A program made the position numbers and the translations under genes. 64,000 nt of DNA from Caulobacteraceae bacterium (GTDB taxonomy: Bacteria > Pseudomonadota > Alphaproteobacteria > Caulobacterales > Caulobacteraceae): NCBI GenBank assembly GCA_035604515.1, contig DATNIH010000040.1, positions 866 to 64,865 on the forward strand, in the 5' to 3' direction. Every line of letters begins with the position of its first letter. The first letter of the stretch is position 1. The notes under the pieces were generated by a model. That model did not search any database. It had not been told where the DNA came from and worked only from the letters and a program-made list of their open reading frames with translations. Shown here in pieces: positions 1 through 64,000 of the stretch.

Positions 1-1
1 G

Positions 2-235
2 CGAGTCTACGCCTCGCGCGTGGCGCCGATCGACGACCTCGACCTCTCCACCCGCTGGGGCGTGCGTGAGCTGCACGCCCGCGTCGTCCGCGCGGCCAGC
101 GACGCCTGCAACCAGCTCGACGAGCAGTGGCCGCAGGGGCTCTATCCGATCGACAGCAGCGACGGGAACTGTAAGGCCCGCGCCATCCGCCACGCGATGC
201 GCGACGCCCCGATCCGCTACGACGATGGGTACTGA
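2..235 (+). CDS. UrcA-family protein, 3' part (5' end outside window)
   Basis: Frame is open from base 2: RVYASRVAPIDDLDLSTRWGVRELHARVVRAASDAC, matching the DLDLST..G...L..R...AA...C pattern of UrcA-family proteins. Confidence 0.65.
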   Translation, partial: RVYASRVAPIDDLDLSTRWGVRELHARVVRAASDACNQLDEQWPQGLYPIDSSDGNCKARAIRHAMRDAPIRYDDGY

Positions 236-237
236 AC

Positions 238-368
238 CTCCCCTCCCCCTTGCGGGGAGGGGTCGGGGGCGGGGGTATCAGCTTGATCTTCGTGATTGGC
301 GCCGCCTGGGGGCTTTGCGGCGCGCACCCAGTTCGCACCCCCACCCCTGACCCCTCCGTGCAAGGGGA
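238..368. repeat. Intergenic palindromic element, family B (degenerate copy)
   Basis: CCCCTCCCCCTTGCGGGGAGGGGTCGGGGG...ACCCAGTTCGCACCCCCACCCCTGACCCCTCC; homologous to 13191-13326. Confidence 0.8.
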
Positions 369-386
369 ACTGGACTGCGCAGCGAC

Positions 387-1292
387 CTACGCCAGCCGAT
401 ACTCGTCGTTCGGGCCGGGTGCGCCGTCAGTGACCACCCGGCCGTCCTTCACCAGTTCGATCAGGTGCGCCAGCACCGAGCGGCCGGCGGCGGGATAGAG
501 GCGCGCGTCGACGCCGACGTACATCTTCGGCACCATGTCGACGATCCGGGTCTGGCCGGCCGCGAGCTGGGCCAGGATCTGCCGCTCGCGGTCGAGCCGG
601 TGGGCGCGGTAGGCGTCGATGAACGGCCCGACCTCGGTGATCGGCGGGCCGTGCGTGGGCCACAGCGTCTTGAACCCGCGCGACTTGATCGCATCCAGGC
701 TGGCCAGATAGTCGCCCATGTTGCCGTCCGGCGGCGTCACCACCGTGGTCGACCAGCCCATGATGTGGTCGCCGGTGAAGCAGGCGTTCTCCTCGGCCAG
801 CGCGTAGCAGATGTGGTTCGAGGTGTGGCCTGGCGTCGCGATTGCCTCGAACGTCCAGCCCGGCCCGGCGATGGTCGCCCCGCCGCCGCACACCGAGACG
901 TCCGGCGTGAAGCTGTCGGCGCCCGCCTCAGTGCGCACTGAGTCCTCCACGAGCGGCGTCTTCACCGCGCAGCCATAGATCGTCGCGCCGGTCTTCTCGG
1001 CCAGGGGCCGGGCCAGCGGGGAGTGGTCCATGTGGTGGTGGGTGATCAGGATGTGGCTGACGGTTTCCCCGGCCACGGCGTCCAGGATCGCCTGCAGGTG
1101 CTCGGGCTGGTCGGGCCCCGGATCGATTACCGCGACGCCTGCGCCTTTGCCGATGATGTAGGTGCCGGTGCCGGTGAAGGTGAACGGGCCGGGATTGTTG
1201 GCGATCACCCGCCGGATCAGCGGCGAGACCTGATCGACGCGGCCGTACTCGAACGTGATGTCGCGCACATAGGGGATGGTGACGTCAGCCAT
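387..1292 (-). CDS. MBL-fold metallo-hydrolase (LACTB2-like)
   Basis: HxHxDH motif (THHHMDH), NPGPFT..GT.TY, TPGHTSNH, FTGDH and PTHG motifs. Confidence 0.9.
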   Translation of the reverse strand: MADVTIPYVRDITFEYGRVDQVSPLIRRVIANNPGPFTFTGTGTYIIGKGAGVAVIDPGPDQPEHLQAILDAVAGETVSHILITHHHMDHSPLARPLAEKTGATIYGCAVKTPLVEDSVRTEAGADSFTPDVSVCGGGATIAGPGWTFEAIATPGHTSNHICYALAEENACFTGDHIMGWSTTVVTPPDGNMGDYLASLDAIKSRGFKTLWPTHGPPITEVGPFIDAYRAHRLDRERQILAQLAAGQTRIVDMVPKMYVGVDARLYPAAGRSVLAHLIELVKDGRVVTDGAPGPNDEYRLA

Positions 1293-1295
1293 GGT

Positions 1296-1703
1296 TCAGC
1301 CCTGCAGCGCCGCGGAAAGGTCGTAGCCGGCGCCGGTCGCCAGCCGGGCCAACTCGGCCTTGTCGCGCCCCGCCGCCGCCTCGCCCAGCGCCCAGGTGGT
1401 GATCGAGCGGGTGCCGGAGCGGCAGAACGCCAGCACCGGCCCCTTGGCGGCCGCCACCGCCTCGGCCTGCGCCTTCGCCTGGGCCGGCGTCGGACGCCCG
1501 ACCACCGGGAGGAACAGGTAGTCGGCGCCGCCGGCCTTGGCGGCCGCCTCGATCTCGGCGCTGGTCGGCTGGTCGGGCGCTTCGCCGTCCGGCCGATTGT
1601 TGATGATCAGCGCGACGCCGCCAGCCGCGGCGGCGCGCGCCTCGTCCGGCGTGATCTGCGGGCTGACCTCGAAACTGTCCGTCACCCGGCGAAACTGGGT
1701 CAT
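1296..1703 (-). CDS. TIGR01244/DUF442-family sulfurtransferase (phosphatase-like fold)
   Basis: IINNRPDGE..QP and the PVLAFCRSGTRS (CX5R) loop. Confidence 0.85.
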   Translation of the reverse strand: MTQFRRVTDSFEVSPQITPDEARAAAAGGVALIINNRPDGEAPDQPTSAEIEAAAKAGGADYLFLPVVGRPTPAQAKAQAEAVAAAKGPVLAFCRSGTRSITTWALGEAAAGRDKAELARLATGAGYDLSAALQG

Positions 1704-1776
1704 CTGGTCCTCATTCGGCGAACTTCGCGCGGCCCTTCGTTGACATCATCGGGGGTGGGTGGAAGTTTCACAAGCG

Positions 1777-2700
1777 ATGCTGAGCTTTCTCGCCCGCCGC
1801 CTGATCGTGGCGATCCCCACCCTGTTCGTCGTGGTGACCGTCGCCTTCTTCATGATGCGGGCCGCGCCCGGCAGCCCGTTTTCCAGCGACCGCAAGCTGC
1901 CGCCCGAGATCGAGAAGAACATCGAGGCCAAGTACGGCATGGATAAGCCGCTGATGGTGCAGTACGTCGACTACGTCGGCGGGGTGCTGCACGGCGACTT
2001 CGGTCCTTCGCTGAAATACCGCGACAAGTCGGTGCTCGATATCATCGCCCAGAACTATCAGGTCAGCCTGAGGATCGGGCTGGCCGCGTTCGTGATCATG
2101 GTGATCGCCGGCGTGAACCTGGGCGTGATCGCCGCGCTGCGACAGAACGGGGCCGCGGACATCACCGTGATGTCGGTCGCCATCGTCGGGATTTGCATAC
2201 CGAGCTTCGTCACTGCGCCGCTGCTGCAGCTGCTGTTCGGCAGTCAGCTCGGCTGGTTGCCGATCGGGAGTTGGGGCGGCGGAGCGATCCCCAACATGGT
2301 GATGCCGGTGATCGTGCTGGCGACGCCGCAGATCGCCATCATCTCGCGGCTGACCCGCGCCGGCATGATCGAGGCGCTGCACTCGAACTATGTGCGCACC
2401 GCCAGGGCCAAGGGGCTCCCGGAGTTCACCATCGTATTCAAGCACGCGATCCGCGCCGCGGTGCTGCCGCTGGTCAGCTACCTGGGGCCGGCGTTCGCGG
2501 GGCTGATGACCGGCTCGCTGGTGGTCGAACGCATCTTCGGCCTGCCCGGCCTCGGCAAGTTCTTCGTCAACAGCGCGCTGCAGCGCGACTACACCGTGGT
2601 GATGGGCATGGTGATCTTCTTCGCCACCCTGATCCTGCTGCTGAACCTGCTCGCCGACGTGCTCTACGCCGTGCTCGATCCCAGAGTACGGCTCACATGA
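1777..2700 (+). CDS. oppB: Oligopeptide ABC transporter permease OppB
   Basis: RR...IPTLF N-terminus, APGSPF, YVRTARAKGL (EAA loop), RDYTVV; start moved to the ATG at 1777. Confidence 0.9.
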   Translation: MLSFLARRLIVAIPTLFVVVTVAFFMMRAAPGSPFSSDRKLPPEIEKNIEAKYGMDKPLMVQYVDYVGGVLHGDFGPSLKYRDKSVLDIIAQNYQVSLRIGLAAFVIMVIAGVNLGVIAALRQNGAADITVMSVAIVGICIPSFVTAPLLQLLFGSQLGWLPIGSWGGGAIPNMVMPVIVLATPQIAIISRLTRAGMIEALHSNYVRTARAKGLPEFTIVFKHAIRAAVLPLVSYLGPAFAGLMTGSLVVERIFGLPGLGKFFVNSALQRDYTVVMGMVIFFATLILLLNLLADVLYAVLDPRVRLT

Positions 2701-2728
2701 CGGGCGCGGCTGACGTGATCCAAGGCCG

Positions 2729-3637
2729 ATGACCCAGATCAGCCTCGCGCCGGGATCGATGCGCAACGCCGCCTTGCTGGAGCGGGCGGTCAAGGGCCGC
2801 AGCCTATGGGACGACGCGCGCCGGCGCCTGTTCCGCAACCGCGCCGCTGTCGCCAGCATGATCGTGCTGGGGCTGCTGGTGGTCTGCGCCCTGATCGGCC
2901 CGTTCGTGACCCCCTACGCCTACGACGAAATCAACAAGAACGACGTCTGGCTGGGCCCGCTCACCGGCGACCACCTGATCGGCTCCGACTCCCTGGGCCG
3001 CGACCTGCTGGCGCGCCTGTTCACCGGGCTCGGCGTCTCGCTGGCGATCGGGGCGGTGGCCACCACCGTCTCGCTGGTGATCGGCGTGGCCTGGGGCGCG
3101 ACGGCCGGCTACCTCGGCGGGATGGTCGACGAGGTGATGATGCGCATCGTCGATGTGCTCTATTCCCTGCCCTACATCTTCTTCGTCATCATCCTGATGG
3201 TGACCTTCGGCTCCAACTTCATTCTGCTGTTCATCGCCATCGGCGCGGTGGAGTGGCTGACCATGGCGCGGATCGTGCGCGGCCAGACCCTCTCCCTGAA
3301 ACAGAAGGAGTTCATCGAGGCGGCCAGGGCCGCGGGCCTGACCCGCCGGGCGATCATCGCCCGCCACATCGTGCCCAACCTGCTGGGACCGGTGGTGGTC
3401 TATGTGACGCTGACCATCCCGGGCGTGATCCTGGCCGAGAGCTTCCTCTCGTTCCTGGGCCTGGGCGTGCAGCCGCCGATGGCCTCGCTCGGCACCCTGA
3501 TCTCCAACGGCGCCCAGGACATGGAGCTGGCCCCCTGGCTGCTGATCTTCCCGTCGCTGACCATGGTGGTGACGCTGATGTGCTTCAACTTCATCGGCGA
3601 CGGCCTGCGCGACGCGATCGACCCGAAGGACCGGTAG
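2729..3637 (+). CDS. oppC: Oligopeptide ABC transporter permease OppC
   Basis: HLIGSDSLGRD, EFIEAARAAG (EAA loop), ESFLSFLGLGVQPP, GDGLRDAIDP. Confidence 0.9.
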   Translation: MTQISLAPGSMRNAALLERAVKGRSLWDDARRRLFRNRAAVASMIVLGLLVVCALIGPFVTPYAYDEINKNDVWLGPLTGDHLIGSDSLGRDLLARLFTGLGVSLAIGAVATTVSLVIGVAWGATAGYLGGMVDEVMMRIVDVLYSLPYIFFVIILMVTFGSNFILLFIAIGAVEWLTMARIVRGQTLSLKQKEFIEAARAAGLTRRAIIARHIVPNLLGPVVVYVTLTIPGVILAESFLSFLGLGVQPPMASLGTLISNGAQDMELAPWLLIFPSLTMVVTLMCFNFIGDGLRDAIDPKDR

Positions 3638-3682
3638 AGTTTCAACACCCGAACATCGACGCGCCGCAGGCGTCCAAAAGTA

Positions 3683-3767
3683 TGAACGCAGAGGTCGCAG
3701 AGCAGGCGCAGAGAGCGCTGAGGTGATCCTCCGCGAACTCCGCGTTCCTCTGCGGCCTCTGCGTTCA
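3683..3767. repeat. Intergenic inverted repeat, AACGCAGAG type
   Basis: 20-bp arms TGAACGCAGAGGTCGCAGAG (3683-3702) and CTCTGCGGCCTCTGCGTTCA (3748-3767), one mismatch. Confidence 0.85.
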
Positions 3768-3803
3768 AATCTTTACAGCGCCTGCGGCGCACTCAGGCCT
3801 ATG

Positions 3804-4334
3804 TCAGTTATCCCTATGCGCCCTGATCCCCGGCTGCTTGTCGACGCTCAGCATGTAGCTGCCGATCATCGCCCGGCGGATGACGATGGCCGAACCGGGG
3901 TGAGGATCGCGCGACAGGAACTCGTCGTCGATCTGCCGCCACACCGCGCCGTCCTGCATCACCATGATCCACTTGCCCTGGGGATCCTGGCGCGCGCTGG
4001 CCAGCGTCTCGTCGATGCTGTCGGTGTCCTCCGATTTCTCGCCGACGTCGAACATCGCCAGGCTGGGCAGGGTGAAGCCGAACGCCTGCTTGCGCACCGC
4101 CCGCCGCTGCGCCCGGTCCAAGGTCACGAGATCGCCGGAGGTCTGAGCCTTGGTCAGGGCGTCGGCAGCTGCGTCGTAGCAGGCGAGCCGCTGGACGCCG
4201 TCGTCGATCTTGCGGCAGTCGACCACGGCCTGCACCGTGGGCGCGACGGTCGGCGCGGGCCTGGCCGCCATCGCCGCCCCGCCGGCGGCCAGCGCCAGCG
4301 CAATGCCGCCAAAGACGTAACGAATCGAGACCAT
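3804..4334 (-). CDS. Exported hypothetical protein (C..I.D...RLACYD motif)
   Basis: Signal-peptide-like N-terminus from the ATG at 4334 (MVSIRYVFGGIALALAAGGAAMA); two Cys; C-terminal beta-rich segment. Confidence 0.75.
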   Translation of the reverse strand: MVSIRYVFGGIALALAAGGAAMAARPAPTVAPTVQAVVDCRKIDDGVQRLACYDAAADALTKAQTSGDLVTLDRAQRRAVRKQAFGFTLPSLAMFDVGEKSEDTDSIDETLASARQDPQGKWIMVMQDGAVWRQIDDEFLSRDPHPGSAIVIRRAMIGSYMLSVDKQPGIRAHRDN

Positions 4335-4703
4335 GGCCGGCTCCCTTTGGTAAAAACGATCTCTATTGAAGAGTTCTCTGGGCTTGTCGCGCAAGCCCTT
4401 GCCACAACCGAGGTTCGGCGACGGCCTGAGGCGTATTTTCGCCTGATTCAATCGAAGAAAATGCTTCTTTAACGCCTCGCCACGACGCAAATGCGCCCAA
4501 GCTGCGACGCCACGCGCAAGCTGTGACCTGAATGTAACAGGCGGGCGAACATGGGGTTACGCGGCCGTAATCCTCGTTGACCGGCCGACCAAGCAAGACC
4601 ATCACTGCCCCCAACCGGGGGGACTGCTACCCGGGACAACATGCAACCCGTATGCCGAGCCCCAGCCCGTCGGGGCGTGCTCGCGTTCCGGAGGGACAAT
4701 ACT

Positions 4704-7700
4704 TTGAAAATGAGCAACGTGCGTGGGCGCCTGCTGGCGTCGACAATGATCACGGGCGCCGCCCTGATCGCCATGGGCGGCCTGGCCCACGCCGCGGACG
4801 CCTCGTCCGCCGGCCCGATCCAGACCGCTTCCGGCCACGGCTCGGTGAGCGCCGCGGCGCCGATCCAGACCCTGACCGCCGCCGCTGACGCGACCGCTGA
4901 CACCACGTCGAGCACCGCTGTGACCGAGATCGTGGTCACCGGCTCGCGCATCCCACAGCCGAACCTCACCAGCGTCAGCCCGATCCAGGCGGTCAGTCAC
5001 CAGGAATTCCAGCTCACCGGTCACACCGACGTCATCGATCTGCTGAACACGCTGCCGCAGAACTTCCAGAACAATAAGAATGACTTCTCCAACACCAGCA
5101 ATCCGCTGAACGGGCCAGGCGGGGTCTCCACCGCCGACCTTCGCGGGCTTGGCCCGCAGCGGACCCTGGTGCTGGTCAACGGCCGGCGCCTTGGCATCGG
5201 CGATCCGGACACCGGGGACACCAATCCGGCCCCCGACCTCGACCAGATTCCGGTGGCGCTGATCGACCACGTCGAAGTGCTCACCGGCGGCGCGTCGGCG
5301 ACGTACGGTTCGGACGCCGTGGCCGGCGTCGTCAACTTCATCATGAAGAAGGACTTCGAGGGCGTTCAGGTCGACGGCCAGTACGGCGGCGACCAGCACA
5401 GCAACGGCAACACCGCCATGCAGCAGGCGATCACCACCACCGGCGGCGGCCATCCGGCGACCGGCGACAAGTGGGACGGCCAGAACACCGACTTCTCGGT
5501 CGTGTTCGGCGCCAACGCGCCGGACGGCAAGGGCAACGTCACCGGCTACTTCGAGTTCAAGAACGCCGAGCCCGTGACCGAAGGCGATCGCGACTACTCG
5601 GGCTGCCTCCTGACCATCGGGCCGCCCGACCGGTGCTCCAACTCGAGCAATTCGAACCTGTTCACGGAGATCGCCCCCACCCCTGGAACCGTGTTCTCAG
5701 TGGTCGGAACCTCGTTTCTCCCCCGCCCGCAGCCTGGTTCGGTGCCGCCGGCGACCTTCAACTCCAGCCCGTACGAGTTCCTGTCGCGGCAGGACACCCG
5801 CTACCTCGGCGGCTTCTTCGCCCACTACGACATCACCGACTGGGCCCAACCCTACGCCGAGTTCTCGTTCATGAACGACCGCTCGCTCACGCACGTCGCG
5901 CCGTCCGGCCTGTTCCAGGGCGGCGGCCTGGCGGCCGGCGCCAACGGCGGCTACTTCGTCAACTGCGGCAACCCGCTGCTCAGCGCGCAAGAGAGTGGCG
6001 CGCTGGGCTGTACGGCGGCGCAGATCGCGGGCGTTCAGACCGATCCAGCCAACCAGATCGATCTCCAGATCGGCCGCCGCAATATCGAGGGCGGTGGACG
6101 GGAATCAACCTACGATCACACCAACTATCGCATCGTGATCGGCATGAAGGGCGACTTCGCCGACGCCTGGCACTACGACGCCTACGGTTCGTACTACTAC
6201 ACGAGCCTGTTCAACTCGAATAACAACTACCTCAGCCTCGCTGGTATCCAGGATGCGCTGCTGGTGGGCGGCACGGCGGCGGCGCCGGTCTGCCTCAGCG
6301 GCAACCCGGCCTGCATTCCCTACAACATCTTCCAGCAAGGCGGCGTGACGCCGGCGCAGGTCGCCTCTCTCAACGAGAGCGGCACCGCGCACGGGACGAT
6401 CGAGGAAGAGATCTTCGAAGGCTTCGTCACCGGCGATCTTGGCAAGTACGGCGTCAAGTCGCCGTGGGCCGACGACGGCGTCGGCATCTCAATCGGCACG
6501 CAGCACCGCTGGGATCACCTGGTGTTCCAGCCGGACGCGGCCGAACTCTCGGGCGACCTCTCCGGCTTCGCCGGCGCCTCGGTGCCGGTCAACAATGCGA
6601 TCTCGGTGCAGGAAGAATACTTCGAGACCCGCATCCCGATCGTGCAGAAGAAGCCCTTCTTCGAGGATCTGAGCCTCGAGGGCGGCTACCGCTACTCCGA
6701 CTACTCCACCAGCGGCGCCGTCAGCACCTACAAGGTCGGTGGTGAGTGGGCGCCCATCCCGGACATCCGGTTCCGCGCCTCCTACGACCGCGCGATCCGG
6801 GCGGCGAGCATCATCGAGGCCTTCAGCCCGCAGTTTGTCACCAACACCAGCGACGTGTCGGTCGACCCCTGCGCGCCGGTCGGCGCCACGCCGGCGACAG
6901 CGACCCTGGCCCAGTGCATGCGCACTGGCGTCACCGCCGCCGAGTACGGCAACGGCGGCTCGACCGACACCATCCAGCAGTGCCCCGCCCAACAGTGCGC
7001 GGTGCTGGACGGCGGCAACAAGAATCTGGCGCCCGAAGTCTCCGACACCTACTCGATCGGGGCGACCGTAAGGCCCAGCTTCCTGCACGGCTTCAGCGGC
7101 AGCATCGACTACTTCAACATCACCATCAACGGTGAGATCGGCGTCGTGCCGCTGCCGACGTCGCTGAACAACTGCCTCAACACCGGCGACCCCACCTTCT
7201 GCGGCAACGTCGTGCGTAACCCGGTGGGCTTCCTGTTCGGCACCACCATCGCCGGCGGCGGCTACATTGTCGGCACCAACCAGAACGTGGCCGTGGTCCA
7301 GACCTCCGGCCTCGACTTCCAGGCCGACTATCGTCTGCCGCTGGAAGATGTCGGCGCCCCCGGCATGGGCTCGCTCTCGTTTGCATTCGTCGGCACCTAC
7401 TTGATGACCGACAAGAACCAGCCGCTGAAGGGCCAGCCGGAGTTCGATTGCGCCGGCCTGTTCGGTCCGACCTGCTCGCAGAACATCGGCTCCGACAACC
7501 CGGCCTGGCGGCACACGTTCCGGGTCACCTGGAACACGCCGTGGAACGTCCTGGCTTCGCTGCAGTGGCGCTACCTCAGCGCCACCACCCTGGACTCCAA
7601 CTCGACCCAACCTGGCCTCGGCGGTCCTGGCCTGCCAGGCGGCTTCGATGCGGCGAACAACGCGCTGGCATCGCGCAGCTACCTGGACCTTTCGGGCGCC

Positions 7701-7868
7701 TGGCGGGTCAACCAGACCCTGACGGTGCGGGCGGGGGTGAACAACATCCTCGACACCGATCCGCCGCTGATCAGCCAGGGCGTCACCGGCTCGGGCGAGC
7801 CGAACACCTATCCGACCTACGACCTGCTTGGCCGGCAGATCTTCATCTCCGCGACCGCCAAGTTCTAG
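4704..7868 (+). CDS. TonB-dependent outer-membrane receptor
   Basis: GGAGGG RBS before TTG 4704 (alternative ATG 4710); signal peptide; EIVVTGSRI; plug motifs DLRGLG..RTLVLVNGRR and VEVLTGGASATYGSDAVAGVVNFI; C-terminal Phe. Confidence 0.95.
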   Translation: MKMSNVRGRLLASTMITGAALIAMGGLAHAADASSAGPIQTASGHGSVSAAAPIQTLTAAADATADTTSSTAVTEIVVTGSRIPQPNLTSVSPIQAVSHQEFQLTGHTDVIDLLNTLPQNFQNNKNDFSNTSNPLNGPGGVSTADLRGLGPQRTLVLVNGRRLGIGDPDTGDTNPAPDLDQIPVALIDHVEVLTGGASATYGSDAVAGVVNFIMKKDFEGVQVDGQYGGDQHSNGNTAMQQAITTTGGGHPATGDKWDGQNTDFSVVFGANAPDGKGNVTGYFEFKNAEPVTEGDRDYSGCLLTIGPPDRCSNSSNSNLFTEIAPTPGTVFSVVGTSFLPRPQPGSVPPATFNSSPYEFLSRQDTRYLGGFFAHYDITDWAQPYAEFSFMNDRSLTHVAPSGLFQGGGLAAGANGGYFVNCGNPLLSAQESGALGCTAAQIAGVQTDPANQIDLQIGRRNIEGGGRESTYDHTNYRIVIGMKGDFADAWHYDAYGSYYYTSLFNSNNNYLSLAGIQDALLVGGTAAAPVCLSGNPACIPYNIFQQGGVTPAQVASLNESGTAHGTIEEEIFEGFVTGDLGKYGVKSPWADDGVGISIGTQHRWDHLVFQPDAAELSGDLSGFAGASVPVNNAISVQEEYFETRIPIVQKKPFFEDLSLEGGYRYSDYSTSGAVSTYKVGGEWAPIPDIRFRASYDRAIRAASIIEAFSPQFVTNTSDVSVDPCAPVGATPATATLAQCMRTGVTAAEYGNGGSTDTIQQCPAQQCAVLDGGNKNLAPEVSDTYSIGATVRPSFLHGFSGSIDYFNITINGEIGVVPLPTSLNNCLNTGDPTFCGNVVRNPVGFLFGTTIAGGGYIVGTNQNVAVVQTSGLDFQADYRLPLEDVGAPGMGSLSFAFVGTYLMTDKNQPLKGQPEFDCAGLFGPTCSQNIGSDNPAWRHTFRVTWNTPWNVLASLQWRYLSATTLDSNSTQPGLGGPGLPGGFDAANNALASRSYLDLSGAWRVNQTLTVRAGVNNILDTDPPLISQGVTGSGEPNTYPTYDLLGRQIFISATAKF

Positions 7869-7894
7869 GCCCGGGCGGACACCGACATGAGATC

Positions 7895-7922
7895 AGGGCG
7901 GCCCGCGCCAGCGGGTCGCCCT
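7895..7922. terminator. GC-rich hairpin between convergent genes
   Basis: AGGGCGGCCCGC-gcca-GCGGGTCGCCCT, a 12-bp stem with one G-T pair; no clear U tract. Confidence 0.5.
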
Positions 7923-7941
7923 CGTTCGCTCAGGGGACGTG

Positions 7942-8676
7942 TCACATCCCCATGGTCGATGGCGTGCCGTCGGACCATTTCGCGACGAGCACGAAGTACA
8001 CCGATGCCGGGTCCAAGCCCACATCGCCGCCCATCACCGGCACGCCGGGCAGGTTCGCGCCCCAATCCGCAGGACCCTTGGCGTCGTGCGGCAGGAAGAA
8101 CATGACGTGGGAATGCCAGTGCCCGCCGGCATCGTTCAAGTAGCCGTCCTTCGACATCATGTAGCACATCGACCCGACCTCGGGCGGCGGGATGCGCCGG
8201 CTGGCGATGGCGTCCTTGGTGCGCGCTTCGAGCTGCGCTTTTGATGCGCCGGCCAGCAGCCACGTGGTCCGTATCAGATAGGTCGGCAGGACGGAACGGG
8301 CCGACACCGGGTTGAAGCAGATCGGGGCGCGCACCTTCGGGTTCCAGAATTCGGCATCGCTGAAGTCCATCGCCCAGGACCGTTCGACGATGCAGACGAA
8401 GCCGTTCTTGCCCTTCACCGCGGTGTCGTAGCCATGGTCGCCGAGGGTCATGACGTCGGAGTCCTGGGAAATCGACGGCGGCGCTGCGCTGCGCGCCAGG
8501 GCGATCTCGTCCGCCTGGCTCGCCATCCGGTATTGGGCGATCGCCGCCATGCTCGGGTAGGGGGCCGGGGTCGCCTGCGCCTTGGCCGACCCGGCGGCCG
8601 TTAGAGCGACCCCAACGGCAATCGCCGCGGCGGTTGCTGGGCGAAGGTTCGATACAAGGGTGCGAGCTGCTGTCAT
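7942..8676 (-). CDS. Exported hypothetical protein
   Basis: Signal peptide ending AKA-QA; typical coding pattern; start overlaps the stop of the upstream SRPBCC gene (ATGA). Confidence 0.8.
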   Translation of the reverse strand: MTAARTLVSNLRPATAAAIAVGVALTAAGSAKAQATPAPYPSMAAIAQYRMASQADEIALARSAAPPSISQDSDVMTLGDHGYDTAVKGKNGFVCIVERSWAMDFSDAEFWNPKVRAPICFNPVSARSVLPTYLIRTTWLLAGASKAQLEARTKDAIASRRIPPPEVGSMCYMMSKDGYLNDAGGHWHSHVMFFLPHDAKGPADWGANLPGVPVMGGDVGLDPASVYFVLVAKWSDGTPSTMGM

Positions 8677-9125
8677 ATGCGTTCTGCGGCTCCTTCCAGA
8701 AGTCGGCTGAGCCTGGCAAGCGAATCCACCCAGCCACTCTCATGGATGATCGCCGAGGCGTCGTTTCGAAGATCTGTGTGAGTGACGGTGAGTTCGACGC
8801 CGATGTCGATCGGCCTCAGCTCGAACTCGATGCGCGAGACGCCATCCAGCTCCTCGGCAACGCCGCCATGCACCCAACGCCAGCTCATCACCAGACGGCG
8901 CGGCGGAACCACTTCGAGGTATTCGCCTAGCGCCTCATGCTCGTCGCCGTCGAGCGAGGGGAAGCGGATCCGGAAGGCGCCGCCAACCCGGGCGTCGACT
9001 TCCGCCACGAGCGCCGGCAGGTCGTCCGGCGCCCACCAGGCGGCGACGCCGTCGGCGGTCGTCAGCGCCTCGAAGACGATCGACGGCCGGGCCGCGATCC
9101 GGCGCACCAGCGTGATGCTGGTCAT
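8673..9125 (-). CDS. SRPBCC/AHSA1 (START-like) domain protein
   Basis: RRIAARPSIVFEALT, DARVGG.FRI, PPRRLVMSW, LTVTH, GW..SL..L. Confidence 0.85.
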   Translation of the reverse strand: MTSITLVRRIAARPSIVFEALTTADGVAAWWAPDDLPALVAEVDARVGGAFRIRFPSLDGDEHEALGEYLEVVPPRRLVMSWRWVHGGVAEELDGVSRIEFELRPIDIGVELTVTHTDLRNDASAIIHESGWVDSLARLSRLLEGAAERI

Positions 9126-9487
9126 TCGTTAGGCGCCTCGGATTGGCGAAGTTCAGCCTCCTTGGCCTCGGCTTGGGCGGCGAGCCGATCCAGGGCTGGC
9201 GACCAGAACCGCTCATATCGGGCAAGCCAGTCGGCGGCTTCGCGCAATCGCGCCGGCGACAGCCTGACGTCGACCGTTCGGCCGGTCTTCGAACGCGTGA
9301 TCAGACCGGCGGCGCTGAGAACATCGAGGTGTTTCATCACCGCCGGCAACTTGATGGTGAACGGCGCCGCCAGCGCGCTGATCGACAGCGGCTCCTCGCG
9401 TTCGAGACGCGCGAGGATCTCGCGGCGGGTCGGGTCGCCGAGGGCGGAAAACACCCGATCCAGCTCGCGGTGCTGATAGTTCATCAT
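9122..9487 (-). CDS. ArsR/SmtB-family transcriptional regulator
   Basis: LDRVFSALGDPTRREIL, VMKHLDVL..AGLI.R.K.GR; this is the real gene inside the long 9122..10720 shadow ORF. Confidence 0.9.
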   Translation of the reverse strand: MMNYQHRELDRVFSALGDPTRREILARLEREEPLSISALAAPFTIKLPAVMKHLDVLSAAGLITRSKTGRTVDVRLSPARLREAADWLARYERFWSPALDRLAAQAEAKEAELRQSEAPNE

Positions 9488-9552
9488 CCGGTGTACTATT
9501 CCGCGCCGGATGCCAATGTCAACTTGGCGCTGCGACCGGGGTCTCGTAGCGC

Positions 9553-10668
9553 TCAGAGCCCGAACACCCGTCGCGCGTTCTGGCCCAGCACGGCCGCCTG
9601 GCGTTCGGGCGACAGGCCGGCGATGGAGCGGCGGATCAGGTTGGGGGCGTCGAGGGTGGAGTCGACGTGCGGGTAGTCGCTGCCCCAGAGGATCTTGTCC
9701 TCGCCGACCAGGTCGAGCATGGCGCCGATGGTGCGCTCCTCGGGCTCGGCCACGAACCAGCAGTTGCGGCGGATGTAGTCGCTTGGCTTCAGCCGCATCG
9801 GCGTCGGCAGCATGGCGCGCAGCACGTCGTGCTTCTCGTCGAGGCGGTCCATCAGATAGGCGGCGTAACCGCAGCCGGCCTCGACGCTGACGATCTTCAG
9901 CGCCGGAAAGCGTTCGAACAGCAGGTCGGTGACCAGGCTGGCCATGGCCGGAATCAGCTGGCCGGTCGCGCCCATGCCGAACGAGAACACGCTGCCCGGC
10001 CGGGTCATGTGCCACTGGCCGAACGCGCCGCCGCCGCCGCCAAAGCGGACGATCACATGCAGGCAGCCGGGAATGCCGGCGTCCTCGCACACCCGCCAGA
10101 TCGGATCGAAGTGGGCCTCGCCCGGGCGCCGGCCGTCCACCACCTCCGGCGGCACGAACAGGCCCTTGAAGCCGGCCTTGACGCAGGTCTTCAGCTCGCG
10201 GGCGGCGCCGTCGACATCGCGCCAGTTGACCGCGGCGATGGGGGCGACGCGGCCTGGCGCGCCGGCGTGGAAGTCCGCCTGCCAGCGGTTGTAGGCGCGG
10301 CAATAGGCCGAGGCGAGCGCCACGTCCTCGGTCGGGAACGGCAGGATGCCGATGGTGGGAAACAGCACGCCGACGTCGACTTTCCAGTCGTCCAGCATCG
10401 CCGCACGGGCCGCCGGCTGGTAGCTGGCCGGCTCGCAGCCGTCGGCATAGGTCATGCCGGGCGAGAACACGTCCTTGCGGTCGAGGTGGGCGCCGCCGAG
10501 GCCCGCCAGCACGCCCGAGAGCACGCTCTCCTCGCCGATGATGAGGTGCTCGATGCCCTCGCGCCGCTCGATGCGGATGGCGCGGTCGCGATAGCGCGGC
10601 TCGAGGTACGTCTGCCACAGGTCGGCAGGCTCCATGACGTGGGAATCGCAGTCCACCACCAGGGTCAT
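9553..10668 (-). CDS. Amidohydrolase_2-family protein (possible decarboxylase/hydrolase)
   Basis: DCDSHVMEP metal motif, CLH, ILWGSDYPH; RBS AAGGAG before the ATG at 10668. Confidence 0.85.
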   Translation of the reverse strand: MTLVVDCDSHVMEPADLWQTYLEPRYRDRAIRIERREGIEHLIIGEESVLSGVLAGLGGAHLDRKDVFSPGMTYADGCEPASYQPAARAAMLDDWKVDVGVLFPTIGILPFPTEDVALASAYCRAYNRWQADFHAGAPGRVAPIAAVNWRDVDGAARELKTCVKAGFKGLFVPPEVVDGRRPGEAHFDPIWRVCEDAGIPGCLHVIVRFGGGGGAFGQWHMTRPGSVFSFGMGATGQLIPAMASLVTDLLFERFPALKIVSVEAGCGYAAYLMDRLDEKHDVLRAMLPTPMRLKPSDYIRRNCWFVAEPEERTIGAMLDLVGEDKILWGSDYPHVDSTLDAPNLIRRSIAGLSPERQAAVLGQNARRVFGL

Positions 10669-10753
10669 GGCCGTCTCCTTGCCGAGCGCCGACACAGGGA
10701 CGCCAGCGACGCAACGGCACGTCAACCCAAGTCTCGGCCCGAGCCTCGGCCGG

Positions 10754-11551
10754 TTAGGTCAAGGTGACGCTGATGGGTCCGAGCGCAACGCCGGTCAGCT
10801 GCGTCGCCCAGGTCTCGCCGGGGGCGATCGGGAAGGCGCGGGTCAGGGTGCCGGTGGTGACGATCTCGCCGGCGCCCAGCGGCGGATTGACGGGGTCGTC
10901 GGCCAGCACGCCGACCAGGTGGCGCAGGGCGGACAGCGGGCCGCCGAGCACGTTGCTGGCCTGGCCGTGGTCGACGACATCGTCGTTACGCTTCAGATCG
11001 ATGCTGAAGCTGGGAAGCGTGCGAAACCAGTCTTCGCCCCCAGCTCGGACCGGATGGCGCTCGCCGATCAGCAGGGCGCTGTGCATGCCCAGTCCCGCCA
11101 CGGCGTCGGCGCCCGAGATCCGCCACCCCGGGAAGATCGACTGCACGATCTCGAAGCCGTGGGCCACCCAGTCCAGGCAGCCGAGCAGCGCCGCCTCGTC
11201 CATCTCCGGCGTTGGGGGGCTCGAGAGGCCGAACACGATCTCCGGCTCGATCAGCGGCTCGCATCGGCCCGCCAGCGAGAACGGCGCGTCGAGCGGGGCC
11301 AGGGTGCTGTCGTAGATGTCGCCCCACATCGGCGCATAGACGCCGTACTGCGCCCAGATGGTGCGGTTGGTGAAGCCGATCTTGCGCCCGACCGGCCGCT
11401 CGCCAGCGGCCTCGCGCAGCCCCCGCACCGCAGCGGTCACGCGGTAGGCCGCCGCGAGGTCGAACGCCGGGTCGCGGGTCGAGAACGGCGCGATCTGCCG
11501 CGCTTCCCTCAGGGCTGCGAGGGCTTCCTCGGCCATGCCGTCGATGTCCAT
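10754..11551 (-). CDS. 2-keto-4-pentenoate hydratase / 4-oxalocrotonate decarboxylase family (FAH superfamily)
   Basis: VGRKIGFTN, PLIEPEIVF, EIVQS, VLGGPLSAL, GEIVTTGTLT. Confidence 0.85.
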   Translation of the reverse strand: MDIDGMAEEALAALREARQIAPFSTRDPAFDLAAAYRVTAAVRGLREAAGERPVGRKIGFTNRTIWAQYGVYAPMWGDIYDSTLAPLDAPFSLAGRCEPLIEPEIVFGLSSPPTPEMDEAALLGCLDWVAHGFEIVQSIFPGWRISGADAVAGLGMHSALLIGERHPVRAGGEDWFRTLPSFSIDLKRNDDVVDHGQASNVLGGPLSALRHLVGVLADDPVNPPLGAGEIVTTGTLTRAFPIAPGETWATQLTGVALGPISVTLT

Positions 11552-11648
11552 GCCAGCCTCCCGGCGCCGTTCGGAGCGCCCGCCTCGGTCGCTATTCCAT
11601 ATTTGCCGAGCGCGCTCTAGGAGTGGGCGCATTCACGGAGGCCGCGCC

Positions 11649-11834
11649 ATGCCCGAAGTCATCGTCCACGCCGTCGAGGGCCGCACGCCCGAGCAGAAGA
11701 AGGCGCTGTGCGCCGACATCACCGCCGCCGTGGTCAAGCACTTCAACGCGCCGCTGGACGCGGTCACCGTCAGCATCATCGACGCCCCGAGGGACTCGAA
11801 GATGAAGGGCGGAGTGATGTTCTCGGAGCGGTAG
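11649..11834 (+). CDS. 4-oxalocrotonate tautomerase family protein
   Basis: 61 aa; Pro directly after Met (catalytic Pro1); EGRTPEQK motif; GGAGG RBS. Confidence 0.9.
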   Translation: MPEVIVHAVEGRTPEQKKALCADITAAVVKHFNAPLDAVTVSIIDAPRDSKMKGGVMFSER

Positions 11835-11843
11835 GCGGGAACG

Positions 11844-13103
11844 CTATACCGCCACCACCGCCGCCTCTGACCGCTCGATGAAGTCGCGGATGCGGGGATA
11901 GATCTCGTCGTTGAAGCGGCGGCCGTTGAAGACGCCGTAGTGGCCGACTCGCGGCTGCACGTAGAGCTCGTGCAGGCCGTCCGGCAGGTTCGGCAGCATG
12001 GCGTGCACCGCCTGGGTCTGGCCGACGCCGGAGATGTCGTCGTTCTCGCCCTCGACGCTCATGGCCGCGACATCGCTGATCGCGGCGAGGTTCACCAGTC
12101 GGCCGCGGTGGGTCAGCTCGCCTTTCGGCAGCAGGTAGCGCTGGAACACGGTGTCGACGGTCTGCAGGTAGAATTCCTCGGTCAGGTCCAGCACCGAGAG
12201 ATATTCATCGTAGAACTCGCGGTGCTTCTCGGCCGAGTCGCCGTCGCCGCCGACCAGATGGTCGAAGTAGCGCTGGTGGGCCTCCTGGTGCTTCTCGGCG
12301 TTCATCGAGATGAAGCTGTAGAGCTGCACGAAACCCGGATAGACGCGCCGCAACATGCCCGGATAAGGCGCAGGCACGGTGTCGATCATCACGTGCTGGA
12401 ACCAGGAGAACGGCTTGTCCTCCGCCAGGCGGTTGGTGGCGGTGGGCGCGAAGCGTGCGTCGAGGGGCGAGCCAAGGAAGCTGATGCTGGCAGGCCGGTG
12501 CGGATCGCCCTCCTCGGCCAGCAGCGCCGCGGCGGCCAGCACCGGCGGGCCCGGCTGGCAGACCGCCACCACGTGCGCGCGCTCGCCGATGTGGCGCAGG
12601 ATCAGCTGGATCTGGTCGATGTAGTCGTTGAAGTCGAAGCGGCCCTCGATGATCGGCACGTCGCGGGCGTTGGCCCAGTCGGTGACGTAAACGTCGAAGT
12701 CCTGCAGGAAGGTCTGCACGGTGCCGCGCAGCAGCGTGGCGTAGTGGCCCGACAGCGGGGCGACGATCAGCAGCGGCGGCGCGGCCAGCGGCGCGCGGGC
12801 GCGGCGCAGGTCCAGCGGTTCGCGCGAGAACCGGCGCAGCTTCACCCAGGCGCTCGACCAGACCACCTCTTCACGCACCGCGACCGGACGCTGCTTCACC
12901 GTCGCCGTCTCGATGCCCCAGTCGGGACGGCCATAGCGGCGCGTCAGGTTGGAGAGCATCTCCGACGAGGCCATCAGTGTGCGCCCCCACTTCGAGGCGC
13001 TGGCCGGATTCAACGGCGAGCCCCAGAAGTCCCGCGCCGCCCGGGCGGCGTAACGCACCGGCGTCGCCGTGTTGTAGGCCGCTTCGTGGAGGGAATAGAG
13101 CAT
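11844..13103 (-). CDS. phaZ: Intracellular polyhydroxyalkanoate depolymerase
   Basis: LIVAPLSGHYATLLRGTV, VAVCQP (catalytic Cys), VEGENDDISG.GQT, GHYGVFNGRR. Confidence 0.93.
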   Translation of the reverse strand: MLYSLHEAAYNTATPVRYAARAARDFWGSPLNPASASKWGRTLMASSEMLSNLTRRYGRPDWGIETATVKQRPVAVREEVVWSSAWVKLRRFSREPLDLRRARAPLAAPPLLIVAPLSGHYATLLRGTVQTFLQDFDVYVTDWANARDVPIIEGRFDFNDYIDQIQLILRHIGERAHVVAVCQPGPPVLAAAALLAEEGDPHRPASISFLGSPLDARFAPTATNRLAEDKPFSWFQHVMIDTVPAPYPGMLRRVYPGFVQLYSFISMNAEKHQEAHQRYFDHLVGGDGDSAEKHREFYDEYLSVLDLTEEFYLQTVDTVFQRYLLPKGELTHRGRLVNLAAISDVAAMSVEGENDDISGVGQTQAVHAMLPNLPDGLHELYVQPRVGHYGVFNGRRFNDEIYPRIRDFIERSEAAVVAV

Positions 13104-13116
13104 CCGGATCCGAACT

Positions 13117-13128
13117 TTGTGCAGTGCA
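13117..13128 (-). promoter_or_regulatory. Putative PhaR operator upstream of phaZ
   Basis: Minus strand reads TGCACTGCACAA, fitting the rhizobial PhaR consensus as I recall it (TGCRNYGCASMA); 13 nt upstream of the phaZ start. Confidence 0.6.
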
Positions 13129-13190
13129 ATATATCGGCGTGAACTTGAGTGAAGTCCAGACGGCGCAAGTGTGCGGCGAGTCGCACAGGT

Positions 13191-13326
13191 TCCCCTCCCC
13201 CTTGCGGGGAGGGGTTAGGGGTGGGGGTGTTAGCGTCGCGCTTGCCGATTTAGCGTCTCGCAGCCTCATCGGCGAACACCCAGCTCGCACCCCCACCCCC
13301 GACCCCTCCCCGCAAGGGGGAGGGGA
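13191..13326. repeat. Intergenic palindromic element, family B
   Basis: TCCCCTCCCCCTTGCGGGGAGGGGTTAGGGGTGGGGGTG...CACCCCCACCCCCGACCCCTCCCCGCAAGGGGGAGGGGA; long terminal inverted arms. Confidence 0.9.
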
Positions 13327-13338
13327 GGCAGACCGAGC

Positions 13339-13935
13339 TTACGCCCCGCGCATCGCTTCCGAGATCTGCCGCGCGTCCTCCTCCGGCGTCAGGCCGTCGG
13401 CGATCACGCTGTGGAACTTGCCGCTCGGGTCCATCAGGTAGAGCGCGGTGGAGTGGTCCATCGAGTAGGTCGAGCCGGTCCCTTCCTTCTGGTAGTAGAC
13501 CGCATAGGCCCTGGCGACCTGGGCGATCTGGGCCGGGCTGCCGGTCAGGCCGATGATGTTCTTGGGGAAAACCCGGCTGGAGATGTAGGTCTTCATCGCC
13601 GCCGGCGTGTCGCGCGCCGGATCGACGGTGACGAACACCACCTGGGCGTCCTTCGCCTTCGGCCCGAGTTCGTCCATCGCCCTGCCGAGCGTGGTCAGCG
13701 TCGTCGGGCAATAGTCGGGGCAGAAGGTGTAGCCGAAGAACACCACGCTCCACTTTCCCTTAAGCACCGATTGGTCGACCGCCCGTCCGTCCTGGTTCAC
13801 CAGCGTGAACGGGCCGCCGGGTTCAGCGCCCTGAGCCTGGCTCGACGAGGCCGCCCGTGGGGCGCAGGCCGACAAGACGGCGATCGGCGCGCACGCCAGC
13901 ATCGCCGCGCTCGCCCAAAGCGCGAGCTTTGCCAT
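13339..13935 (-). CDS. senC: SCO1/SenC/PrrC copper chaperone
   Basis: FFGYTFCPDYCP (CxxxC), VTVDP.RDT, MDHS; AAGGAG RBS before the ATG at 13935. Confidence 0.9.
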   Translation of the reverse strand: MAKLALWASAAMLACAPIAVLSACAPRAASSSQAQGAEPGGPFTLVNQDGRAVDQSVLKGKWSVVFFGYTFCPDYCPTTLTTLGRAMDELGPKAKDAQVVFVTVDPARDTPAAMKTYISSRVFPKNIIGLTGSPAQIAQVARAYAVYYQKEGTGSTYSMDHSTALYLMDPSGKFHSVIADGLTPEEDARQISEAMRGA

Positions 13936-13984
13936 ACGACTCCTTTGACGCGACGCTGGTTGGGGGCCACTCTGCTGGGACTCG

Positions 13985-15403
13985 ATGGCCATGGCATCCG
14001 CTTCTTCCGCTGCGACCGCCCGTGTCGCGCCAGATTCTGGCAAGCCGGGTCCGGATACGCCGGGGTCCGCGGGGGCGCAAGCCGCGCCGGCGGCGGTGAT
14101 CGTCCGCCGGCCGGGGCGCCTGCGCTCACGCACCCTGATCACCCTGCGATGGCTGGCTTTGGCGGGCCAGGCGATCGCGTTGGTGGTGGTCGCCCAGGTG
14201 CTCAGGTTCCCGGCCCCCTACCTGCCCTGCGCGATCGTCGTCGGCGTCGGCGTGTGGCTGAACCTGCTGTTGACGCTGACGCCGATCAGCCGCCGCACCG
14301 CCACCGACTGGGAGGCGGCGGCGCAGCTCGGCTTCGATATCCTGCAGCTGGGCGGCCTGCTTTACCTCACCGGCGGCATCGCCAACCCGTTCGCCCTCTT
14401 GATCATCGCGCCGGTGACGCTGGCCGGCGCCAGCCTGCCGGTGCGCTACGCCGCGGCGATCGCGGCGCTGGCCCTGGTGGTGGTGGCGGGTTTGGCCGTC
14501 CACGCTCTGCCGACGCCGTGGCACGCCGGCGAGACGCTGCATCTGCCGGTGATCTACCGCATGGGGCTGGCGGTGGCGCTGGGCACGGGCATCGCCTTCT
14601 CGGCGGGCTACGCGCACCAGGCCGCCGCGGAGGCGGCGCGGATGGAGCTGGCGCTCAACGTCACCGAGACGGTGCTGGCGCGCGAACAACGGCTCTCGGC
14701 GCTGGGCGCGCTGGCGGCCGCCGCGGCGCACGAGCTCGGCACGCCGCTCGCCACCATCGCCGTGGTCGCCAAGGAGATGGCGCGCGAGACGCCGGAGGGG
14801 CCGCTGCGCGAAGACGCCGAACTGCTGATGGCCCAGGCGCAGCGCTGCCGCGACATCCTGCGCCGCCTCGGCGAGATGCCGGCGACCACCGACGAGGTGC
14901 ACGAGCGGATGAGCCTGCTGCAGTTCGTGCGCGAGGTGGTCGAGCCCTACGCCAAGGCCGACGCGGTGCAGGTCGAGGCGGTGGTCACCGGGCCCGCCGG
15001 GATCGAGGCCCCGGATGTCTGGCGCTGGCCCGAGGTGCTGCACGCCATGACCTCGATCGTCGAGAACGCGTTCGACTTCGCCCGCAAGGAGATCCTGGTC
15101 ACCGCCCGCTTCGACGCCGACACCGTGACGGTCGAGGTGCGCGACGATGGCCCCGGCTTTTCGCCGCAGGTGCTGGCCAAGCTCGGCGAGCCCTACGTCA
15201 CCAGCCGTCCCGGCGCGGAGGGCTCGCGCACCGGCCACATCGGCATGGGGCTGGGCTTCTTCATCGCCAAAACGTTGCTGGAACGTACCGGCGCGGTTGT
15301 GGAATTCCGCAACGGCCGCCGGGGCGGCGCCATCGTCTCCGCCCGCTGGAAGCGCTCGCAGATCGAGGCGCCGCCACTGGGGGATGTAGCGTGGCGCTCT
15401 TGA
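13985..15403 (+). CDS. regB: Redox-sensing histidine kinase RegB/PrrB/ActS
   Basis: GGIANPF quinone-binding motif, AAAAHELGTPL H-box, redox Cys in QRCRDIL, GMGLGFFIA; alternative start 13991. Confidence 0.93.
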   Translation: MAMASASSAATARVAPDSGKPGPDTPGSAGAQAAPAAVIVRRPGRLRSRTLITLRWLALAGQAIALVVVAQVLRFPAPYLPCAIVVGVGVWLNLLLTLTPISRRTATDWEAAAQLGFDILQLGGLLYLTGGIANPFALLIIAPVTLAGASLPVRYAAAIAALALVVVAGLAVHALPTPWHAGETLHLPVIYRMGLAVALGTGIAFSAGYAHQAAAEAARMELALNVTETVLAREQRLSALGALAAAAAHELGTPLATIAVVAKEMARETPEGPLREDAELLMAQAQRCRDILRRLGEMPATTDEVHERMSLLQFVREVVEPYAKADAVQVEAVVTGPAGIEAPDVWRWPEVLHAMTSIVENAFDFARKEILVTARFDADTVTVEVRDDGPGFSPQVLAKLGEPYVTSRPGAEGSRTGHIGMGLGFFIAKTLLERTGAVVEFRNGRRGGAIVSARWKRSQIEAPPLGDVAWRS

Positions 15404-15419
15404 ATAAGTTGAGAATGGT

Positions 15420-15434
15420 GCGACATTCTGCCTC
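15420..15434 (+). promoter_or_regulatory. Possible RegA/RegR box upstream of regA
   Basis: GCGACATTCTGCCTC has one mismatch to the recalled RegR consensus GNGRCRTTNNGNCGC. Confidence 0.4.
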
Positions 15435-15488
15435 AGGCGCCGCCACGGTTGACCTGGGCTGCGCCATAAAACGGGAGCGCGTAAGCCC

Positions 15489-16046
15489 ATGAGCAGCCTC
15501 GAATCTTCGATCGCCGGCCTGCCCGAGAAGACCCTGTTGCTGCTCGACGACGACGGACCGCTGCGCAACCGGCTCGGCCGCGCGCTCGAGAGCCGCGGCT
15601 TCCAGACCACCCTGGTGGAGTCGGTCTCGGAGGCGCTCACGGCCGTCCGCAGCCGCCCGCCGGCCTTCGCGGTGCTCGACATGCGGCTCGAGGACGGCAC
15701 CGGCCTGAAGGTGGTCGAGGCGCTGCGCGAGGCCAGGCCCGACGCCCGCATCGTCATGCTGACCGGCTATGGCAACATCGCCACCGCGGTCGCGGCGGTG
15801 AAGGCCGGCGCGGTCGACTACCTGTCCAAGCCCGCCGACGCCGACGACGTCGCCAAGGCGCTGCTGGCCCAGGCGGGCGCGTCGCCGGCGCCGCCGGACA
15901 ATCCGATGAGCGCCGACCGGGTGCGTTGGGAGCACATCCAGCGCGTCTACGAGCTGTGCGGCCACAACGTCTCCGAGACCGCCCGCCGGCTCAACATGCA
16001 CCGCCGCACGCTGCAGCGGATCCTGGCCAAGCGCGCGCCGCGCTAG
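15489..16046 (+). CDS. regA: Response regulator RegA/PrrA/ActR
   Basis: Receiver domain followed by PMSADRVRWEHIQRVYE.C..NVSETARRLNMHRRTLQRILAKR. Confidence 0.96.
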   Translation: MSSLESSIAGLPEKTLLLLDDDGPLRNRLGRALESRGFQTTLVESVSEALTAVRSRPPAFAVLDMRLEDGTGLKVVEALREARPDARIVMLTGYGNIATAVAAVKAGAVDYLSKPADADDVAKALLAQAGASPAPPDNPMSADRVRWEHIQRVYELCGHNVSETARRLNMHRRTLQRILAKRAPR

Positions 16047-16067
16047 CCCCCCTCGTTCTCGCCCGGC

Positions 16068-16394
16068 ATGGCGACCTGGGACGACATCCGCGCGGCCGCG
16101 TTGGCGCTGCCCGGCGCCAGGGAAAGCGACATGCTGGGCGAGCCGGCGTTCAAGGTCGGCCGCAAGGGCTTCGTCCATGCCTGGCGCGGCCGGGTGCTGA
16201 TGAAGCTGGGCCGGGATCACCAGGAGCTGCTGTTCGAGGCGCGGCCGGAGGTGTTCTCGCCGATGAACAGCGGCGGCATGCGCTGGAGCTGGGTCGAGAT
16301 CGAGCGGCTCGACGCCGACGAGATGGCCGAGCTGGTCCGCGAAGCCTGGACCTGCATCGTGCCCAAGAAGGTCAGCCGCGCGCTCGCCGGCTGA
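16068..16394 (+). CDS. MmcQ/YjbR-family protein
   Basis: AALALPGA.E, PAFKVGRKGF, ELVREAW...PKK. Confidence 0.8.
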   Translation: MATWDDIRAAALALPGARESDMLGEPAFKVGRKGFVHAWRGRVLMKLGRDHQELLFEARPEVFSPMNSGGMRWSWVEIERLDADEMAELVREAWTCIVPKKVSRALAG

Positions 16395-16829
16395 TCAGAC
16401 CACCGTCACCCGCAGCGCCGCCAGCCGGGCGAAGGCGATGGTCAGCGCCTTGCGCCGTGCGCCAACCAGCGGCGTCGGCGGCGACTCGCGCAGCACCGCG
16501 CCGCCGAAGCCGTCGGCGACGATCAGGCCCGGCGCCTCGGGCAGGATCTCGCGCGGAAACTCCGGCGCGACGGCGAAGTAGAAGGCGTCGCAGTAAGGCA
16601 GGTACTCGTGCCACTTGCGGTCGGTCTTGAAGTCGTCCAACCCGGACTTCACCTCGGCGATGGCGATCTCGCCGCGCGGCCCCAGCGCCATGATGTCCGC
16701 GCGCCGCCCGTTCGGCAGCGTCACCTCCAGCAATGGCGCATAGCCCAGCGCCGCCATCAGCCGCCCGGCCCCGCGGGTCACCGCATCGGTGGTCTCGGGC
16801 CGCGAGAGGGTGAGGACGAGCGTTTCCAC
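16395..16829 (-). CDS. mmcB: MmcB DNA-repair endonuclease-like protein
   Basis: EVTLPNGRRAD, IAEVKS..DF..DRKW.EY..YCD.FYFAV, IVADGFG. Confidence 0.92.
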   Translation of the reverse strand: METLVLTLSRPETTDAVTRGAGRLMAALGYAPLLEVTLPNGRRADIMALGPRGEIAIAEVKSGLDDFKTDRKWHEYLPYCDAFYFAVAPEFPREILPEAPGLIVADGFGGAVLRESPPTPLVGARRKALTIAFARLAALRVTVV

Positions 16830-16839
16830 GCCCCATCCT

Positions 16840-16854
16840 GTTCCATCTTCGTTC
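16840..16854. promoter_or_regulatory. Alphaproteobacterial LexA (SOS) box
   Basis: Exact GTTC-N7-GTTC (GTTCCATCTTCGTTC) 10 nt upstream of the mmcB start; mmcB is a known SOS gene in Caulobacter. Confidence 0.88.
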
Positions 16855-17002
16855 TCTTGGTCAACCGGGTAGTGGGGGCCCCACTACCGTCAATCGGAAT
16901 GACAAACCCCTGGACGCTGCTAGGATGCGCCGTCCATGGCGATTTGGCTCACGCAGCCGCGCCAGCTGGGTGCCTTCGAAACCCTGACATCTGGAGGTCG
17001 AG

Positions 17003-17188
17003 ATGAGCAACGCCGCCGCATCGTACGCGCCGGGTGACCTGGTCCGTGTCGTGGACGGGCCTTTCACGGACTTCGCCGGGGTCATCCGCGAGATCGACGC
17101 GACCCGAGACGAATTGCTGGTGGAAGTGGCGATGTTCGGCCGCCCCGTTCCCATCCGGGCGGAGGCTTGGCAGGTGACGTCCGGCTAG
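17003..17188 (+). CDS. Stand-alone NusG C-terminal KOW-domain protein (61 aa)
   Basis: PGDLVRVVDGPFTDFAGV...V.V.MFGRPVP...QV aligns by eye with the NusG CTD; GGAGG RBS at 16993-16997; in-frame TGA at 16985. Confidence 0.8.
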   Translation: MSNAAASYAPGDLVRVVDGPFTDFAGVIREIDATRDELLVEVAMFGRPVPIRAEAWQVTSG

Positions 17189-17203
17189 ATCGGACCCTCG
17201 TCC

Positions 17204-17752
17204 TCAGCGCTGCTGCGGGAACGCGAGCTTGGTGAGGTTGAGGCCGAGCTGCTGCATGCGTCCGATCGCCGCCGCCTTGACCGCAGCGGTGATCGCCGGC
17301 TGGCGCGACATCAGCCACACGTAGCGCCCGTCCGCGGTGCACATGATCAGCCAGTTGTTGTCGTCTGCGTGGTCGAGGATCCAGTACTCGCGCGAGATCA
17401 GTCCGCCCAGGATGCCCAGCTGCATCTTGGCGTTGCCGCTGGAGGGGAGCACATGGCCCTGCACGCTCATCGTCTTGGCAGGACCCGTCGGCGCGCCTTG
17501 GTGGCAGGTCTGCACCGCCGAGAACGAGCCGCCGCGCCAGCCGGAGAAATCGGTGGTCGAAGCCAGGCAATCGGCCTGCATCTTGTTGGTGGTGCGGGCG
17601 ATCTCGTACCAACGGCCGGAGTAGAGGTTCGTGGCCACCGGCTTGGCCGGCTGCGGCGCCGCTGCGCCGGCGGGCGCGGCCAGACCCAGCAGAGCGATCA
17701 GACCCAAGAGAGCAACCGGGGCGAACGCGGCGGTGAACGACTTCATTTTCAT
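17204..17752 (-). CDS. Lipocalin-family (Blc-like) exported protein
   Basis: Signal peptide; YSGRWYEIAR lipocalin motif; YWILDH; YVWLMSRQP. Confidence 0.85.
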   Translation of the reverse strand: MKMKSFTAAFAPVALLGLIALLGLAAPAGAAAPQPAKPVATNLYSGRWYEIARTTNKMQADCLASTTDFSGWRGGSFSAVQTCHQGAPTGPAKTMSVQGHVLPSSGNAKMQLGILGGLISREYWILDHADDNNWLIMCTADGRYVWLMSRQPAITAAVKAAAIGRMQQLGLNLTKLAFPQQR

Positions 17753-17859
17753 CCTCTGCCGATTTTCGCCGCAAATCATGCAGCCATCAAGACCTTCGGC
17801 GCCCCACCGGGCTGGTGGGGCGCTTAAGGTCACATCACGACATAAATGAGAACTAAGCC

Positions 17860-18987
17860 TTACTCCGCGGCGGCAAGTCGCAGGGCCGGGGCCCGGTCGC
17901 GGAAGTTGATGGCCTTCAGATAGACGATGCCCTCCTCGGCGATGTCGTCGCCGACCATGCGGTCGCCCTCGTTCTTCAGCTCCTCCATGTCGACGTACAT
18001 GCCGTAGAAGGCGCGGGTGCGGTCGGTGATGATGCCGGCGTTGAGCAGGGTCTTGATCAACACCCGGAAGATGTTGGTCGCTTCCTTCATGTCCTCGCGG
18101 CGGTTCTCGTCGGTGGCGATCTCGGCGAATTCGGCGATCACCCGGTCGGGGTCCATGCCGAACTCTTCGTAGAGGTCGCGCTGCTCGGAGGGGGCGACGA
18201 GGTTGAACAGCAGGGTCTGGAAGCAGTGCGCCGCCCAGTCCTCGATGATGATGTGCTCTTCCTCGGTCAGCTTCGGGATGGTCCGGTCGGCCCAGATCTT
18301 CCCGAACTTGTGGTGGAAGGCCTCGTCGGTCATCACCAGCTGCATCAGCTTGCGGCCGAGCGGGTCGTTGAGCTTCTGGTAGAAGGTGGCGAAGGCGCCC
18401 ATGGCCAGGCCCTCGACCAGCATCTGCATGCCGATGATCTTCTTGTAGACCTCCGGCGAGGAGATGATCTCCACCAGCAGGTTCTGCAGCACGGGGCTGG
18501 CGTTCACCGGCCGGCCCCAGCGGGCCTTGATGTACTTGGCGAAGGCCGTGACGTGGCGGGCTTCTTCGCGGGTCTGGTTGGCGGCGTATTCCTGCGCGCC
18601 CTGGTCGTAGAGCACGTGGCAGAGGCTGGCCGACAGGTTCAGCGCGCCTTGCTCGCCGTGCAGGATCGACGAGAACGAGCGCAGCGTCTGGGCGTTGATG
18701 AAGCGGATCCGGGTCTTCGGATCGGCCAGCATCTCCTTGCCGTAGTTGGTCTGCAGCACCCCGATCATTTCTTCGGGGAGCAGCGCCTCGTTCTCCATGT
18801 CGAACGGCTCGTCGAAGTCGATGTAGTCCTTCGACAGCGGATCCCAGAAGTGGTCGTGGGTGGCCGAGATGATCTTGTCGAACGCGGTCGAGCGATTGTT
18901 GTAGCGGTCGAGCTCGAGCATCGACTCGAAATCGTCCGGCGCGACTGCGCGATAGACTTCGTCCTTGGTGATATTTCCGTCGGCCAC
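17860..18987 (-). CDS. Ferritin-like diiron carboxylate protein, paralog 1
   Basis: E (HGEQG), ExxH (EEARH), E (LVEGLA), ExxH (DEAFH); GTG start with GGAGA RBS. Confidence 0.85.
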   Translation of the reverse strand: MADGNITKDEVYRAVAPDDFESMLELDRYNNRSTAFDKIISATHDHFWDPLSKDYIDFDEPFDMENEALLPEEMIGVLQTNYGKEMLADPKTRIRFINAQTLRSFSSILHGEQGALNLSASLCHVLYDQGAQEYAANQTREEARHVTAFAKYIKARWGRPVNASPVLQNLLVEIISSPEVYKKIIGMQMLVEGLAMGAFATFYQKLNDPLGRKLMQLVMTDEAFHHKFGKIWADRTIPKLTEEEHIIIEDWAAHCFQTLLFNLVAPSEQRDLYEEFGMDPDRVIAEFAEIATDENRREDMKEATNIFRVLIKTLLNAGIITDRTRAFYGMYVDMEELKNEGDRMVGDDIAEEGIVYLKAINFRDRAPALRLAAAE

Positions 18988-19135
18988 GGCGGTTCTCCGG
19001 GATGTGAGCAGCGTTTAGACCATGCCTGCGACGAACTCGCAGGTCAAGGAAAATGACGGGGGCGTCACGTTCTTGTCGACTGGCCGCCGCCGTGGTTTTC
19101 GCCGATAGTCGCCGGCGCGAAACAGCGGCAGGGTC

Positions 19136-20389
19136 ATGGCGCGGGGCGACGTGATGGTTCGATGGGCGCAGGGTTTGGCGTTGCTTCTGGCCCTCGCGCT
19201 CGCCGCCAGCGTCGCCGCCGCGCAGCCGACAGAGGCGCCCGCCAGCTGCGAGCGCGACGATGCGGACGCCACCATCGCCGCCTGCTCGGCTCAGATTTCC
19301 GCAGGCCAAGCGCCGGCTTCCAGCTACCAGACCCGGGCGGAGGCCTACGAGGGCAAGGGTCGATACCCTGAAGCCATCGCCGACCGCACTCAGGCGCTCG
19401 CCCTCAACCCCAAGGACTCCGAGGCTCTGGGCTGGCGCGCCATCGACTATGTCCATCTCGGCGACCGCCCGCACGCCATCACCGACTATCGCGCCTATCT
19501 CAAGCTGGACCCGGACGACGCCGACGGCGTCGGCGTCGAGGTGGCGCAGATCGCCTCGACGCCGGCGGCCGCCGCGAAGGATCCTCACAGCCTGGGCGCC
19601 GCGCTCGCCCACGACCCCGTCGCGCAATATGCGTCGCTCAAGGCGGTATTCGCCCAGATGGTCGACGTCAGGAGCGAAGGTCCCGCGCCTCGCGAGGCCA
19701 GGCGTGCCGCCGGAATCCACGACCTGATCGACTGCAAAGAGGGCGGAAGCTACCTCGGCGGTGTGGGGGACGACGCCAGTTTGGTCCCTATCGGGGATTA
19801 TGCGGACCTGGCCTATCAGACCGCCAGTTGGACGCGGCGGCTGCAGGCGATGAGCTATCCGCAGGCGGCCTGGGGGCCGCTGATCGACCGGTTCGAGAAG
19901 GCTCAGATCGCACGGATCCAGCACGAACAGGACGCCGCCCCGGCCGCTCGGCCGGCGAACGCGGATGACCAGTCGAGCGATGAGCAGGCAGGCGACGACC
20001 TGCGCGACGCGCAGGACGCCTTCGCGACCAATTTGGCCAAGACGCTGAACGCCTATCGCCGCGCCCACCCGTCGCTTCACCTGCCGCCGCTGAAGGCGGA
20101 AGGCGGCTGCGGCGCCGTCTCGACCGTGGTCAACGTCAGGAGCCAGCCGGCGGGCGCGGTGGTGATGTTCATCCCGGTGTTCTTCTACAAGCTCTGCCAG
20201 GCGGAGGGCATCAATCCCGACGACACCAATCGGTGCGACCGCTGGCGCGAGATGGTGGACGGCGTCGTCGCCGACGTCAGCGGCGACTACGACTACGTCG
20301 CCCACTGGGCGGATGGCGCGATCCGGAAGGGCCGGTTGAGCCTTAACGCGGTTCAGAACGGGGCCACCATCACACTGGTCAAGCCGTAG
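19136..20389 (+). CDS. Exported TPR-repeat protein with an uncharacterised Cys-containing C-terminal domain
   Basis: Signal peptide (alternative ATG 19154); about two TPR units (AEAYEGKGRYPEAIAD.TQALALNP; RAIDYVHLGD..HAI.DY..YLKLDP). Confidence 0.8.
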   Translation: MARGDVMVRWAQGLALLLALALAASVAAAQPTEAPASCERDDADATIAACSAQISAGQAPASSYQTRAEAYEGKGRYPEAIADRTQALALNPKDSEALGWRAIDYVHLGDRPHAITDYRAYLKLDPDDADGVGVEVAQIASTPAAAAKDPHSLGAALAHDPVAQYASLKAVFAQMVDVRSEGPAPREARRAAGIHDLIDCKEGGSYLGGVGDDASLVPIGDYADLAYQTASWTRRLQAMSYPQAAWGPLIDRFEKAQIARIQHEQDAAPAARPANADDQSSDEQAGDDLRDAQDAFATNLAKTLNAYRRAHPSLHLPPLKAEGGCGAVSTVVNVRSQPAGAVVMFIPVFFYKLCQAEGINPDDTNRCDRWREMVDGVVADVSGDYDYVAHWADGAIRKGRLSLNAVQNGATITLVKP

Positions 20390-21455
20390 GCCGCTGGGGC
20401 CCGGCGCGCGCGGGCGGCGCGGAACGCTGGTGCAGCACCAGGAAACCGCCAGCCAGCACGCCGAGCGCGATGAAGCCCCCAAACCACAGTACGCCGAGAC
20501 CGGCGGTCACCTCGCCGATCGAGCCCGGGGTCCAGAGGTAGCCGGCGTTGTATTCGGCGCCGGCGAGCTCATCGGGTCCGAGAGCCGGGCATTTGTCCTT
20601 GTAGACCAGCAGCGCGTCCTTGGTGCACTCGAAGCCCTTGGCCGAGAGGCGATCGGCCTTCGGCGGCTGGTAGGCGTAGAGCGAGGCGCCGGCGGCGTAG
20701 CCGGCGCCGGCCAGCAGGGCCACCGCGCCGGCGACGATCATGATCAGGCGAACCAGCCGCAAGGCCGCGTCGTCCGATAGGCGGTGGACGATCAGCACGG
20801 CCAGCGCGCAGACGATCGCCGTCAGCGGCGCGGCCGCTGGCGGCCAGGGCGGGGTGAGCACGCCGAGCGCGGCGACGAACGGCAGCGCGACGACGCCGGC
20901 GGCCGGCGCCAGCCCAAGCGCTAGATGCTGCAGGCGCTCGCCCCCGGGCGCCCTCGGGCTGGTCGCGGCAGCCGGGGGCGGCGCCTTGCCGTGTTTCTTG
21001 GCCAGGAGTGTGTCTATGGACGCGATGAGCCGGTCCATGTGGACGTGGAAGTCGCGGCCGGTGGCGATCGTGGCGGCGTTCAGAAAGTGCAGCGGCGCGA
21101 TGCTGTCGGGCAGCGCCTCGGCCGCCGGCATGTGTGCGCCGTCGACCAGCAGCGGGATCAGCGGCAGGCCGAGCTGCAGCGCGGTTTCCACCTCCGCCCG
21201 CACCACGTCCTTCGGCTCGTCGATACGCCGGCCGCCGTCGGCATGTTCGCCCAGCCAGTCACGCCCGATCACCGCCAGGAAGACGTCGCTGCGGCGCAGG
21301 ACCTCTTGAATGTGGTCGCGAAAATCGCTGCCGTAGGGGATGCTGTCGATGTCGATGAACACCGCCTCGGCGCCGTAGCGCGCGGTCAGGCGATCGGCGA
21401 TCCGTCCAGTGATCGCGGCGGAGTCCGCGCGTCGGTAGGAGACGACAATCGAGAT
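20379..21455 (-). CDS. TIR (TIR_2-like) domain protein with about four C-terminal transmembrane helices
   Basis: Frame extends upstream of the tracked GTG to SIVVSYRRADS; VFIDIDSIPYGSDF, LAVIGRDW, VRAEVETAL (catalytic Glu position), LIPLLVDGA.MP; the start appears to be ATC at 21455. Confidence 0.85.
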   Translation of the reverse strand: MSIVVSYRRADSAAITGRIADRLTARYGAEAVFIDIDSIPYGSDFRDHIQEVLRRSDVFLAVIGRDWLGEHADGGRRIDEPKDVVRAEVETALQLGLPLIPLLVDGAHMPAAEALPDSIAPLHFLNAATIATGRDFHVHMDRLIASIDTLLAKKHGKAPPPAAATSPRAPGGERLQHLALGLAPAAGVVALPFVAALGVLTPPWPPAAAPLTAIVCALAVLIVHRLSDDAALRLVRLIMIVAGAVALLAGAGYAAGASLYAYQPPKADRLSAKGFECTKDALLVYKDKCPALGPDELAGAEYNAGYLWTPGSIGEVTAGLGVLWFGGFIALGVLAGGFLVLHQRSAPPARAGPQRPTA

Positions 21456-21508
21456 GGCGGCCTCCGATACGCCGATGGCGTCGCATCGAAGTCATACTGG
21501 AGCGCGCC

Positions 21509-21534
21509 GCCGGCGCCGTCGAGGCGGCGCCGGC
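21509..21534. terminator. GC hairpin between diiron paralog 2 and the TIR gene
   Basis: GCCGGCGCCG-tcgagg-CGGCGCCGGC, a perfect 10-bp stem with no U tract. Confidence 0.35.
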
Positions 21535-21543
21535 CGACCGACG

Positions 21544-22677
21544 CTACTCCGCCGCCACCAGCTGGGCGGCGCCGCGTTCGGCGCTTTCCTTGAAGTTGAT
21601 GGTCTGCAGGAAGCGGATGCCGTCCTCGGCGATGTCGTCGCCAACCATGCGGGTCCCTTCGGCCTGCAGCTCGTCCATGTCGACGTACATGGCGTAGAAG
21701 CCGCGGGTGCGCTGGGTGATCAGGCCGGCGTTGAACAGCGTCTTGATCAGCACCCGGAAGATGTTGGTCTCGCCCTTGAAGCGGCGGGTCGGATCGCGCT
21801 CGGCGCGGCGCTTGATGATGTCCTCGATCACCCGCTGCGGGTCGAGCCCGAAGTCCTCGTACAGCCCCCGCTGCTGGTCGGGCGAGCCGCGGTCGAACAA
21901 CAGGCTCTGGGCGCAGTGCGCGGCCCAGTCCTCGACGATGTTGCGCTCGGATTCGCTGAGCTGCGGCACGGTCTTGTCGGCCCAGATCTTCCCGAACTTG
22001 TGGTGGAACGCCTCGTCGGTCATGACCAGCTGGAACAGCTTGCGGGCCAGCGGGTCGCGGTTGGTGCGGAATCCCGTGGCGAAGGCGCCCATGGCCAGAC
22101 CCTCCACCAGCATCTGCATGCCGATGATCTTCTTGTAGACCTCAGGCGCCTCGATGATGTCGATCAGCAGCTTCTGCAGCGCCGCGCCACACGGGCCCGG
22201 CCGACCCCAGCGGGCCTTGATGTACTTGGCGAAGGCCGTGACGTGGCGGGCTTCCTCGCGGGTCTGGTTGGCGGCGTATTCCTGCGCGCCCTGGTCGTAG
22301 AGTACGTGGCAGAGGCTGGCCGACAGGTTCAGCGCGCCCTGCTCGCCGTGAAGGATCGAGGAGAAGTTGGCGAGCTGCCCGCGGTTGATGAAGCGGATCC
22401 GCTCCTTCGGGTCGGTCAGCGTCTCGGCCACGTAGGGCAGCTTGAGGAACGGGTTGTTCTCCTCCGGCGTCATCGCGACATTTTCCATGTCGAACGGCGT
22501 GTCGAAGTCGATGTAGCGCTTATCGAGCGGGTCCCAGAAGTGGTCGTGGGTGGCCGCGATGATCTTGTCGAACGCGTCCGAGCGCTGCCCATAACGGTCG
22601 AGCTGGAGCATGGATTCGAAGTCGTCCGGCGGCACCGCGCCGTACATGGAATCCTTGGTGATGTTCCCGTCGGCCAT
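21544..22677 (-). CDS. Ferritin-like diiron carboxylate protein, paralog 2
   Basis: Same ligand set as 17860-18987; a 56-aa block is identical between the two; ATG at 22677 with GGAGA RBS. Confidence 0.85.
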   Translation of the reverse strand: MADGNITKDSMYGAVPPDDFESMLQLDRYGQRSDAFDKIIAATHDHFWDPLDKRYIDFDTPFDMENVAMTPEENNPFLKLPYVAETLTDPKERIRFINRGQLANFSSILHGEQGALNLSASLCHVLYDQGAQEYAANQTREEARHVTAFAKYIKARWGRPGPCGAALQKLLIDIIEAPEVYKKIIGMQMLVEGLAMGAFATGFRTNRDPLARKLFQLVMTDEAFHHKFGKIWADKTVPQLSESERNIVEDWAAHCAQSLLFDRGSPDQQRGLYEDFGLDPQRVIEDIIKRRAERDPTRRFKGETNIFRVLIKTLFNAGLITQRTRGFYAMYVDMDELQAEGTRMVGDDIAEDGIRFLQTINFKESAERGAAQLVAAE

Positions 22678-22769
22678 GGCGGTCTCTCCCAGCGTGCTCT
22701 GGAGTAACATGATCAAAGTTCACCTGGAGGTCGCGGTTGTCAACGGCCGTTGAGTTGCGTGCGGCGTTG

Positions 22770-22950
22770 CACTTCCCCTCGCTTGCGAGGGGAAGTGTCG
22801 CAAACGAGCCCCCGCAGGGGCGATGTGCGACGAAGGGGAGACCGGCGGCGCCGAACGAAGCTCGATCCGGCCGACACCTCCCATCCGGCGTGTCTCGCAC
22901 GCTCTCGCGTGCTCGCCTCACGCCACCTTCCCTCGCTCGCGAGGGAAGGA
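22770..22950. repeat. Intergenic palindromic element, diverged family A-like
   Basis: Terminal hairpins CACTTCCCCTCGC-tt-GCGAGGGGAAGTG (22770-22797) and CCTTCCCTCGC-tc-GCGAGGGAAGG (22926-22949). Confidence 0.8.
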
Positions 22951-22954
22951 GCAG

Positions 22955-24187
22955 CTAGGCCCGCCTATCGCGCCTTGCCTTTACCGCCAGGCGCAGGGCG
23001 TTGAGCTTGATGAAGCCGGAGGCGTCGCGGTGGTCGTAGGCGACCTTGCCCTCCTCGAACGTCACCAGGTCCTGGTCGTAGAGCGAGTAGGGGCTCTCGC
23101 GGCCGATGATGGTGACGTTGCCCTTGTAGAGCTTCACCCGCACCTCGCCGGTGACGTAGGCCTGCGAGTGATCGATCGCCGCCTGCAGCATCTCCCGCTC
23201 CGGGGTGAACCAGAAGCCGTTGTAGATCAGCTCCGCATAGCGGGGCATCAGCTCGTCCTTCAGGTGCATGGCGCCGCGGTCGAGGGTGATGCTCTCGATG
23301 CCGCGGTGCGCGGCCAGCAGGATCGTCCCGCCGGGCGTCTCGTAGACCCCGCGTGACTTCATGCCGACAAAGCGGTTCTCCACCAGGTCGAGCCGGCCGA
23401 CGCCGCTGTCGTGGCCGAGCTGGTTGAGCCGGGTCAGCAGCTCGGCCGGCGAGAGCCGCTCGCCGTCGACCGACACCGCATCGCCCTTCTCGAACCCGAG
23501 CGTGAAGACGTGGGCCTTATCCGGCGCGTCCTCCGGGGCGATGGTGCGCTGGAACACGAACTCCGGCGCCTCGACCGCCGGGTCCTCCAGCACCTTCCCC
23601 TCCGATGACGAGTGCAGCAGGTTGGCGTCGACGCTGAACGGCGCCTCGCCGCGCTTGTCCTTGGCGATCGGGATCTGGTGCTTTTCCGCGTACTCGAGCA
23701 TCGCTTCGCGGCTTCTGAAGAAGTTCGGCTCGCGCCAGGGGGCGATCACCCGGATGTCGGGCTCCAGCGCGTAGTAGGCCACCTCGTAGCGCACCTGGTC
23801 GTTGCCCTTGCCGGTCGAGCCGTGGCTGACGGCGTCGGCGCCGACCCTGCGAGCGATGTCGATCTGGGTCTTGGCGATCAGCGGTCGGGCGATCGAGGTG
23901 CCGAGCAGATACTGGCCCTCGTACACCGTGTTGGCCCGGAACATCGGGAACACGTAGTCGCGCACGAACTCCTCGCGCAGGTCCTCGATGAAGATGTTCT
24001 CGGGCTTCACGCCGGCCATCAGCGCCTTCTCGCGCGCCGGCCCCAGCTCCTCGCCCTGGCCGAGGTCGGCGGTGAAGGTCACCACCTCGCAGCCGTACTC
24101 GGTCTGCAGCCACTTCAGGATGATCGACGTGTCCAGCCCGCCCGAGTAGGCGAGCACGACTTTCTTCGGCGGTGGCAGATCGGCCAT
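22955..24187 (-). CDS. argG: Argininosuccinate synthase
   Basis: [49 protein letters not shown]. Confidence 0.97.
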
Positions 24188-24292
24188 GGCCCGTCCCCGG
24201 TTCGTTTGAGGCGCGCCTTAAAGTCTGTTGATGACGGAATCGCAAGGGCTTCGCTCCTCCCCCGTTCCGCTACGCTGCACGGGGCAGGAGCG

Positions 24293-26269
24293 TTAGACCG
24301 TCACCTGCGTGCCCAGCTCGACCACGCGGCCGGGCGGGATGCTGAAGAAGTCGGTGGGATTGGTGGCGTTCTTGGTCAGGAAGATGAACAGCTTGTCCTG
24401 CCACAGCGGCATGCCTGATTGCGCCGCCGGCACCACCGAGCGGCGGCCGAGGAAGAAGCTGGTGGCCATGATGTCGAACTTCAGCCCCTGCTTGCGGCAC
24501 AGCGCCAGGCCCTTGGGCAGGTTCGGGCTCTCCATGAAGCCGTAGGTGATGGTCACCTTGGTGAAGTCGGCGCTGATCGGCTCGATCTTCAGCCGGTCGT
24601 CATCCTTCACCCGCGGCGTCTCGGCCGTGCTGACGGTGAGGATCACATTCTTCTCGTGCAGCACCTTGTTGTGCTTGAGGTTGTGCATCAGCGCGACCGG
24701 CGCGACGTCAGGGTCGGAGGTCAGGAACACCGCAGTGCCGGCCACGCGGTGCGGCGCGCGGTTGCGCAGGATCTCGGCGAGGTCCTTGAGCGGGACGCTG
24801 TCGCGGCGGGTCTTGTCGAACAGCAACTGGGTGCCGCGGTTCCAGGTGATCATGATCGCCGCCAGCGAGAGCCCGATCAGCACCGGCGCCCAGCCGCCGG
24901 AGAGGAACTTCAGCGCGTTGGCGGCCAGGAAGGTCAGGTCCATCACCACCAGCGGACCGATCAGGATCGCGGTGCGCAGCGGGCCCCACTTCCACATCCG
25001 GCGCACGACGATATAGGCCAGCGAGGTGGTGACCAGCATGGTGCCGGTGACGGCCAGGCCATAGGCATGGGAGAGGTTGTCGGAAGTCTGGAACATCACC
25101 ACCAGCAACAGCACGCCCACCAGCAGCATCGAGTTGATCTGCGGCAGGAAGATCTGCCCGGTCTGGGTCTCCGAGGTGCGCCGCACGTCCATCCGCGGCA
25201 GCAGGCCCAGCTGGATCGCCTGCTGGCTCAGCGAGTAGGCCCCGGTGATCACCGCCTGCGAGGCGATGATCGTCGCCACCGTGGCCAGGATCACCAGCGG
25301 CGCCCGCAACTCCGGTGGCGCCATCAGGAAGAACCAGTTCAGGTCCGGCATCGGTTGCCCGCGCGCGGTGGCCGCGCCGAGCGCCTTCAGCGCCATCGCG
25401 CCCTGGCCGAGGTAGTTGATGGCCAGGCAGGGCAGGGTCAGGAACAGCCAAGCCGACTGGATCGGCCAGCGCCCGAAATGGCCCATGTCGGCGTAGAGCG
25501 CCTCAGCCCCAGTGACCGTCAAGAACACCGAGCCCAGCACCAGGAATCCGACAAAGCCGTGTTGGGCCAGGAAACCAACCGCGTAGATCGGATTGAGCGA
25601 GAACAGCACGCGCGGATCGTCGAGGATGTGCACCGCGCCCATCACGGCCATGCAGGCGAACCAGACCAGCATGATCGGCCCAAAGAAGGCGCCGACGCGG
25701 GCCGTGCCGCGCGCCTGGACGAAAAAGAGGCCGAACAGGATGGCGATGCTGATGGTCATCACCAGGTCGGTGGTCACCGTGTGTTCCAGGCTGGGGATGG
25801 TGCGTAGCCCCTCGATGGCCGAGAGCACCGAGATCGCCGGGGTGATGATCGCATCGCCGTAGAACAGCGCCGCGCCGATCAGCCCGAGGAAGAACAGCGC
25901 ACGCGTGCGCCGGCCGATCGCGCGCTGGGCCAGCGCCATCAAGGAGAGCACGCCGCCCTCGCCCTTGTTGTCGGCGCGCATCAGGAACAGCACGTACTTG
26001 ACCGTCACCACCATGATCAGCGCCCAGAGCGCCAGCGCGACGATGCCGTAGATGTCGGTGCGGTGGACGGTCTCGCCCTGCATGGTCGAAAGCGCCGAGC
26101 GGAAGGCGTAGAGCGGGCTGGTGCCGATGTCGCCGAAGACGACACCCAGGGAGCCCAGGGCCAGAATCCAGTAGACGCTCTTATGGGCCGGCTTGGGTCC
26201 TGACGCGGGAGCGGCCTCCGGCGGGGTCGCATCCTGCGCGGACGCCGGGGCTGAGGCCTCGAGAGCCAA
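24293..26269 (-). CDS. kup: KUP/HAK/KT potassium transporter
   Basis: GVVFGDIGTSPLY, DNKGEGG, TGAEALYADMGHF, AYGLAV, HNLKHNKVLHE; likely TTG start at 26269 after GGAGG. Confidence 0.95.
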   Translation of the reverse strand: MALEASAPASAQDATPPEAAPASGPKPAHKSVYWILALGSLGVVFGDIGTSPLYAFRSALSTMQGETVHRTDIYGIVALALWALIMVVTVKYVLFLMRADNKGEGGVLSLMALAQRAIGRRTRALFFLGLIGAALFYGDAIITPAISVLSAIEGLRTIPSLEHTVTTDLVMTISIAILFGLFFVQARGTARVGAFFGPIMLVWFACMAVMGAVHILDDPRVLFSLNPIYAVGFLAQHGFVGFLVLGSVFLTVTGAEALYADMGHFGRWPIQSAWLFLTLPCLAINYLGQGAMALKALGAATARGQPMPDLNWFFLMAPPELRAPLVILATVATIIASQAVITGAYSLSQQAIQLGLLPRMDVRRTSETQTGQIFLPQINSMLLVGVLLLVVMFQTSDNLSHAYGLAVTGTMLVTTSLAYIVVRRMWKWGPLRTAILIGPLVVMDLTFLAANALKFLSGGWAPVLIGLSLAAIMITWNRGTQLLFDKTRRDSVPLKDLAEILRNRAPHRVAGTAVFLTSDPDVAPVALMHNLKHNKVLHEKNVILTVSTAETPRVKDDDRLKIEPISADFTKVTITYGFMESPNLPKGLALCRKQGLKFDIMATSFFLGRRSVVPAAQSGMPLWQDKLFIFLTKNATNPTDFFSIPPGRVVELGTQVTV

Positions 26270-26482
26270 TCTGCTTCCTCCAGGGCCGCCGGCCAGGACG
26301 GCCATCACGGCGGGGCCGAAAAGCGGCGGCTTAGCGGCGGCGCGGCGCGATACACCCGATCCAGGCGCCGTTCAATCGCGCCAGTTCACCATGCGGCGTT
26401 TGAACATTCCCTTTCAACGCACCGCGCACCTGCTTAGGTTTCCGCGCCAGATGGCGCCGCAAATCGTCGCGAGGATGGAACG

Positions 26483-27283
26483 GTGAGCACGCGGCTCGCC
26501 CTGGTCACGGGCGCTTCGTCCGGCATCGGCGCGGCGCTGGCCCGGGTCTACGCCAGCCACGGTTACGATCTGGCGCTGACCGCCCGCCGGGTCGACCGTC
26601 TGCACGCGCTCGCCGACGAGGCGCGGCTGCGCTACGGCGTCGAAAGCTTGGTGATCCCCGCCGATCTGTCCCTGGTCGAAGCGCCGGCGGAAATCCTGGC
26701 GGCGGTCGCGGCCAACGGCCGCGAGGTCGACGCCCTGGTCAACAACGCCGGCTACGCCGTGCCCGGCGCCTATGCGGCGACCCGGTGGGAGGACCAGCGC
26801 GCGCTGCTGCAGGTGCTGGTCACCGCGCCGTGCGAGCTCGCCCACAAGACGCTGCCGGGCATGCTGGAGCGCGGGTTCGGCCGCATCGTCAACGTCGCCT
26901 CGCTTGCCGGACTCATGCCCGGCTCGCGCGGCCACACGCTCTACGGCCCGGCCAAGGCGATGGTCATGCGCTTCTCCCAAGCGCTCCACGTCGAGACGCA
27001 GGGGACCGGCGTCCACGTCAGCGCGCTCTGTCCCGGCTTCACCTATTCCGAATTCCACGACGTCGCCGGCACGCGCTCGCAGGTCAGCGATTCGACCCCG
27101 ACCTGGCTGTGGCTCGGCGCCGACGAGGTCGCCCAGGCCGGCTACGAAGCCACCGAAGCCAACCGCCCGATCTGCGTCACCGGCGCGCCCAACAAGGCCA
27201 TCGCCGCCCTGGCCAAGCTGATCCCCGACGAATGGGGCATGGCCCTGATGTCCAGCCAGACCGGACGGTTCCGGCAGGCTTGA
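26483..27283 (+). CDS. Short-chain dehydrogenase/reductase
   Basis: TGASSGIG, NNAG, YxxxK (YGPAK). Confidence 0.9.
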   Translation: MSTRLALVTGASSGIGAALARVYASHGYDLALTARRVDRLHALADEARLRYGVESLVIPADLSLVEAPAEILAAVAANGREVDALVNNAGYAVPGAYAATRWEDQRALLQVLVTAPCELAHKTLPGMLERGFGRIVNVASLAGLMPGSRGHTLYGPAKAMVMRFSQALHVETQGTGVHVSALCPGFTYSEFHDVAGTRSQVSDSTPTWLWLGADEVAQAGYEATEANRPICVTGAPNKAIAALAKLIPDEWGMALMSSQTGRFRQA

Positions 27284-27289
27284 GCCGAC

Positions 27290-27982
27290 TTACTTCGGAT
27301 ACGGCGTCGCCGCCGACGGCAGCAGCAACCCGACGGTGGAGTCGGCGACGCCGATGATCATGAACTGCACCGCCAGCGCGCAGAGGATCAGGCCCAGCAC
27401 GCGGATCACGATGATCATGCCGATGCGGCCGACGATCCGCGTGATCAGGCCGGCGAACCAGAAACTGGCCAGGATCGAGGCGCCGATCGCGAAGATCACG
27501 CCGATACCGGCCGCCTCGCCGGCGAAGCCGAGTTTTCCCGCCTCGCCGGCATAGATCACCACGGTGGAGATCGCCCCGGGGCCGATCAGCAGCGGCATGG
27601 CGAACGGCACCACCAGCCGCTCGAACCGGGCTAGCGCATAGTCGCGGGCCGACAGGCCGGCCGCGCCTTCGCCGGTGGCGTTGGCGAGGCTGGTCGCGAG
27701 GTCGCCGCGCGCCATGTCGAGCCCGAGCAGGAACAGCAGCACGCCGCCCGCGATGCGGAACGCCGCCAGCGAGATGCCGAAAAAGCGCAGCAGCGTCAGA
27801 CCGGTGACGAAAAAGACCGCCATGAACACGAACGAGAACAGCGAGATGTAGGCCGCGGTCAGCCGCCGTCCGGCCGACGGCGCCCCCGCCGTCGCCGCGG
27901 CGAACAGCGGTGCGCAGCCGATCGGGTCGATCAGGGCGAACAGGGCGACGAAGAAGTTGACCGCGAAGTGCGCTGCGCTCAT
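27290..27982 (-). CDS. MarC-family integral membrane protein
   Basis: LFALIDPIG, FRIAGG.LL, VPFAMPLLIGPGAISTV, RVLGLIL.ALAVQF. Confidence 0.9.
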   Translation of the reverse strand: MSAAHFAVNFFVALFALIDPIGCAPLFAAATAGAPSAGRRLTAAYISLFSFVFMAVFFVTGLTLLRFFGISLAAFRIAGGVLLFLLGLDMARGDLATSLANATGEGAAGLSARDYALARFERLVVPFAMPLLIGPGAISTVVIYAGEAGKLGFAGEAAGIGVIFAIGASILASFWFAGLITRIVGRIGMIIVIRVLGLILCALAVQFMIIGVADSTVGLLLPSAATPYPK

Positions 27983-28028
27983 CTTCGAGCCTTAGCCCAA
28001 TTCGAGTCCCGAACCCAAAGGAGCCGCC

Positions 28029-28754
28029 ATGGCCCTGGCCGCCGCCGCGCGAGCCGAAACCGGCGCCGCCGATCCGCGCCTGATCGTCCCGCTCGACCTG
28101 CCGACCAGGGCGCAGGCCGAGGCGATGATCGAGCGGCTGGGCGATGCGGTCAGCTTCTACAAGATCGGCCTGGAGCTGCTCGCCACCGAGGGCGCCGCGC
28201 TGGGCCGCGACCTGCGCCGCCGCGGCCGCCAGGTGTTCGCCGACTGGAAGCTGCACGACATCGGCGCGACGGTGGAGCGGGCGGTGGCCGCGATCGCCGC
28301 CTCCGAGGCCTGCGACGTGGTCAATGTCCACGCCGAGCCGCAGGTGCTGGCGGCGGCGATGCGGGGCAGGGGTTCCTCGCCGATGAAGCTGCTCGGCGTC
28401 ACCGTGCTCACCAGCCTCAGCGGCCAGGACCTGGGCGAGATCGGCTACGCCTTCACCCCGGCTCAGCTGGTCGAGCGGCGCATCCGTCAGTGCCTCGACG
28501 CCGGGCTCGACGGTGTGGTCGCCAGCCCGCTGGAGGCCAGGCTCGCGCGCCAGATCGGCGGACCGGATTTCCTGGTGATGACGCCCGGCGTGCGTCCGAC
28601 CTGGGCCAGCCTCGACGACCAGCGGCGCGCAGAGACGCCCGCCTTCGCCCTGGCCGAGGGCGCCAGCCACATCATCTGCGGCCGCCCGATCACCGCCGCC
28701 GCCGACCCAAGGGCCGCCGCGCTGGCGGTGGTCGAGGAGATCGCGGGGGTCTGA
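28029..28754 (+). CDS. pyrF: Orotidine-5'-phosphate decarboxylase
   Basis: DxKxxDIxxT (DWKLHDIGATV), GVTVLTS, TPGVRP, GRPIT. Confidence 0.95.
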   Translation: MALAAAARAETGAADPRLIVPLDLPTRAQAEAMIERLGDAVSFYKIGLELLATEGAALGRDLRRRGRQVFADWKLHDIGATVERAVAAIAASEACDVVNVHAEPQVLAAAMRGRGSSPMKLLGVTVLTSLSGQDLGEIGYAFTPAQLVERRIRQCLDAGLDGVVASPLEARLARQIGGPDFLVMTPGVRPTWASLDDQRRAETPAFALAEGASHIICGRPITAAADPRAAALAVVEEIAGV

Positions 28755-28762
28755 GCTGGGTG

Positions 28763-28839
28763 GGTTCCGGGGACAGGATACCTATCCCCAGCTGACTTCG
28801 GGAACGAGGCGATGGGATAGGTATCCTGTCCCCGGAACC
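28763..28839. repeat. Perfect 27-bp inverted repeat with a 23-nt spacer
   Basis: GGTTCCGGGGACAGGATACCTATCCCA (28763-28789) and its exact reverse complement (28813-28839). Confidence 0.92.
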
Positions 28840-29513
28840 TACCAGCGCCGCCCGCCGCCGGAGCGATGCGTCATCATCGGGTGGCTGTAGACCGGCATGT
28901 GCGGCATCTGGTGCTGCATCATCATGTGCGGCTGTTGCTGCGGATACTGATGGTCGTGATGCATCATCATCATGTGCTGATGATCCATGTCGTGATGCAT
29001 CATGTCGTGATCGTGGTCGTGGAACCGGTCGTGATCGCGGAACCGGTCGCGGATATCGACGTCGACGCCGACATTGGCGAACGCGTCGGCCCCCGCGAAC
29101 GCGCCGGCGCCGGCAAAGCCACTGCCGCCGCCACCGCCGCCGCCGGCATCATCGTAGTAGGCGTAAGGTCCGACGCCGTATCCGCTGTCTGAGTATTCGG
29201 CCGGGGCGTAGGCCTCGTCCTGGTCGTCGCCCTGGTCCTGCCAGCCGCTGTCGTAGACGCGCTCGTCGCTGTAGTAGCGCGCATCCCCATCGCGGTCGCC
29301 CCAGCGCTGCTCCTGGCGAAGGCCGCGGCCGTGCTCCTCGCGGTCCGAGGGGCAATAGCAGGGGCAGTCGCGGTCCGAGTAGGCGGGCGGCGGGTCGGCG
29401 CCCTGGCCGGATTGGACGATGCCGCCGTCCCAGTAGCCGCCGGCGATGGCGGGCGCGGCGCCTGCCGCCAGGATCAGCGCGCCGATCGCGGCTGCGGCCG
29501 TCAACTTCATCAT
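28839..29513 (-). CDS. Exported low-complexity protein with a His/Met-rich C-terminus
   Basis: Signal peptide MMKLTAAAAIGALILAAGAAPAIA; GGAGG RBS; Asp/Tyr/Gly-rich middle; His/Met/Gln-rich tail. Confidence 0.75.
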   Translation of the reverse strand: MMKLTAAAAIGALILAAGAAPAIAGGYWDGGIVQSGQGADPPPAYSDRDCPCYCPSDREEHGRGLRQEQRWGDRDGDARYYSDERVYDSGWQDQGDDQDEAYAPAEYSDSGYGVGPYAYYDDAGGGGGGGSGFAGAGAFAGADAFANVGVDVDIRDRFRDHDRFHDHDHDMMHHDMDHQHMMMMHHDHQYPQQQPHMMMQHQMPHMPVYSHPMMTHRSGGGRRW

Positions 29514-29625
29514 CGCCTCCGGGAAACGTTAAGAAACGTGGTTAATCCGCGTTAACCCTTACCCGCGCCGCGAGCGGCAGGCGAGGGCGCGCGCCTCAGA
29601 GGCGAGTGGCGCTGGAGGGGGCGCC

Positions 29626-29844
29626 TTAGAAGTCGGAGGCGATGCCACCCTTCTCCCAGTCGCCGTAGCGAGTGGGCTCGGGACCCTTGGGGCCGCCCTC
29701 TTCCGGCGGCAGCTCCAGCGGCTTGGCCCTGGCGCGGCGCGCGGCCGCTTCCTCCAGCGCGCGGCGTGCGGCAGGGGTCAGCGTCTTGCCGGGCGCGGCG
29801 CCCGGAGGATCGGATGGCGGGTCGGGATCGGCCATGACTGCCAT
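29626..29844 (-). CDS. DUF1674 (SDHAF4-like) protein
   Basis: E.GGPKGPEPTRYGDWEKGG..SDF signature; alternative start 29835. Confidence 0.9.
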   Translation of the reverse strand: MAVMADPDPPSDPPGAAPGKTLTPAARRALEEAAARRARAKPLELPPEEGGPKGPEPTRYGDWEKGGIASDF

Positions 29845-29858
29845 CTAAGCAAGGTTGG

Positions 29859-29975
29859 CCACGAAAAACACGAAAAGCACGAGAGACGATCTAACCAACC
29901 GAACCCGCGACGCTGACACGCTATTGATTTTGCTCGACTTTATCCGCTTCGTCCGTCGTTTCGTGTTTTTCGTGG
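29859..29975. repeat. Intergenic inverted repeat, CCACGAAA type
   Basis: Perfect 17-bp arms CCACGAAAAACACGAAA (29859-29875) and TTTCGTGTTTTTCGTGG (29959-29975). Confidence 0.85.
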
Positions 29976-30081
29976 TCGAATCAAGCGCCCCTAGCGGGAC
30001 CAGCGGCGACAGACCGATAAGCGAGAGACGCCTCGAACTGCGAGCTTGCGAAGGCCGGCGCGGAAGGGCAGGCGGTGCGCC

Positions 30082-31353
30082 GTGTCTGCCGATCCCGCCC
30101 GCAAAGCCGCCCTCGAGGTCCTCACCGCCGCCCTGACCCGCAAGGCGGGGCTGGAGAGCGCGCTCGAGGGCCGGCCGCTCAACGGCTTGGAGCCGCAGGA
30201 CCGCGGCTTCGCCCGCGCCCTGGTGATGGCGACGCTGCGCAATCTCGGGCCGATCGACCGGATGCTGGATCCGTGCCTGCAACGCGAGCCGCCCGAGCCG
30301 GTGCGGATGATCCTGCGCCTGGGCGCCGCCCAGCTGTTCCACCTGGACACCCCGGCCTACGCGGCGGTCGACTCCAGCGTCGCGCTGGCGCAGGACGCGC
30401 CGGCGACGCGGGGCTTCAAGGCGCTGGTCAACGCTGTCCTGCGCCGGCTCGGCCGCGAAGGCCCGAAGACCGCAACGCCGGCCGACTTTGCGCCGCCGTG
30501 GCTGTTCGCCCGCTGGCGCGCCGCCTTCGGCGAGGCGAACGCCGCCGCCATCGCCGCGCAGATCGCCTTCGAGCCGGCCACCGATCTGACGCCGCGCGAT
30601 CCCGCCGACGCGCCGGCCCTCGCCGAGGCGCTGGAGGCGACGCTGCTCCCCGGCGGATCGCTGCGCCGGGTCGGTCACGGCCGGATCGAGGAATGGCCGG
30701 GGTTCGAGGAAGGCCGCTGGTGGGTGCAGGACTTCGCCGCCGCGATCCCCGCCCGGCTCATCGCCGCGCAACCCGGCGAGAGCGTGCTCGACCTCTGCGC
30801 CGCGCCTGGCGGCAAGGCGCTGCAGCTCTGCGCCGCCGGCGCGAAGGTCACCGCGGTCGATCGCTCGGGCCAGCGGCTCGGCCGCCTCGCCGACGGCCTC
30901 GCCCGCACCGGCCTTGCCGCCGAGGTGGTCGCGGCCGACGCCGAGACCTGGGACGATCCGCGCCAGTTCGACGCCGTGCTGCTCGACGCCCCCTGCACCG
31001 CCACCGGCACCTTCCGCCGCAATCCGGACGTGCTCTGGACCCTGCGCCCGCCCGACGTCGCCAAGGTCGCCGATGTGCAGTCCCGCCTGCTCGACGCCGC
31101 CGCCCGCCGCGTGAAGCCGGGCGGGCGCCTCGTCTACTGCGTCTGCTCGCTGGAGCCGGAGGAGGGCGAGGCCCAGGCGCGTGCGTTCCTGAAGCGCCAT
31201 GCGGACTTTGCGACGCTGCCCGCCAAGCCCGGCGAAGGCGGCGCACCGGCGGCAAGCGTCACAAAGGAAGGCTGGCTGCGCCTGCTGCCGCACCAGCTGG
31301 AGGGCGGCATGGACGGGTTCTCCGTGGCGCGGTTCATTCGCAGGGGCGCCTGA
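30082..31353 (+). CDS. rsmB: RsmB/NOP-family RNA m5C methyltransferase
   Basis: NusB-like N-terminus, VLDLCAAPGGK, LLDAPCTATG..RRNPD, LVYCVCSL, DGF; GTG start at 30082. Confidence 0.9.
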   Translation: MSADPARKAALEVLTAALTRKAGLESALEGRPLNGLEPQDRGFARALVMATLRNLGPIDRMLDPCLQREPPEPVRMILRLGAAQLFHLDTPAYAAVDSSVALAQDAPATRGFKALVNAVLRRLGREGPKTATPADFAPPWLFARWRAAFGEANAAAIAAQIAFEPATDLTPRDPADAPALAEALEATLLPGGSLRRVGHGRIEEWPGFEEGRWWVQDFAAAIPARLIAAQPGESVLDLCAAPGGKALQLCAAGAKVTAVDRSGQRLGRLADGLARTGLAAEVVAADAETWDDPRQFDAVLLDAPCTATGTFRRNPDVLWTLRPPDVAKVADVQSRLLDAAARRVKPGGRLVYCVCSLEPEEGEAQARAFLKRHADFATLPAKPGEGGAPAASVTKEGWLRLLPHQLEGGMDGFSVARFIRRGA

Positions 31354-31399
31354 CGCCGCCATCCTTGCCGCGACTCCGCCCGGAGGTTAAGCCCAGCGC

Positions 31400-32065
31400 A
31401 TGGCCCGTCCCGTCCCGATCATCGCGCCCTCGATCCTGGCGGCGGACTTTGCGCGGCTGGGCGAGGAGGCCAGGGCGGTCGAGGCGGCGGGCGCCGACTG
31501 GCTGCATGTCGACGTGATGGACGGCCACTTCGTGCCCAACATCACCATCGGCCCCGATGTGGTGAAGGCGCTGCGGCCCCACGTCTCGATCCCGATGGAC
31601 GTCCATCTGATGATCTCGCCGGTCGATCCCTACCTGGAGGCGTTCCGCGACGCCGGCGCCGACCTGATCACCATCCATCCCGAGGCCGGGCCGCACCTCA
31701 ACCGCAGCCTCAAGCATATCCGTCACATCGGCGCGAAAGCGGGGGTGGCGTTCGACCCGTCGACGCCGCCCGAGGTGATCGAGTGGATGCTGGACGACGT
31801 CGACCTGGTGCTGGTGATGTCGGTCAATCCCGGCTTCGGCGGCCAGAGCTTCATGCCCTCGCAAATGGCCAAGATCGCCCGGCTGCGGCAGATGATCGAC
31901 GCCTCCGGCCGCGACATCGTCTTGGAAGTCGACGGTGGGGTGACGCCGCAGACCGCGGTCAGCTGCCTCGAGGCCGGCGCCACCGCGCTGGTGGCGGGCA
32001 CCGCCGTGTTCCGCGGCGGGCCCGGCGCCTATGCCGCGAATATCCGGGCGTTGAAGGACGCCTGA
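31400..32065 (+). CDS. rpe: Ribulose-phosphate 3-epimerase
   Basis: APSILAADF, HVDVMDGHFVPNIT, DVHLMI, MSVNPGFGGQ, VDGG. Confidence 0.97.
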   Translation: MARPVPIIAPSILAADFARLGEEARAVEAAGADWLHVDVMDGHFVPNITIGPDVVKALRPHVSIPMDVHLMISPVDPYLEAFRDAGADLITIHPEAGPHLNRSLKHIRHIGAKAGVAFDPSTPPEVIEWMLDDVDLVLVMSVNPGFGGQSFMPSQMAKIARLRQMIDASGRDIVLEVDGGVTPQTAVSCLEAGATALVAGTAVFRGGPGAYAANIRALKDA

Positions 32066-32077
32066 CCCACGTCGGCC

Positions 32078-33721
32078 ATGGCCAGGGCGCCGCACTCCCT
32101 TCGCGACCTGACCCGTTGGCCCGTGCTGGCCGCGGCCGCGCTCGGGCGGCAGATGCAGCGCGAGTGGCGCGCGGGGCCCGCCCACCAGCTGGTGATCGGC
32201 CGCCCGGCCACGGACGGCCTGGCGATCCGGCCCCGCGACCTGCGGCCGCCCGACGCCAAGGCCGGGGCGCGGCTGCTCGCCGGCGACTTCAGCTTCGTCG
32301 GCGAGGCGCTCGACGTGGGACCGGGCGGCGATCCATGGCGTCGCGCGCTGCCCAGCCGGCGCTTCGCCGTCGCCCTGCACGGCTTCGACTGGATCCGCGA
32401 CCTGATCGCCGCCGGCGACGGCGGCGCCCGCGAGGCGTTGCGGCTTTGGCTGGAGTGGCGCGCTGTATACGGGCGCTACAACGCCTTCGCCTGGTCGGGC
32501 GAGGCGCTGGAGCGCCGCGTGTTCAACCTCGCGGCGTCGGCCGCCGTCTTGGCGCCGCTGGTCTCCGACGCCGAGGGCGCGGCGTTCGTGGCCGATCTGG
32601 CCCGCCAGGCTCGCCACCTGCTGGGCGAGCCGGACGGCCCGGACCGGGCGGCCGAGCGCGCCGCGGTCGCCGCCCTGGTGGGCGCGGCGCTGAGCGGCAG
32701 GGCGGGAGAGGGCCTGCGCGCCAAGGCTCTGCCGCGGCTGGAGCGGCTGCTGCCGCTGGCGGTGCTGCGCGACGGCGTGCACGCCAGCCGCTCGCCCGAG
32801 CGCGGCCTGGAGCTGCTGTTCGACCTGCTGGCGCTCGACGACGCCCTTTCCCAGCTCGGCGCGCCGGCGCCGGTCGAGGTGTCGCGCGCCGTCGACCGGC
32901 TGAGCGCGGCCACCCGCTTCTTCGTCCTCGGCGACGGCCGCCTGCCGGCGTTTCAGGGCGGTGAGCCGGGATCACCGGTGCGCATCGCCGCGGCGCTGGC
33001 GCTCGATGCGGCCGAGCATCCGCCGCCGAAGTCGGTCCCCTACGGCGGCTACCACCGACTGGAGGGGCACGGGATGCAGATCATCGCCGACGCCGGCGAG
33101 ATCGGCAGTCAGCTGGGGGGCGCCGTCGCCTGCCTGCAGCCGGGCGCGCTCTCTGTGGTCTGCGAAGGCCGGCGCCTGATCGCCGGCTCGGCCTGGTCGG
33201 CTAAGGCCGCCGGCGCGCCCGCGTCGCTGCGGCTGCCCGCCGGTGGCTCCTGTTTGGCCCTCGCCGACGCGCTGCCGCTGCCCGCCGCGTGCAAGGCGGA
33301 GCGGCAGGAGAGCCCTGACGCGGTCTGGCTTGAATCGTCGCACGACGGCTGGCGCGCGCTTGGCTTCGACTGCACGCGGCGCCTGTTCCTCGACACCGTG
33401 GCCGGCGAGTTGCGCGGCGAGGACGTGCTGACCCCGATCGGCCGACCGCGCGGAGGCCCGGTCCAGTTCGCGATCAGCTTCCACCTTGCGCCCGATGTCG
33501 CCGCGCAACTCTCGGCCGACGGCAAGAGCGCGCTGCTGCGGCCGGGAGGCCGCGGCCGTGGCTGGCGGCTGCGCGGCGACGCCGCCGGCCTCGACCTCGG
33601 CGCCGGCGTCGCCTTCGAAGCCGGCGAGCCGAGGGCGGCGCAGGTGCTGACGATGGTCGGCCTTGCCAGTCCCACCGACAGCGCCCGCATCCGCTGGAAG
33701 CTGTCGCGCGACGTGGGCTGA
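32078..33721 (+). CDS. Heparinase II/III-family protein
   Basis: LHGFDWIRDL, DG.H.SRSP, GDGRLPAFQGG, ESSHDGW, RRLFL..GELRGED; usual alphaproteobacterial position between rpe and purH. Confidence 0.75.
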   Translation: MARAPHSLRDLTRWPVLAAAALGRQMQREWRAGPAHQLVIGRPATDGLAIRPRDLRPPDAKAGARLLAGDFSFVGEALDVGPGGDPWRRALPSRRFAVALHGFDWIRDLIAAGDGGAREALRLWLEWRAVYGRYNAFAWSGEALERRVFNLAASAAVLAPLVSDAEGAAFVADLARQARHLLGEPDGPDRAAERAAVAALVGAALSGRAGEGLRAKALPRLERLLPLAVLRDGVHASRSPERGLELLFDLLALDDALSQLGAPAPVEVSRAVDRLSAATRFFVLGDGRLPAFQGGEPGSPVRIAAALALDAAEHPPPKSVPYGGYHRLEGHGMQIIADAGEIGSQLGGAVACLQPGALSVVCEGRRLIAGSAWSAKAAGAPASLRLPAGGSCLALADALPLPAACKAERQESPDAVWLESSHDGWRALGFDCTRRLFLDTVAGELRGEDVLTPIGRPRGGPVQFAISFHLAPDVAAQLSADGKSALLRPGGRGRGWRLRGDAAGLDLGAGVAFEAGEPRAAQVLTMVGLASPTDSARIRWKLSRDVG

Positions 33722-33749
33722 CAGCTCCGCTTCCAGTATTGCCCCAATC

Positions 33750-33875
33750 TTCGGTCATAGCCGGGCGTCAGTCTCGGCTATCCAAGCACACTGGCCGGCG
33801 AGTGGCCGCGCCGGGCGCGGCCACGGCTCTGAGCGCGTTCATGGATCGCCGGGACAATGCCCGGCGAAGACCGAA
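33750..33875. repeat. Structured intergenic element, family E, copy 1
   Basis: Termini TTCGGTC/GACCGAA; three internal hairpins; aligns with 57689-57852. Confidence 0.75.
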
Positions 33876-33909
33876 TTTGTGGGTGAGTGATCGGAGCGCT
33901 TGACTCGCG

Positions 33910-33959
33910 CACATACTGTGTGCCACACACTGTATAACACACACTATGTGGCGCACACC
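33910..33959. promoter_or_regulatory. Tandem 14-bp pseudo-palindromic operator array upstream of the PadR gene
   Basis: CACATACTGTGTGC / CACACACTGTATAA / CACACACTATGTGG at 33910, 33924 and 33938, plus a partial fourth unit. Confidence 0.65.
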
Positions 33960-33961
33960 AG

Positions 33962-34291
33962 ATGCCCGTTGAAGACGACGCGTACGAGAAGCTGAGACTG
34001 GAGCTGCGGCGCGGCAGCCTGGTGCTGGCGGTGCTCGCGGCCCTGAAGCAGGAGCGCTACGGCTACACCCTGCGCAAGGAGCTGGCCGACGCGGGCCTGG
34101 CGATCGACGAGGGCGCGCTCTACCCGATGCTGCGGCGTCTCGAAGCCCAGGGGCTGCTGACCAGCGAGTGGCGCGAAGAGGAGAAGCGCAACAAGCGCTT
34201 CTACCGCCTCTCAACCGACGGCGCGGCCCTGCTCGCGGACCTCGCCGCCGAGTGGCGCGACATCAACGCTTCCCTGAACCGACTGCTCTAA
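33962..34291 (+). CDS. PadR-family transcriptional regulator
   Basis: ELRRGSL.L.VL, YGY, G.LYP.LRRLE.QGLL.SEW, RFYRLS. Confidence 0.92.
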   Translation: MPVEDDAYEKLRLELRRGSLVLAVLAALKQERYGYTLRKELADAGLAIDEGALYPMLRRLEAQGLLTSEWREEEKRNKRFYRLSTDGAALLADLAAEWRDINASLNRLL

Positions 34292-34315
34292 CCGACTGCT
34301 CTGAGGGCCAAAGCC

Positions 34316-35287
34316 ATGGACCTGATCGACCGCTACCTCGACGCCGTTCGCCTGTTCCTGCCCCGCGATCAGCGCGACGACATCGCCGCCGAACTTCGCG
34401 ACGTATTGCTTACCCGGCGCGAGGAGCGCGAAGCCGTGCTCGGCCGCCCGCTGACCCGCAAGGAGGACGAGGCGCTGCTACACGACTACGGCCACCCGTT
34501 GATCGTCGCGGCGCGCTACCGCCCGGCCCAATACCTGATCGGACCGGAACTCTACCCGATCTACGCCTTCGTGCTGATAATCGTGCTGGCGGCGATCGGC
34601 GTCGCCGCGGCCATCACGGGCGTGGTGACTGTGAGCGTCGCCGGCGGCGACATCGCAAAAGGAGTGGGCGCGGCGCTGAACGTCGCCTGGACCGGCGGCT
34701 TCGCGGCGGTCGGCGCGGTGACCGTGATCTTCGCCATCCTGCAGCGGACCGGCGCGAGCCAGCGCATCGCGCTCGATTGGAGCATCCGCGACCTGCCGAG
34801 GATCACCCGCCGCCGGCCGCGCCAGCCCTGGTTCGAGCACGCGGCCGGCTTGGTGTTCCAGATCGTGTTCTTGTTCTGGTGGGTTGGGCTGATCCGGCTC
34901 GGCGCGCCGGCTATCCCGCTGCACACCGGCGGCGCGCTGCATTTCGCCTTCGCGCCGGCGCTGCAGGGCCTCTATCTGCCGGTGTTGGCGCTCGCCGCCG
35001 GCGCCATAGCAGTCCATGCGCTGATGCTGGCCGGACGCGACGTGCGATCCGTCGCCCTGGCGCTTGACGCGCTGCTGCAGGCGGCCTTAGCCGGCGTCGC
35101 GGGGCTGGCGCTGAGCGCGGGCCATTGGGTCCTGGTGACCGGCGCCGGCATCGACCCGCTGGCGCTCGCCAAGGTCGACCAGGGCGTCAACATCGGCGCC
35201 GAGGTCACCCTCATCGTGGTGATCGTTGGGGCCCTCATCCGGATGGGCGCCTCCATCTGGAGGCTCACACGGCGCGATCCGGCTTGA
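34316..35287 (+). CDS. Membrane protein with an N-terminal HAAS-like helical domain (PadR partner)
   Basis: MDLIDRYL..V...LP..QRDDI..ELR...L..YG.P followed by about six hydrophobic helices. Confidence 0.75.
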
Positions 35288-35345
35288 AGGCGAAGGCCAG
35301 GCGCCGCACTGGCGTTCGGGCCGCCCACGCCCTATGCTTGGCGAG

Positions 35346-35418
35346 TCCCACGTGACTGGCGAAGGGTGGATTACCACCGGGGAGCGCGGGGCCAATTTAG
35401 AAGCCGCACGCCTGGGCG
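35346..35418 (+). ncRNA. ZMP/ZTP (pfl) riboswitch
   Basis: CCCACGTGACTGGCGAAGGGTGGATTACCACCGGGGAGCGCGGG-linker-GCCGCACGCCTGGGC carries the conserved GUGACUGGCG, GGUGG/CCACC, GGGAGC and CGCCUGGGC elements; directly upstream of purH. Confidence 0.92.
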
Positions 35419-35441
35419 CCCCCCTCGATCTGGAGCTCGCC

Positions 35442-37064
35442 ATGACTGCGTCCGCCTTCCCACAGCCGCCCGACCTCGTCCCGGTCCGCCGCGCCCTCCT
35501 CTCGGTTTCCGACAAGACCGGCCTGGTCGAGACCGCCCAGGCCCTGGCCGCCGCCGGGGTGGAGTTGGTCTCCACCGGCGGCACCCGCGCCGCCATCGCC
35601 GCGGCCGGCCTGGCGGTGAAGGACGTCTCGGAGCTGACCGGCTTTCCGGAGATGATGGACGGTCGGGTCAAGACCCTGCACCCGATCGTCCACGGCGGCC
35701 TGCTCGGCGTGCGAGATGCGCCCGAACACGCGGCGGCCATGACCCAGCACGGCATCGGCGCGATCGACCTGCTCTACGTCAACCTCTACCCGTTCGAGGC
35801 GACCGTCGCCCGCGGCGCCGACTTCGCCGAGTGCGTCGAGAACATCGACATCGGCGGCCCGGCGATGATCCGCTCGGCGGCCAAGAACCACGGCTACGTC
35901 GCCGTCTGCACCGCGCCCGAAGACATGGCGGAGGTGGTGGAAGCCTTGAGGTCGGGCGGCACGACGCTGGCGCTGCGCCGCCAGCTCGCCGCCCGCGCCT
36001 ACGCCCGCACCGCAGCCTATGACGCGGCGATCTCGGCCTGGTTCGCCGGCCAGGTCGCCAAACCCGGCGAAAGTGCTGGCTGGCCGGCCCGCAAGTCGAT
36101 CGCCGGCGCGCTGAAGCAGACCATGCGCTACGGCGAGAACCCGCATCAGGCGGCGGCGCTCTACACCTTCCCCAATCCCCGCCCCGGCGTCGCCACCGCG
36201 CGCCAGCTGCAGGGCAAGGAGCTCAGCTACAACAACATCAACGACACCGATGCGGCGCTGGAGCTGGTCGCCGAGTTCGATCCGGCCGCGAGCGCCGCGT
36301 GCGCGATCATCAAGCACGCCAACCCCTGCGGCGTCGCCCTGGGCGCCGACCTGAAGACCGCGTTCGAGCGGGCGCTGCAGTGCGATCCGGTCTCGGCCTA
36401 CGGCGGCATCGTGGCGCTGAACCGCCGGCTCGACTGGGCCGCCGCGCGCGAGATCGTGCGGATCTTCAGCGAGGTGGTGATCGCCCCGGAAGCCGATGAC
36501 GACGCCATCGAGGTGTTCAAGCGCCGCAAGGACGTGCGCCTCTTGGTCACCGGCGCGCTGCCCGACCCTCTGGCCAAGGGCGAGACCTTCAAGTCGGTGG
36601 CCGGCGGCTTCCTGGTGCAGGGCCGCGACGATGCGCGCCTCACCGCCGCCGACCTGAAGATCGTGACCCAGCGCGCGCCGACCGGGAGTGAGGTGCGCGA
36701 CATGCTGTTCGCCTTCACCATCGCCAAGCACGTGAAGTCCAACGCCATCGTCTTCGCCAAGGACGGCCAGACCGGCGGCATCGGCGCCGGCCAGATGAAC
36801 CGGCGCGACAGCGCCCGCATCGCCTCAATGCGCGCCGCCGAGGCCGCCGAGACGGCCGGCCTGCCGGCGTCGCTGGCGGCGGGCTCGGCCTGCGCCTCCG
36901 AGGCGTTCTTCCCGTTCGCCGACGGCCTGATCCAGGCCGCGGACGCCGGCGCCACCGCCGTGATCCAGCCCGGCGGCTCGATCCGCGACGCCGAGGTCAT
37001 CGCCGCCGCCGACGAGCGCGGCGTGGCGATGGCCTTCACCGGCGTGCGGGTGTTCAGGCACTGA
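35442..37064 (+). CDS. purH: Bifunctional AICAR transformylase / IMP cyclohydrolase
   Basis: [57 protein letters not shown]; ATG at 35442. Confidence 0.97.
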
Positions 37065-37083
37065 CTCCCCTCTGCTTGCGGCG

Positions 37084-37233
37084 GTCCTTCTCCCCTTGCG
37101 GGAGAAGGTGTCGCCGAAGGCGACGGATGAGGGGTCGCGCCAGCGGGTGGTGATCGGCGCGTGGCGAGGGCCCGCGCCGACACCCCTCATCCGACCGCTT
37201 CGCGGCCACCTTCTCCCGCAGGGGGAGAAGGAC
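37084..37233. repeat. Intergenic palindromic element, family A
   Basis: GTCCTTCTCCCCTTGCGGGAGAAGGTG...CGGATGAGGGG...CCCCTCATCCG...CACCTTCTCCCGCAGGGGGAGAAGGAC. Confidence 0.92.
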
Positions 37234-37323
37234 GCCGGGCGATCCGGAGATGGGTTCCCGGAGCAGGGTTGACCATCCTTGCGGAAGCCGGCCAGTGCTC
37301 CACGCAAACACAGGGGAAGCGCC

Positions 37324-38106
37324 ATGGCCTATGCGCCGTTCGATCTGAAGGGCAAGGTCGCCCTCGTCACCGGGGGCAACAGCGGCATCGGCCTCGGCAT
37401 GGCCGAAGCGCTGGCGCAGGCTGGCGCCGACATCGTCATCTGGGGCACCAACTCGGCCAAGAACCAAGCCGCCGAGGGCAAGCTCAGCCAGTTTGGCGTG
37501 CGGGTGCTGGCGCAGCAGGTCAACGTCGCCGACGAGGCGGCGGTGGTGGCGGCGATGGCCGAGGCGGTCGTCGCCATGGGCCGGGTCGACACGGTGATCG
37601 CCAACGCCGGCATCGGCGGCGGCGCGCCGTCGTTTTCGGAGATGAGCCACGACCTGTGGCGTCGGGTGCTGTCAGTGAATCTCGACGGCGTCTTTTTCAC
37701 GACGCGCGAGGCCTGCAAGCACATGGTCGAGCGCGCCAAGACGGGCGATCCTGGCGGCTCGATCATGGTCACCTCGTCGTTGTCGGCCATCTCCGGCGCC
37801 CCGCGCAACGAGGCCTACGCATCGGCCAAGGGCGCGGTGATCACCATGGTCAAGGCGATCGCGGTCGAGCACGCCCGCTACGGCGTGCGCGCCAACGCCA
37901 TCCTGCCCGGCTGGATCGCCACCGAGATGACCGCGGGCGCCCAGGGCTCGGACGTGTTCAACGAGCGCGTGATCGGCCGGGTCCCGTCCCGCCGCTGGGG
38001 CCAGCCGGAGGATTTCGGCGGCATCGCCGTCTACCTCGCCTCCGACGCCTCGCGGTACCACTCCGGCGACAGCGTGATCATCGACGGCGGCTACCACGTG
38101 TTCTGA
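37324..38106 (+). CDS. Short-chain dehydrogenase/reductase
   Basis: TGGNSGIG, NAG, YASAK, NAILPGW; ATG at 37324. Confidence 0.9.
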   Translation: MAYAPFDLKGKVALVTGGNSGIGLGMAEALAQAGADIVIWGTNSAKNQAAEGKLSQFGVRVLAQQVNVADEAAVVAAMAEAVVAMGRVDTVIANAGIGGGAPSFSEMSHDLWRRVLSVNLDGVFFTTREACKHMVERAKTGDPGGSIMVTSSLSAISGAPRNEAYASAKGAVITMVKAIAVEHARYGVRANAILPGWIATEMTAGAQGSDVFNERVIGRVPSRRWGQPEDFGGIAVYLASDASRYHSGDSVIIDGGYHVF

Positions 38107-38118
38107 GGCAGTTCGCCC

Positions 38119-38610
38119 TCAGCTGTGGTTCTTGAGGAAGTCCTCGGGGTTGTCGACGAAGCTGTCGAAGTCGTGCAGGCAGTCCATCCAGGTGCTGAGC
38201 GGGCTGGTCAGGTCGTCCTCGTCGGTGTTGCTGGTGACCGAGATCGAGTACCAGATGTTCGGCGTGTTATCCTTGTCGAGGTAGGCCGGACAGTAGAGCG
38301 TCCAGCGGTTCCAGCGATTGACCTGGTCGACCGTCGGCTTCTTCGAATCCCACGAGGCGCCCAGCAGCATGGTCTTGCAGTAGGTGCGGTCGTCGTCGCA
38401 GGTCTGGAAGTGGACGTCGAAGAAGATGTTGCCGACCTGACCGTCGAAATAGATCTTCCCGTCATCGCCTTTCTTCAGCTGACCGCTGGCGCCGTGCGCC
38501 GTGACGAAGGTGGCGATATCGGCCGAGCGCCGCGCGTCGAACCCGGCGGCGTGCGCCGCACCCGCCGTCGTCAGCGCCAGCGCCAAGCCGGCCAACCAAT
38601 ATCGCGTCAT
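38119..38610 (-). CDS. Exported YbjN-like protein
   Basis: Signal peptide from the ATG at 38610; VNRWN.......AYLD pattern typical of YbjN-type folds. Confidence 0.65.
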   Translation of the reverse strand: MTRYWLAGLALALTTAGAAHAAGFDARRSADIATFVTAHGASGQLKKGDDGKIYFDGQVGNIFFDVHFQTCDDDRTYCKTMLLGASWDSKKPTVDQVNRWNRWTLYCPAYLDKDNTPNIWYSISVTSNTDEDDLTSPLSTWMDCLHDFDSFVDNPEDFLKNHS

Positions 38611-38708
38611 CTCAACCCCCAAAGCGACTGCGCCCAAGCTAAGCCCGCGGCGGCCCTCCGCGCAACGCGCCATGGCGGGGCGTCCACCGAAAGGATAAGC
38701 TGCGCCGA

Positions 38709-39692
38709 ATGGTCGGGGAGGTTGTCGTGCCGGGTATTATTGTACTGGTCCTACTAGGCGTGGCGCTTGTGGTCACGTTCTCGGCGATCAAGACCGTGCC
38801 GCAGGGCTTCGAGTACACGGTGCAACGCTTCGGCCGCTACACCCGCACCCTCAAGCCCGGCATCGCCATCCTGACCCCGTTCGTGGAGACGGTGGGCCGG
38901 CGCATCAGCATGATGGAGCAGGTGCTGCCGGTGCCGCAGCAGGAGGTGATCACCAAGGACAACGTCGGCGTCCAGGTCGACGCCATCGTGTTCATCCAGG
39001 TGATGGACGCCGCGGCGGCCGCCTACCGCGTGGCCAACCTCCAGGGCGCCATCACCCAGCTGACCATGACCAATCTGCGCACCGTGGTCGGCTCTATGGA
39101 GCTCGACGAGGTGCTCTCCAACCGGGAGCACATCAACACCCGGCTGCTGGCCGTGATCGACGAGGCGACCAGCCCCTGGGGGGTCAAGGTGGCGCGGATC
39201 GAGATCAAGGACCTGCAGCCGCCGCCGGACATCACCAACGCCATGACCCGGCAGATGAAGGCCGAGCGCGAGCGGCGCGCGGTGATCACCGAGGCGGAGG
39301 GCGAGCGGCAGGCCGCGATCACCCGGGCCGAGGGCGCCAAGCAGTCGGCGATCCTGCAGGCCGAGGGCCGCAAGGAAGCCGCCTTCCGCGACGCCGAGGC
39401 GCGCGAACGCTCCGCCGCCGCCGAAGCGCAGGCGACCAAGGTGGTCTCCGACGCGATCGAGGGCGGCAGCGTCAACGCGCTGAACTACTTTGTCGCGCAG
39501 AAGTACGTCGAGGCGTTCGGCAAGCTGGCGGAATCGAACCAGCAGCGCACGGTGATCGTGCCGGCCGACTTCGCCGGCATCTCGGGCTCGATCGCCGGGG
39601 TGCTGGAACTGGTGCGCAGCGCCCAGGGCGGCCCGGTCCCGCCGCCCGCGCCGAGGCCGCCTGCGGCGCCCAGGCCGCCGGCCGGGAGCTGA
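38709..39692 (+). CDS. SPFH/band-7 (QmcA-like) membrane protein
   Basis: VQRFGRY, QEVITKDNV, NLRTVVGSMELDE, WGVKV.RIEIKD, QMKAERERRA. Confidence 0.93.
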   Translation: MVGEVVVPGIIVLVLLGVALVVTFSAIKTVPQGFEYTVQRFGRYTRTLKPGIAILTPFVETVGRRISMMEQVLPVPQQEVITKDNVGVQVDAIVFIQVMDAAAAAYRVANLQGAITQLTMTNLRTVVGSMELDEVLSNREHINTRLLAVIDEATSPWGVKVARIEIKDLQPPPDITNAMTRQMKAERERRAVITEAEGERQAAITRAEGAKQSAILQAEGRKEAAFRDAEARERSAAAEAQATKVVSDAIEGGSVNALNYFVAQKYVEAFGKLAESNQQRTVIVPADFAGISGSIAGVLELVRSAQGGPVPPPAPRPPAAPRPPAGS

Positions 39693-39696
39693 CGCC

Positions 39697-40155
39697 ATGG
39701 ATCAAGCGCAGGCCTTCTTCTTCGCCCATCCGTTCTGGGCCTGGATCGCCATCGGCGGCGTGTTCCTGATCGGCGAGCTGCTCACCGGATCCGGCTGGCT
39801 GCTCTGGCCGGCGGCGGCGGCGGCGGTGGTCGCCGTGACCAGCCAGTTCGTCGATCTCGGCTGGCCAAAGGAGATCGTGCTGTTCGTCGCGGCGGCCGTG
39901 GTCTTCACCTACCTCGGCCGCCGGTTCCTGCGACCGGCGCCCAAGGGGACGGGCGATATCAACGATCAGACCCAGCGCGTGGTCGGCCAGGAAGGGGAGG
40001 CGGTTTCGGCGTTCAAGGCGGGGCTCGGCCGCGTCTTCGTCGATGGCAAGGAATGGGCCGCCGAGCTCGACGGCGGCGGCGACCTGGCCCCGAAGTCAAA
40101 AATCCAGGTGCTGGAAATCCTCGGCGGCGCCCGGCTGAAGGTGAAGGCGGAGTAG
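39697..40155 (+). CDS. NfeD-family (YbbJ-like) protein
   Basis: N-terminal hydrophobic helices (GELLTGSGWLLW), GRVFVDGKEW; follows the SPFH gene. Confidence 0.88.
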   Translation: MDQAQAFFFAHPFWAWIAIGGVFLIGELLTGSGWLLWPAAAAAVVAVTSQFVDLGWPKEIVLFVAAAVVFTYLGRRFLRPAPKGTGDINDQTQRVVGQEGEAVSAFKAGLGRVFVDGKEWAAELDGGGDLAPKSKIQVLEILGGARLKVKAE

Positions 40156-40233
40156 GCAGCCGTTGCGAGAGCGCGATCTCGGCGCGCGCCGCTGCCCTGA
40201 CGAGCAAACAAGTTCGGCCAGACCGACCTCCGG

Positions 40234-40836
40234 CTACTTCTTCGCCAGCGCTGCGAGCTGTTCCTGCATCGCGGCCATCTGCTTGCGCAGCTCTGCCAGG
40301 TCGTCCTTGGCGGGCTCGGGGGAGGCGGGCTGGGCCGGCGTCGTCGCCTCGCCCTCGCCGGCGTGGAACGGGAAGGGCGAGAACATCTTCATCGCCCGGT
40401 CGAACAGGGCCAGGTTCTGGCGAATCTGCTCCTCATAGGCGCCGATGCCGGCCGGGTTGAGCGTCGAGAACTGCGTGCGCAGCCGCTCCTGCTGACGGAT
40501 GAAGCTGTCCAGCGAAAGTTCGAGGTAGCTCGGCAGGAAGGCCTGCATCTGATCGCCGTAGAAGCGGATCAGCTGGCGCAGGAACTGGATCGGCAGCAGG
40601 CTCTGGCCGCTGCTCTCCTCCTCGAAGATGATCTGGGTCAGCACCTTGCGGGTGATGTCCTCGCCGGTCTTGGCGTCGTAGACCACGAAGTCGACGCCCT
40701 CGCGCACCATCCCGGCGAGGTCGTCGAGGGTGATGTAGGTGCTGGTCGCCTTGTTGTAGAGCCGCCGGTTGGCGTACTTCTGGATCACCACCTTGCCGTC
40801 GGACGCGGGCTTTCGCGCTTGGCCCTGATCGGTCAT
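40234..40836 (-). CDS. phaR: Polyhydroxyalkanoate synthesis repressor
   Basis: IQKYANRRLYN..TS.YITL, DAKTGEDIT..VLTQIIFEEE, FLRQLI.FYG. Confidence 0.95.
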   Translation of the reverse strand: MTDQGQARKPASDGKVVIQKYANRRLYNKATSTYITLDDLAGMVREGVDFVVYDAKTGEDITRKVLTQIIFEEESSGQSLLPIQFLRQLIRFYGDQMQAFLPSYLELSLDSFIRQQERLRTQFSTLNPAGIGAYEEQIRQNLALFDRAMKMFSPFPFHAGEGEATTPAQPASPEPAKDDLAELRKQMAAMQEQLAALAKK

Positions 40837-40999
40837 CTCTTCCCCGTTTCCCCCCGGTAAGCGCCTTTTTTCGCACTGCGGCGCCGCGCATGCAAACTCA
40901 GCGTGAACCTTGAGTCAAATTTACCGCGACTGAGCGGCGGGGAGTGACGCGGCCGCGCTCAGGGGGCATATGGTTTCAAGCCCTTGAAGGAGGCTCCCC

Positions 41000-42175
<1,176 letters not shown>

Positions 42176-42182
42176 GCGACTG

Positions 42183-42298
42183 CCTTCTCCCCTTGCGGGA
42201 GAAGGTGTCGACGTAATCGACGGATGAGGGGTCGCGCCGGCGCCTCACCCCTCATCCGACCCGCTCCGCGGGCCACCTTCTCCCGCAAGGGGAGAAGG
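42183..42298. repeat. Intergenic palindromic element, family A (short spacer)
   Basis: Same arms as 37084-37233; lies between phaA and phaB. Confidence 0.92.
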
Positions 42299-42318
42299 GC
42301 AAGAAAAGGAGGAAGAGC

Positions 42319-43044
42319 ATGACCAGGGTGGCCTTCGTCACGGGCGGCACGCGCGGCATTGGGCGGGCGATCAGCGCCAGACTGCGCGCCGCCGGCTACA
42401 AGGTGGCCGCGGGTTACGCCGGCAACGAGGTGGCGGCGCAGAGCTGCTCCGACGAGCTCGGCGTCTTCTGCGTGAAGGGCAACGTCTCGTCGTTCTCCGA
42501 CTGTGTCGAGGCGGTGAAGAAGGTCGAGGCCGAGCTCGGCCCGATCGACACCCTGGTCAACAACGCCGGCATCACCCGCGACGCGGTGCTGCACCGCATG
42601 ACCGAGGAGCAGTGGAGCGAGGTGATCCGCGTCAACCTCGCCTCGATCTTCAACATGACCCGCAACGTCATCGAGGGCATGCGCGAGCGCAACTTCGGCC
42701 GCATCGTCAACATCTCGTCGATCAACGGCCAGAAGGGCCAGATCGGCCAATCCAACTATTCGGCCGCCAAGGCCGGCATGATCGGCTTCACCAAAGCGCT
42801 GGCGCAGGAGAACGCCAAGAAGGGCATCACCGTGAACGCGATCGCGCCGGGTTACATCGACACCGAGATGGTCTCGGCGGTGCCGCAGAACGTGCTGGAG
42901 CAGATCATCGCCGCGATTCCGGTCGGGCGCCTCGGCATGGCCGACGAGATCGCCCGCTGCGTCGCCTTCCTGGCGGCGGAAGAAGCCGGTTATATTACCG
43001 GCTCGACGCTGACGGTAAACGGCGGTCAATACATTACCGGCTAG
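42319..43044 (+). CDS. phaB: Acetoacetyl-CoA reductase
   Basis: TGGTRGIG, NNAGITRD, SSINGQKGQ.GQ.NYSAAKAG. Confidence 0.95.
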   Translation: MTRVAFVTGGTRGIGRAISARLRAAGYKVAAGYAGNEVAAQSCSDELGVFCVKGNVSSFSDCVEAVKKVEAELGPIDTLVNNAGITRDAVLHRMTEEQWSEVIRVNLASIFNMTRNVIEGMRERNFGRIVNISSINGQKGQIGQSNYSAAKAGMIGFTKALAQENAKKGITVNAIAPGYIDTEMVSAVPQNVLEQIIAAIPVGRLGMADEIARCVAFLAAEEAGYITGSTLTVNGGQYITG

Positions 43045-43078
43045 TAAGGCGTCCAAAAAGCGCCCCACTCGCGGGGCA

Positions 43079-43861
43079 TTGACGTGGGGAATGGCGGCGC
43101 CGTTGACGGCATTCCGTATGGTTCTGACGTGCGCCGTCGGCCTATTGGCCGCGGCGTTTTCGTCGTTCGCGGCCGCTGCGCCGGTCTCGCTGCTGCGCGA
43201 AGCCTACACCGCCGCGCACATCGGCGGCGAGAAGGCCGGCCAGCCGCTGACCGCGCGTTACGAGATGGATGAAGGCGGCGCCTTCGTGCTCGACCGCTCG
43301 ACCATCAAGCCGCTGTTGAAGTTCGACGACGACCCGGAGATCTGGGCGCTGCAGCCGGCCCCAGGTCCCCGGGGCGATGTGATCTACCGCAACGATGTCG
43401 GCGAGCCGATGGTGCGCGCGACCCGGCTGGGCGGCATGACCGTCTTCACCCCGAAGCGGCCGGATGGCTCGGCCGCCGCCTTCGACGGCGCTTCAGCGCC
43501 GCTGCGGGTGCCGTCGCTGAGCCCGGCGGCGCTGTTCCGCACCTTCTACCAGGCGAGCTTGCGCGCCAGCCGTGCGGCCGGCCACCAGATTGCCTTCGAG
43601 ACGCTGCAGGACGCCGATCCGATCACCGCCGCGCCGGTGGCCGATGCGGCCACCGTCGCCAGCGAGGCGCTGGTCGATATCGCCGTGCTGCCCGGTGGCC
43701 GCGCGGTGCTGGGCCATGTCGTCGATGTCGCCGTCGCCCAGGGCTCAAAGCCGGCCGTGGTGCTGCAAAAGGGCGTGCTCACCGTCACCATCGTCGCCAA
43801 CGAAGGCGTGTTCGGCCGCCCGTCGTCACGCCGGATCGAGCGCGTCGCCTGGACGCGGTAG
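43079..43861 (+). CDS. Exported conserved protein (DUF4908-like)
   Basis: FVLDRS..PLLKF....EIWAL....GPRGD.IYRND.GEP..RATRLGGMTVF; the true start may be a few codons downstream. Confidence 0.7.
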   Translation: MTWGMAAPLTAFRMVLTCAVGLLAAAFSSFAAAAPVSLLREAYTAAHIGGEKAGQPLTARYEMDEGGAFVLDRSTIKPLLKFDDDPEIWALQPAPGPRGDVIYRNDVGEPMVRATRLGGMTVFTPKRPDGSAAAFDGASAPLRVPSLSPAALFRTFYQASLRASRAAGHQIAFETLQDADPITAAPVADAATVASEALVDIAVLPGGRAVLGHVVDVAVAQGSKPAVVLQKGVLTVTIVANEGVFGRPSSRRIERVAWTR

Positions 43862-43874
43862 GGGCGTCTCGCCG

Positions 43875-44909
43875 CTAGCGAAGGTCCCGCCAGCACGGCG
43901 CCTCAGTCCCCGGCCAGGCCGTCGCCTCGAACACCCCCCGCGCGATCGCCCGAGCCAGGCAGTCGGCCGCCAGGGCGCCCAGCCGCGCAACGTCGGCCAG
44001 CCGGCGCTCGCCGAGCGGTCGCTTGCCGGTGGCGAAGGCGAACACGATGTCGCCGTCGAACGGGGCGTGGGCCGGGCGGATGGCGCGGGCGAGGCCGTCC
44101 TGGGCCATGATCGCGAGCCGCTTGGCCTCGGCCGGCGTCAGCGCCGCGTCGGTGGCGACGCAGGCGATGGTGGTGTTGGTGCGCTCGCCGGCCAGCGCGC
44201 TCGTCGCCGGCCCCTTGGCCAGGCCCCAGTCGTCGGGGGCGGCCACGAGCCCCGTCGAACCCAGGCCGCCGAACTCGTCCGCGATCTCGTAGGGCGCCGC
44301 CCAGAAGGTGCGGCCGCCCGGCGCGATCACAGAGCCGAAGCTGTTCACCGCCACGATTGCGCCGACGGTGAAGCCGCCCTGGCTGACCGCCGAGACCGAG
44401 CCAACGCCGCCCTTCAGCCCGCCGGCCATGGCGCCGGCGCCGGCGCCCGCCGTGCCGAGCGCGAACCGCGTCCCCGCGGCCCGCAACGCCGCCGCCCCAA
44501 GCTCGCGATAGGGCGGCGCCTCGCCCCAATCCTTCGCGCCGCCGTTGCCGAGATCGTAGAGGATCGCCGCCGGCACGATCGGCGAGACGGGCGCGCCGAT
44601 CGCCGCGGTCCGGTAGCCGCGCCCGGCCGCGCCCAGCACCGCCGTAACCCCGTCCGCCGCCGCCAGGCCGTAGACCGAGCCGCCGGACAGCACGACCGCG
44701 TCCGCTGCATCGACCAGGTTCTCCGGCGCCAGCACGTCGGTCTCGCGGGTCCCCGGGGCGCCGCCGCGGACGTCGACCGCGCAGACCGCGCGATCGTCGG
44801 CCACGATCACGGTGACGCCGCTGCGCGCCGCATCGTCCTGCGCCTGTCCGACGCGCAGGCCGGCCACGTCGGTGATCAGATTGAGGGGACCGGGGGCGGC
44901 GAGGTTCAT
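43875..44909 (-). CDS. P1-family peptidase (DmpA-like L-aminopeptidase/D-esterase)
   Basis: ITDVAGLRVG, VDVRGGAPGTRETD, LSGGSVYGL, NTT, DGD.VFA. Confidence 0.9.
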   Translation of the reverse strand: MNLAAPGPLNLITDVAGLRVGQAQDDAARSGVTVIVADDRAVCAVDVRGGAPGTRETDVLAPENLVDAADAVVLSGGSVYGLAAADGVTAVLGAAGRGYRTAAIGAPVSPIVPAAILYDLGNGGAKDWGEAPPYRELGAAALRAAGTRFALGTAGAGAGAMAGGLKGGVGSVSAVSQGGFTVGAIVAVNSFGSVIAPGGRTFWAAPYEIADEFGGLGSTGLVAAPDDWGLAKGPATSALAGERTNTTIACVATDAALTPAEAKRLAIMAQDGLARAIRPAHAPFDGDIVFAFATGKRPLGERRLADVARLGALAADCLARAIARGVFEATAWPGTEAPCWRDLR

Positions 44910-44995
44910 CGCCGCTTGCTAGAAGCCGCCGGCTTTGTTGTCCACGACCGCATCGCGCCTATGTTGCGAGGCATAAACCAAGTAGGCCCGAGGGG

Positions 44996-46714
44996 ATGAG
45001 CTTGATGAAGCGCCTGATCGCGGGGCTCGCCGCCCTGATGGCCCTGATCGGCGCGGCCGTGCAGGCCGATCCGGTCGCGCCGCGCGGCCCCCTGGCGCCG
45101 CACGCGATGGTCGCCGCGGCCAATCCGCTCGCCGCCAACGCCGGCCTCAAGGTGCTGCAGAACGGCGGCTCGGCGATGGACGCGGCCGTGGCGGTGCAGA
45201 TGGTGCTGGCGCTGGTCGAGCCGCAGAGCTCCAGCCTCGCAGGCGGCGCCTTCATGGTCTACTTCGACGGCAAGACCCACAAGCTCACCGCCTACGACGG
45301 CCGCGAGGTCGCCCCGGCCGGCGCGACGCCGGCGCTGTTCCTGAAGGACGACGGCACGCCGCTCGGCTTCGGCCAGGCGATCGTCTCCGGCCACTCCGCC
45401 GGCGTGCCGGGCGCGATCGCCATGCTCTACCTGGCGCACAAGGAACACGGCCGGCAGCCCTGGGGCTCGCTGTTCGCCGACGCCGAGAAACTGGCCGACA
45501 ACGGCTTCAACGTCAGCCCGCGCCTGGCCGGCATGATCGCCAGCCCGTTCCCGCCGCAGAACAAGCAGCCAGACACGATCCACTATTTCAGCAACGCCGA
45601 CGGGACGCGGATGAAGGCCGGTGATCTGCTGGTCAACCACGCCTACGCCGCCACCCTGCGCAAGCTCGCCGCCGAAGGCCCGCGGGCCATCCTGACCGGA
45701 CCGATCGCGGCCGACATCGTCAAACGCCTGCACGAAGACCCGCTGCCCAGTTCGATGACGCTGGCCGACCTCGCCGCCTACAAGCCGCACGAAGGCGCCG
45801 CGCTCTGCCGGCCCTACCGCGTCTACCTCGTCTGCTCCGATCAGGCGCCGTCGGGCGGCATGGCCGTGCTCGAGGCGCTGGGCCTGCTGGAACACACCGA
45901 CATCGCCACCCGCGGCCCGAGCGACCCGCAGGCGTGGCTGGAGATCGCCGAGGCCGAGCAGTTGATGTACGCCGACCGCGACACCTACGAGGGCGACCCA
46001 GCCTTCGTCTCGGTGCCGGTCGCGGGCCTGCTCGATCCGGCCTATCTCGCCGAGCGCGCCAAGCTGATCGGCGATGCCGCCTTCGCCAAGCCGCCCGCGC
46101 CCGGCCAGCCCGCCGGGGCGCCGAAGGTGGGGCTCGACGCCACCGCCGAGCCGGGCGGCACCTCGCACTTCGTCATCGTCGATTCGGCCGGCGACGTGGT
46201 CTCGATGACCACGACGGTCGAAAGCATCTTCGGCGACGGCCGGATGGTCGACGGCTTCTTTCTCAACAATCAGCTCACGGACTTTTCCTTTAGTCCCAAG
46301 ACGCCTGGCGGCCTGCCGATCGCCAACGCCGTCGCTTCCGGCAAGCGCCCGCGTTCGTCGATGGCCCCAATCGTCGTGCTCGACCACAAGGGTAACTTCG
46401 TCGCCGCCGTCGGCTCGCCCGGCGGCAACGCCATCCCGTCCTATGTGATCAAGACCCTCGTCGCCGTGCTGGACTGGCGCATGTCGATGCAGGACGCCTC
46501 GGCGCTGCCCAACCTGATCGCCCGCGGCGGCTCGATCCAGAGCGAGCCGAAGCGCTATGCGCCCGGCGTGGTCGACGCGCTGGCCGCCAAGGGCCTGAAG
46601 GTGAGCCCCGGCTTCGCCGCCGAGGGCTCCGGCATCCACGGGATCATCAAGCGGGACGGCGGCTACGAAGGCGGCGCCGATCCCCGCCGCGAGGGCGTGG
46701 CGGTGGGGTACTAG
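44996..46714 (+). CDS. ggt: Gamma-glutamyltransferase
   Basis: GGSAMDAAVA, VEPQSS..GG, DGRE.AP, GTSHF (catalytic Thr), KRPRSSMAP, GSPGG, GGADPRREG. Confidence 0.95.
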   Translation: MSLMKRLIAGLAALMALIGAAVQADPVAPRGPLAPHAMVAAANPLAANAGLKVLQNGGSAMDAAVAVQMVLALVEPQSSSLAGGAFMVYFDGKTHKLTAYDGREVAPAGATPALFLKDDGTPLGFGQAIVSGHSAGVPGAIAMLYLAHKEHGRQPWGSLFADAEKLADNGFNVSPRLAGMIASPFPPQNKQPDTIHYFSNADGTRMKAGDLLVNHAYAATLRKLAAEGPRAILTGPIAADIVKRLHEDPLPSSMTLADLAAYKPHEGAALCRPYRVYLVCSDQAPSGGMAVLEALGLLEHTDIATRGPSDPQAWLEIAEAEQLMYADRDTYEGDPAFVSVPVAGLLDPAYLAERAKLIGDAAFAKPPAPGQPAGAPKVGLDATAEPGGTSHFVIVDSAGDVVSMTTTVESIFGDGRMVDGFFLNNQLTDFSFSPKTPGGLPIANAVASGKRPRSSMAPIVVLDHKGNFVAAVGSPGGNAIPSYVIKTLVAVLDWRMSMQDASALPNLIARGGSIQSEPKRYAPGVVDALAAKGLKVSPGFAAEGSGIHGIIKRDGGYEGGADPRREGVAVGY

Positions 46715-46744
46715 GACGGTAGCTCAGCGGCGCCAAACAGCGCT

Positions 46745-47056
46745 TCAGTTCTTCCAACTGTCCTGAAGCTCCACCGCCGGTCCCTGCCAGGTCCAGCGCA
46801 TCGGGCTCTGAAATCCGTCGCACTTGGGCGGGCCATGTAGGTTGAACGTCTCTTTCGCCCGCTCTTCCCCGACGCACCGCCAAGGTCCGGCGGTGGAAGG
46901 CTTTGCACCGCAGTGGGCGATCGCGTCCGCGCTCGAGCGGGCGACCTCGCGATGTCCGGGGCACGGCTTGGGCCTCTCACCGCCCACCGCAGCGGTGGTC
47001 AGGCCGGCCGCTGCGGCCGCGACTGCGGCCGCCAGAACCATCGTCGCCATCCGCAT
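46745..47056 (-). CDS. Small exported hypothetical protein with four Cys
   Basis: Ala-rich signal-like N-terminus; no family recognised. Confidence 0.45.
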   Translation of the reverse strand: MRMATMVLAAAVAAAAAGLTTAAVGGERPKPCPGHREVARSSADAIAHCGAKPSTAGPWRCVGEERAKETFNLHGPPKCDGFQSPMRWTWQGPAVELQDSWKN

Positions 47057-47196
47057 TGACGCCCCCTTGTCACCGCATCGTCATCCGTACGGTAACACGG
47101 TTTCGCTCGCGCGGCCGCGACCCAGAGCGATCGATCGCCCTTGCACAGCCGAGCTTTTCGTTCGTTGGTTTGCGGTCGAGGTGGAGAGCGGAACCA

Positions 47197-48348
47197 ATGG
47201 TGGCTTTGGAAGCGCGCGGCGACGCCGTGCAACGGGCGACGGCGCTCTATGACGTGATCAGCGCGCAGGCCGAGGCCGGGGAGCGTCTCGGGCGCCTCAC
47301 CGACGTGGTGGCGACTTCGTTGCTGGACGCCAAGCTTCTGGCGATCCTCAATCCGGAGCGCCATGGCGGGCTGGGCGGGAGCTGGCGCGACTTCTATGGC
47401 GCCGTCGAAGCCGTCGCCCGCGCCGATGGATCGGCGGGCTGGTGCGTCTCGGTCTGCAACGCGATCAACCACACGCTCTTGCTCGGTCTGCCGGCCGAGG
47501 GGCGGGACGAGGTGTTCGGCGCCGGTCCGTCCTCATGCTGGGCCTCGCTGATTCCGAAGGCCGTTGCGACGCCGGAAGCGGGCGGCTTTCGCGTGTCCTG
47601 TCCCGGCACGTTCGGCTCCGGCAGTTCGATCTCAAGCTGGGTGATGGTCGCCGCCAACACCGGCGATCCCGGCGAAGGACGCTACCGGGCCTTCGTGATC
47701 CCCAAGGCGGAGGTGGAGATCAAGCCGGGCAGCTGGGACGTCATGGGCCTGCGCGCCACCGCCAGCATCGACTACGCCATCACCGACCGGTTCGTGCCGG
47801 CGCGGCGGAGCTGGGAGTATGCCTGGTCGAGCGCCGAACCTGCCGGCCCGCTATCGGCGCTCGCCGCGGCTCGGCTCAACGCGATCGGCCTCACGGCGTT
47901 TGCATCGGGGGGGGGGCAGCGAGCGCTGCACGAGCTAATCGCGTCCGCCACCAGGACCAGACGCACGGTGGCCGAAGGCCTGCAGGCGGAAGACAGTGTG
48001 GTGCAGTCCGGCATAGGCGAACTCGACGGCCGCATGAAAGCCGGCAGAACGCACCTGCTGGGCCTGGTGTCAGCGGTGGAGGAACGGGCGGCCGAGGGTC
48101 GCGTCATGAGCCCTCAGGAGGGCCTGGAGCTGTCGCAGGCTTGCCTGACGCTGGCGAGGGCGGCGCGGGACATGGTGGTCTTCGCCTTCGACCACGTCGG
48201 CACGTCCGCGGTCTATGCCCGCCATCCGCTGCAACGCTGCCTGCGCGACATCTTCACCGGGCTCAAGCACGTCGCCTTCACGCCGGCGTTCATGGGCCTG
48301 GTCGGCCGGCAGCAGCTGGGCCTCCAGTCCTCCAGAACCGTGCTCTGA
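47197..48348 (+). CDS. Acyl-CoA dehydrogenase-fold flavin-dependent monooxygenase (HsaA/DszC-like)
   Basis: EAVARADGSAGW, FGSGS, WDVMGLRATAS.D, G.SAVY....LQRCLRD; ATG at 47197 after GGAGA. Confidence 0.8.
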   Translation: MVALEARGDAVQRATALYDVISAQAEAGERLGRLTDVVATSLLDAKLLAILNPERHGGLGGSWRDFYGAVEAVARADGSAGWCVSVCNAINHTLLLGLPAEGRDEVFGAGPSSCWASLIPKAVATPEAGGFRVSCPGTFGSGSSISSWVMVAANTGDPGEGRYRAFVIPKAEVEIKPGSWDVMGLRATASIDYAITDRFVPARRSWEYAWSSAEPAGPLSALAAARLNAIGLTAFASGGGQRALHELIASATRTRRTVAEGLQAEDSVVQSGIGELDGRMKAGRTHLLGLVSAVEERAAEGRVMSPQEGLELSQACLTLARAARDMVVFAFDHVGTSAVYARHPLQRCLRDIFTGLKHVAFTPAFMGLVGRQQLGLQSSRTVL

Positions 48349-48452
48349 AAGCCGCCCTGGCGGCCTGACGGGCTCAACGCACTAGCCAGTCGTCCGGCCA
48401 CCGTCGATAGTCGAGGTTGTCGATACCTCGGGCATGCAGCGAAGGTGCTCGG

Positions 48453-48935
48453 ATGGGCCGTCGAGTGACAGCATGGCGAAACTTGCTTGCAGCGGTGGCC
48501 TGCGCCGCCGCCGTTGGGGCCTGCAGTCGAGCGGCCGATCCCGGAACGGTCATCGCTGAAGCCGATGCGCCTCATATGAAGCCAGGATTGTGGCGCCAGT
48601 CTTATAGTTTCGACGGCGCGCCAACCGCCACCCGGGTGCTATGCAGCTCCGGCGGTTCGCTCGCGCCCCCGAGACTGGGCGGCGTATGCAGCAAGTATGA
48701 GTTGCGACGCACGGCGGCCGGCGGCCTCATAGCCGACGCGGTCTGCACGCAGGACGGTTTGACCGCGACCATGCACTCGGAAGACACTGGCGACTTCAGC
48801 CGTCACTTCACGGAAGACAATTCGATCACCAACGGCTTTCCAGGTCAGCCGCCACAGACGTCCCGCGGCCATCTCGACACCGAGTACCTCGGCCCTTGTC
48901 CCTCCGGCGCGAAGCCCGCCCAGCCCGCCGGGTAG
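48453..48935 (+). CDS. DUF3617-family lipoprotein/exported protein
   Basis: Lipobox-like VGACS, MKPGLW, GDF, C-terminal YLGPC. Confidence 0.7.
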   Translation: MGRRVTAWRNLLAAVACAAAVGACSRAADPGTVIAEADAPHMKPGLWRQSYSFDGAPTATRVLCSSGGSLAPPRLGGVCSKYELRRTAAGGLIADAVCTQDGLTATMHSEDTGDFSRHFTEDNSITNGFPGQPPQTSRGHLDTEYLGPCPSGAKPAQPAG

Positions 48936-48968
48936 CGGCCACACAAGTGGCGCGTCGACGTCGGCGGC

Positions 48969-50360
<1,392 letters not shown>

Positions 50361-50419
50361 GGCGTCGGCTCCTTGTTGCGCGAGGCTCTATAGACGGCGC
50401 GGCGCGGCGCTGCAACGGG

Positions 50420-50439
50420 ATATAAAGGAAGCTTTATGT
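50420..50439. promoter_or_regulatory. Palindromic operator upstream of ahcY (SahR-like)
   Basis: ATATAAAG-gaag-CTTTATGT, an AT-rich palindrome 60 nt upstream of ahcY, resembling the alphaproteobacterial SahR site as recalled. Confidence 0.65.
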
Positions 50440-50454
50440 GGTGCTCCTCCCAAC

Positions 50455-50613
50455 GTCCTTCTCCCCCTGCGGGAGAAGGTGGCGGGCGCTTGCCCGCCGG
50501 ATGAGGGGTCGCGCCGGCGTCGGCCGACTCTGCCACTGTGCAATTGGGCAAATTCAGCGTGACCCCTCATCCGTCGGCTTCGCCGACACCTTCTCCCGCA
50601 AGGGGAGAAGGAC
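50455..50613. repeat. Intergenic palindromic element, family A
   Basis: Same arms as 37084-37233 and 42183-42298, with a different spacer. Confidence 0.92.
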
Positions 50614-50622
50614 GGCCATCGC

Positions 50623-52155
50623 CTACTTCCAGAACGGCTTGGCGGCCCCGAACGCCGCAATCGCGGCTTCGGCGCGGTCGGTGAGGGGGCCGACGCGGGC
50701 TCTCTGGGCGCCGGTGATGCGGCCGGCGACGAAAGCGGAGTCGGTCTCGGCTCTGCCGGGACTGGCTGCGGCCTCATGCGCCAGACGCTCGCCGACGGCG
50801 ATATCGTTGAGGTCGCCCAGCGCGTCCTGCACCTCCTTCAGCGCCTCGATGAAGGCCTTCGCACGCTTCGGCCGCTCGAACAGGCCGGCGAAGGCGTCGG
50901 CGGCGTAGCGCAGCTTCTTGGCCTCGATGCGCAGCTTGTGGCGCGCAGCCGGATCGAGTTGGCGCAACTTGCCGCCGTGCTTGGCGATCTTGCGGCGGCG
51001 ACGTGAGAGCTCGTCGACGGCGAAGCGGCGGATCGGCCGCTCGCGCCGGGCGGCGGCCTTCTCGGCGATGGTCCAAGGCCCGGTCTCGATCCAGACCAGC
51101 AGGTCGAGCAACAGGCGGCGGAAACGCTCGCTCTCCACGGCGCCCGCCGCCCGGACGTAGGCCATGCGCCGGGCGCCGCGCAGCCTCACGCCCAGGCCCT
51201 TCAACCCCTCGGCGTCCTCCTTCTGCGCGACCGCGGCGCGGTAGTCGCCGTGCAGCAGCACATCGAGGTTGCGCGCCGCGTCGAGCTCGCCGGTCAGCCA
51301 CTTCAGCTCGGCCTTGATCGCCGGCAGGCGGGCGTCGGCCACCACGTCCTTGAAGCTGGTGATCAGGCTGCGCAAACGGCGCAGCGCCACCCGCAGCTGG
51401 TGGATCACCTCGGGACTGGCGCGGTAGCGCAGCCGCTCGGCGTTGGTGGTGATCTGGCGCAGGCAGGCCCTGGCCACGGCCTGGAACGCCTGGCCAGCGT
51501 GGAGTTGCGCGCTCAGCGGCGGCGGCTCGAACTTGTGGGCGTAGGAGCGCGGCGGGCGGGCCAGCGCCGCGCCGCGGGCGGCCTTCGTGGTGAAGGACAG
51601 CGTCAGGTCGCCGGTCCCGGCGAGGCGTCTGGCCAGCGCGAACAGACCCCATTGCGGTCCGGCCTTCAGCTCCAGCTCCAGCTCGGCGAAGGCGGCTTCC
51701 TGACCCTTGGCCTTGGCCACCCCCTCGTCGAACGCGAGCTCGATTCGGGTCTCGCCCTCGACCACGTCGACGGTGCGGCGCTTCACCTCCACCACATAGA
51801 CCGGCGCCAGCTTGGCCTTGGCGAGGAGGCGCGCGGCCGGGGTCGACTTCAGCGCGGCCAGATCCGGCGTCGCACCCTTGACCCTTGTCTCCCACTCGCC
51901 GCGCGTGAGCGCTCCGTCCCCGCCGTCCTTCAGCGTCTGGGTGTACTGGTCGCCGGAGCGCCGCACCCGAAGCGCCAACTTGGCCCGGCGCAGCGCGCCC
52001 TTCTCGGTGTCGAAATAGGTCGAGACCAGCTGGCGCGGCGCGGCGTCGGCGAGCGGCTCGATCCCGGGCGCGAGCGCCAGCATCGCAGCCACCTCGGCCG
52101 CCCGGTTCGCCGGGATGGCGAACTTCATTTCGATCTCGCGGGGCGTATCGGCCAT
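50623..52155 (-). CDS. CYTH + CHAD domain protein (YgiF-like inorganic triphosphatase)
   Basis: ExExK (EIEMKF), STYFDT, LRVR, ELELELK; CHAD motifs HQLRVALRRLR, HKLRIEAKKLRY, QDALGDLND; ATG at 52155. Confidence 0.92.
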   Translation of the reverse strand: MADTPREIEMKFAIPANRAAEVAAMLALAPGIEPLADAAPRQLVSTYFDTEKGALRRAKLALRVRRSGDQYTQTLKDGGDGALTRGEWETRVKGATPDLAALKSTPAARLLAKAKLAPVYVVEVKRRTVDVVEGETRIELAFDEGVAKAKGQEAAFAELELELKAGPQWGLFALARRLAGTGDLTLSFTTKAARGAALARPPRSYAHKFEPPPLSAQLHAGQAFQAVARACLRQITTNAERLRYRASPEVIHQLRVALRRLRSLITSFKDVVADARLPAIKAELKWLTGELDAARNLDVLLHGDYRAAVAQKEDAEGLKGLGVRLRGARRMAYVRAAGAVESERFRRLLLDLLVWIETGPWTIAEKAAARRERPIRRFAVDELSRRRRKIAKHGGKLRQLDPAARHKLRIEAKKLRYAADAFAGLFERPKRAKAFIEALKEVQDALGDLNDIAVGERLAHEAAASPGRAETDSAFVAGRITGAQRARVGPLTDRAEAAIAAFGAAKPFWK

Positions 52156-52253
52156 GGTTCGAACCGCCGTTGGCGTTGGCGGGCCTCCTAGCACGCCGGC
52201 TACGCCGGACCGAACTGCGGAGACCTACGTAAGGTCCCGCGCATCGCCGCCGT

Positions 52254-52526
52254 CTAGCGATCTTCCTCGAAACGGTTGCTCACCAGCTCGGCCAGGGCGT
52301 CGACGGCGGCCTGCGCCTCGGCGCCCTCGGCGCGGATGGTGATGTGGCTGCCGGGGCCGGCCGCCAGCATCATCAGGCCCATGATCGAGCGGGCGTCGAC
52401 GGTCGCCCCGTCCTTGGTGACGGTGACCTCGGCGTCGAAGGTGGCGGCGAGCTTGACGAATTTGGCGGACGCACGAGCGTGCAATCCGCGCTCGTTGGCG
52501 ATCTCCACCGAGGTTTCGGCGGCCAT
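52254..52526 (-). CDS. ptsH: HPr/NPr phosphocarrier protein
   Basis: GLHARAS (His15) and ARSIMGLMML (Ser46 region). Confidence 0.95.
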   Translation of the reverse strand: MAAETSVEIANERGLHARASAKFVKLAATFDAEVTVTKDGATVDARSIMGLMMLAAGPGSHITIRAEGAEAQAAVDALAELVSNRFEEDR

Positions 52527-52531
52527 GGGCC

Positions 52532-52936
52532 CTATTTCTCGCCCGACAGCACGTAGGAGGCGACGGAAATGTACTTGCGGCCGGCTTCTTGCGCCTGGGC
52601 CACGCAGGTCGGCAAGTCCTCGCGGTGGCGCACGCTGGCCAGCTTGATCAGCATCGGCAGGTTCAGGCCGGCGATCACCTCGGCCTTGGTCTGCTCCATC
52701 ACCGAGATGGCGAGGTTGGACGGCGTGCCGCCGAACATGTCGGTGAGCAGGATCACCCCGCCGCCGTCGTTGACCCGCTGACAGGCCGCCAGGATGTCGC
52801 GCCGCCGCCGCTCCATGTCGTCGTCAGGCCCGATGCAGATCGAGCTCACCGCGGTTTGGGGTCCGACGACATGCTCCATGGCGTGCACGAACTCTTCCGC
52901 CAGGCGACCGTGAGTGACGATCACGAGCCCGATCAT
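52532..52936 (-). CDS. manX: PTS EIIA, mannose/fructose family
   Basis: MIGLVIVTHG, LTDMFGGTPSN, GLNLPML; ATG at 52936. Confidence 0.92.
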   Translation of the reverse strand: MIGLVIVTHGRLAEEFVHAMEHVVGPQTAVSSICIGPDDDMERRRRDILAACQRVNDGGGVILLTDMFGGTPSNLAISVMEQTKAEVIAGLNLPMLIKLASVRHREDLPTCVAQAQEAGRKYISVASYVLSGEK

Positions 52937-52946
52937 CGACGAGGCC

Positions 52947-53441
52947 TCAATGGGTGTCCCCGGTCCCAAGGCGGTCCCCACCGCCGGAAGAGCGCGCTTG
53001 ATACGCCTGTTGGCGCGCGTGTCCAAGATGTTGCAGTGCGCGGCGTAGCTTCGCAGGTGCGGAAGCCTCGAACGGGTCAATCCGCAGCCGCGGAACCGCG
53101 ACTTGGGCGACCTCGATCGTCTCTGGTTCGGGCATCCGCTCGATCGCTTCATCTTCGACGCAGGTGGCCACCAGCACGATCTCGGCCATCGCCAGCGGCG
53201 ATTCACGAATGATGCCATGACCGCGGGACTCGATCAGTCCGGCGAGGGATTCGGGGGCGCGGCCAAACAGCACGGCGCCCGAGCGCCAGACCACCACCCG
53301 GTCGTCCGCCACCAGGCGAAAGCCGGCGTCGAGCGCCTTCAGCGCCAGGTCGCTCTTGCCCGATCCCGAGCCGCCGCAGATCAGGACGCCGCGCCAGAAC
53401 CCCGCCAGCCGCAGCGCCACGAGACCGGCATGCAGGATCAT
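52947..53441 (-). CDS. hprK: HPr kinase/phosphorylase (short alphaproteobacterial form)
   Basis: LHAG, GVLI.GGSGSGKSDLAL, LVADDRV, GLIESRG.GI. Confidence 0.9.
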   Translation of the reverse strand: MILHAGLVALRLAGFWRGVLICGGSGSGKSDLALKALDAGFRLVADDRVVVWRSGAVLFGRAPESLAGLIESRGHGIIRESPLAMAEIVLVATCVEDEAIERMPEPETIEVAQVAVPRLRIDPFEASAPAKLRRALQHLGHARQQAYQARSSGGGDRLGTGDTH

Positions 53442-55030
53442 CCCGAGGCCCTCGCCGCGGGAATCGCCACGACGAACCTCGCCCCCGTCACCTCGCCGGC
53501 GGCGTTGGTCCGGTTCTCGGCGTGGACCTTGCCGCCGTGCGCCTCGACGATCTGGCGGGCGATCGAGAGGCCGAGCCCGGAGTTGCCGCCGAACGCCGCG
53601 CCGCGTGGCCGGGCGGTGTAGAACCGCTCGAACACCGTCTCCAGGTTCTCCGGCGGCATGCCGGGGCCGTTGTCGTCGACCCGGACCACCGCCTGGCCGC
53701 GCTCGCGGCTCAGCGTCACCCAGACGTCGCCGCCGGCCGGCGAAAAGGAGCGGGCGTTGTCGATCAGGTTGCGGAACACCTGGCTGAGCGGCCCCTCGCG
53801 TCCGGGCGCCGTGACCACGTCGCCCTCGTCCTGCACGAGTCGCACATGCGGGTCGCCATCGCGGCGGGTGGTCTCGTAGAGGCCGACGATGTCCTTGAGC
53901 AGCCGTGACAGCACGACCGGCCGCGGCGATTCCCGCGACAGCTCCGCATCGAGCCGCGAGGCGTTGGAAATGTCGGTGATCAGCCGGTCAAGCCGGCCGA
54001 CGTCCTGCTTCAGGATCGCCAGCAGCCGGTCGCGGCTGGGGCCCTCCTTGACCAGCTCCAGCGTCTCCACCGCCGAGCGGATCGAGGTCAGCGGATTGCG
54101 GATCTCGTGGGCGACGTCGGCGGCGAAGCGCTCGATCGCCTCCATCCGGTCGGACAGGGTGTGGGTCATGTCCTCGAGCGAGCGGGCCAGGTCGCCGAGT
54201 TCGTCCTTGCGCTCGGCGATGTCGGGCAGGGCGATGGCCCGGGACCGGTTGAGCCGCACGCTGTCCGCCGCGGCCGAGAGCCGGCGCACCGGCTGGGCGA
54301 TCAGCTGGGTGAGGGCGAACGACGAGATCAGGCTGACGGCGACGGCGATGACGATGAAGGGGATCTGGGCCACGCGTTCGGCGGCGATGATCTGGTCGAC
54401 GTCGCCGGCCTCCAGCGTCAGCACCCCCAGCACCTCGCGCACGCGCTCGATCGGGATCGCGACGGAGACCACCCGCCCGCCGTTTTCCGTCACCCTCGAG
54501 TGACTCACCACCACCACGCCGGTGAGGGCGGTCTGGATGTCCGCGTTCAGCGCCTGCTCGGCGGCGGCGTCATTGCGGGGCTTGGGTTCGAACCCTGGGA
54601 TGGCGAAGGGCTTCTCGCCCGGCTTCAGCGCCGGCGGCAGGTCTGACTTTTCGACGCGATCGGTGGCCACCCAGGAATCCGAGATCGGGTGCCCCTCGGT
54701 GTCGAACAGTCGCACGCGCTCGGTCTTCGGGATCGAGAGCGAGTCGAGGATGTCGCTGGCGGTGTCGGCCTCGAGCAACGGCTGCGGGTCGCCCTGGGTG
54801 GCGTTCCGCTCGATCACATTGGCGATCAGCTGGCCCTCGGTCTCCAGCGAGTCGCTGCGCGCCTTGACCAGTCCCTGGCGCAATTCGTTCAGCAGCAGCG
54901 CGCCCCCGACCAGGATGGCCAGGCCGGTCAGATTGAGCACGATAATCAGCCGCCCGATGCGAGAGGGCGGCGTCGCGGCGCGAGGACGTCTCGCGCGTTC
55001 AGGCCTCGCGGTAGCGGTAACCGACGCCAT
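53438..55030 (-). CDS. chvG: Sensor histidine kinase ChvG/ExoS
   Basis: Two TM helices, [35 protein letters not shown]; ATG at 55030 overlaps the chvI 3' end. Confidence 0.93.
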
Positions 55031-55709
55031 AGAGGGTTTCGATGGCGTCGAACTCCTGATCGACCTGGCGGAACTTCTTGCGCATGCGTTTGATGTGGCT
55101 GTCGATCGTCCGGTCGTCGACGTAGACCTGGTCATCGTAGGCCGCGTCCATCAGGTTGTCGCGGCTCTTCACGAAGCCCGGACGCTGCGCCAGCGACTGC
55201 AGCAGCAGGAACTCGGTCACCGTCAGGCGCACCGGCCGGTTGTCCCAGAGGCAGTCGTGGCGGGCCGGGTCCAGCGTGAGCCGGCCGCGCTTGATCGCCT
55301 TGGTCCCGGCGGCCGCCGCCTGGGCGGCTTCCTCCTCCGGATCGTCGGCGCGGGCGCGGCGCAGCACCGCCTTCACCCGCTCGAGCAGCAGGCGCTGACT
55401 GAACGGCTTGTGGATGTAGTCGTCGGCGCCGAGGTTGAAGCCAAGGATCTCGTCGATCTCCTCGTCTTTCGAGGTCAGCATGATCACCGGCAGGGAGGTG
55501 GATTGGCGCAAGCGTCGGAGCACCTCCATGCCGTCCATCCGCGGCATTTTCACGTCGAGGATGGCGAGGTCCGGCGGGTCGCTCTCCAGCGCCGCAAGGC
55601 CGGTTGCGCCGTCATAGCAGGCCTTCACGGTGTGCCCGTGGCTCTCCAGGGCCAGCGAGACCGATGCGACGATGTTCTCGTCGTCGTCCACAAGAGTTAT
55701 TTTCGCCAT
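54999..55709 (-). CDS. chvI: Response regulator ChvI
   Basis: [60 protein letters not shown]. Confidence 0.96.
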
Positions 55710-55939
55710 TTGGGGGTCTTCTCAGCTGTCCTTCGCACGCCTTAACGCGCGGACCCCACAATCCGCACCGGATCGCAGGAGATCGATTGGGCGGCGGCGC
55801 CGCGGGGAACTCAGCATACCGCCGAAGGTTGGCAAGCCATGCCGTAACGCATCGCCGTGGTTCGTGGCGTCAATTGGGCCTGTCGGCGCGAAAAGCAAGA
55901 CGCCCTTAAGCCTAATGCGCAACGCTGCGCCACGACTCA

Positions 55940-57670
55940 ATGAGCGTCGGCGCCGGAGCGGATCACTTGCAGGTCCATTACGAGCTTTTCGTACGGCACA
56001 CGCCGGGCGCGCCCTGGACGCTGGAAATGGCGAACGAGAGCCGCAGCCAGGTGGTCGAAGCCGCCGAGACGATGATGGGGGAGGGCCGCGTCGCCGCGGT
56101 CCGGGTCTGCAAGGAGTCGCTCGACCCCGACACCCGCGAATTCCAGTCGATCTCCATTCTGTCCAAGGGCCAGGTCGACGGCGCCAAGAAGAAGAAGGTG
56201 GTCGAGAACCTCGAACCGCTCTGCGTGACGCCCGAGGACCTGTACACGGGCCACGCTCGCGACCGCATCGGCCGCCTGCTCGACGGCTGGCTCACCCGCA
56301 ACCACGCCACCGCCTTCGAGCTGCTGCACCGCCCGGACCTGGTCGAGCGCCTCGACGCGTCGGGCACCGAACTGCAGCACGCCGTGCAGAAGATCGCCGT
56401 GCCCGAGGCCCAGGCCCGCGGCGTCTCGGTGCACGAACTGATCCGCAGCTTCCAGCGCCTGATCGAGCGGTCGATCAACCGCATCATGGGCGACGCCAAG
56501 CGCGCGCGCTTTCCCACCGTCACCAAGGAGACCTTCGCCGCCGTGGCCGGGCGCCTGCTGTCGGAGCCGGAGCGCGGCTACCTGCTGGGCGGCGGCGTCG
56601 CGGCTTACCTGGCCGATGGCGTCACCTGGTCGGACAAGGTCATGCGCCTGCTCGATCTCGCCGACGCCGCTCCCTCGGAAGGCGTGGCGCGGGGCCTGGC
56701 GTTCGAGGTGATCGAGCAGCCGCTCTCCGAGATCCTGGAATCCCGCGCCGCCCTGGTCGACCTGCTGGGCGCCCATCTCGATCTTGGCGGCCAGCTCGCG
56801 GGCATGACGCGTCTGGTCGCCGCGGACTCGGTCGCAGCCCTGGCCCGCGTCGAGCCGCGGGTGGGCCGAGCCCTGCCGCCGCTCGAAGGCGCGGCCGCCA
56901 GGCTGGCGCACTGGATGTCGCTGCCGCCGTTCGTCGACGCCCGCGTGGCGGTCGGCCGCCGGATCCTGCGCGAGCTCAACGGTCCGCGGCGGCTGCGCCC
57001 CACCGATCCCGCGGACGAGATCGAACTGCTGCGCGCGCTCGGCATGGCGCTGACGGCGGCGGCGGGCCAGCTGCTGCCGCCCGACGACGTGCACGACGCC
57101 TTCATCGCCCGCTCGCGCATGCTGGTGACGTCCGAGTTCGTCGAGGGCCTGCTCGGCCGCGACGGCAGCGCCCGCGACGAGGCCGAGCAACTGATCTGGC
57201 TGTCCGAGAACGTGGTCGGCGCCGTCAACAAGCGCGCCGCCGCGCGTTATCTGGCCACCCACGCCGGCTCGCTGCGGTTCGAGACCGAACTGCGCTACGG
57301 CCCCGACACGCCGGCGCACCGCCTGGCGTCGCTCGCCTCGATGCAGAAGGGCAGCGCCCGCGCCGGGCTCGACCCGGCCGACCTGGCGCCGGTGATGGCC
57401 AAGTTCGGCGAAGTCGGCGGCCTGATCGAGGCCGACTCGAAGCTGATCTCGACCGTGGTTCACGCCGCCGCCCCCGCGTTGCATCGCCTCGGCCTGCTGC
57501 TGCGCCTGGCGATGGGCGACGCCGGGCCGTCGGGCCCCGCGGCTGACCGCGCCCGGGCCGCGGCGCTGAAGCTGCTGCGCGCCGACGCCACCCGCGCCGA
57601 GCTTGCCGCCGCGCCGGAGCACCTGGCCCAGGTGCGCGACATGATCCAGGCCGCTGGCCTGGCGGCCTGA
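55940..57670 (+). CDS. Conserved hypothetical protein (576 aa, largely helical), divergent from chvI
   Basis: Long ORF with GC3-rich coding pattern; no motif recognised; ends in LAA. Confidence 0.8.
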   Translation: MSVGAGADHLQVHYELFVRHTPGAPWTLEMANESRSQVVEAAETMMGEGRVAAVRVCKESLDPDTREFQSISILSKGQVDGAKKKKVVENLEPLCVTPEDLYTGHARDRIGRLLDGWLTRNHATAFELLHRPDLVERLDASGTELQHAVQKIAVPEAQARGVSVHELIRSFQRLIERSINRIMGDAKRARFPTVTKETFAAVAGRLLSEPERGYLLGGGVAAYLADGVTWSDKVMRLLDLADAAPSEGVARGLAFEVIEQPLSEILESRAALVDLLGAHLDLGGQLAGMTRLVAADSVAALARVEPRVGRALPPLEGAAARLAHWMSLPPFVDARVAVGRRILRELNGPRRLRPTDPADEIELLRALGMALTAAAGQLLPPDDVHDAFIARSRMLVTSEFVEGLLGRDGSARDEAEQLIWLSENVVGAVNKRAAARYLATHAGSLRFETELRYGPDTPAHRLASLASMQKGSARAGLDPADLAPVMAKFGEVGGLIEADSKLISTVVHAAAPALHRLGLLLRLAMGDAGPSGPAADRARAAALKLLRADATRAELAAAPEHLAQVRDMIQAAGLAA

Positions 57671-57688
57671 CGCGCTAGCGCTCCACCC

Positions 57689-57852
57689 TCGGTCATCCCC
57701 GGCCGTCAATGCCGGGGACCCATGAACACTGGCCTGTGGATAGCCGTGCTTGGCACGGCTACGGCGTGCAGCCGCGTGCATGGGTGGCCGGGACTTAGCC
57801 TGCCCCGGGCGGGCCGCGCCGCGGGCGCGACCCGGGGCGCGGCCATGACCGA
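57689..57852. repeat. Structured intergenic element, family E, copy 2
   Basis: Termini TCGGTCAT/ATGACCGA; hairpins TCCCCGGC/GCCGGGGA and TAGCCGTGC/GCACGGCTA; CATGGGTGGCCGGGAC. Confidence 0.8.
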
Positions 57853-57898
57853 AAATCAGGTGGATAGGTGAGATATTGGCTCTGCTAACGTGGGACGC

Positions 57899-58306
57899 AT
57901 GCCCCGCCTTCTCACCGCGCTCCTGCCCCTCGCCTTCGCCCTCGCCGCCTGCAACGGGCCGCCGGCGCCGCAGGAAGCGGGGGTTTGCTGGCGGGCGCAT
58001 CAGGACGTGGGCGGCAAGGTCAGCTTCGCGCCGCTGGCCCGTGACGTCGGCACGCTCGAGAACTGCGCGGTGCTGCTGGAGGCCGTCCGACTGCAGGGGC
58101 AGGCGCAGGTCAACGGCGCCTACCAGGGCTACTTCCTGTTCATCGGCGCCGATGCGATGACCTCGGCGCTGCATACCGGCGGCGTGCGCTATCCGATCTT
58201 CCAGCCGCCGCAGCGCCGCTCGATCGACCGCGACATCCGCCGGCTGTTGGCCGAACGCGGCGGCAAGATGCCAGATCCGGGCGACTTCCGCCTGGAGCGC
58301 CAGTAG
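57899..58306 (+). CDS. Hypothetical lipoprotein
   Basis: Lipobox LAAC after a hydrophobic stretch; ATG at 57899. Confidence 0.75.
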   Translation: MPRLLTALLPLAFALAACNGPPAPQEAGVCWRAHQDVGGKVSFAPLARDVGTLENCAVLLEAVRLQGQAQVNGAYQGYFLFIGADAMTSALHTGGVRYPIFQPPQRRSIDRDIRRLLAERGGKMPDPGDFRLERQ

Positions 58307-58310
58307 CCGG

Positions 58311-59801
58311 TCAGACCCCGGCTTCGGCCGCCTTGCGCCCGCCGCGCTTGGGCGGCAGTGGATCGGGGGCGCCGGGCAGGCGCAGGTCGAACACGGTGCC
58401 GGAGGCCCCGGTTTCCACCAGCACCAGGTCGCCGCCATGCGCCTGGGCCAGCTCGCGCGAGATCGCCAGCCCCAGGCCCGCGCCGCCGCGCCGCGCCGAG
58501 CCCCGGAATGGCTGGAACAGGTTCGCCTGGGCCCGCTCAGGCAGGCCGGGGCCATCGTCGGCGAGCCGGATCACGCTGGCGCCGTCGCTTACCGTCAGGC
58601 TGGCGCTCACCGCGCCGACGCCGTTCTTCGCCGGCGCGCCGTCGATCGCCTCGCGGGCGTTGCGCATCAGGTTGACCAGGATCCGGTGCAACTGGTCTGG
58701 GTCGGCCAGCACCTGGGCGCCCTCGGCCATCGTGGTCGCCAGCCGCACCCGGTCGTCGGAGAGCTGCGCGTCCTCGGCCGCCGTCTCCAGCGCCGCGCGC
58801 AACGGCACCGGCCGCGGCGCGGGAGGCGGTTCCTCGCTGCGGCCGAAGTCGAGCACGTTGGCGGCCAGGGTCACCGCGCGCTCCAGCGCCCGCTCCAGCC
58901 GTGGCAGCGTGCGCGCCACCACCGGATCGCCGGAGGTCGCCAGCCGCTCCGACGCCAGCTGGGCGCTGGTCAGCATGTTGCGCATTTCGTGGTTGATCTT
59001 GGCCACCGCCTCGCCCAGCGCGGCCAGCCGGGCCCGCGACGCCAGCGCGGCGCTGAGGTCCAGCTGCATCCGGTCCAACTCGACCTCGGCGCGGCCGATC
59101 TCGTCGTGCCGGCCGGACGGAGGCAGGTGCGCGGCCGGATCGTCGGGATCGGCGCGGAAGCGCTCCATCGAGCGGGTGATCCGCTGGATCGGCCGGATCA
59201 GGAAGAAGGTCAGGAACAGGTAGACCAGCGCGCCGGCCATCACCGAGGTCAGGACCGCGCCCAGCAGCAGTTCGCGCGCATTGTCGACCAGGATCGACTG
59301 CAGCTGGTTGTCCGGCACGACGATTTCCACCAGCTCGCCGGAGAGGTAGTGCGGCCGGTCGACCACCTGCACCAAGCGGTCGCCGCCCCCGAACAGGGTG
59401 TCCAGTGACCCGGACATCTGGCTGAGCAAGTCCTCCTGGCGCAGGTCGATGCGGTAGTCCGCCTTGCGCTGCTTCGCCGGCGCCAGCACCGAACGCATCA
59501 CGCCATCGGCTTGCACTCCCACGGCGACCAGGCCAGCGGTCTTGAGAATCTGCTGCTTGACCTGCTGGGTGACCTTGCCTTCGGGCACGCTGACCACGAA
59601 CGAGGCCAGCTCTCCGGCGGCGACCTTCTCGCTCAGCCAGTCGCGCTGGCGGTTGGCGAGCAGCACCGGCACGATGATCGCGTTGGCCAGCACCACCACC
59701 AGCAGTGTGGCGAGCAACAGACGGGCCGATAGCCCACCGGGCCATAGCACGCGGCGGCCGCCTCGCTGGGCTGGGTCGGACTGAGGCGCGTCGTCCGCCA
59801 T
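58311..59801 (-). CDS. Orphan membrane sensor histidine kinase (HAMP-HisKA-HATPase)
   Basis: Two TM helices, KINHEMRNML H-box, NLMRNA, DDGPG, GAGLGLAI. Confidence 0.9.
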   Translation of the reverse strand: MADDAPQSDPAQRGGRRVLWPGGLSARLLLATLLVVVLANAIIVPVLLANRQRDWLSEKVAAGELASFVVSVPEGKVTQQVKQQILKTAGLVAVGVQADGVMRSVLAPAKQRKADYRIDLRQEDLLSQMSGSLDTLFGGGDRLVQVVDRPHYLSGELVEIVVPDNQLQSILVDNARELLLGAVLTSVMAGALVYLFLTFFLIRPIQRITRSMERFRADPDDPAAHLPPSGRHDEIGRAEVELDRMQLDLSAALASRARLAALGEAVAKINHEMRNMLTSAQLASERLATSGDPVVARTLPRLERALERAVTLAANVLDFGRSEEPPPAPRPVPLRAALETAAEDAQLSDDRVRLATTMAEGAQVLADPDQLHRILVNLMRNAREAIDGAPAKNGVGAVSASLTVSDGASVIRLADDGPGLPERAQANLFQPFRGSARRGGAGLGLAISRELAQAHGGDLVLVETGASGTVFDLRLPGAPDPLPPKRGGRKAAEAGV

Positions 59802-59875
59802 GCTGTCCCGTTACTAGAGCGCAGGGTTCGCGGCAACGGAGCCGTCCCGCGAGGCGAGTGGAGTCCGAGCCGTTA

Positions 59876-60916
59876 TCACCGGGCGCCGACCGCGTCGGCG
59901 ACGCTGGCGAACCCGTCGGCGGCCAGGCGCGCGGCAAGATCGCGCCGGATCGCCGTCACCAGCGCCGGACCCTGAAACACCAGCGCCGAGTAGAGTTGCA
60001 CCGCGCTCGCGCCGGCCCGGATCTTGGCGTAGGCGTCGGCCCCCGAGGCGATCCCCCCCACCCCGATCAGCGCGAACCGCCCCTTCGCGGCGGCGTGAAA
60101 GCGGGCCAGCACGCGTGTTGAAAGCGACATCAGCGGCGCGCCGGAAAGCCCGCCTGCCTCGCCGCGGTGGCGCGAGACCAGGCTGTCCGGCCGCGAGAGC
60201 GTGGTATTGCCGACGATGACCCCGTCGAACCGCGCCGCCGCGACGCCATCGGCGATCGCCTCGATTTCGGCGTCGTCGAGGTCCGGCGCCACTTTCAGGA
60301 ATATCGGCGCGTGGCCGGCGAGCGAAGCGCGCGTTTCGCTGATGCGCCCGAGCAGCTCACTCAGCGCCGCGCCGGTCTGCAGCGTCCGCAGACCGGGCGT
60401 ATTCGGCGAGGAGATGTTGACGGTGAAATAGTCCGCGAGCCTCCAGAGCCGCGTGAGCCCGGTCACGTAGTCGGCGATGCGATCGGCCGCGTCCTTGTTA
60501 GCCCCGATGTTCGCCCCGACCACGCCGGCGCCGCGGCGGGCCAGGTTGGCGGCGAAGCGCTCCAGGCCCTGGTTGTTGAAGCCCAGCCGGTTGATCACCG
60601 CGCGGTCTTCGCCGAGGCGGAACAGTCGCGGACGCGGATTGCCCGGCTGCGGCAGCGGCGTCACCGTCCCGCATTCGACGAAGCCGAAGCCCGCGGCCAG
60701 CATCGCCCCGGCCACCTCGGCGTTCTTGTCGAACCCGGCCGCCAGCCCCACCGGATTGGGCAGCCGCAGCCCGGCGAGATCGACGCGGAGCCCCGCGGTT
60801 TCGGCCGGCGCGCGCGGTCCAAGCCCCGCCCTCAGCGCCGCAAGGGTGGCCCGGTGCGCGTCTTCAGGGTCGAGGAGATGCAGGGCGCGGGTTGCGAGCG
60901 TGTGAAGCGCGCTCAC
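59876..60916 (-). CDS. pyrD: Dihydroorotate dehydrogenase (quinone, class 2)
   Basis: NPVGLAAGFDKN, GNPRPRLFRL, NRLGFNN, NISSPNTPGLR, KVAPDL, GGLSG; GTG at 60916 overlaps the upstream stop. Confidence 0.95.
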   Translation of the reverse strand: MSALHTLATRALHLLDPEDAHRATLAALRAGLGPRAPAETAGLRVDLAGLRLPNPVGLAAGFDKNAEVAGAMLAAGFGFVECGTVTPLPQPGNPRPRLFRLGEDRAVINRLGFNNQGLERFAANLARRGAGVVGANIGANKDAADRIADYVTGLTRLWRLADYFTVNISSPNTPGLRTLQTGAALSELLGRISETRASLAGHAPIFLKVAPDLDDAEIEAIADGVAAARFDGVIVGNTTLSRPDSLVSRHRGEAGGLSGAPLMSLSTRVLARFHAAAKGRFALIGVGGIASGADAYAKIRAGASAVQLYSALVFQGPALVTAIRRDLAARLAADGFASVADAVGAR

Positions 60917-61257
60917 GCGTCCAGGTCCCCAAGCTGTGGCGTTCCAGCCGCGTCCAGCTCGATCGGCGTGACCGCCTCGACCAGGGCGCAATCCAGGGGG
61001 CCGTAGAAATGCGGGAAGAGATCGCCGCCGCGCGAGGCTTCCCACTTCAGCGCCGGCGCCAGCTTCGCCGCGTCGAGCTTCAGCAGCACCAGCCCGGTCT
61101 GGCCGGCGAAGTACAGCCGCGCGGTCTCCGGAGCTTGCGCCGCCGTCGACAGGTGGATGTAGCCGTCGCGCAGGTCGATGGCGGCGCCCTCGAACCGCCC
61201 GATCCGCTGAGCCGCGTCCCAGTCGGCGCGGGCGGTGATCTTGTAGACGTATCCCAC
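60913..61257 (-). CDS. DUF952-family protein
   Basis: [27 protein letters not shown]. Confidence 0.9.
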
Positions 61258-61258
61258 C

Positions 61259-61771
61259 TCAGCCGTCGCCTTCGCCGCCAAGGTCGCGGGCGAGGAAGAT
61301 GCCCTCGAGGCTGGCGCGCCCGGCGGGGTCGATGGCGTAGACCGCGGCGGTAGCGGTCGGGAAGCGCGCGGCGACCGGCTCGACCTCGGCGGCCGAGGCC
61401 GCGGCGTCGATCAGCAGGTCGACCGCCACCTCGTGCAGGCCGGGATTGTGGCCGATCACGATCATCGTCTCGCAGCGGTCGGCGGCGGCGTCGATCGCCG
61501 CGCGGATCGCCTCCGGCGCGGCGTCGTAGAGGTCGCGCACCAGCTCGACCTTCGCCGGAGGGAAGGCGTCGCGCGCCCAGATCCAGGTCTCGGTGGTGCG
61601 GGTGGCCGGCGAGACCAGCGCCAGGTCCGGGGCGATGCCGTCGGCCGCCAGCGCGCGGCCGACGATGGCGGCGTCGTCCCGGCCGCGCGGCGCCAGCGGG
61701 CGGTCGAAGTCGTCCTGGCCCGGCGCGCGGAGCTCGGCCTTGGCATGGCGGAAGAGGATGAGTCGGCGCAT
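61259..61771 (-). CDS. sixA: SixA-like phosphohistidine phosphatase
   Basis: [31 protein letters not shown]. Confidence 0.85.
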
Positions 61772-61915
61772 CGGGCCCATGCTACCAGACCGGGCGCGGC
61801 CGCCGCGAGACGGACCCAGCGTAAAGCTCAGGGCGTCGAGGCGGGGCGTCAAGGTCAAGCCAGTATCGGCCAGAACGTTGACAGCGCGCCCGCTTTGGCG
61901 TCCGAGAGGCGCCCC

Positions 61916-63067
61916 ATGAGCGACGGCGAGTCATCGGCGAGTCTGATCGAGACGCACGGCGGCGTGATGCGCTTTGCGGCCGACAAGCCGCTGCGCCTCG
62001 ATTCCGGCGCGCGGATCGACGGCCTCGAGGTCGCCTACAACACCTACGGCCGGCTGAACGGGGCCAGGTCCAACGCCGTCCTGGTCTGCCACGCCCTGTC
62101 GATGGACCAGCACGCGGCCTCGCGCCATCCGGTCACCGGCAAGCCCGGCTGGTGGGACCAGGTGATCGGACCGGGCCGGCCGCTCGACACCGATCGCCTC
62201 TTCGTCATCTGCTCCAACGTCGTCGGCGGCTGCAGCGGCACCACCGGCCCCTCGTCGATCGATCCGGCCACCGGCGAGCCCTATGGCCTCAAGTTCCCGA
62301 TGGTCACCGTCGCCGACATGGTCCGCGCCCAGGCCATGCTGATCGAGGCGCTGGGGATCGAGCAGCTGTTCGCGGTGGTGGGCGGCTCGATGGGCGGGAT
62401 GCAGGCGCTGCAGTGGGCGGCGGACTACCCGGAGCGGCTGTTCTCTGCGGTCTGCGTCGCCTGCGCAGCGCGCCACTCGGCGCAGAACATCGCCTTCCAC
62501 GAAGTCGGCCGCCAGGCGATCATGGCCGACCCGGACTGGCGCGGCGGCGACTACGCCCGCCAGGGCGTGCGGCCAGAGAAGGGCCTGGCCGTCGCCCGCA
62601 TGGCCGCCCACATCACCTACCTGTCGGAGCAGGCGCTGCAGCGCAAGTTCGGCCGCGAGCTGCAGCGCGACGGCCTGTCGTGGGGCTTCGACGCCGACTT
62701 CCAGGTCGAGAGCTACCTGCGCCACCAGGGCGCGGCATTCGTCGACCGGTTCGACGCCAACTCCTACCTCTACATCACCCGCGCGCTCGACTACTTCGAC
62801 CTCGCGGCAAGCCACGGCGGCAGCCTCGCCGAGGCGTTCCGCCGGGCCAGGGACGTGCGCTTCTGCGTGTTCTCCTTCACTTCCGACTGGCTCTACCCGA
62901 CCTCCGAGAGCCGCCAGATCGTGCGGGCGCTGAACGCGGCCGGGGCCAGGGCCAGCTTTGTCGAGATCGAGACCGACAAGGGCCACGACGCCTTCCTGCT
63001 CGACGAGCCGGTGCTGCACGCGGCGCTGGACGGGTTCATGCGGTCCGGCGCCCAGGTGCGCGGCTGA
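61916..63067 (+). CDS. metX: Homoserine O-acetyltransferase
   Basis: VCHAL, GWWD..IGPG, GGSMGG (nucleophile Ser), RFDANSY, GHDAFLL; ATG at 61916. Confidence 0.95.
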
Positions 63068-63069
63068 GC

Positions 63070-63750
63070 ATGAGTGGCCCAAATGAGTATCAAGGCAAAG
63101 TCCGCGAGGATTTCCGCGAGATCGTGCGCCTGGTGCGTCCCGGCTCACGGGTGCTCGATGTCGGTTGCGGCGAGGGCGAACTGCTCGAGCTGCTGAGCCG
63201 CGAGAAGGGCGTCGACGGCCGGGGCCTGGAGATCAGTCCCGAGGGAGTCTCCGCCTGCCTAGCGCGCGGCCTGGCGGTGGTGCAGGGCGACGCCGACGAC
63301 GACCTCGACTATTTCCCGGCCCGCGCGTTCGATTACGCCGTGCTGTCCCAGACCCTGCCGCAGGTGCGTCAACCGCGGCACGTGCTGTCGGAACTGTTGC
63401 GGATCGCCGAGCGCGCCATCGTCTCGCTGCCCAACTTCGGCCATTGGCGCATTCGCCTCGACCTGCTGGGCCAGGGCCGGATGCCGGTGACGCACGAGCT
63501 GCCGACGCCGTGGTGGGAAACGCCCAACATCCACCTCTGCACCGTGCGCGACTTCACCCAGCTCTGCGACGAGCTGGACCTGCGCATCGAGGCCTGCGCG
63601 GCGCTGGCGAACGGCAAGCCCGCGCGGCCGATCGAGCCGAAGCGGGCGCTGGAGAACTGGCGGGCGGAATCCGCGCTCTTCCTGCTCAGCCGGGCGAACG
63701 CCACCGCGAAATTACCGAGCGGAGAACAGAAGGCCGATCTGTTCGGTTAG
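63070..63750 (+). CDS. metW: Methionine biosynthesis protein MetW
   Basis: VLDVGCG.G, GLEI, LSQTL, PNFGHW, WWETPNIH.CT. Confidence 0.93.
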   Translation: MSGPNEYQGKVREDFREIVRLVRPGSRVLDVGCGEGELLELLSREKGVDGRGLEISPEGVSACLARGLAVVQGDADDDLDYFPARAFDYAVLSQTLPQVRQPRHVLSELLRIAERAIVSLPNFGHWRIRLDLLGQGRMPVTHELPTPWWETPNIHLCTVRDFTQLCDELDLRIEACAALANGKPARPIEPKRALENWRAESALFLLSRANATAKLPSGEQKADLFG

Positions 63751-63762
63751 AGTGCGCGACTC

Positions 63763-64000
63763 ATGTGGACCCTCGCCGACATCCCGCCCCAGGCCGGCCG
63801 CCGCGCCATCGTCACCGGGACGGGCGGTCTCGGCTATGAGACGGCGCTTGCGCTGGCGGCCGCGGGCGCCAGCGTCATCCTCGCCGGCCGCAACGAGACC
63901 AAGGGACGCGGCTCGGTGGTGCGCATCCTCAACCGCCATCCGCACGCCTCTATCGTGTTCGAGCGGCTGGACCTCGCCAGCCTGGCCAGCATCGCCGCCT
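63763..64000 (+). CDS. SDR oxidoreductase (retinol-dehydrogenase-like), 5' part, runs off the window
   Basis: MWTLADIPPQAGRRAIVTGTGGLGYETA...LAGRN...LDLASL. Confidence 0.85.
   Translation, partial: MWTLADIPPQAGRRAIVTGTGGLGYETALALAAAGASVILAGRNETKGRGSVVRILNRHPHASIVFERLDLASLASIAA

Follow-up and report, generated by a model that had tools for sequence, protein, structure and literature searches.

Genes at the locus and their insertion site

Within the window, namely the whole 64,000-nucleotide stretch of DNA analysed herein, two convergent genes lie between a pair of diiron-enzyme genes, and the features at this level are as follows.

19070 to 21497, no strand assigned: inserted cassette of about 2.43 kb, containing two genes only
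17860 to 18987, minus strand: gene for an AurF-like diiron protein, paralogue 1 (Pfam AurF match below the cut-off), outside the module
21544 to 22716, minus strand: gene for an AurF-like diiron protein, paralogue 2, outside the module
19136 to 20389, plus strand: gene for the predicted exported TPR and X-domain protein, 417 aa (open reading frame; Pfam TPR only)
20379 to 21455, minus strand: gene for the TIR-4TM membrane protein, 358 aa if the start is the ATC at 21455
20379 to 20389, no strand assigned: 11-nt overlap of the two convergent 3' ends
21453 to 21465, minus strand: likely non-canonical start of the TIR gene, with GGAGG at 21461-21465, a 5-nt spacer and ATC at 21453-21455

The homology to the same-genus genome G024 (L037), as traced by blastn and MAFFT, ended at window position 19069 and restarted at about 21497-21544. 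G024 was found to have an empty site, where the flanking paralogues are 186 nt apart, and the cassette lies exactly between them in the window. These paralogues form a tandem (71% identical to each other), and paralogue 1 is kept in same-genus genomes. The cassette was present in none of the 40 relatives examined and as a single copy in its own genome, and its GC3 values (0.86 and 0.88) were lower than those of the flanks (0.94-0.95). The two-gene interval is a foreign insert at an empty site, as the earlier note on this DNA had supposed in describing an accessory cassette among core genes. At the cassette ends, neither direct nor inverted terminal repeats beyond chance GC-rich matches, nor an IS element, nor a tRNA was observed.

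Both genes were located where the earlier note had placed them, with converging 3' ends that share 11 nt. The start of the TIR gene required closer inspection. On the minus strand, its open frame extends from 21491 as far as a TGA stop codon (20379-20381), and no in-frame ATG, GTG or TTG exists between the upstream stop (around 21493-21495) and the GTG at 21362, a start at which would delete the first strand and helix of the TIR domain. The frame that the note had drawn from 21455 and its features proved to be real, but the codon at this coordinate is ATC, a point which had been passed over, and only ATC or ATT starts are available. The homologues begin M-x-K-I-L-I-SYRR at the position of this ATC. 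Since the membrane protein has 15 full-length homologues (43-50% identity) and homologues of the exported protein were found in many loci, neither gene is a chance reading frame.

The lack of ATG, GTG or TTG at the homologous start, together with a convergent layout that differs from the co-directional one in other loci found, could nevertheless be taken to mean that the window copy is silent or decaying. We regard this as improbable, as both frames are intact, the GGAGG stands 5 nt before the ATC, and the window membrane protein fits 22 of the 22 columns conserved at 80% or more in the four-helix family described below. Moreover, a convergent overlap (20 nt) recurs in the closest relative, L060, even though the X protein there is only 46% identical; the full conservation of the family columns and this common layout weaken the pseudogene idea.

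The TIR domain and the four-helix membrane domain

The features of the membrane protein, all on the minus strand, are given below.

20991 to 21455, minus strand: SARM1-like TIR domain (aa 1-155), predicted cytoplasmic
21192 to 21194, minus strand: catalytic-type Glu88 of the TIR domain, aligned to the SARM1 Glu
20421 to 20939, minus strand: four-helix membrane domain (aa 173-345) with a PPWPP turn (aa 202-206)
20529 to 20675, minus strand: predicted periplasmic 49-aa loop (aa 261-309) between helices 3 and 4
20625 to 20627 and 20589 to 20591, minus strand: loop cysteines C277 and C289, the only invariant Cys of the membrane protein

Residues 3-119 matched Pfam TIR_2 (PF13676) with an E value of 1.6e-12 and 48.4 bits against a cut-off of 28, and the N-terminal TIR domain that had been proposed from the motifs SYRRADS, FIDIDSIPYG, AVIGRDW and VRAEVETAL was thereby confirmed. 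The best match in both sequence and fold was the TIR domain of SARM1/TIR-1 (phmmer E 5e-5 and about 21% identity to SARM1; Foldseek E 2e-7 and TM-score 0.86), with which the window protein shares the motif SYRR at its start and the position of the catalytic Glu, and AlphaFold2 gave a flavodoxin-like TIR fold with pLDDT above 90 over the domain. The proposed catalytic-type Glu also held, since Glu88 pairs with the Glu within the SARM1 motif KDWVHKEIVTAL (the SARM1 E642-equivalent position), and both E88 and E90 are invariant across the 15 homologues. Judged by its sequence and fold matches, the domain is of the NAD-cleaving type. SARM1 is a soluble ARM-SAM-TIR octamer under NMN/NAD+ control, whereas the TIR of the window protein, a putative NADase, is attached to a membrane domain of four helices and has an exported partner.

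As for known bacterial TIR systems, PADLOC returned a weak ThsB-like TIR match for the membrane protein and nothing else (weak matches to the ThsB/ThcB4 models), and among the 52 ORFs of the window only this match, a mad2 match and an ABC permease were detected. In accord with the earlier reading, neither a ThsA-like effector nor a cyclase appeared among these ORFs. Assignment to Thoeris was rejected, as the window contains no ThsA-type effector (SIR2/SLOG, Macro-TM etc.) and the cassette consists of two genes. Both share a bacterial TIR with a catalytic-type Glu; however, the Thoeris TIRs are cytoplasmic sensors, and the described systems have no exported partner. The text of the paper on Thoeris types I-XI contains neither "periplasm" nor "signal peptide" (10.64898/2025.12.03.692087). 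CBASS and Pycsar were likewise rejected, as PADLOC found no CD-NTase or pyrimidine cyclase in the window, nor among 115 ORFs from the neighbourhoods of related loci.

In the AlphaFold2 model of the whole membrane protein (mean pLDDT 92.8), helices spanned residues 173-197, 208-227, 232-260 and 310-345, and the architecture suggested from the sequence, a Pro/Ala linker followed by four helices with a two-Cys loop of about 50 residues between helices 3 and 4, was reproduced with a loop of 49 residues. Because all PDB matches of this model obtained with Foldseek were TIR domains, the four-helix part is unmatched in the PDB, and it also had no Pfam, NCBIfam or PADLOC match. At E values up to 0.1, Pfam gave TIR_2 alone for the window protein and none for a stand-alone member, and neither S-4TM nor SLATT was assigned. 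A DsbB/VKOR-type thiol oxidoreductase was considered and rejected because CXXC is absent: loop 1 reads TPPWPP without Cys, and only C277 and C289 are invariant.

Among the relatives, TIR is fused to the N- or C-terminus of the four-helix domain (P0163, P0188, P0127) and CHAT to its C-terminal end (L029, P0071), which indicates that both termini are on the cytoplasmic side. The numbers of Lys plus Arg, 2.5 in loop 2 and 2.9 in the C-terminal tail versus 0.27 in loop 1, agree with the positive-inside rule. These two lines of evidence support, at the level of prediction, a cytoplasmic TIR and an external two-Cys loop, the orientation that had been put forward from alternating topology. The conserved columns of the four-helix domain gather on the periplasmic side and not within the helices.

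The predicted exported protein and the conserved pair

The features of the exported protein are as follows.

19136 to 19222, plus strand: predicted Sec signal peptide (aa 1-29), AAA/QP cleavage motif
19262 to 19525, plus strand: short TPR region (aa 43-130), Pfam TPR_2/TPR_1/TPR_16
19583 to 20386, plus strand: X domain (aa 150-417, about 260 aa), helical bundle and C-terminal beta-sandwich

The leader, MARGDVMVRWAQGLALLLALALAASVAAA/QP as read from the sequence, combines a positively charged n-region with a hydrophobic core of 17 residues and an AAA/QP site, and every aligned X homologue opens with a hydrophobic leader, in some cases with a lipobox-like Cys. Residues 63-94 matched TPR_2 (40.5 bits, cut-off 27) and TPR_1 (35.1 bits, cut-off 27.8) with an E value of 1.8e-10, and Foldseek returned TPR matches for residues 43-130 with a probability of about 1.0. 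In the alignment of 18 partner proteins including that of the window (A4), C200, C325, C354 and C367 of the X domain are invariant. A TPR protein with a signal-peptide-like N-terminus and a Cys-containing C-terminal domain, as described beforehand, is therefore what the gene encodes. The TPR region was missing from 16 of the 17 aligned partner homologues and partial in the closest relative, and on this alignment it is a lineage-specific add-on.

The X domain was modelled by AlphaFold2 with pLDDT mostly above 80. It had no Pfam, NCBIfam or PADLOC match and no fold match in the PDB or BFVD below E 0.01 by Foldseek, nor a recognisable ligand-binding or enzymatic fold. Its C-terminal beta-sandwich weakly resembled carboxypeptidase-regulatory/transthyretin-like domains (Foldseek E 0.06-0.12).

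Toxin-immunity pairs resemble a layout of a secreted disulfide-rich protein with a small polytopic membrane protein, and the present genes, which encode a predicted Sec-exported disulfide-rich protein adjoining such a membrane protein and are spread horizontally, could be read in the same way: X would be secreted as a toxin or in the manner of a bacteriocin, and the four-helix protein would confer immunity to it. This appears very improbable. The lipobox-like leaders of several X homologues suggest retention in the envelope, neither partner is diversifying, both being strongly conserved from phylum to phylum, X bears no enzymatic or pore-forming signature, and TIR or CHAT heads are not expected on immunity proteins.

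For the comparison across genomes, the module was defined as a four-helix domain (PPWP turn, C-x11-C loop) adjoining a gene for an exported four-Cys X protein. The window pair falls within this definition, with an E value of 7.5e-68 for profile A2 on the membrane gene and 2.5e-103 for the X-domain HMM. The X domain adjoins the four-helix domain in 18 of the 22 other loci examined, distributed over Alpha- and Gammaproteobacteria, Acidobacteriota, Desulfobulbaceae and Vulcanimicrobiota, and often the start codon of one paired gene overlaps the stop codon of the other, as with ATGA in L027. X was not seen in the remaining four: both flanks are present in L047 and L050, the contig of L031 is cut on the X side, and L041 has no X within 5 kb downstream. 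The functional pairing suggested by the earlier note was supported by the neighbourhood survey that it recommended, in that homologues of the two genes stand side by side; the conserved partner, however, is the four-Cys C-terminal domain and not the TPR. As far as these alignments and neighbourhoods indicate, the conserved partnership is that of the four-helix and X domains, and not of TPR or TIR. No third conserved gene emerged from all-against-all clustering of 871 neighbouring ORFs or from a Pfam/PADLOC census of 115 neighbours.

Profile A2 recovered 648 representative clusters of the four-helix family (E values up to 1e-3; clusters at 50% identity). No cytoplasmic head was found in 86 of the 118 complete representatives (about 73%), and these stand-alone members are about 195 aa long, of which only some 25 residues are cytoplasmic. 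It follows from this headless majority that the core pair must have a role without TIR, and a "TIR receptor" is one variant of a broader two-gene module. The heads of the other members are cytoplasmic TIR (N- or C-terminal), CHAT, EAD1 (one member) and DUF4062, which were repeatedly gained and lost, with at least 6-10 head changes on the domain tree. Some relatives adjoin other TIR, patatin, PIN or STAND genes, while the neighbourhoods as a whole are mixed, with many ordinary metabolic genes, and are not clear defence islands. The 4TM profile scan found no relative on viral contigs, and a phage origin is unsupported.

The predominance of small stand-alone members raises the thought that the four-helix protein is itself the effector, which disturbs the membrane on release, with X as a periplasmic sensor or brake and the heads as an extra effector or adaptor. 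Membrane-spanning effectors are indeed common in CBASS, Pycsar and Thoeris-type systems (10.64898/2025.12.03.692087). This remains unlikely in our estimation, given that the conservation lies on the periplasmic face and that no similarity to S-4TM, SLATT or KwaA models was detected. The same headless members, the metabolic genes in many neighbourhoods and the lack of a match in the defence database would also suit an envelope housekeeping or structural module outside conflict, i.e., a membrane-anchored, periplasmic disulfide-bonded protein for which TIR serves as a scaffold or regulatory domain. Such a role is unlikely for a pair that is absent from all 40 relatives and inserted as a foreign cassette, and whose heads, TIR with a catalytic Glu among them, were swapped repeatedly and are typical of conflict systems; TIR, CHAT, EAD1 and DUF4062 serve as effectors or adaptors in such systems (Kaur, Burroughs, Iyer & Aravind 2020, PMC7159879).

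A possible envelope-side sensor for a cytoplasmic TIR

Taken together, the two genes represent a widespread, undescribed couple whose probable role is to read the cell envelope, and we give about even credence to the more specific proposal that the two genes form an envelope-side sensor pair controlling a cytoplasmic NADase. The horizontally acquired interval would encode an envelope-spanning module. In the membrane protein, both ends of which would be cytoplasmic, the TIR with Glu88 would be joined through the Pro/Ala linker to the four-helix bundle, whose conserved residues, those of the PPWPP turn and the 49-aa two-Cys loop, would all be on the periplasmic face. The Sec-exported partner would present the four-Cys X domain and, in the window lineage only, a short TPR arm. 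X would dock on the four-helix domain at its periplasmic face and hold the complex at rest; an envelope-side event, such as a phage adsorbing or injecting, damage to the wall or membrane, or the capture of a ligand by X or the TPR arm, would alter this contact, so that the membrane units cluster, the cytoplasmic TIRs self-associate and NAD+ is cleaved. The outcome may be growth arrest, abortive infection or an ADP-ribose-derived signal. In the relatives, the same periplasmic pair would operate either headless or joined to DUF4062, a CHAT protease or an EAD1 adaptor.

This sensor-NADase proposal is favoured by the TIR_2 match with its SARM1-type Glu, the adjacency of X, the head swapping and the sporadic distribution. 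The confident four-helix model, the cytoplasmic placement of both termini, the conserved columns on the periplasmic side, the leaders and invariant Cys of the X homologues, the lack of a third conserved gene, the conflict-type heads, and the TIR, patatin, PIN and STAND genes next to some relatives also speak for it. It is weakened by the large headless fraction, the mixed neighbourhoods and the absence of any PADLOC model match beyond the weak ThsB-like one, as well as by the absence from viral contigs, the convergent rather than operonic layout and the ATC/ATT-only start, and by an X domain that lacks a recognisable ligand-binding or enzymatic fold and was not seen in four loci.

Several described systems offer partial parallels. 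Kiwa consists of a KwaA membrane tetramer and KwaB, and is reported to detect changes that phages cause in the membrane and thereby to regulate an effector in the cytoplasm (10.1101/2023.02.26.530102). KwaA, too, is small and polytopic, and the parallel with "outside-in" sensing is one of function only; the Kiwa partner is cytoplasmic, whereas the window partner is exported and the effector is fused, and no sequence relation was found, KwaA and KwaB (DUF4868) giving no match at E values up to 0.1. The EAD1-coupled or membrane-associated two-gene conflict systems in the passages of PMC7159879 searched similarly combine a constant module with swappable effectors (TIR, CHAT/caspase, EAD1) and a sporadic, horizontally spread distribution, but EACC1 of their "System 4" has a single TM helix in contrast to four here; these passages mention neither the four-helix Cys-loop domain nor the X domain, and the term 4TM is absent from the paper. 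Our search of the literature on membrane- or periplasm-linked bacterial TIR systems found no description of the pair, which does not prove its absence. By analogy only, animal Toll-like/IL-1 receptors also link recognition outside the cytoplasm, across a membrane span, to a TIR in the cytoplasm; here, however, recognition would lie on a separate exported protein, four helices make up the span, and the TIR belongs to the enzymatic SARM1 type and is not a scaffold.

More tentatively, and with less than even confidence, we suggest that the four-helix Cys-loop and X proteins constitute an unrecognised, widespread "outside-in" receptor family of diderms, a split prokaryotic form of the Toll-like layout. 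Recognition would fall to a subunit in the periplasm, seated on a membrane transducer that has time and again acquired different death or signalling heads in evolution, and sensing would take place at the cell envelope instead of the cytoplasm.

Because the cassette is small (two genes, 2.4 kb), it is directly testable in laboratory strains, and because the family is large (648 clusters) and has neither a curated model nor a solved fold, naming both core domains would annotate many "hypothetical" pairs. In the bacterial TIR systems known so far (Thoeris, CBASS effectors and TIR-STING, for example), infection is sensed intracellularly, and to our knowledge little is known of envelope-side sensing besides systems such as Kiwa and Zorya. 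If the present proposal is true, a membrane-wired TIR NADase with an exported partner would move the sensing step to the envelope, and the swapping of TIR, CHAT and EAD1 on one transducer would be a natural experiment on how effectors in the cytoplasm receive a signal from the periplasm.

A two-gene cassette between AurF-like paralogues

The gene coding for a TIR domain, a linker and a four-helix Cys-loop membrane domain (TIR-4TM) and the gene for an exported protein with a TPR arm and a C-terminal four-Cys domain (X) lie between tandem AurF-like diiron paralogues (71% identical), as follows.

17860-18987, minus strand: AurF-like diiron paralogue
19136-20389, plus strand: exported TPR + X protein (ORF listing; 417 aa)
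20379-21455, minus strand: TIR-4TM protein (translation; frame uninterrupted between about 21491 and the TGA at 20379-20381; 358 aa if begun at 21455)
21544-22716, minus strand: AurF-like diiron paralogue

In G024, a genome of the same genus, the two paralogues are 186 nt apart with nothing between them (locus L037, G024:C110), representing a clean empty site, and alignment with it placed the bounds of the insertion at window 19070 and about 21497. The membrane domain was found in one copy in the own genome and was absent from all 40 relatives searched, which include 24 members of the same genus; the description in the earlier note of an accessory cassette among core genes was thus borne out. 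GC3 was lower in the cassette genes (0.86 and 0.88) than in their flanking neighbours (0.94-0.95). The window otherwise consists of housekeeping genes, and neither repeats nor mobile-element genes were found in the cassette. A PADLOC scan of the 52 ORFs in the 64-kb window revealed no ThsA-like or cyclase gene, in agreement with the same note; one ORF matched the PADLOC model mad2 (mads_2) with an E-value of 1.7e-26. The stop codons of the convergent genes produce the previously claimed 11-nt 3' overlap, at 20379-20389.

As for the start of the TIR-4TM gene, public gene calls chose the GTG at 21362 (P0001, 327 aa), which would cost the TIR domain its first strand and helix, and no ATG, GTG or TTG occurs in this frame from the upstream in-frame stop down to that codon. 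A perfect GGAGG (21461-21465, minus strand) is located 5 nt ahead of an ATC at 21453-21455, with an ATT two codons further on. Fifteen full-length homologues open with M-x-K-I-L-I-SYRR, and the window has A-I-S-I-V-V-SYRR at the same place. The ATC is therefore the likely, albeit weak, start codon as judged from these signals.

The TIR domain and the membrane topology

All the TIR motifs quoted in the earlier note were present in the translation, and Pfam TIR_2 matched residues 3-119 above its cut-off (E 1.6e-12; 48.4 bits, cut-off 28). The closest solved relatives by sequence were SARM1 TIR domains (E 5e-5), and the alignment placed Glu88 (VRAE88VETAL) opposite the Glu of SARM1 KDWVHKEIVTAL, the catalytic E642; E88 and E90 were invariant across the full-length homologues. 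In an AlphaFold2 model of the entire protein, built on a 102-sequence alignment (mean pLDDT 92.8), the TIR part superimposed on SARM1 TIR with a TM-score of 0.86 (Foldseek, E 2e-7). By sequence and model, the domain is assigned to the TIR_2/SARM1-like group, and its catalytic signature suggests that it would act as an NADase.

The model placed membrane helices at residues 173-197, 208-227, 232-260 and 310-345, with a PPWPP turn joining helix 1 to helix 2 and a structured 49-residue loop (261-309) bearing C277 and C289. In relatives, the TIR domain is mostly N-terminal to the membrane domain, with C-terminal placement in P0163, P0188 and P0127, and a CHAT domain occupies the C-terminus in L029 and P0071. 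Because cytoplasmic enzymes occur fused to either end of the four-helix domain, both ends are inside, which puts the PPWPP turn and the Cys loop in the periplasm. Over 102 family members, Lys and Arg together average 0.27 in the PPWPP loop, as opposed to 2.5 in the short loop joining helices 2 and 3 and 2.9 in the C-terminal tail; these counts likewise support the cytoplasmic TIR domain and periplasmic two-Cys loop predicted earlier. The family-conserved columns of the membrane domain fall almost wholly on the periplasmic side.

Other TIR proteins were also surveyed. There were 25 TIR_2 matches in the own genome, several in clusters such as the three on contig C55, as against 0-16 in same-genus relatives, which suggests a lineage-specific expansion. 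Examples lie on C33, C55, C131, C218 and C261 (L054-L059), including one joined to a formylglycine-generating-enzyme-like domain (L056). In loci L003-L026, TIR domains 45-60% identical to that of the window are mostly followed by one or more TM helices at around residue 170-230, so that membrane tethering seems typical of this subfamily; their extracytoplasmic tails are diverse, e.g. the 465-aa proteins of L005 and L007 with a TPR-like segment. Behind its TIR-4TM/X pair, L001 encodes another member of this subfamily (12002-13117, plus strand), composed of a TIR domain, a Pro-rich linker, a single TM helix and a periplasmic tail that looks SH3-type by eye; upstream lies an nSTAND NTPase-TPR gene (3412-5226).

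The exported protein and its linkage to the membrane domain

The N-terminus of the exported protein (MARGDVMVRWAQGLALLLALALAASVAAA/QP) resembles a Sec signal peptide, and an export leader was present in all X homologues aligned, some having a lipobox-like Cys. TPR models were its sole Pfam matches (residues 61-130; TPR_2 E 1.8e-10), and Pfam, NCBIfam and PADLOC contained no model matching the remaining ~270 residues, in which C200, C325, C354 and C367 are invariant among X homologues. The leader, the TPR_2 match and these four Cys residues fit the earlier picture of an exported TPR protein with a predicted signal peptide and a Cys-bearing C-terminal domain. An AlphaFold2 model from 18 aligned sequences (mean pLDDT 76; above 80 across most of 150-417, low at 98-142) suggested a helical bundle (~153-310) followed by a C-terminal beta-sandwich (330-415). 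Foldseek searches of PDB and BFVD gave no match for X below E 0.01, the TPR matches being confined to the N-terminal arm; the weak matches (E 0.06-0.12) pointed towards carboxypeptidase-regulatory-like sandwiches. No enzymatic motif was found among the invariant residues in the homologue alignment; we read X as a probable binding module.

Loci were collected by a profile search of genome contigs and tblastn, to which 16 metagenome loci were added, and X adjacency was scored by HMMs of both domains and by blastp clustering. They derive from Alphaproteobacteria, Lysobacteraceae, Desulfobulbaceae, Acidobacteriota (Vicinamibacterales, Pyrinomonadaceae, Thermoanaerobaculia) and Vulcanimicrobiota; many have just the TIR domain in common with the window, and some just the membrane domain. 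X, which spans residues ~150-417 of the window's exported protein, adjoins the membrane domain in 18 of 22 further loci examined, and the claimed co-occurrence of the two genes accordingly held for X; it failed for the TPR arm, which among aligned X homologues is limited to the window protein and, partly, its closest relative P0038. As for the four loci without X, the L031 contig ends 272 nt upstream, on the side expected to hold X, L041 begins at a contig edge with none across 5 kb downstream, and L047 and L050, related contigs of one metagenome, lack X with both flanks present. The TIR-4TM genes of the latter two (L047 5455-6477; L050 4324-5388) lie in defence-island-like surroundings beside a patatin-like phospholipase gene, another TIR-TM protein and a further TIR-containing ORF. 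Clustering and a Pfam/PADLOC census revealed no third conserved gene among the neighbouring ORFs of the loci examined.

In stand-alone pairs, the X gene precedes the membrane-domain gene and overlaps it, through an ATGA in L027 and by 23 nt in L033. The convergent layout was unique among the first-collected loci and reappeared in L060, the contig that encodes P0038. The X protein there is 46% identical, and its gene shares 20 nt with a converging gene ending in a helix-4 homologue. Because L060 repeats the layout, convergence is a trait of the TPR-bearing sub-lineage and not local damage. This repetition, together with the agreement of the window protein with 22 of 22 family columns of at least 80% conservation, speaks against a silent copy in the own genome, which we consider improbable.

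Swappable cytoplasmic heads and a possible mode of action

The membrane-domain profile matched 648 representative clusters, defined at 50% identity, with E-values of 1e-3 or below; 360 remained at E≤1e-10. Among 118 complete sequences from the best 149 family members, 86 were stand-alone proteins of ~195 aa, 23 were extended N-terminally by 120 aa or more and 5 by 55-119 aa, and 4 carried a C-terminal extension. Pfam matches in the 38 long members were TIR_2 (22), ThsB_TIR (3), TIR (2), DUF4062 (2), EAD1 (1) and CHAT (1). On a FastTree phylogeny of 119 domains, a minimum of 10 switches between the fused and unfused states is required (mean of 25 after shuffling), and well-supported branches force at least 6-7 of them. 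These counts and the tree thus define a module in which the periplasm-facing pair is constant and the cytoplasmic heads are swappable. This pattern agrees with conflict systems using EAD adaptors as outlined in PMC7159879; the membrane 'System 4' of that paper has another component, the single-helix EACC1.

Long C-terminal regions follow the membrane domain in L029 (9779-12478) and P0071 (CHAT, caspase-like) and in L051 (5161-8595), whose 1145-aa protein had no Pfam match. In stand-alone members, an N-terminal amphipathic segment of ~25 residues (G-L-x-D-F-K-x-L-L-K-E-F-R-x-L-S-x-W) precedes helix 1, as seen in L027 (9938-10540), L033 (9935-10504) and the L029 N-terminus; a cytoplasmic partner encoded separately might dock on this segment.

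In the best-supported reading, to which we give about even credence, X would bind the four-helix domain on its periplasmic face, an event on the envelope side would alter this contact, and the membrane units would then cluster so that the TIR domains meet and NAD+ cleavage is switched on. The data show the gene linkage, the topology, the exchange of heads and the catalytic signature of the TIR domain; the contact, the trigger, the enzymatic activity and a phenotype are what we infer. The headless majority of the family is the main difficulty for this sensor-NADase reading. The missing head in most members would also suit a four-helix protein that is itself an effector, which we regard as unlikely, or a core pair with an envelope role without conflict, which appears a little more unlikely; a toxin-immunity pair is the least probable of the readings considered.

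Identities as Thoeris, CBASS, Pycsar, Kiwa, S-4TM or DsbB-like proteins were rejected, since their defining features were tested for and not found. By analogy, the TIR-4TM/X pair may most resemble Kiwa in envelope sensing, here with a SARM1-type effector fused, and its layout echoes that of Toll-like receptors. We rate it as a putative TIR-type conflict or signalling system whose proposed two-part envelope sensor is undescribed.
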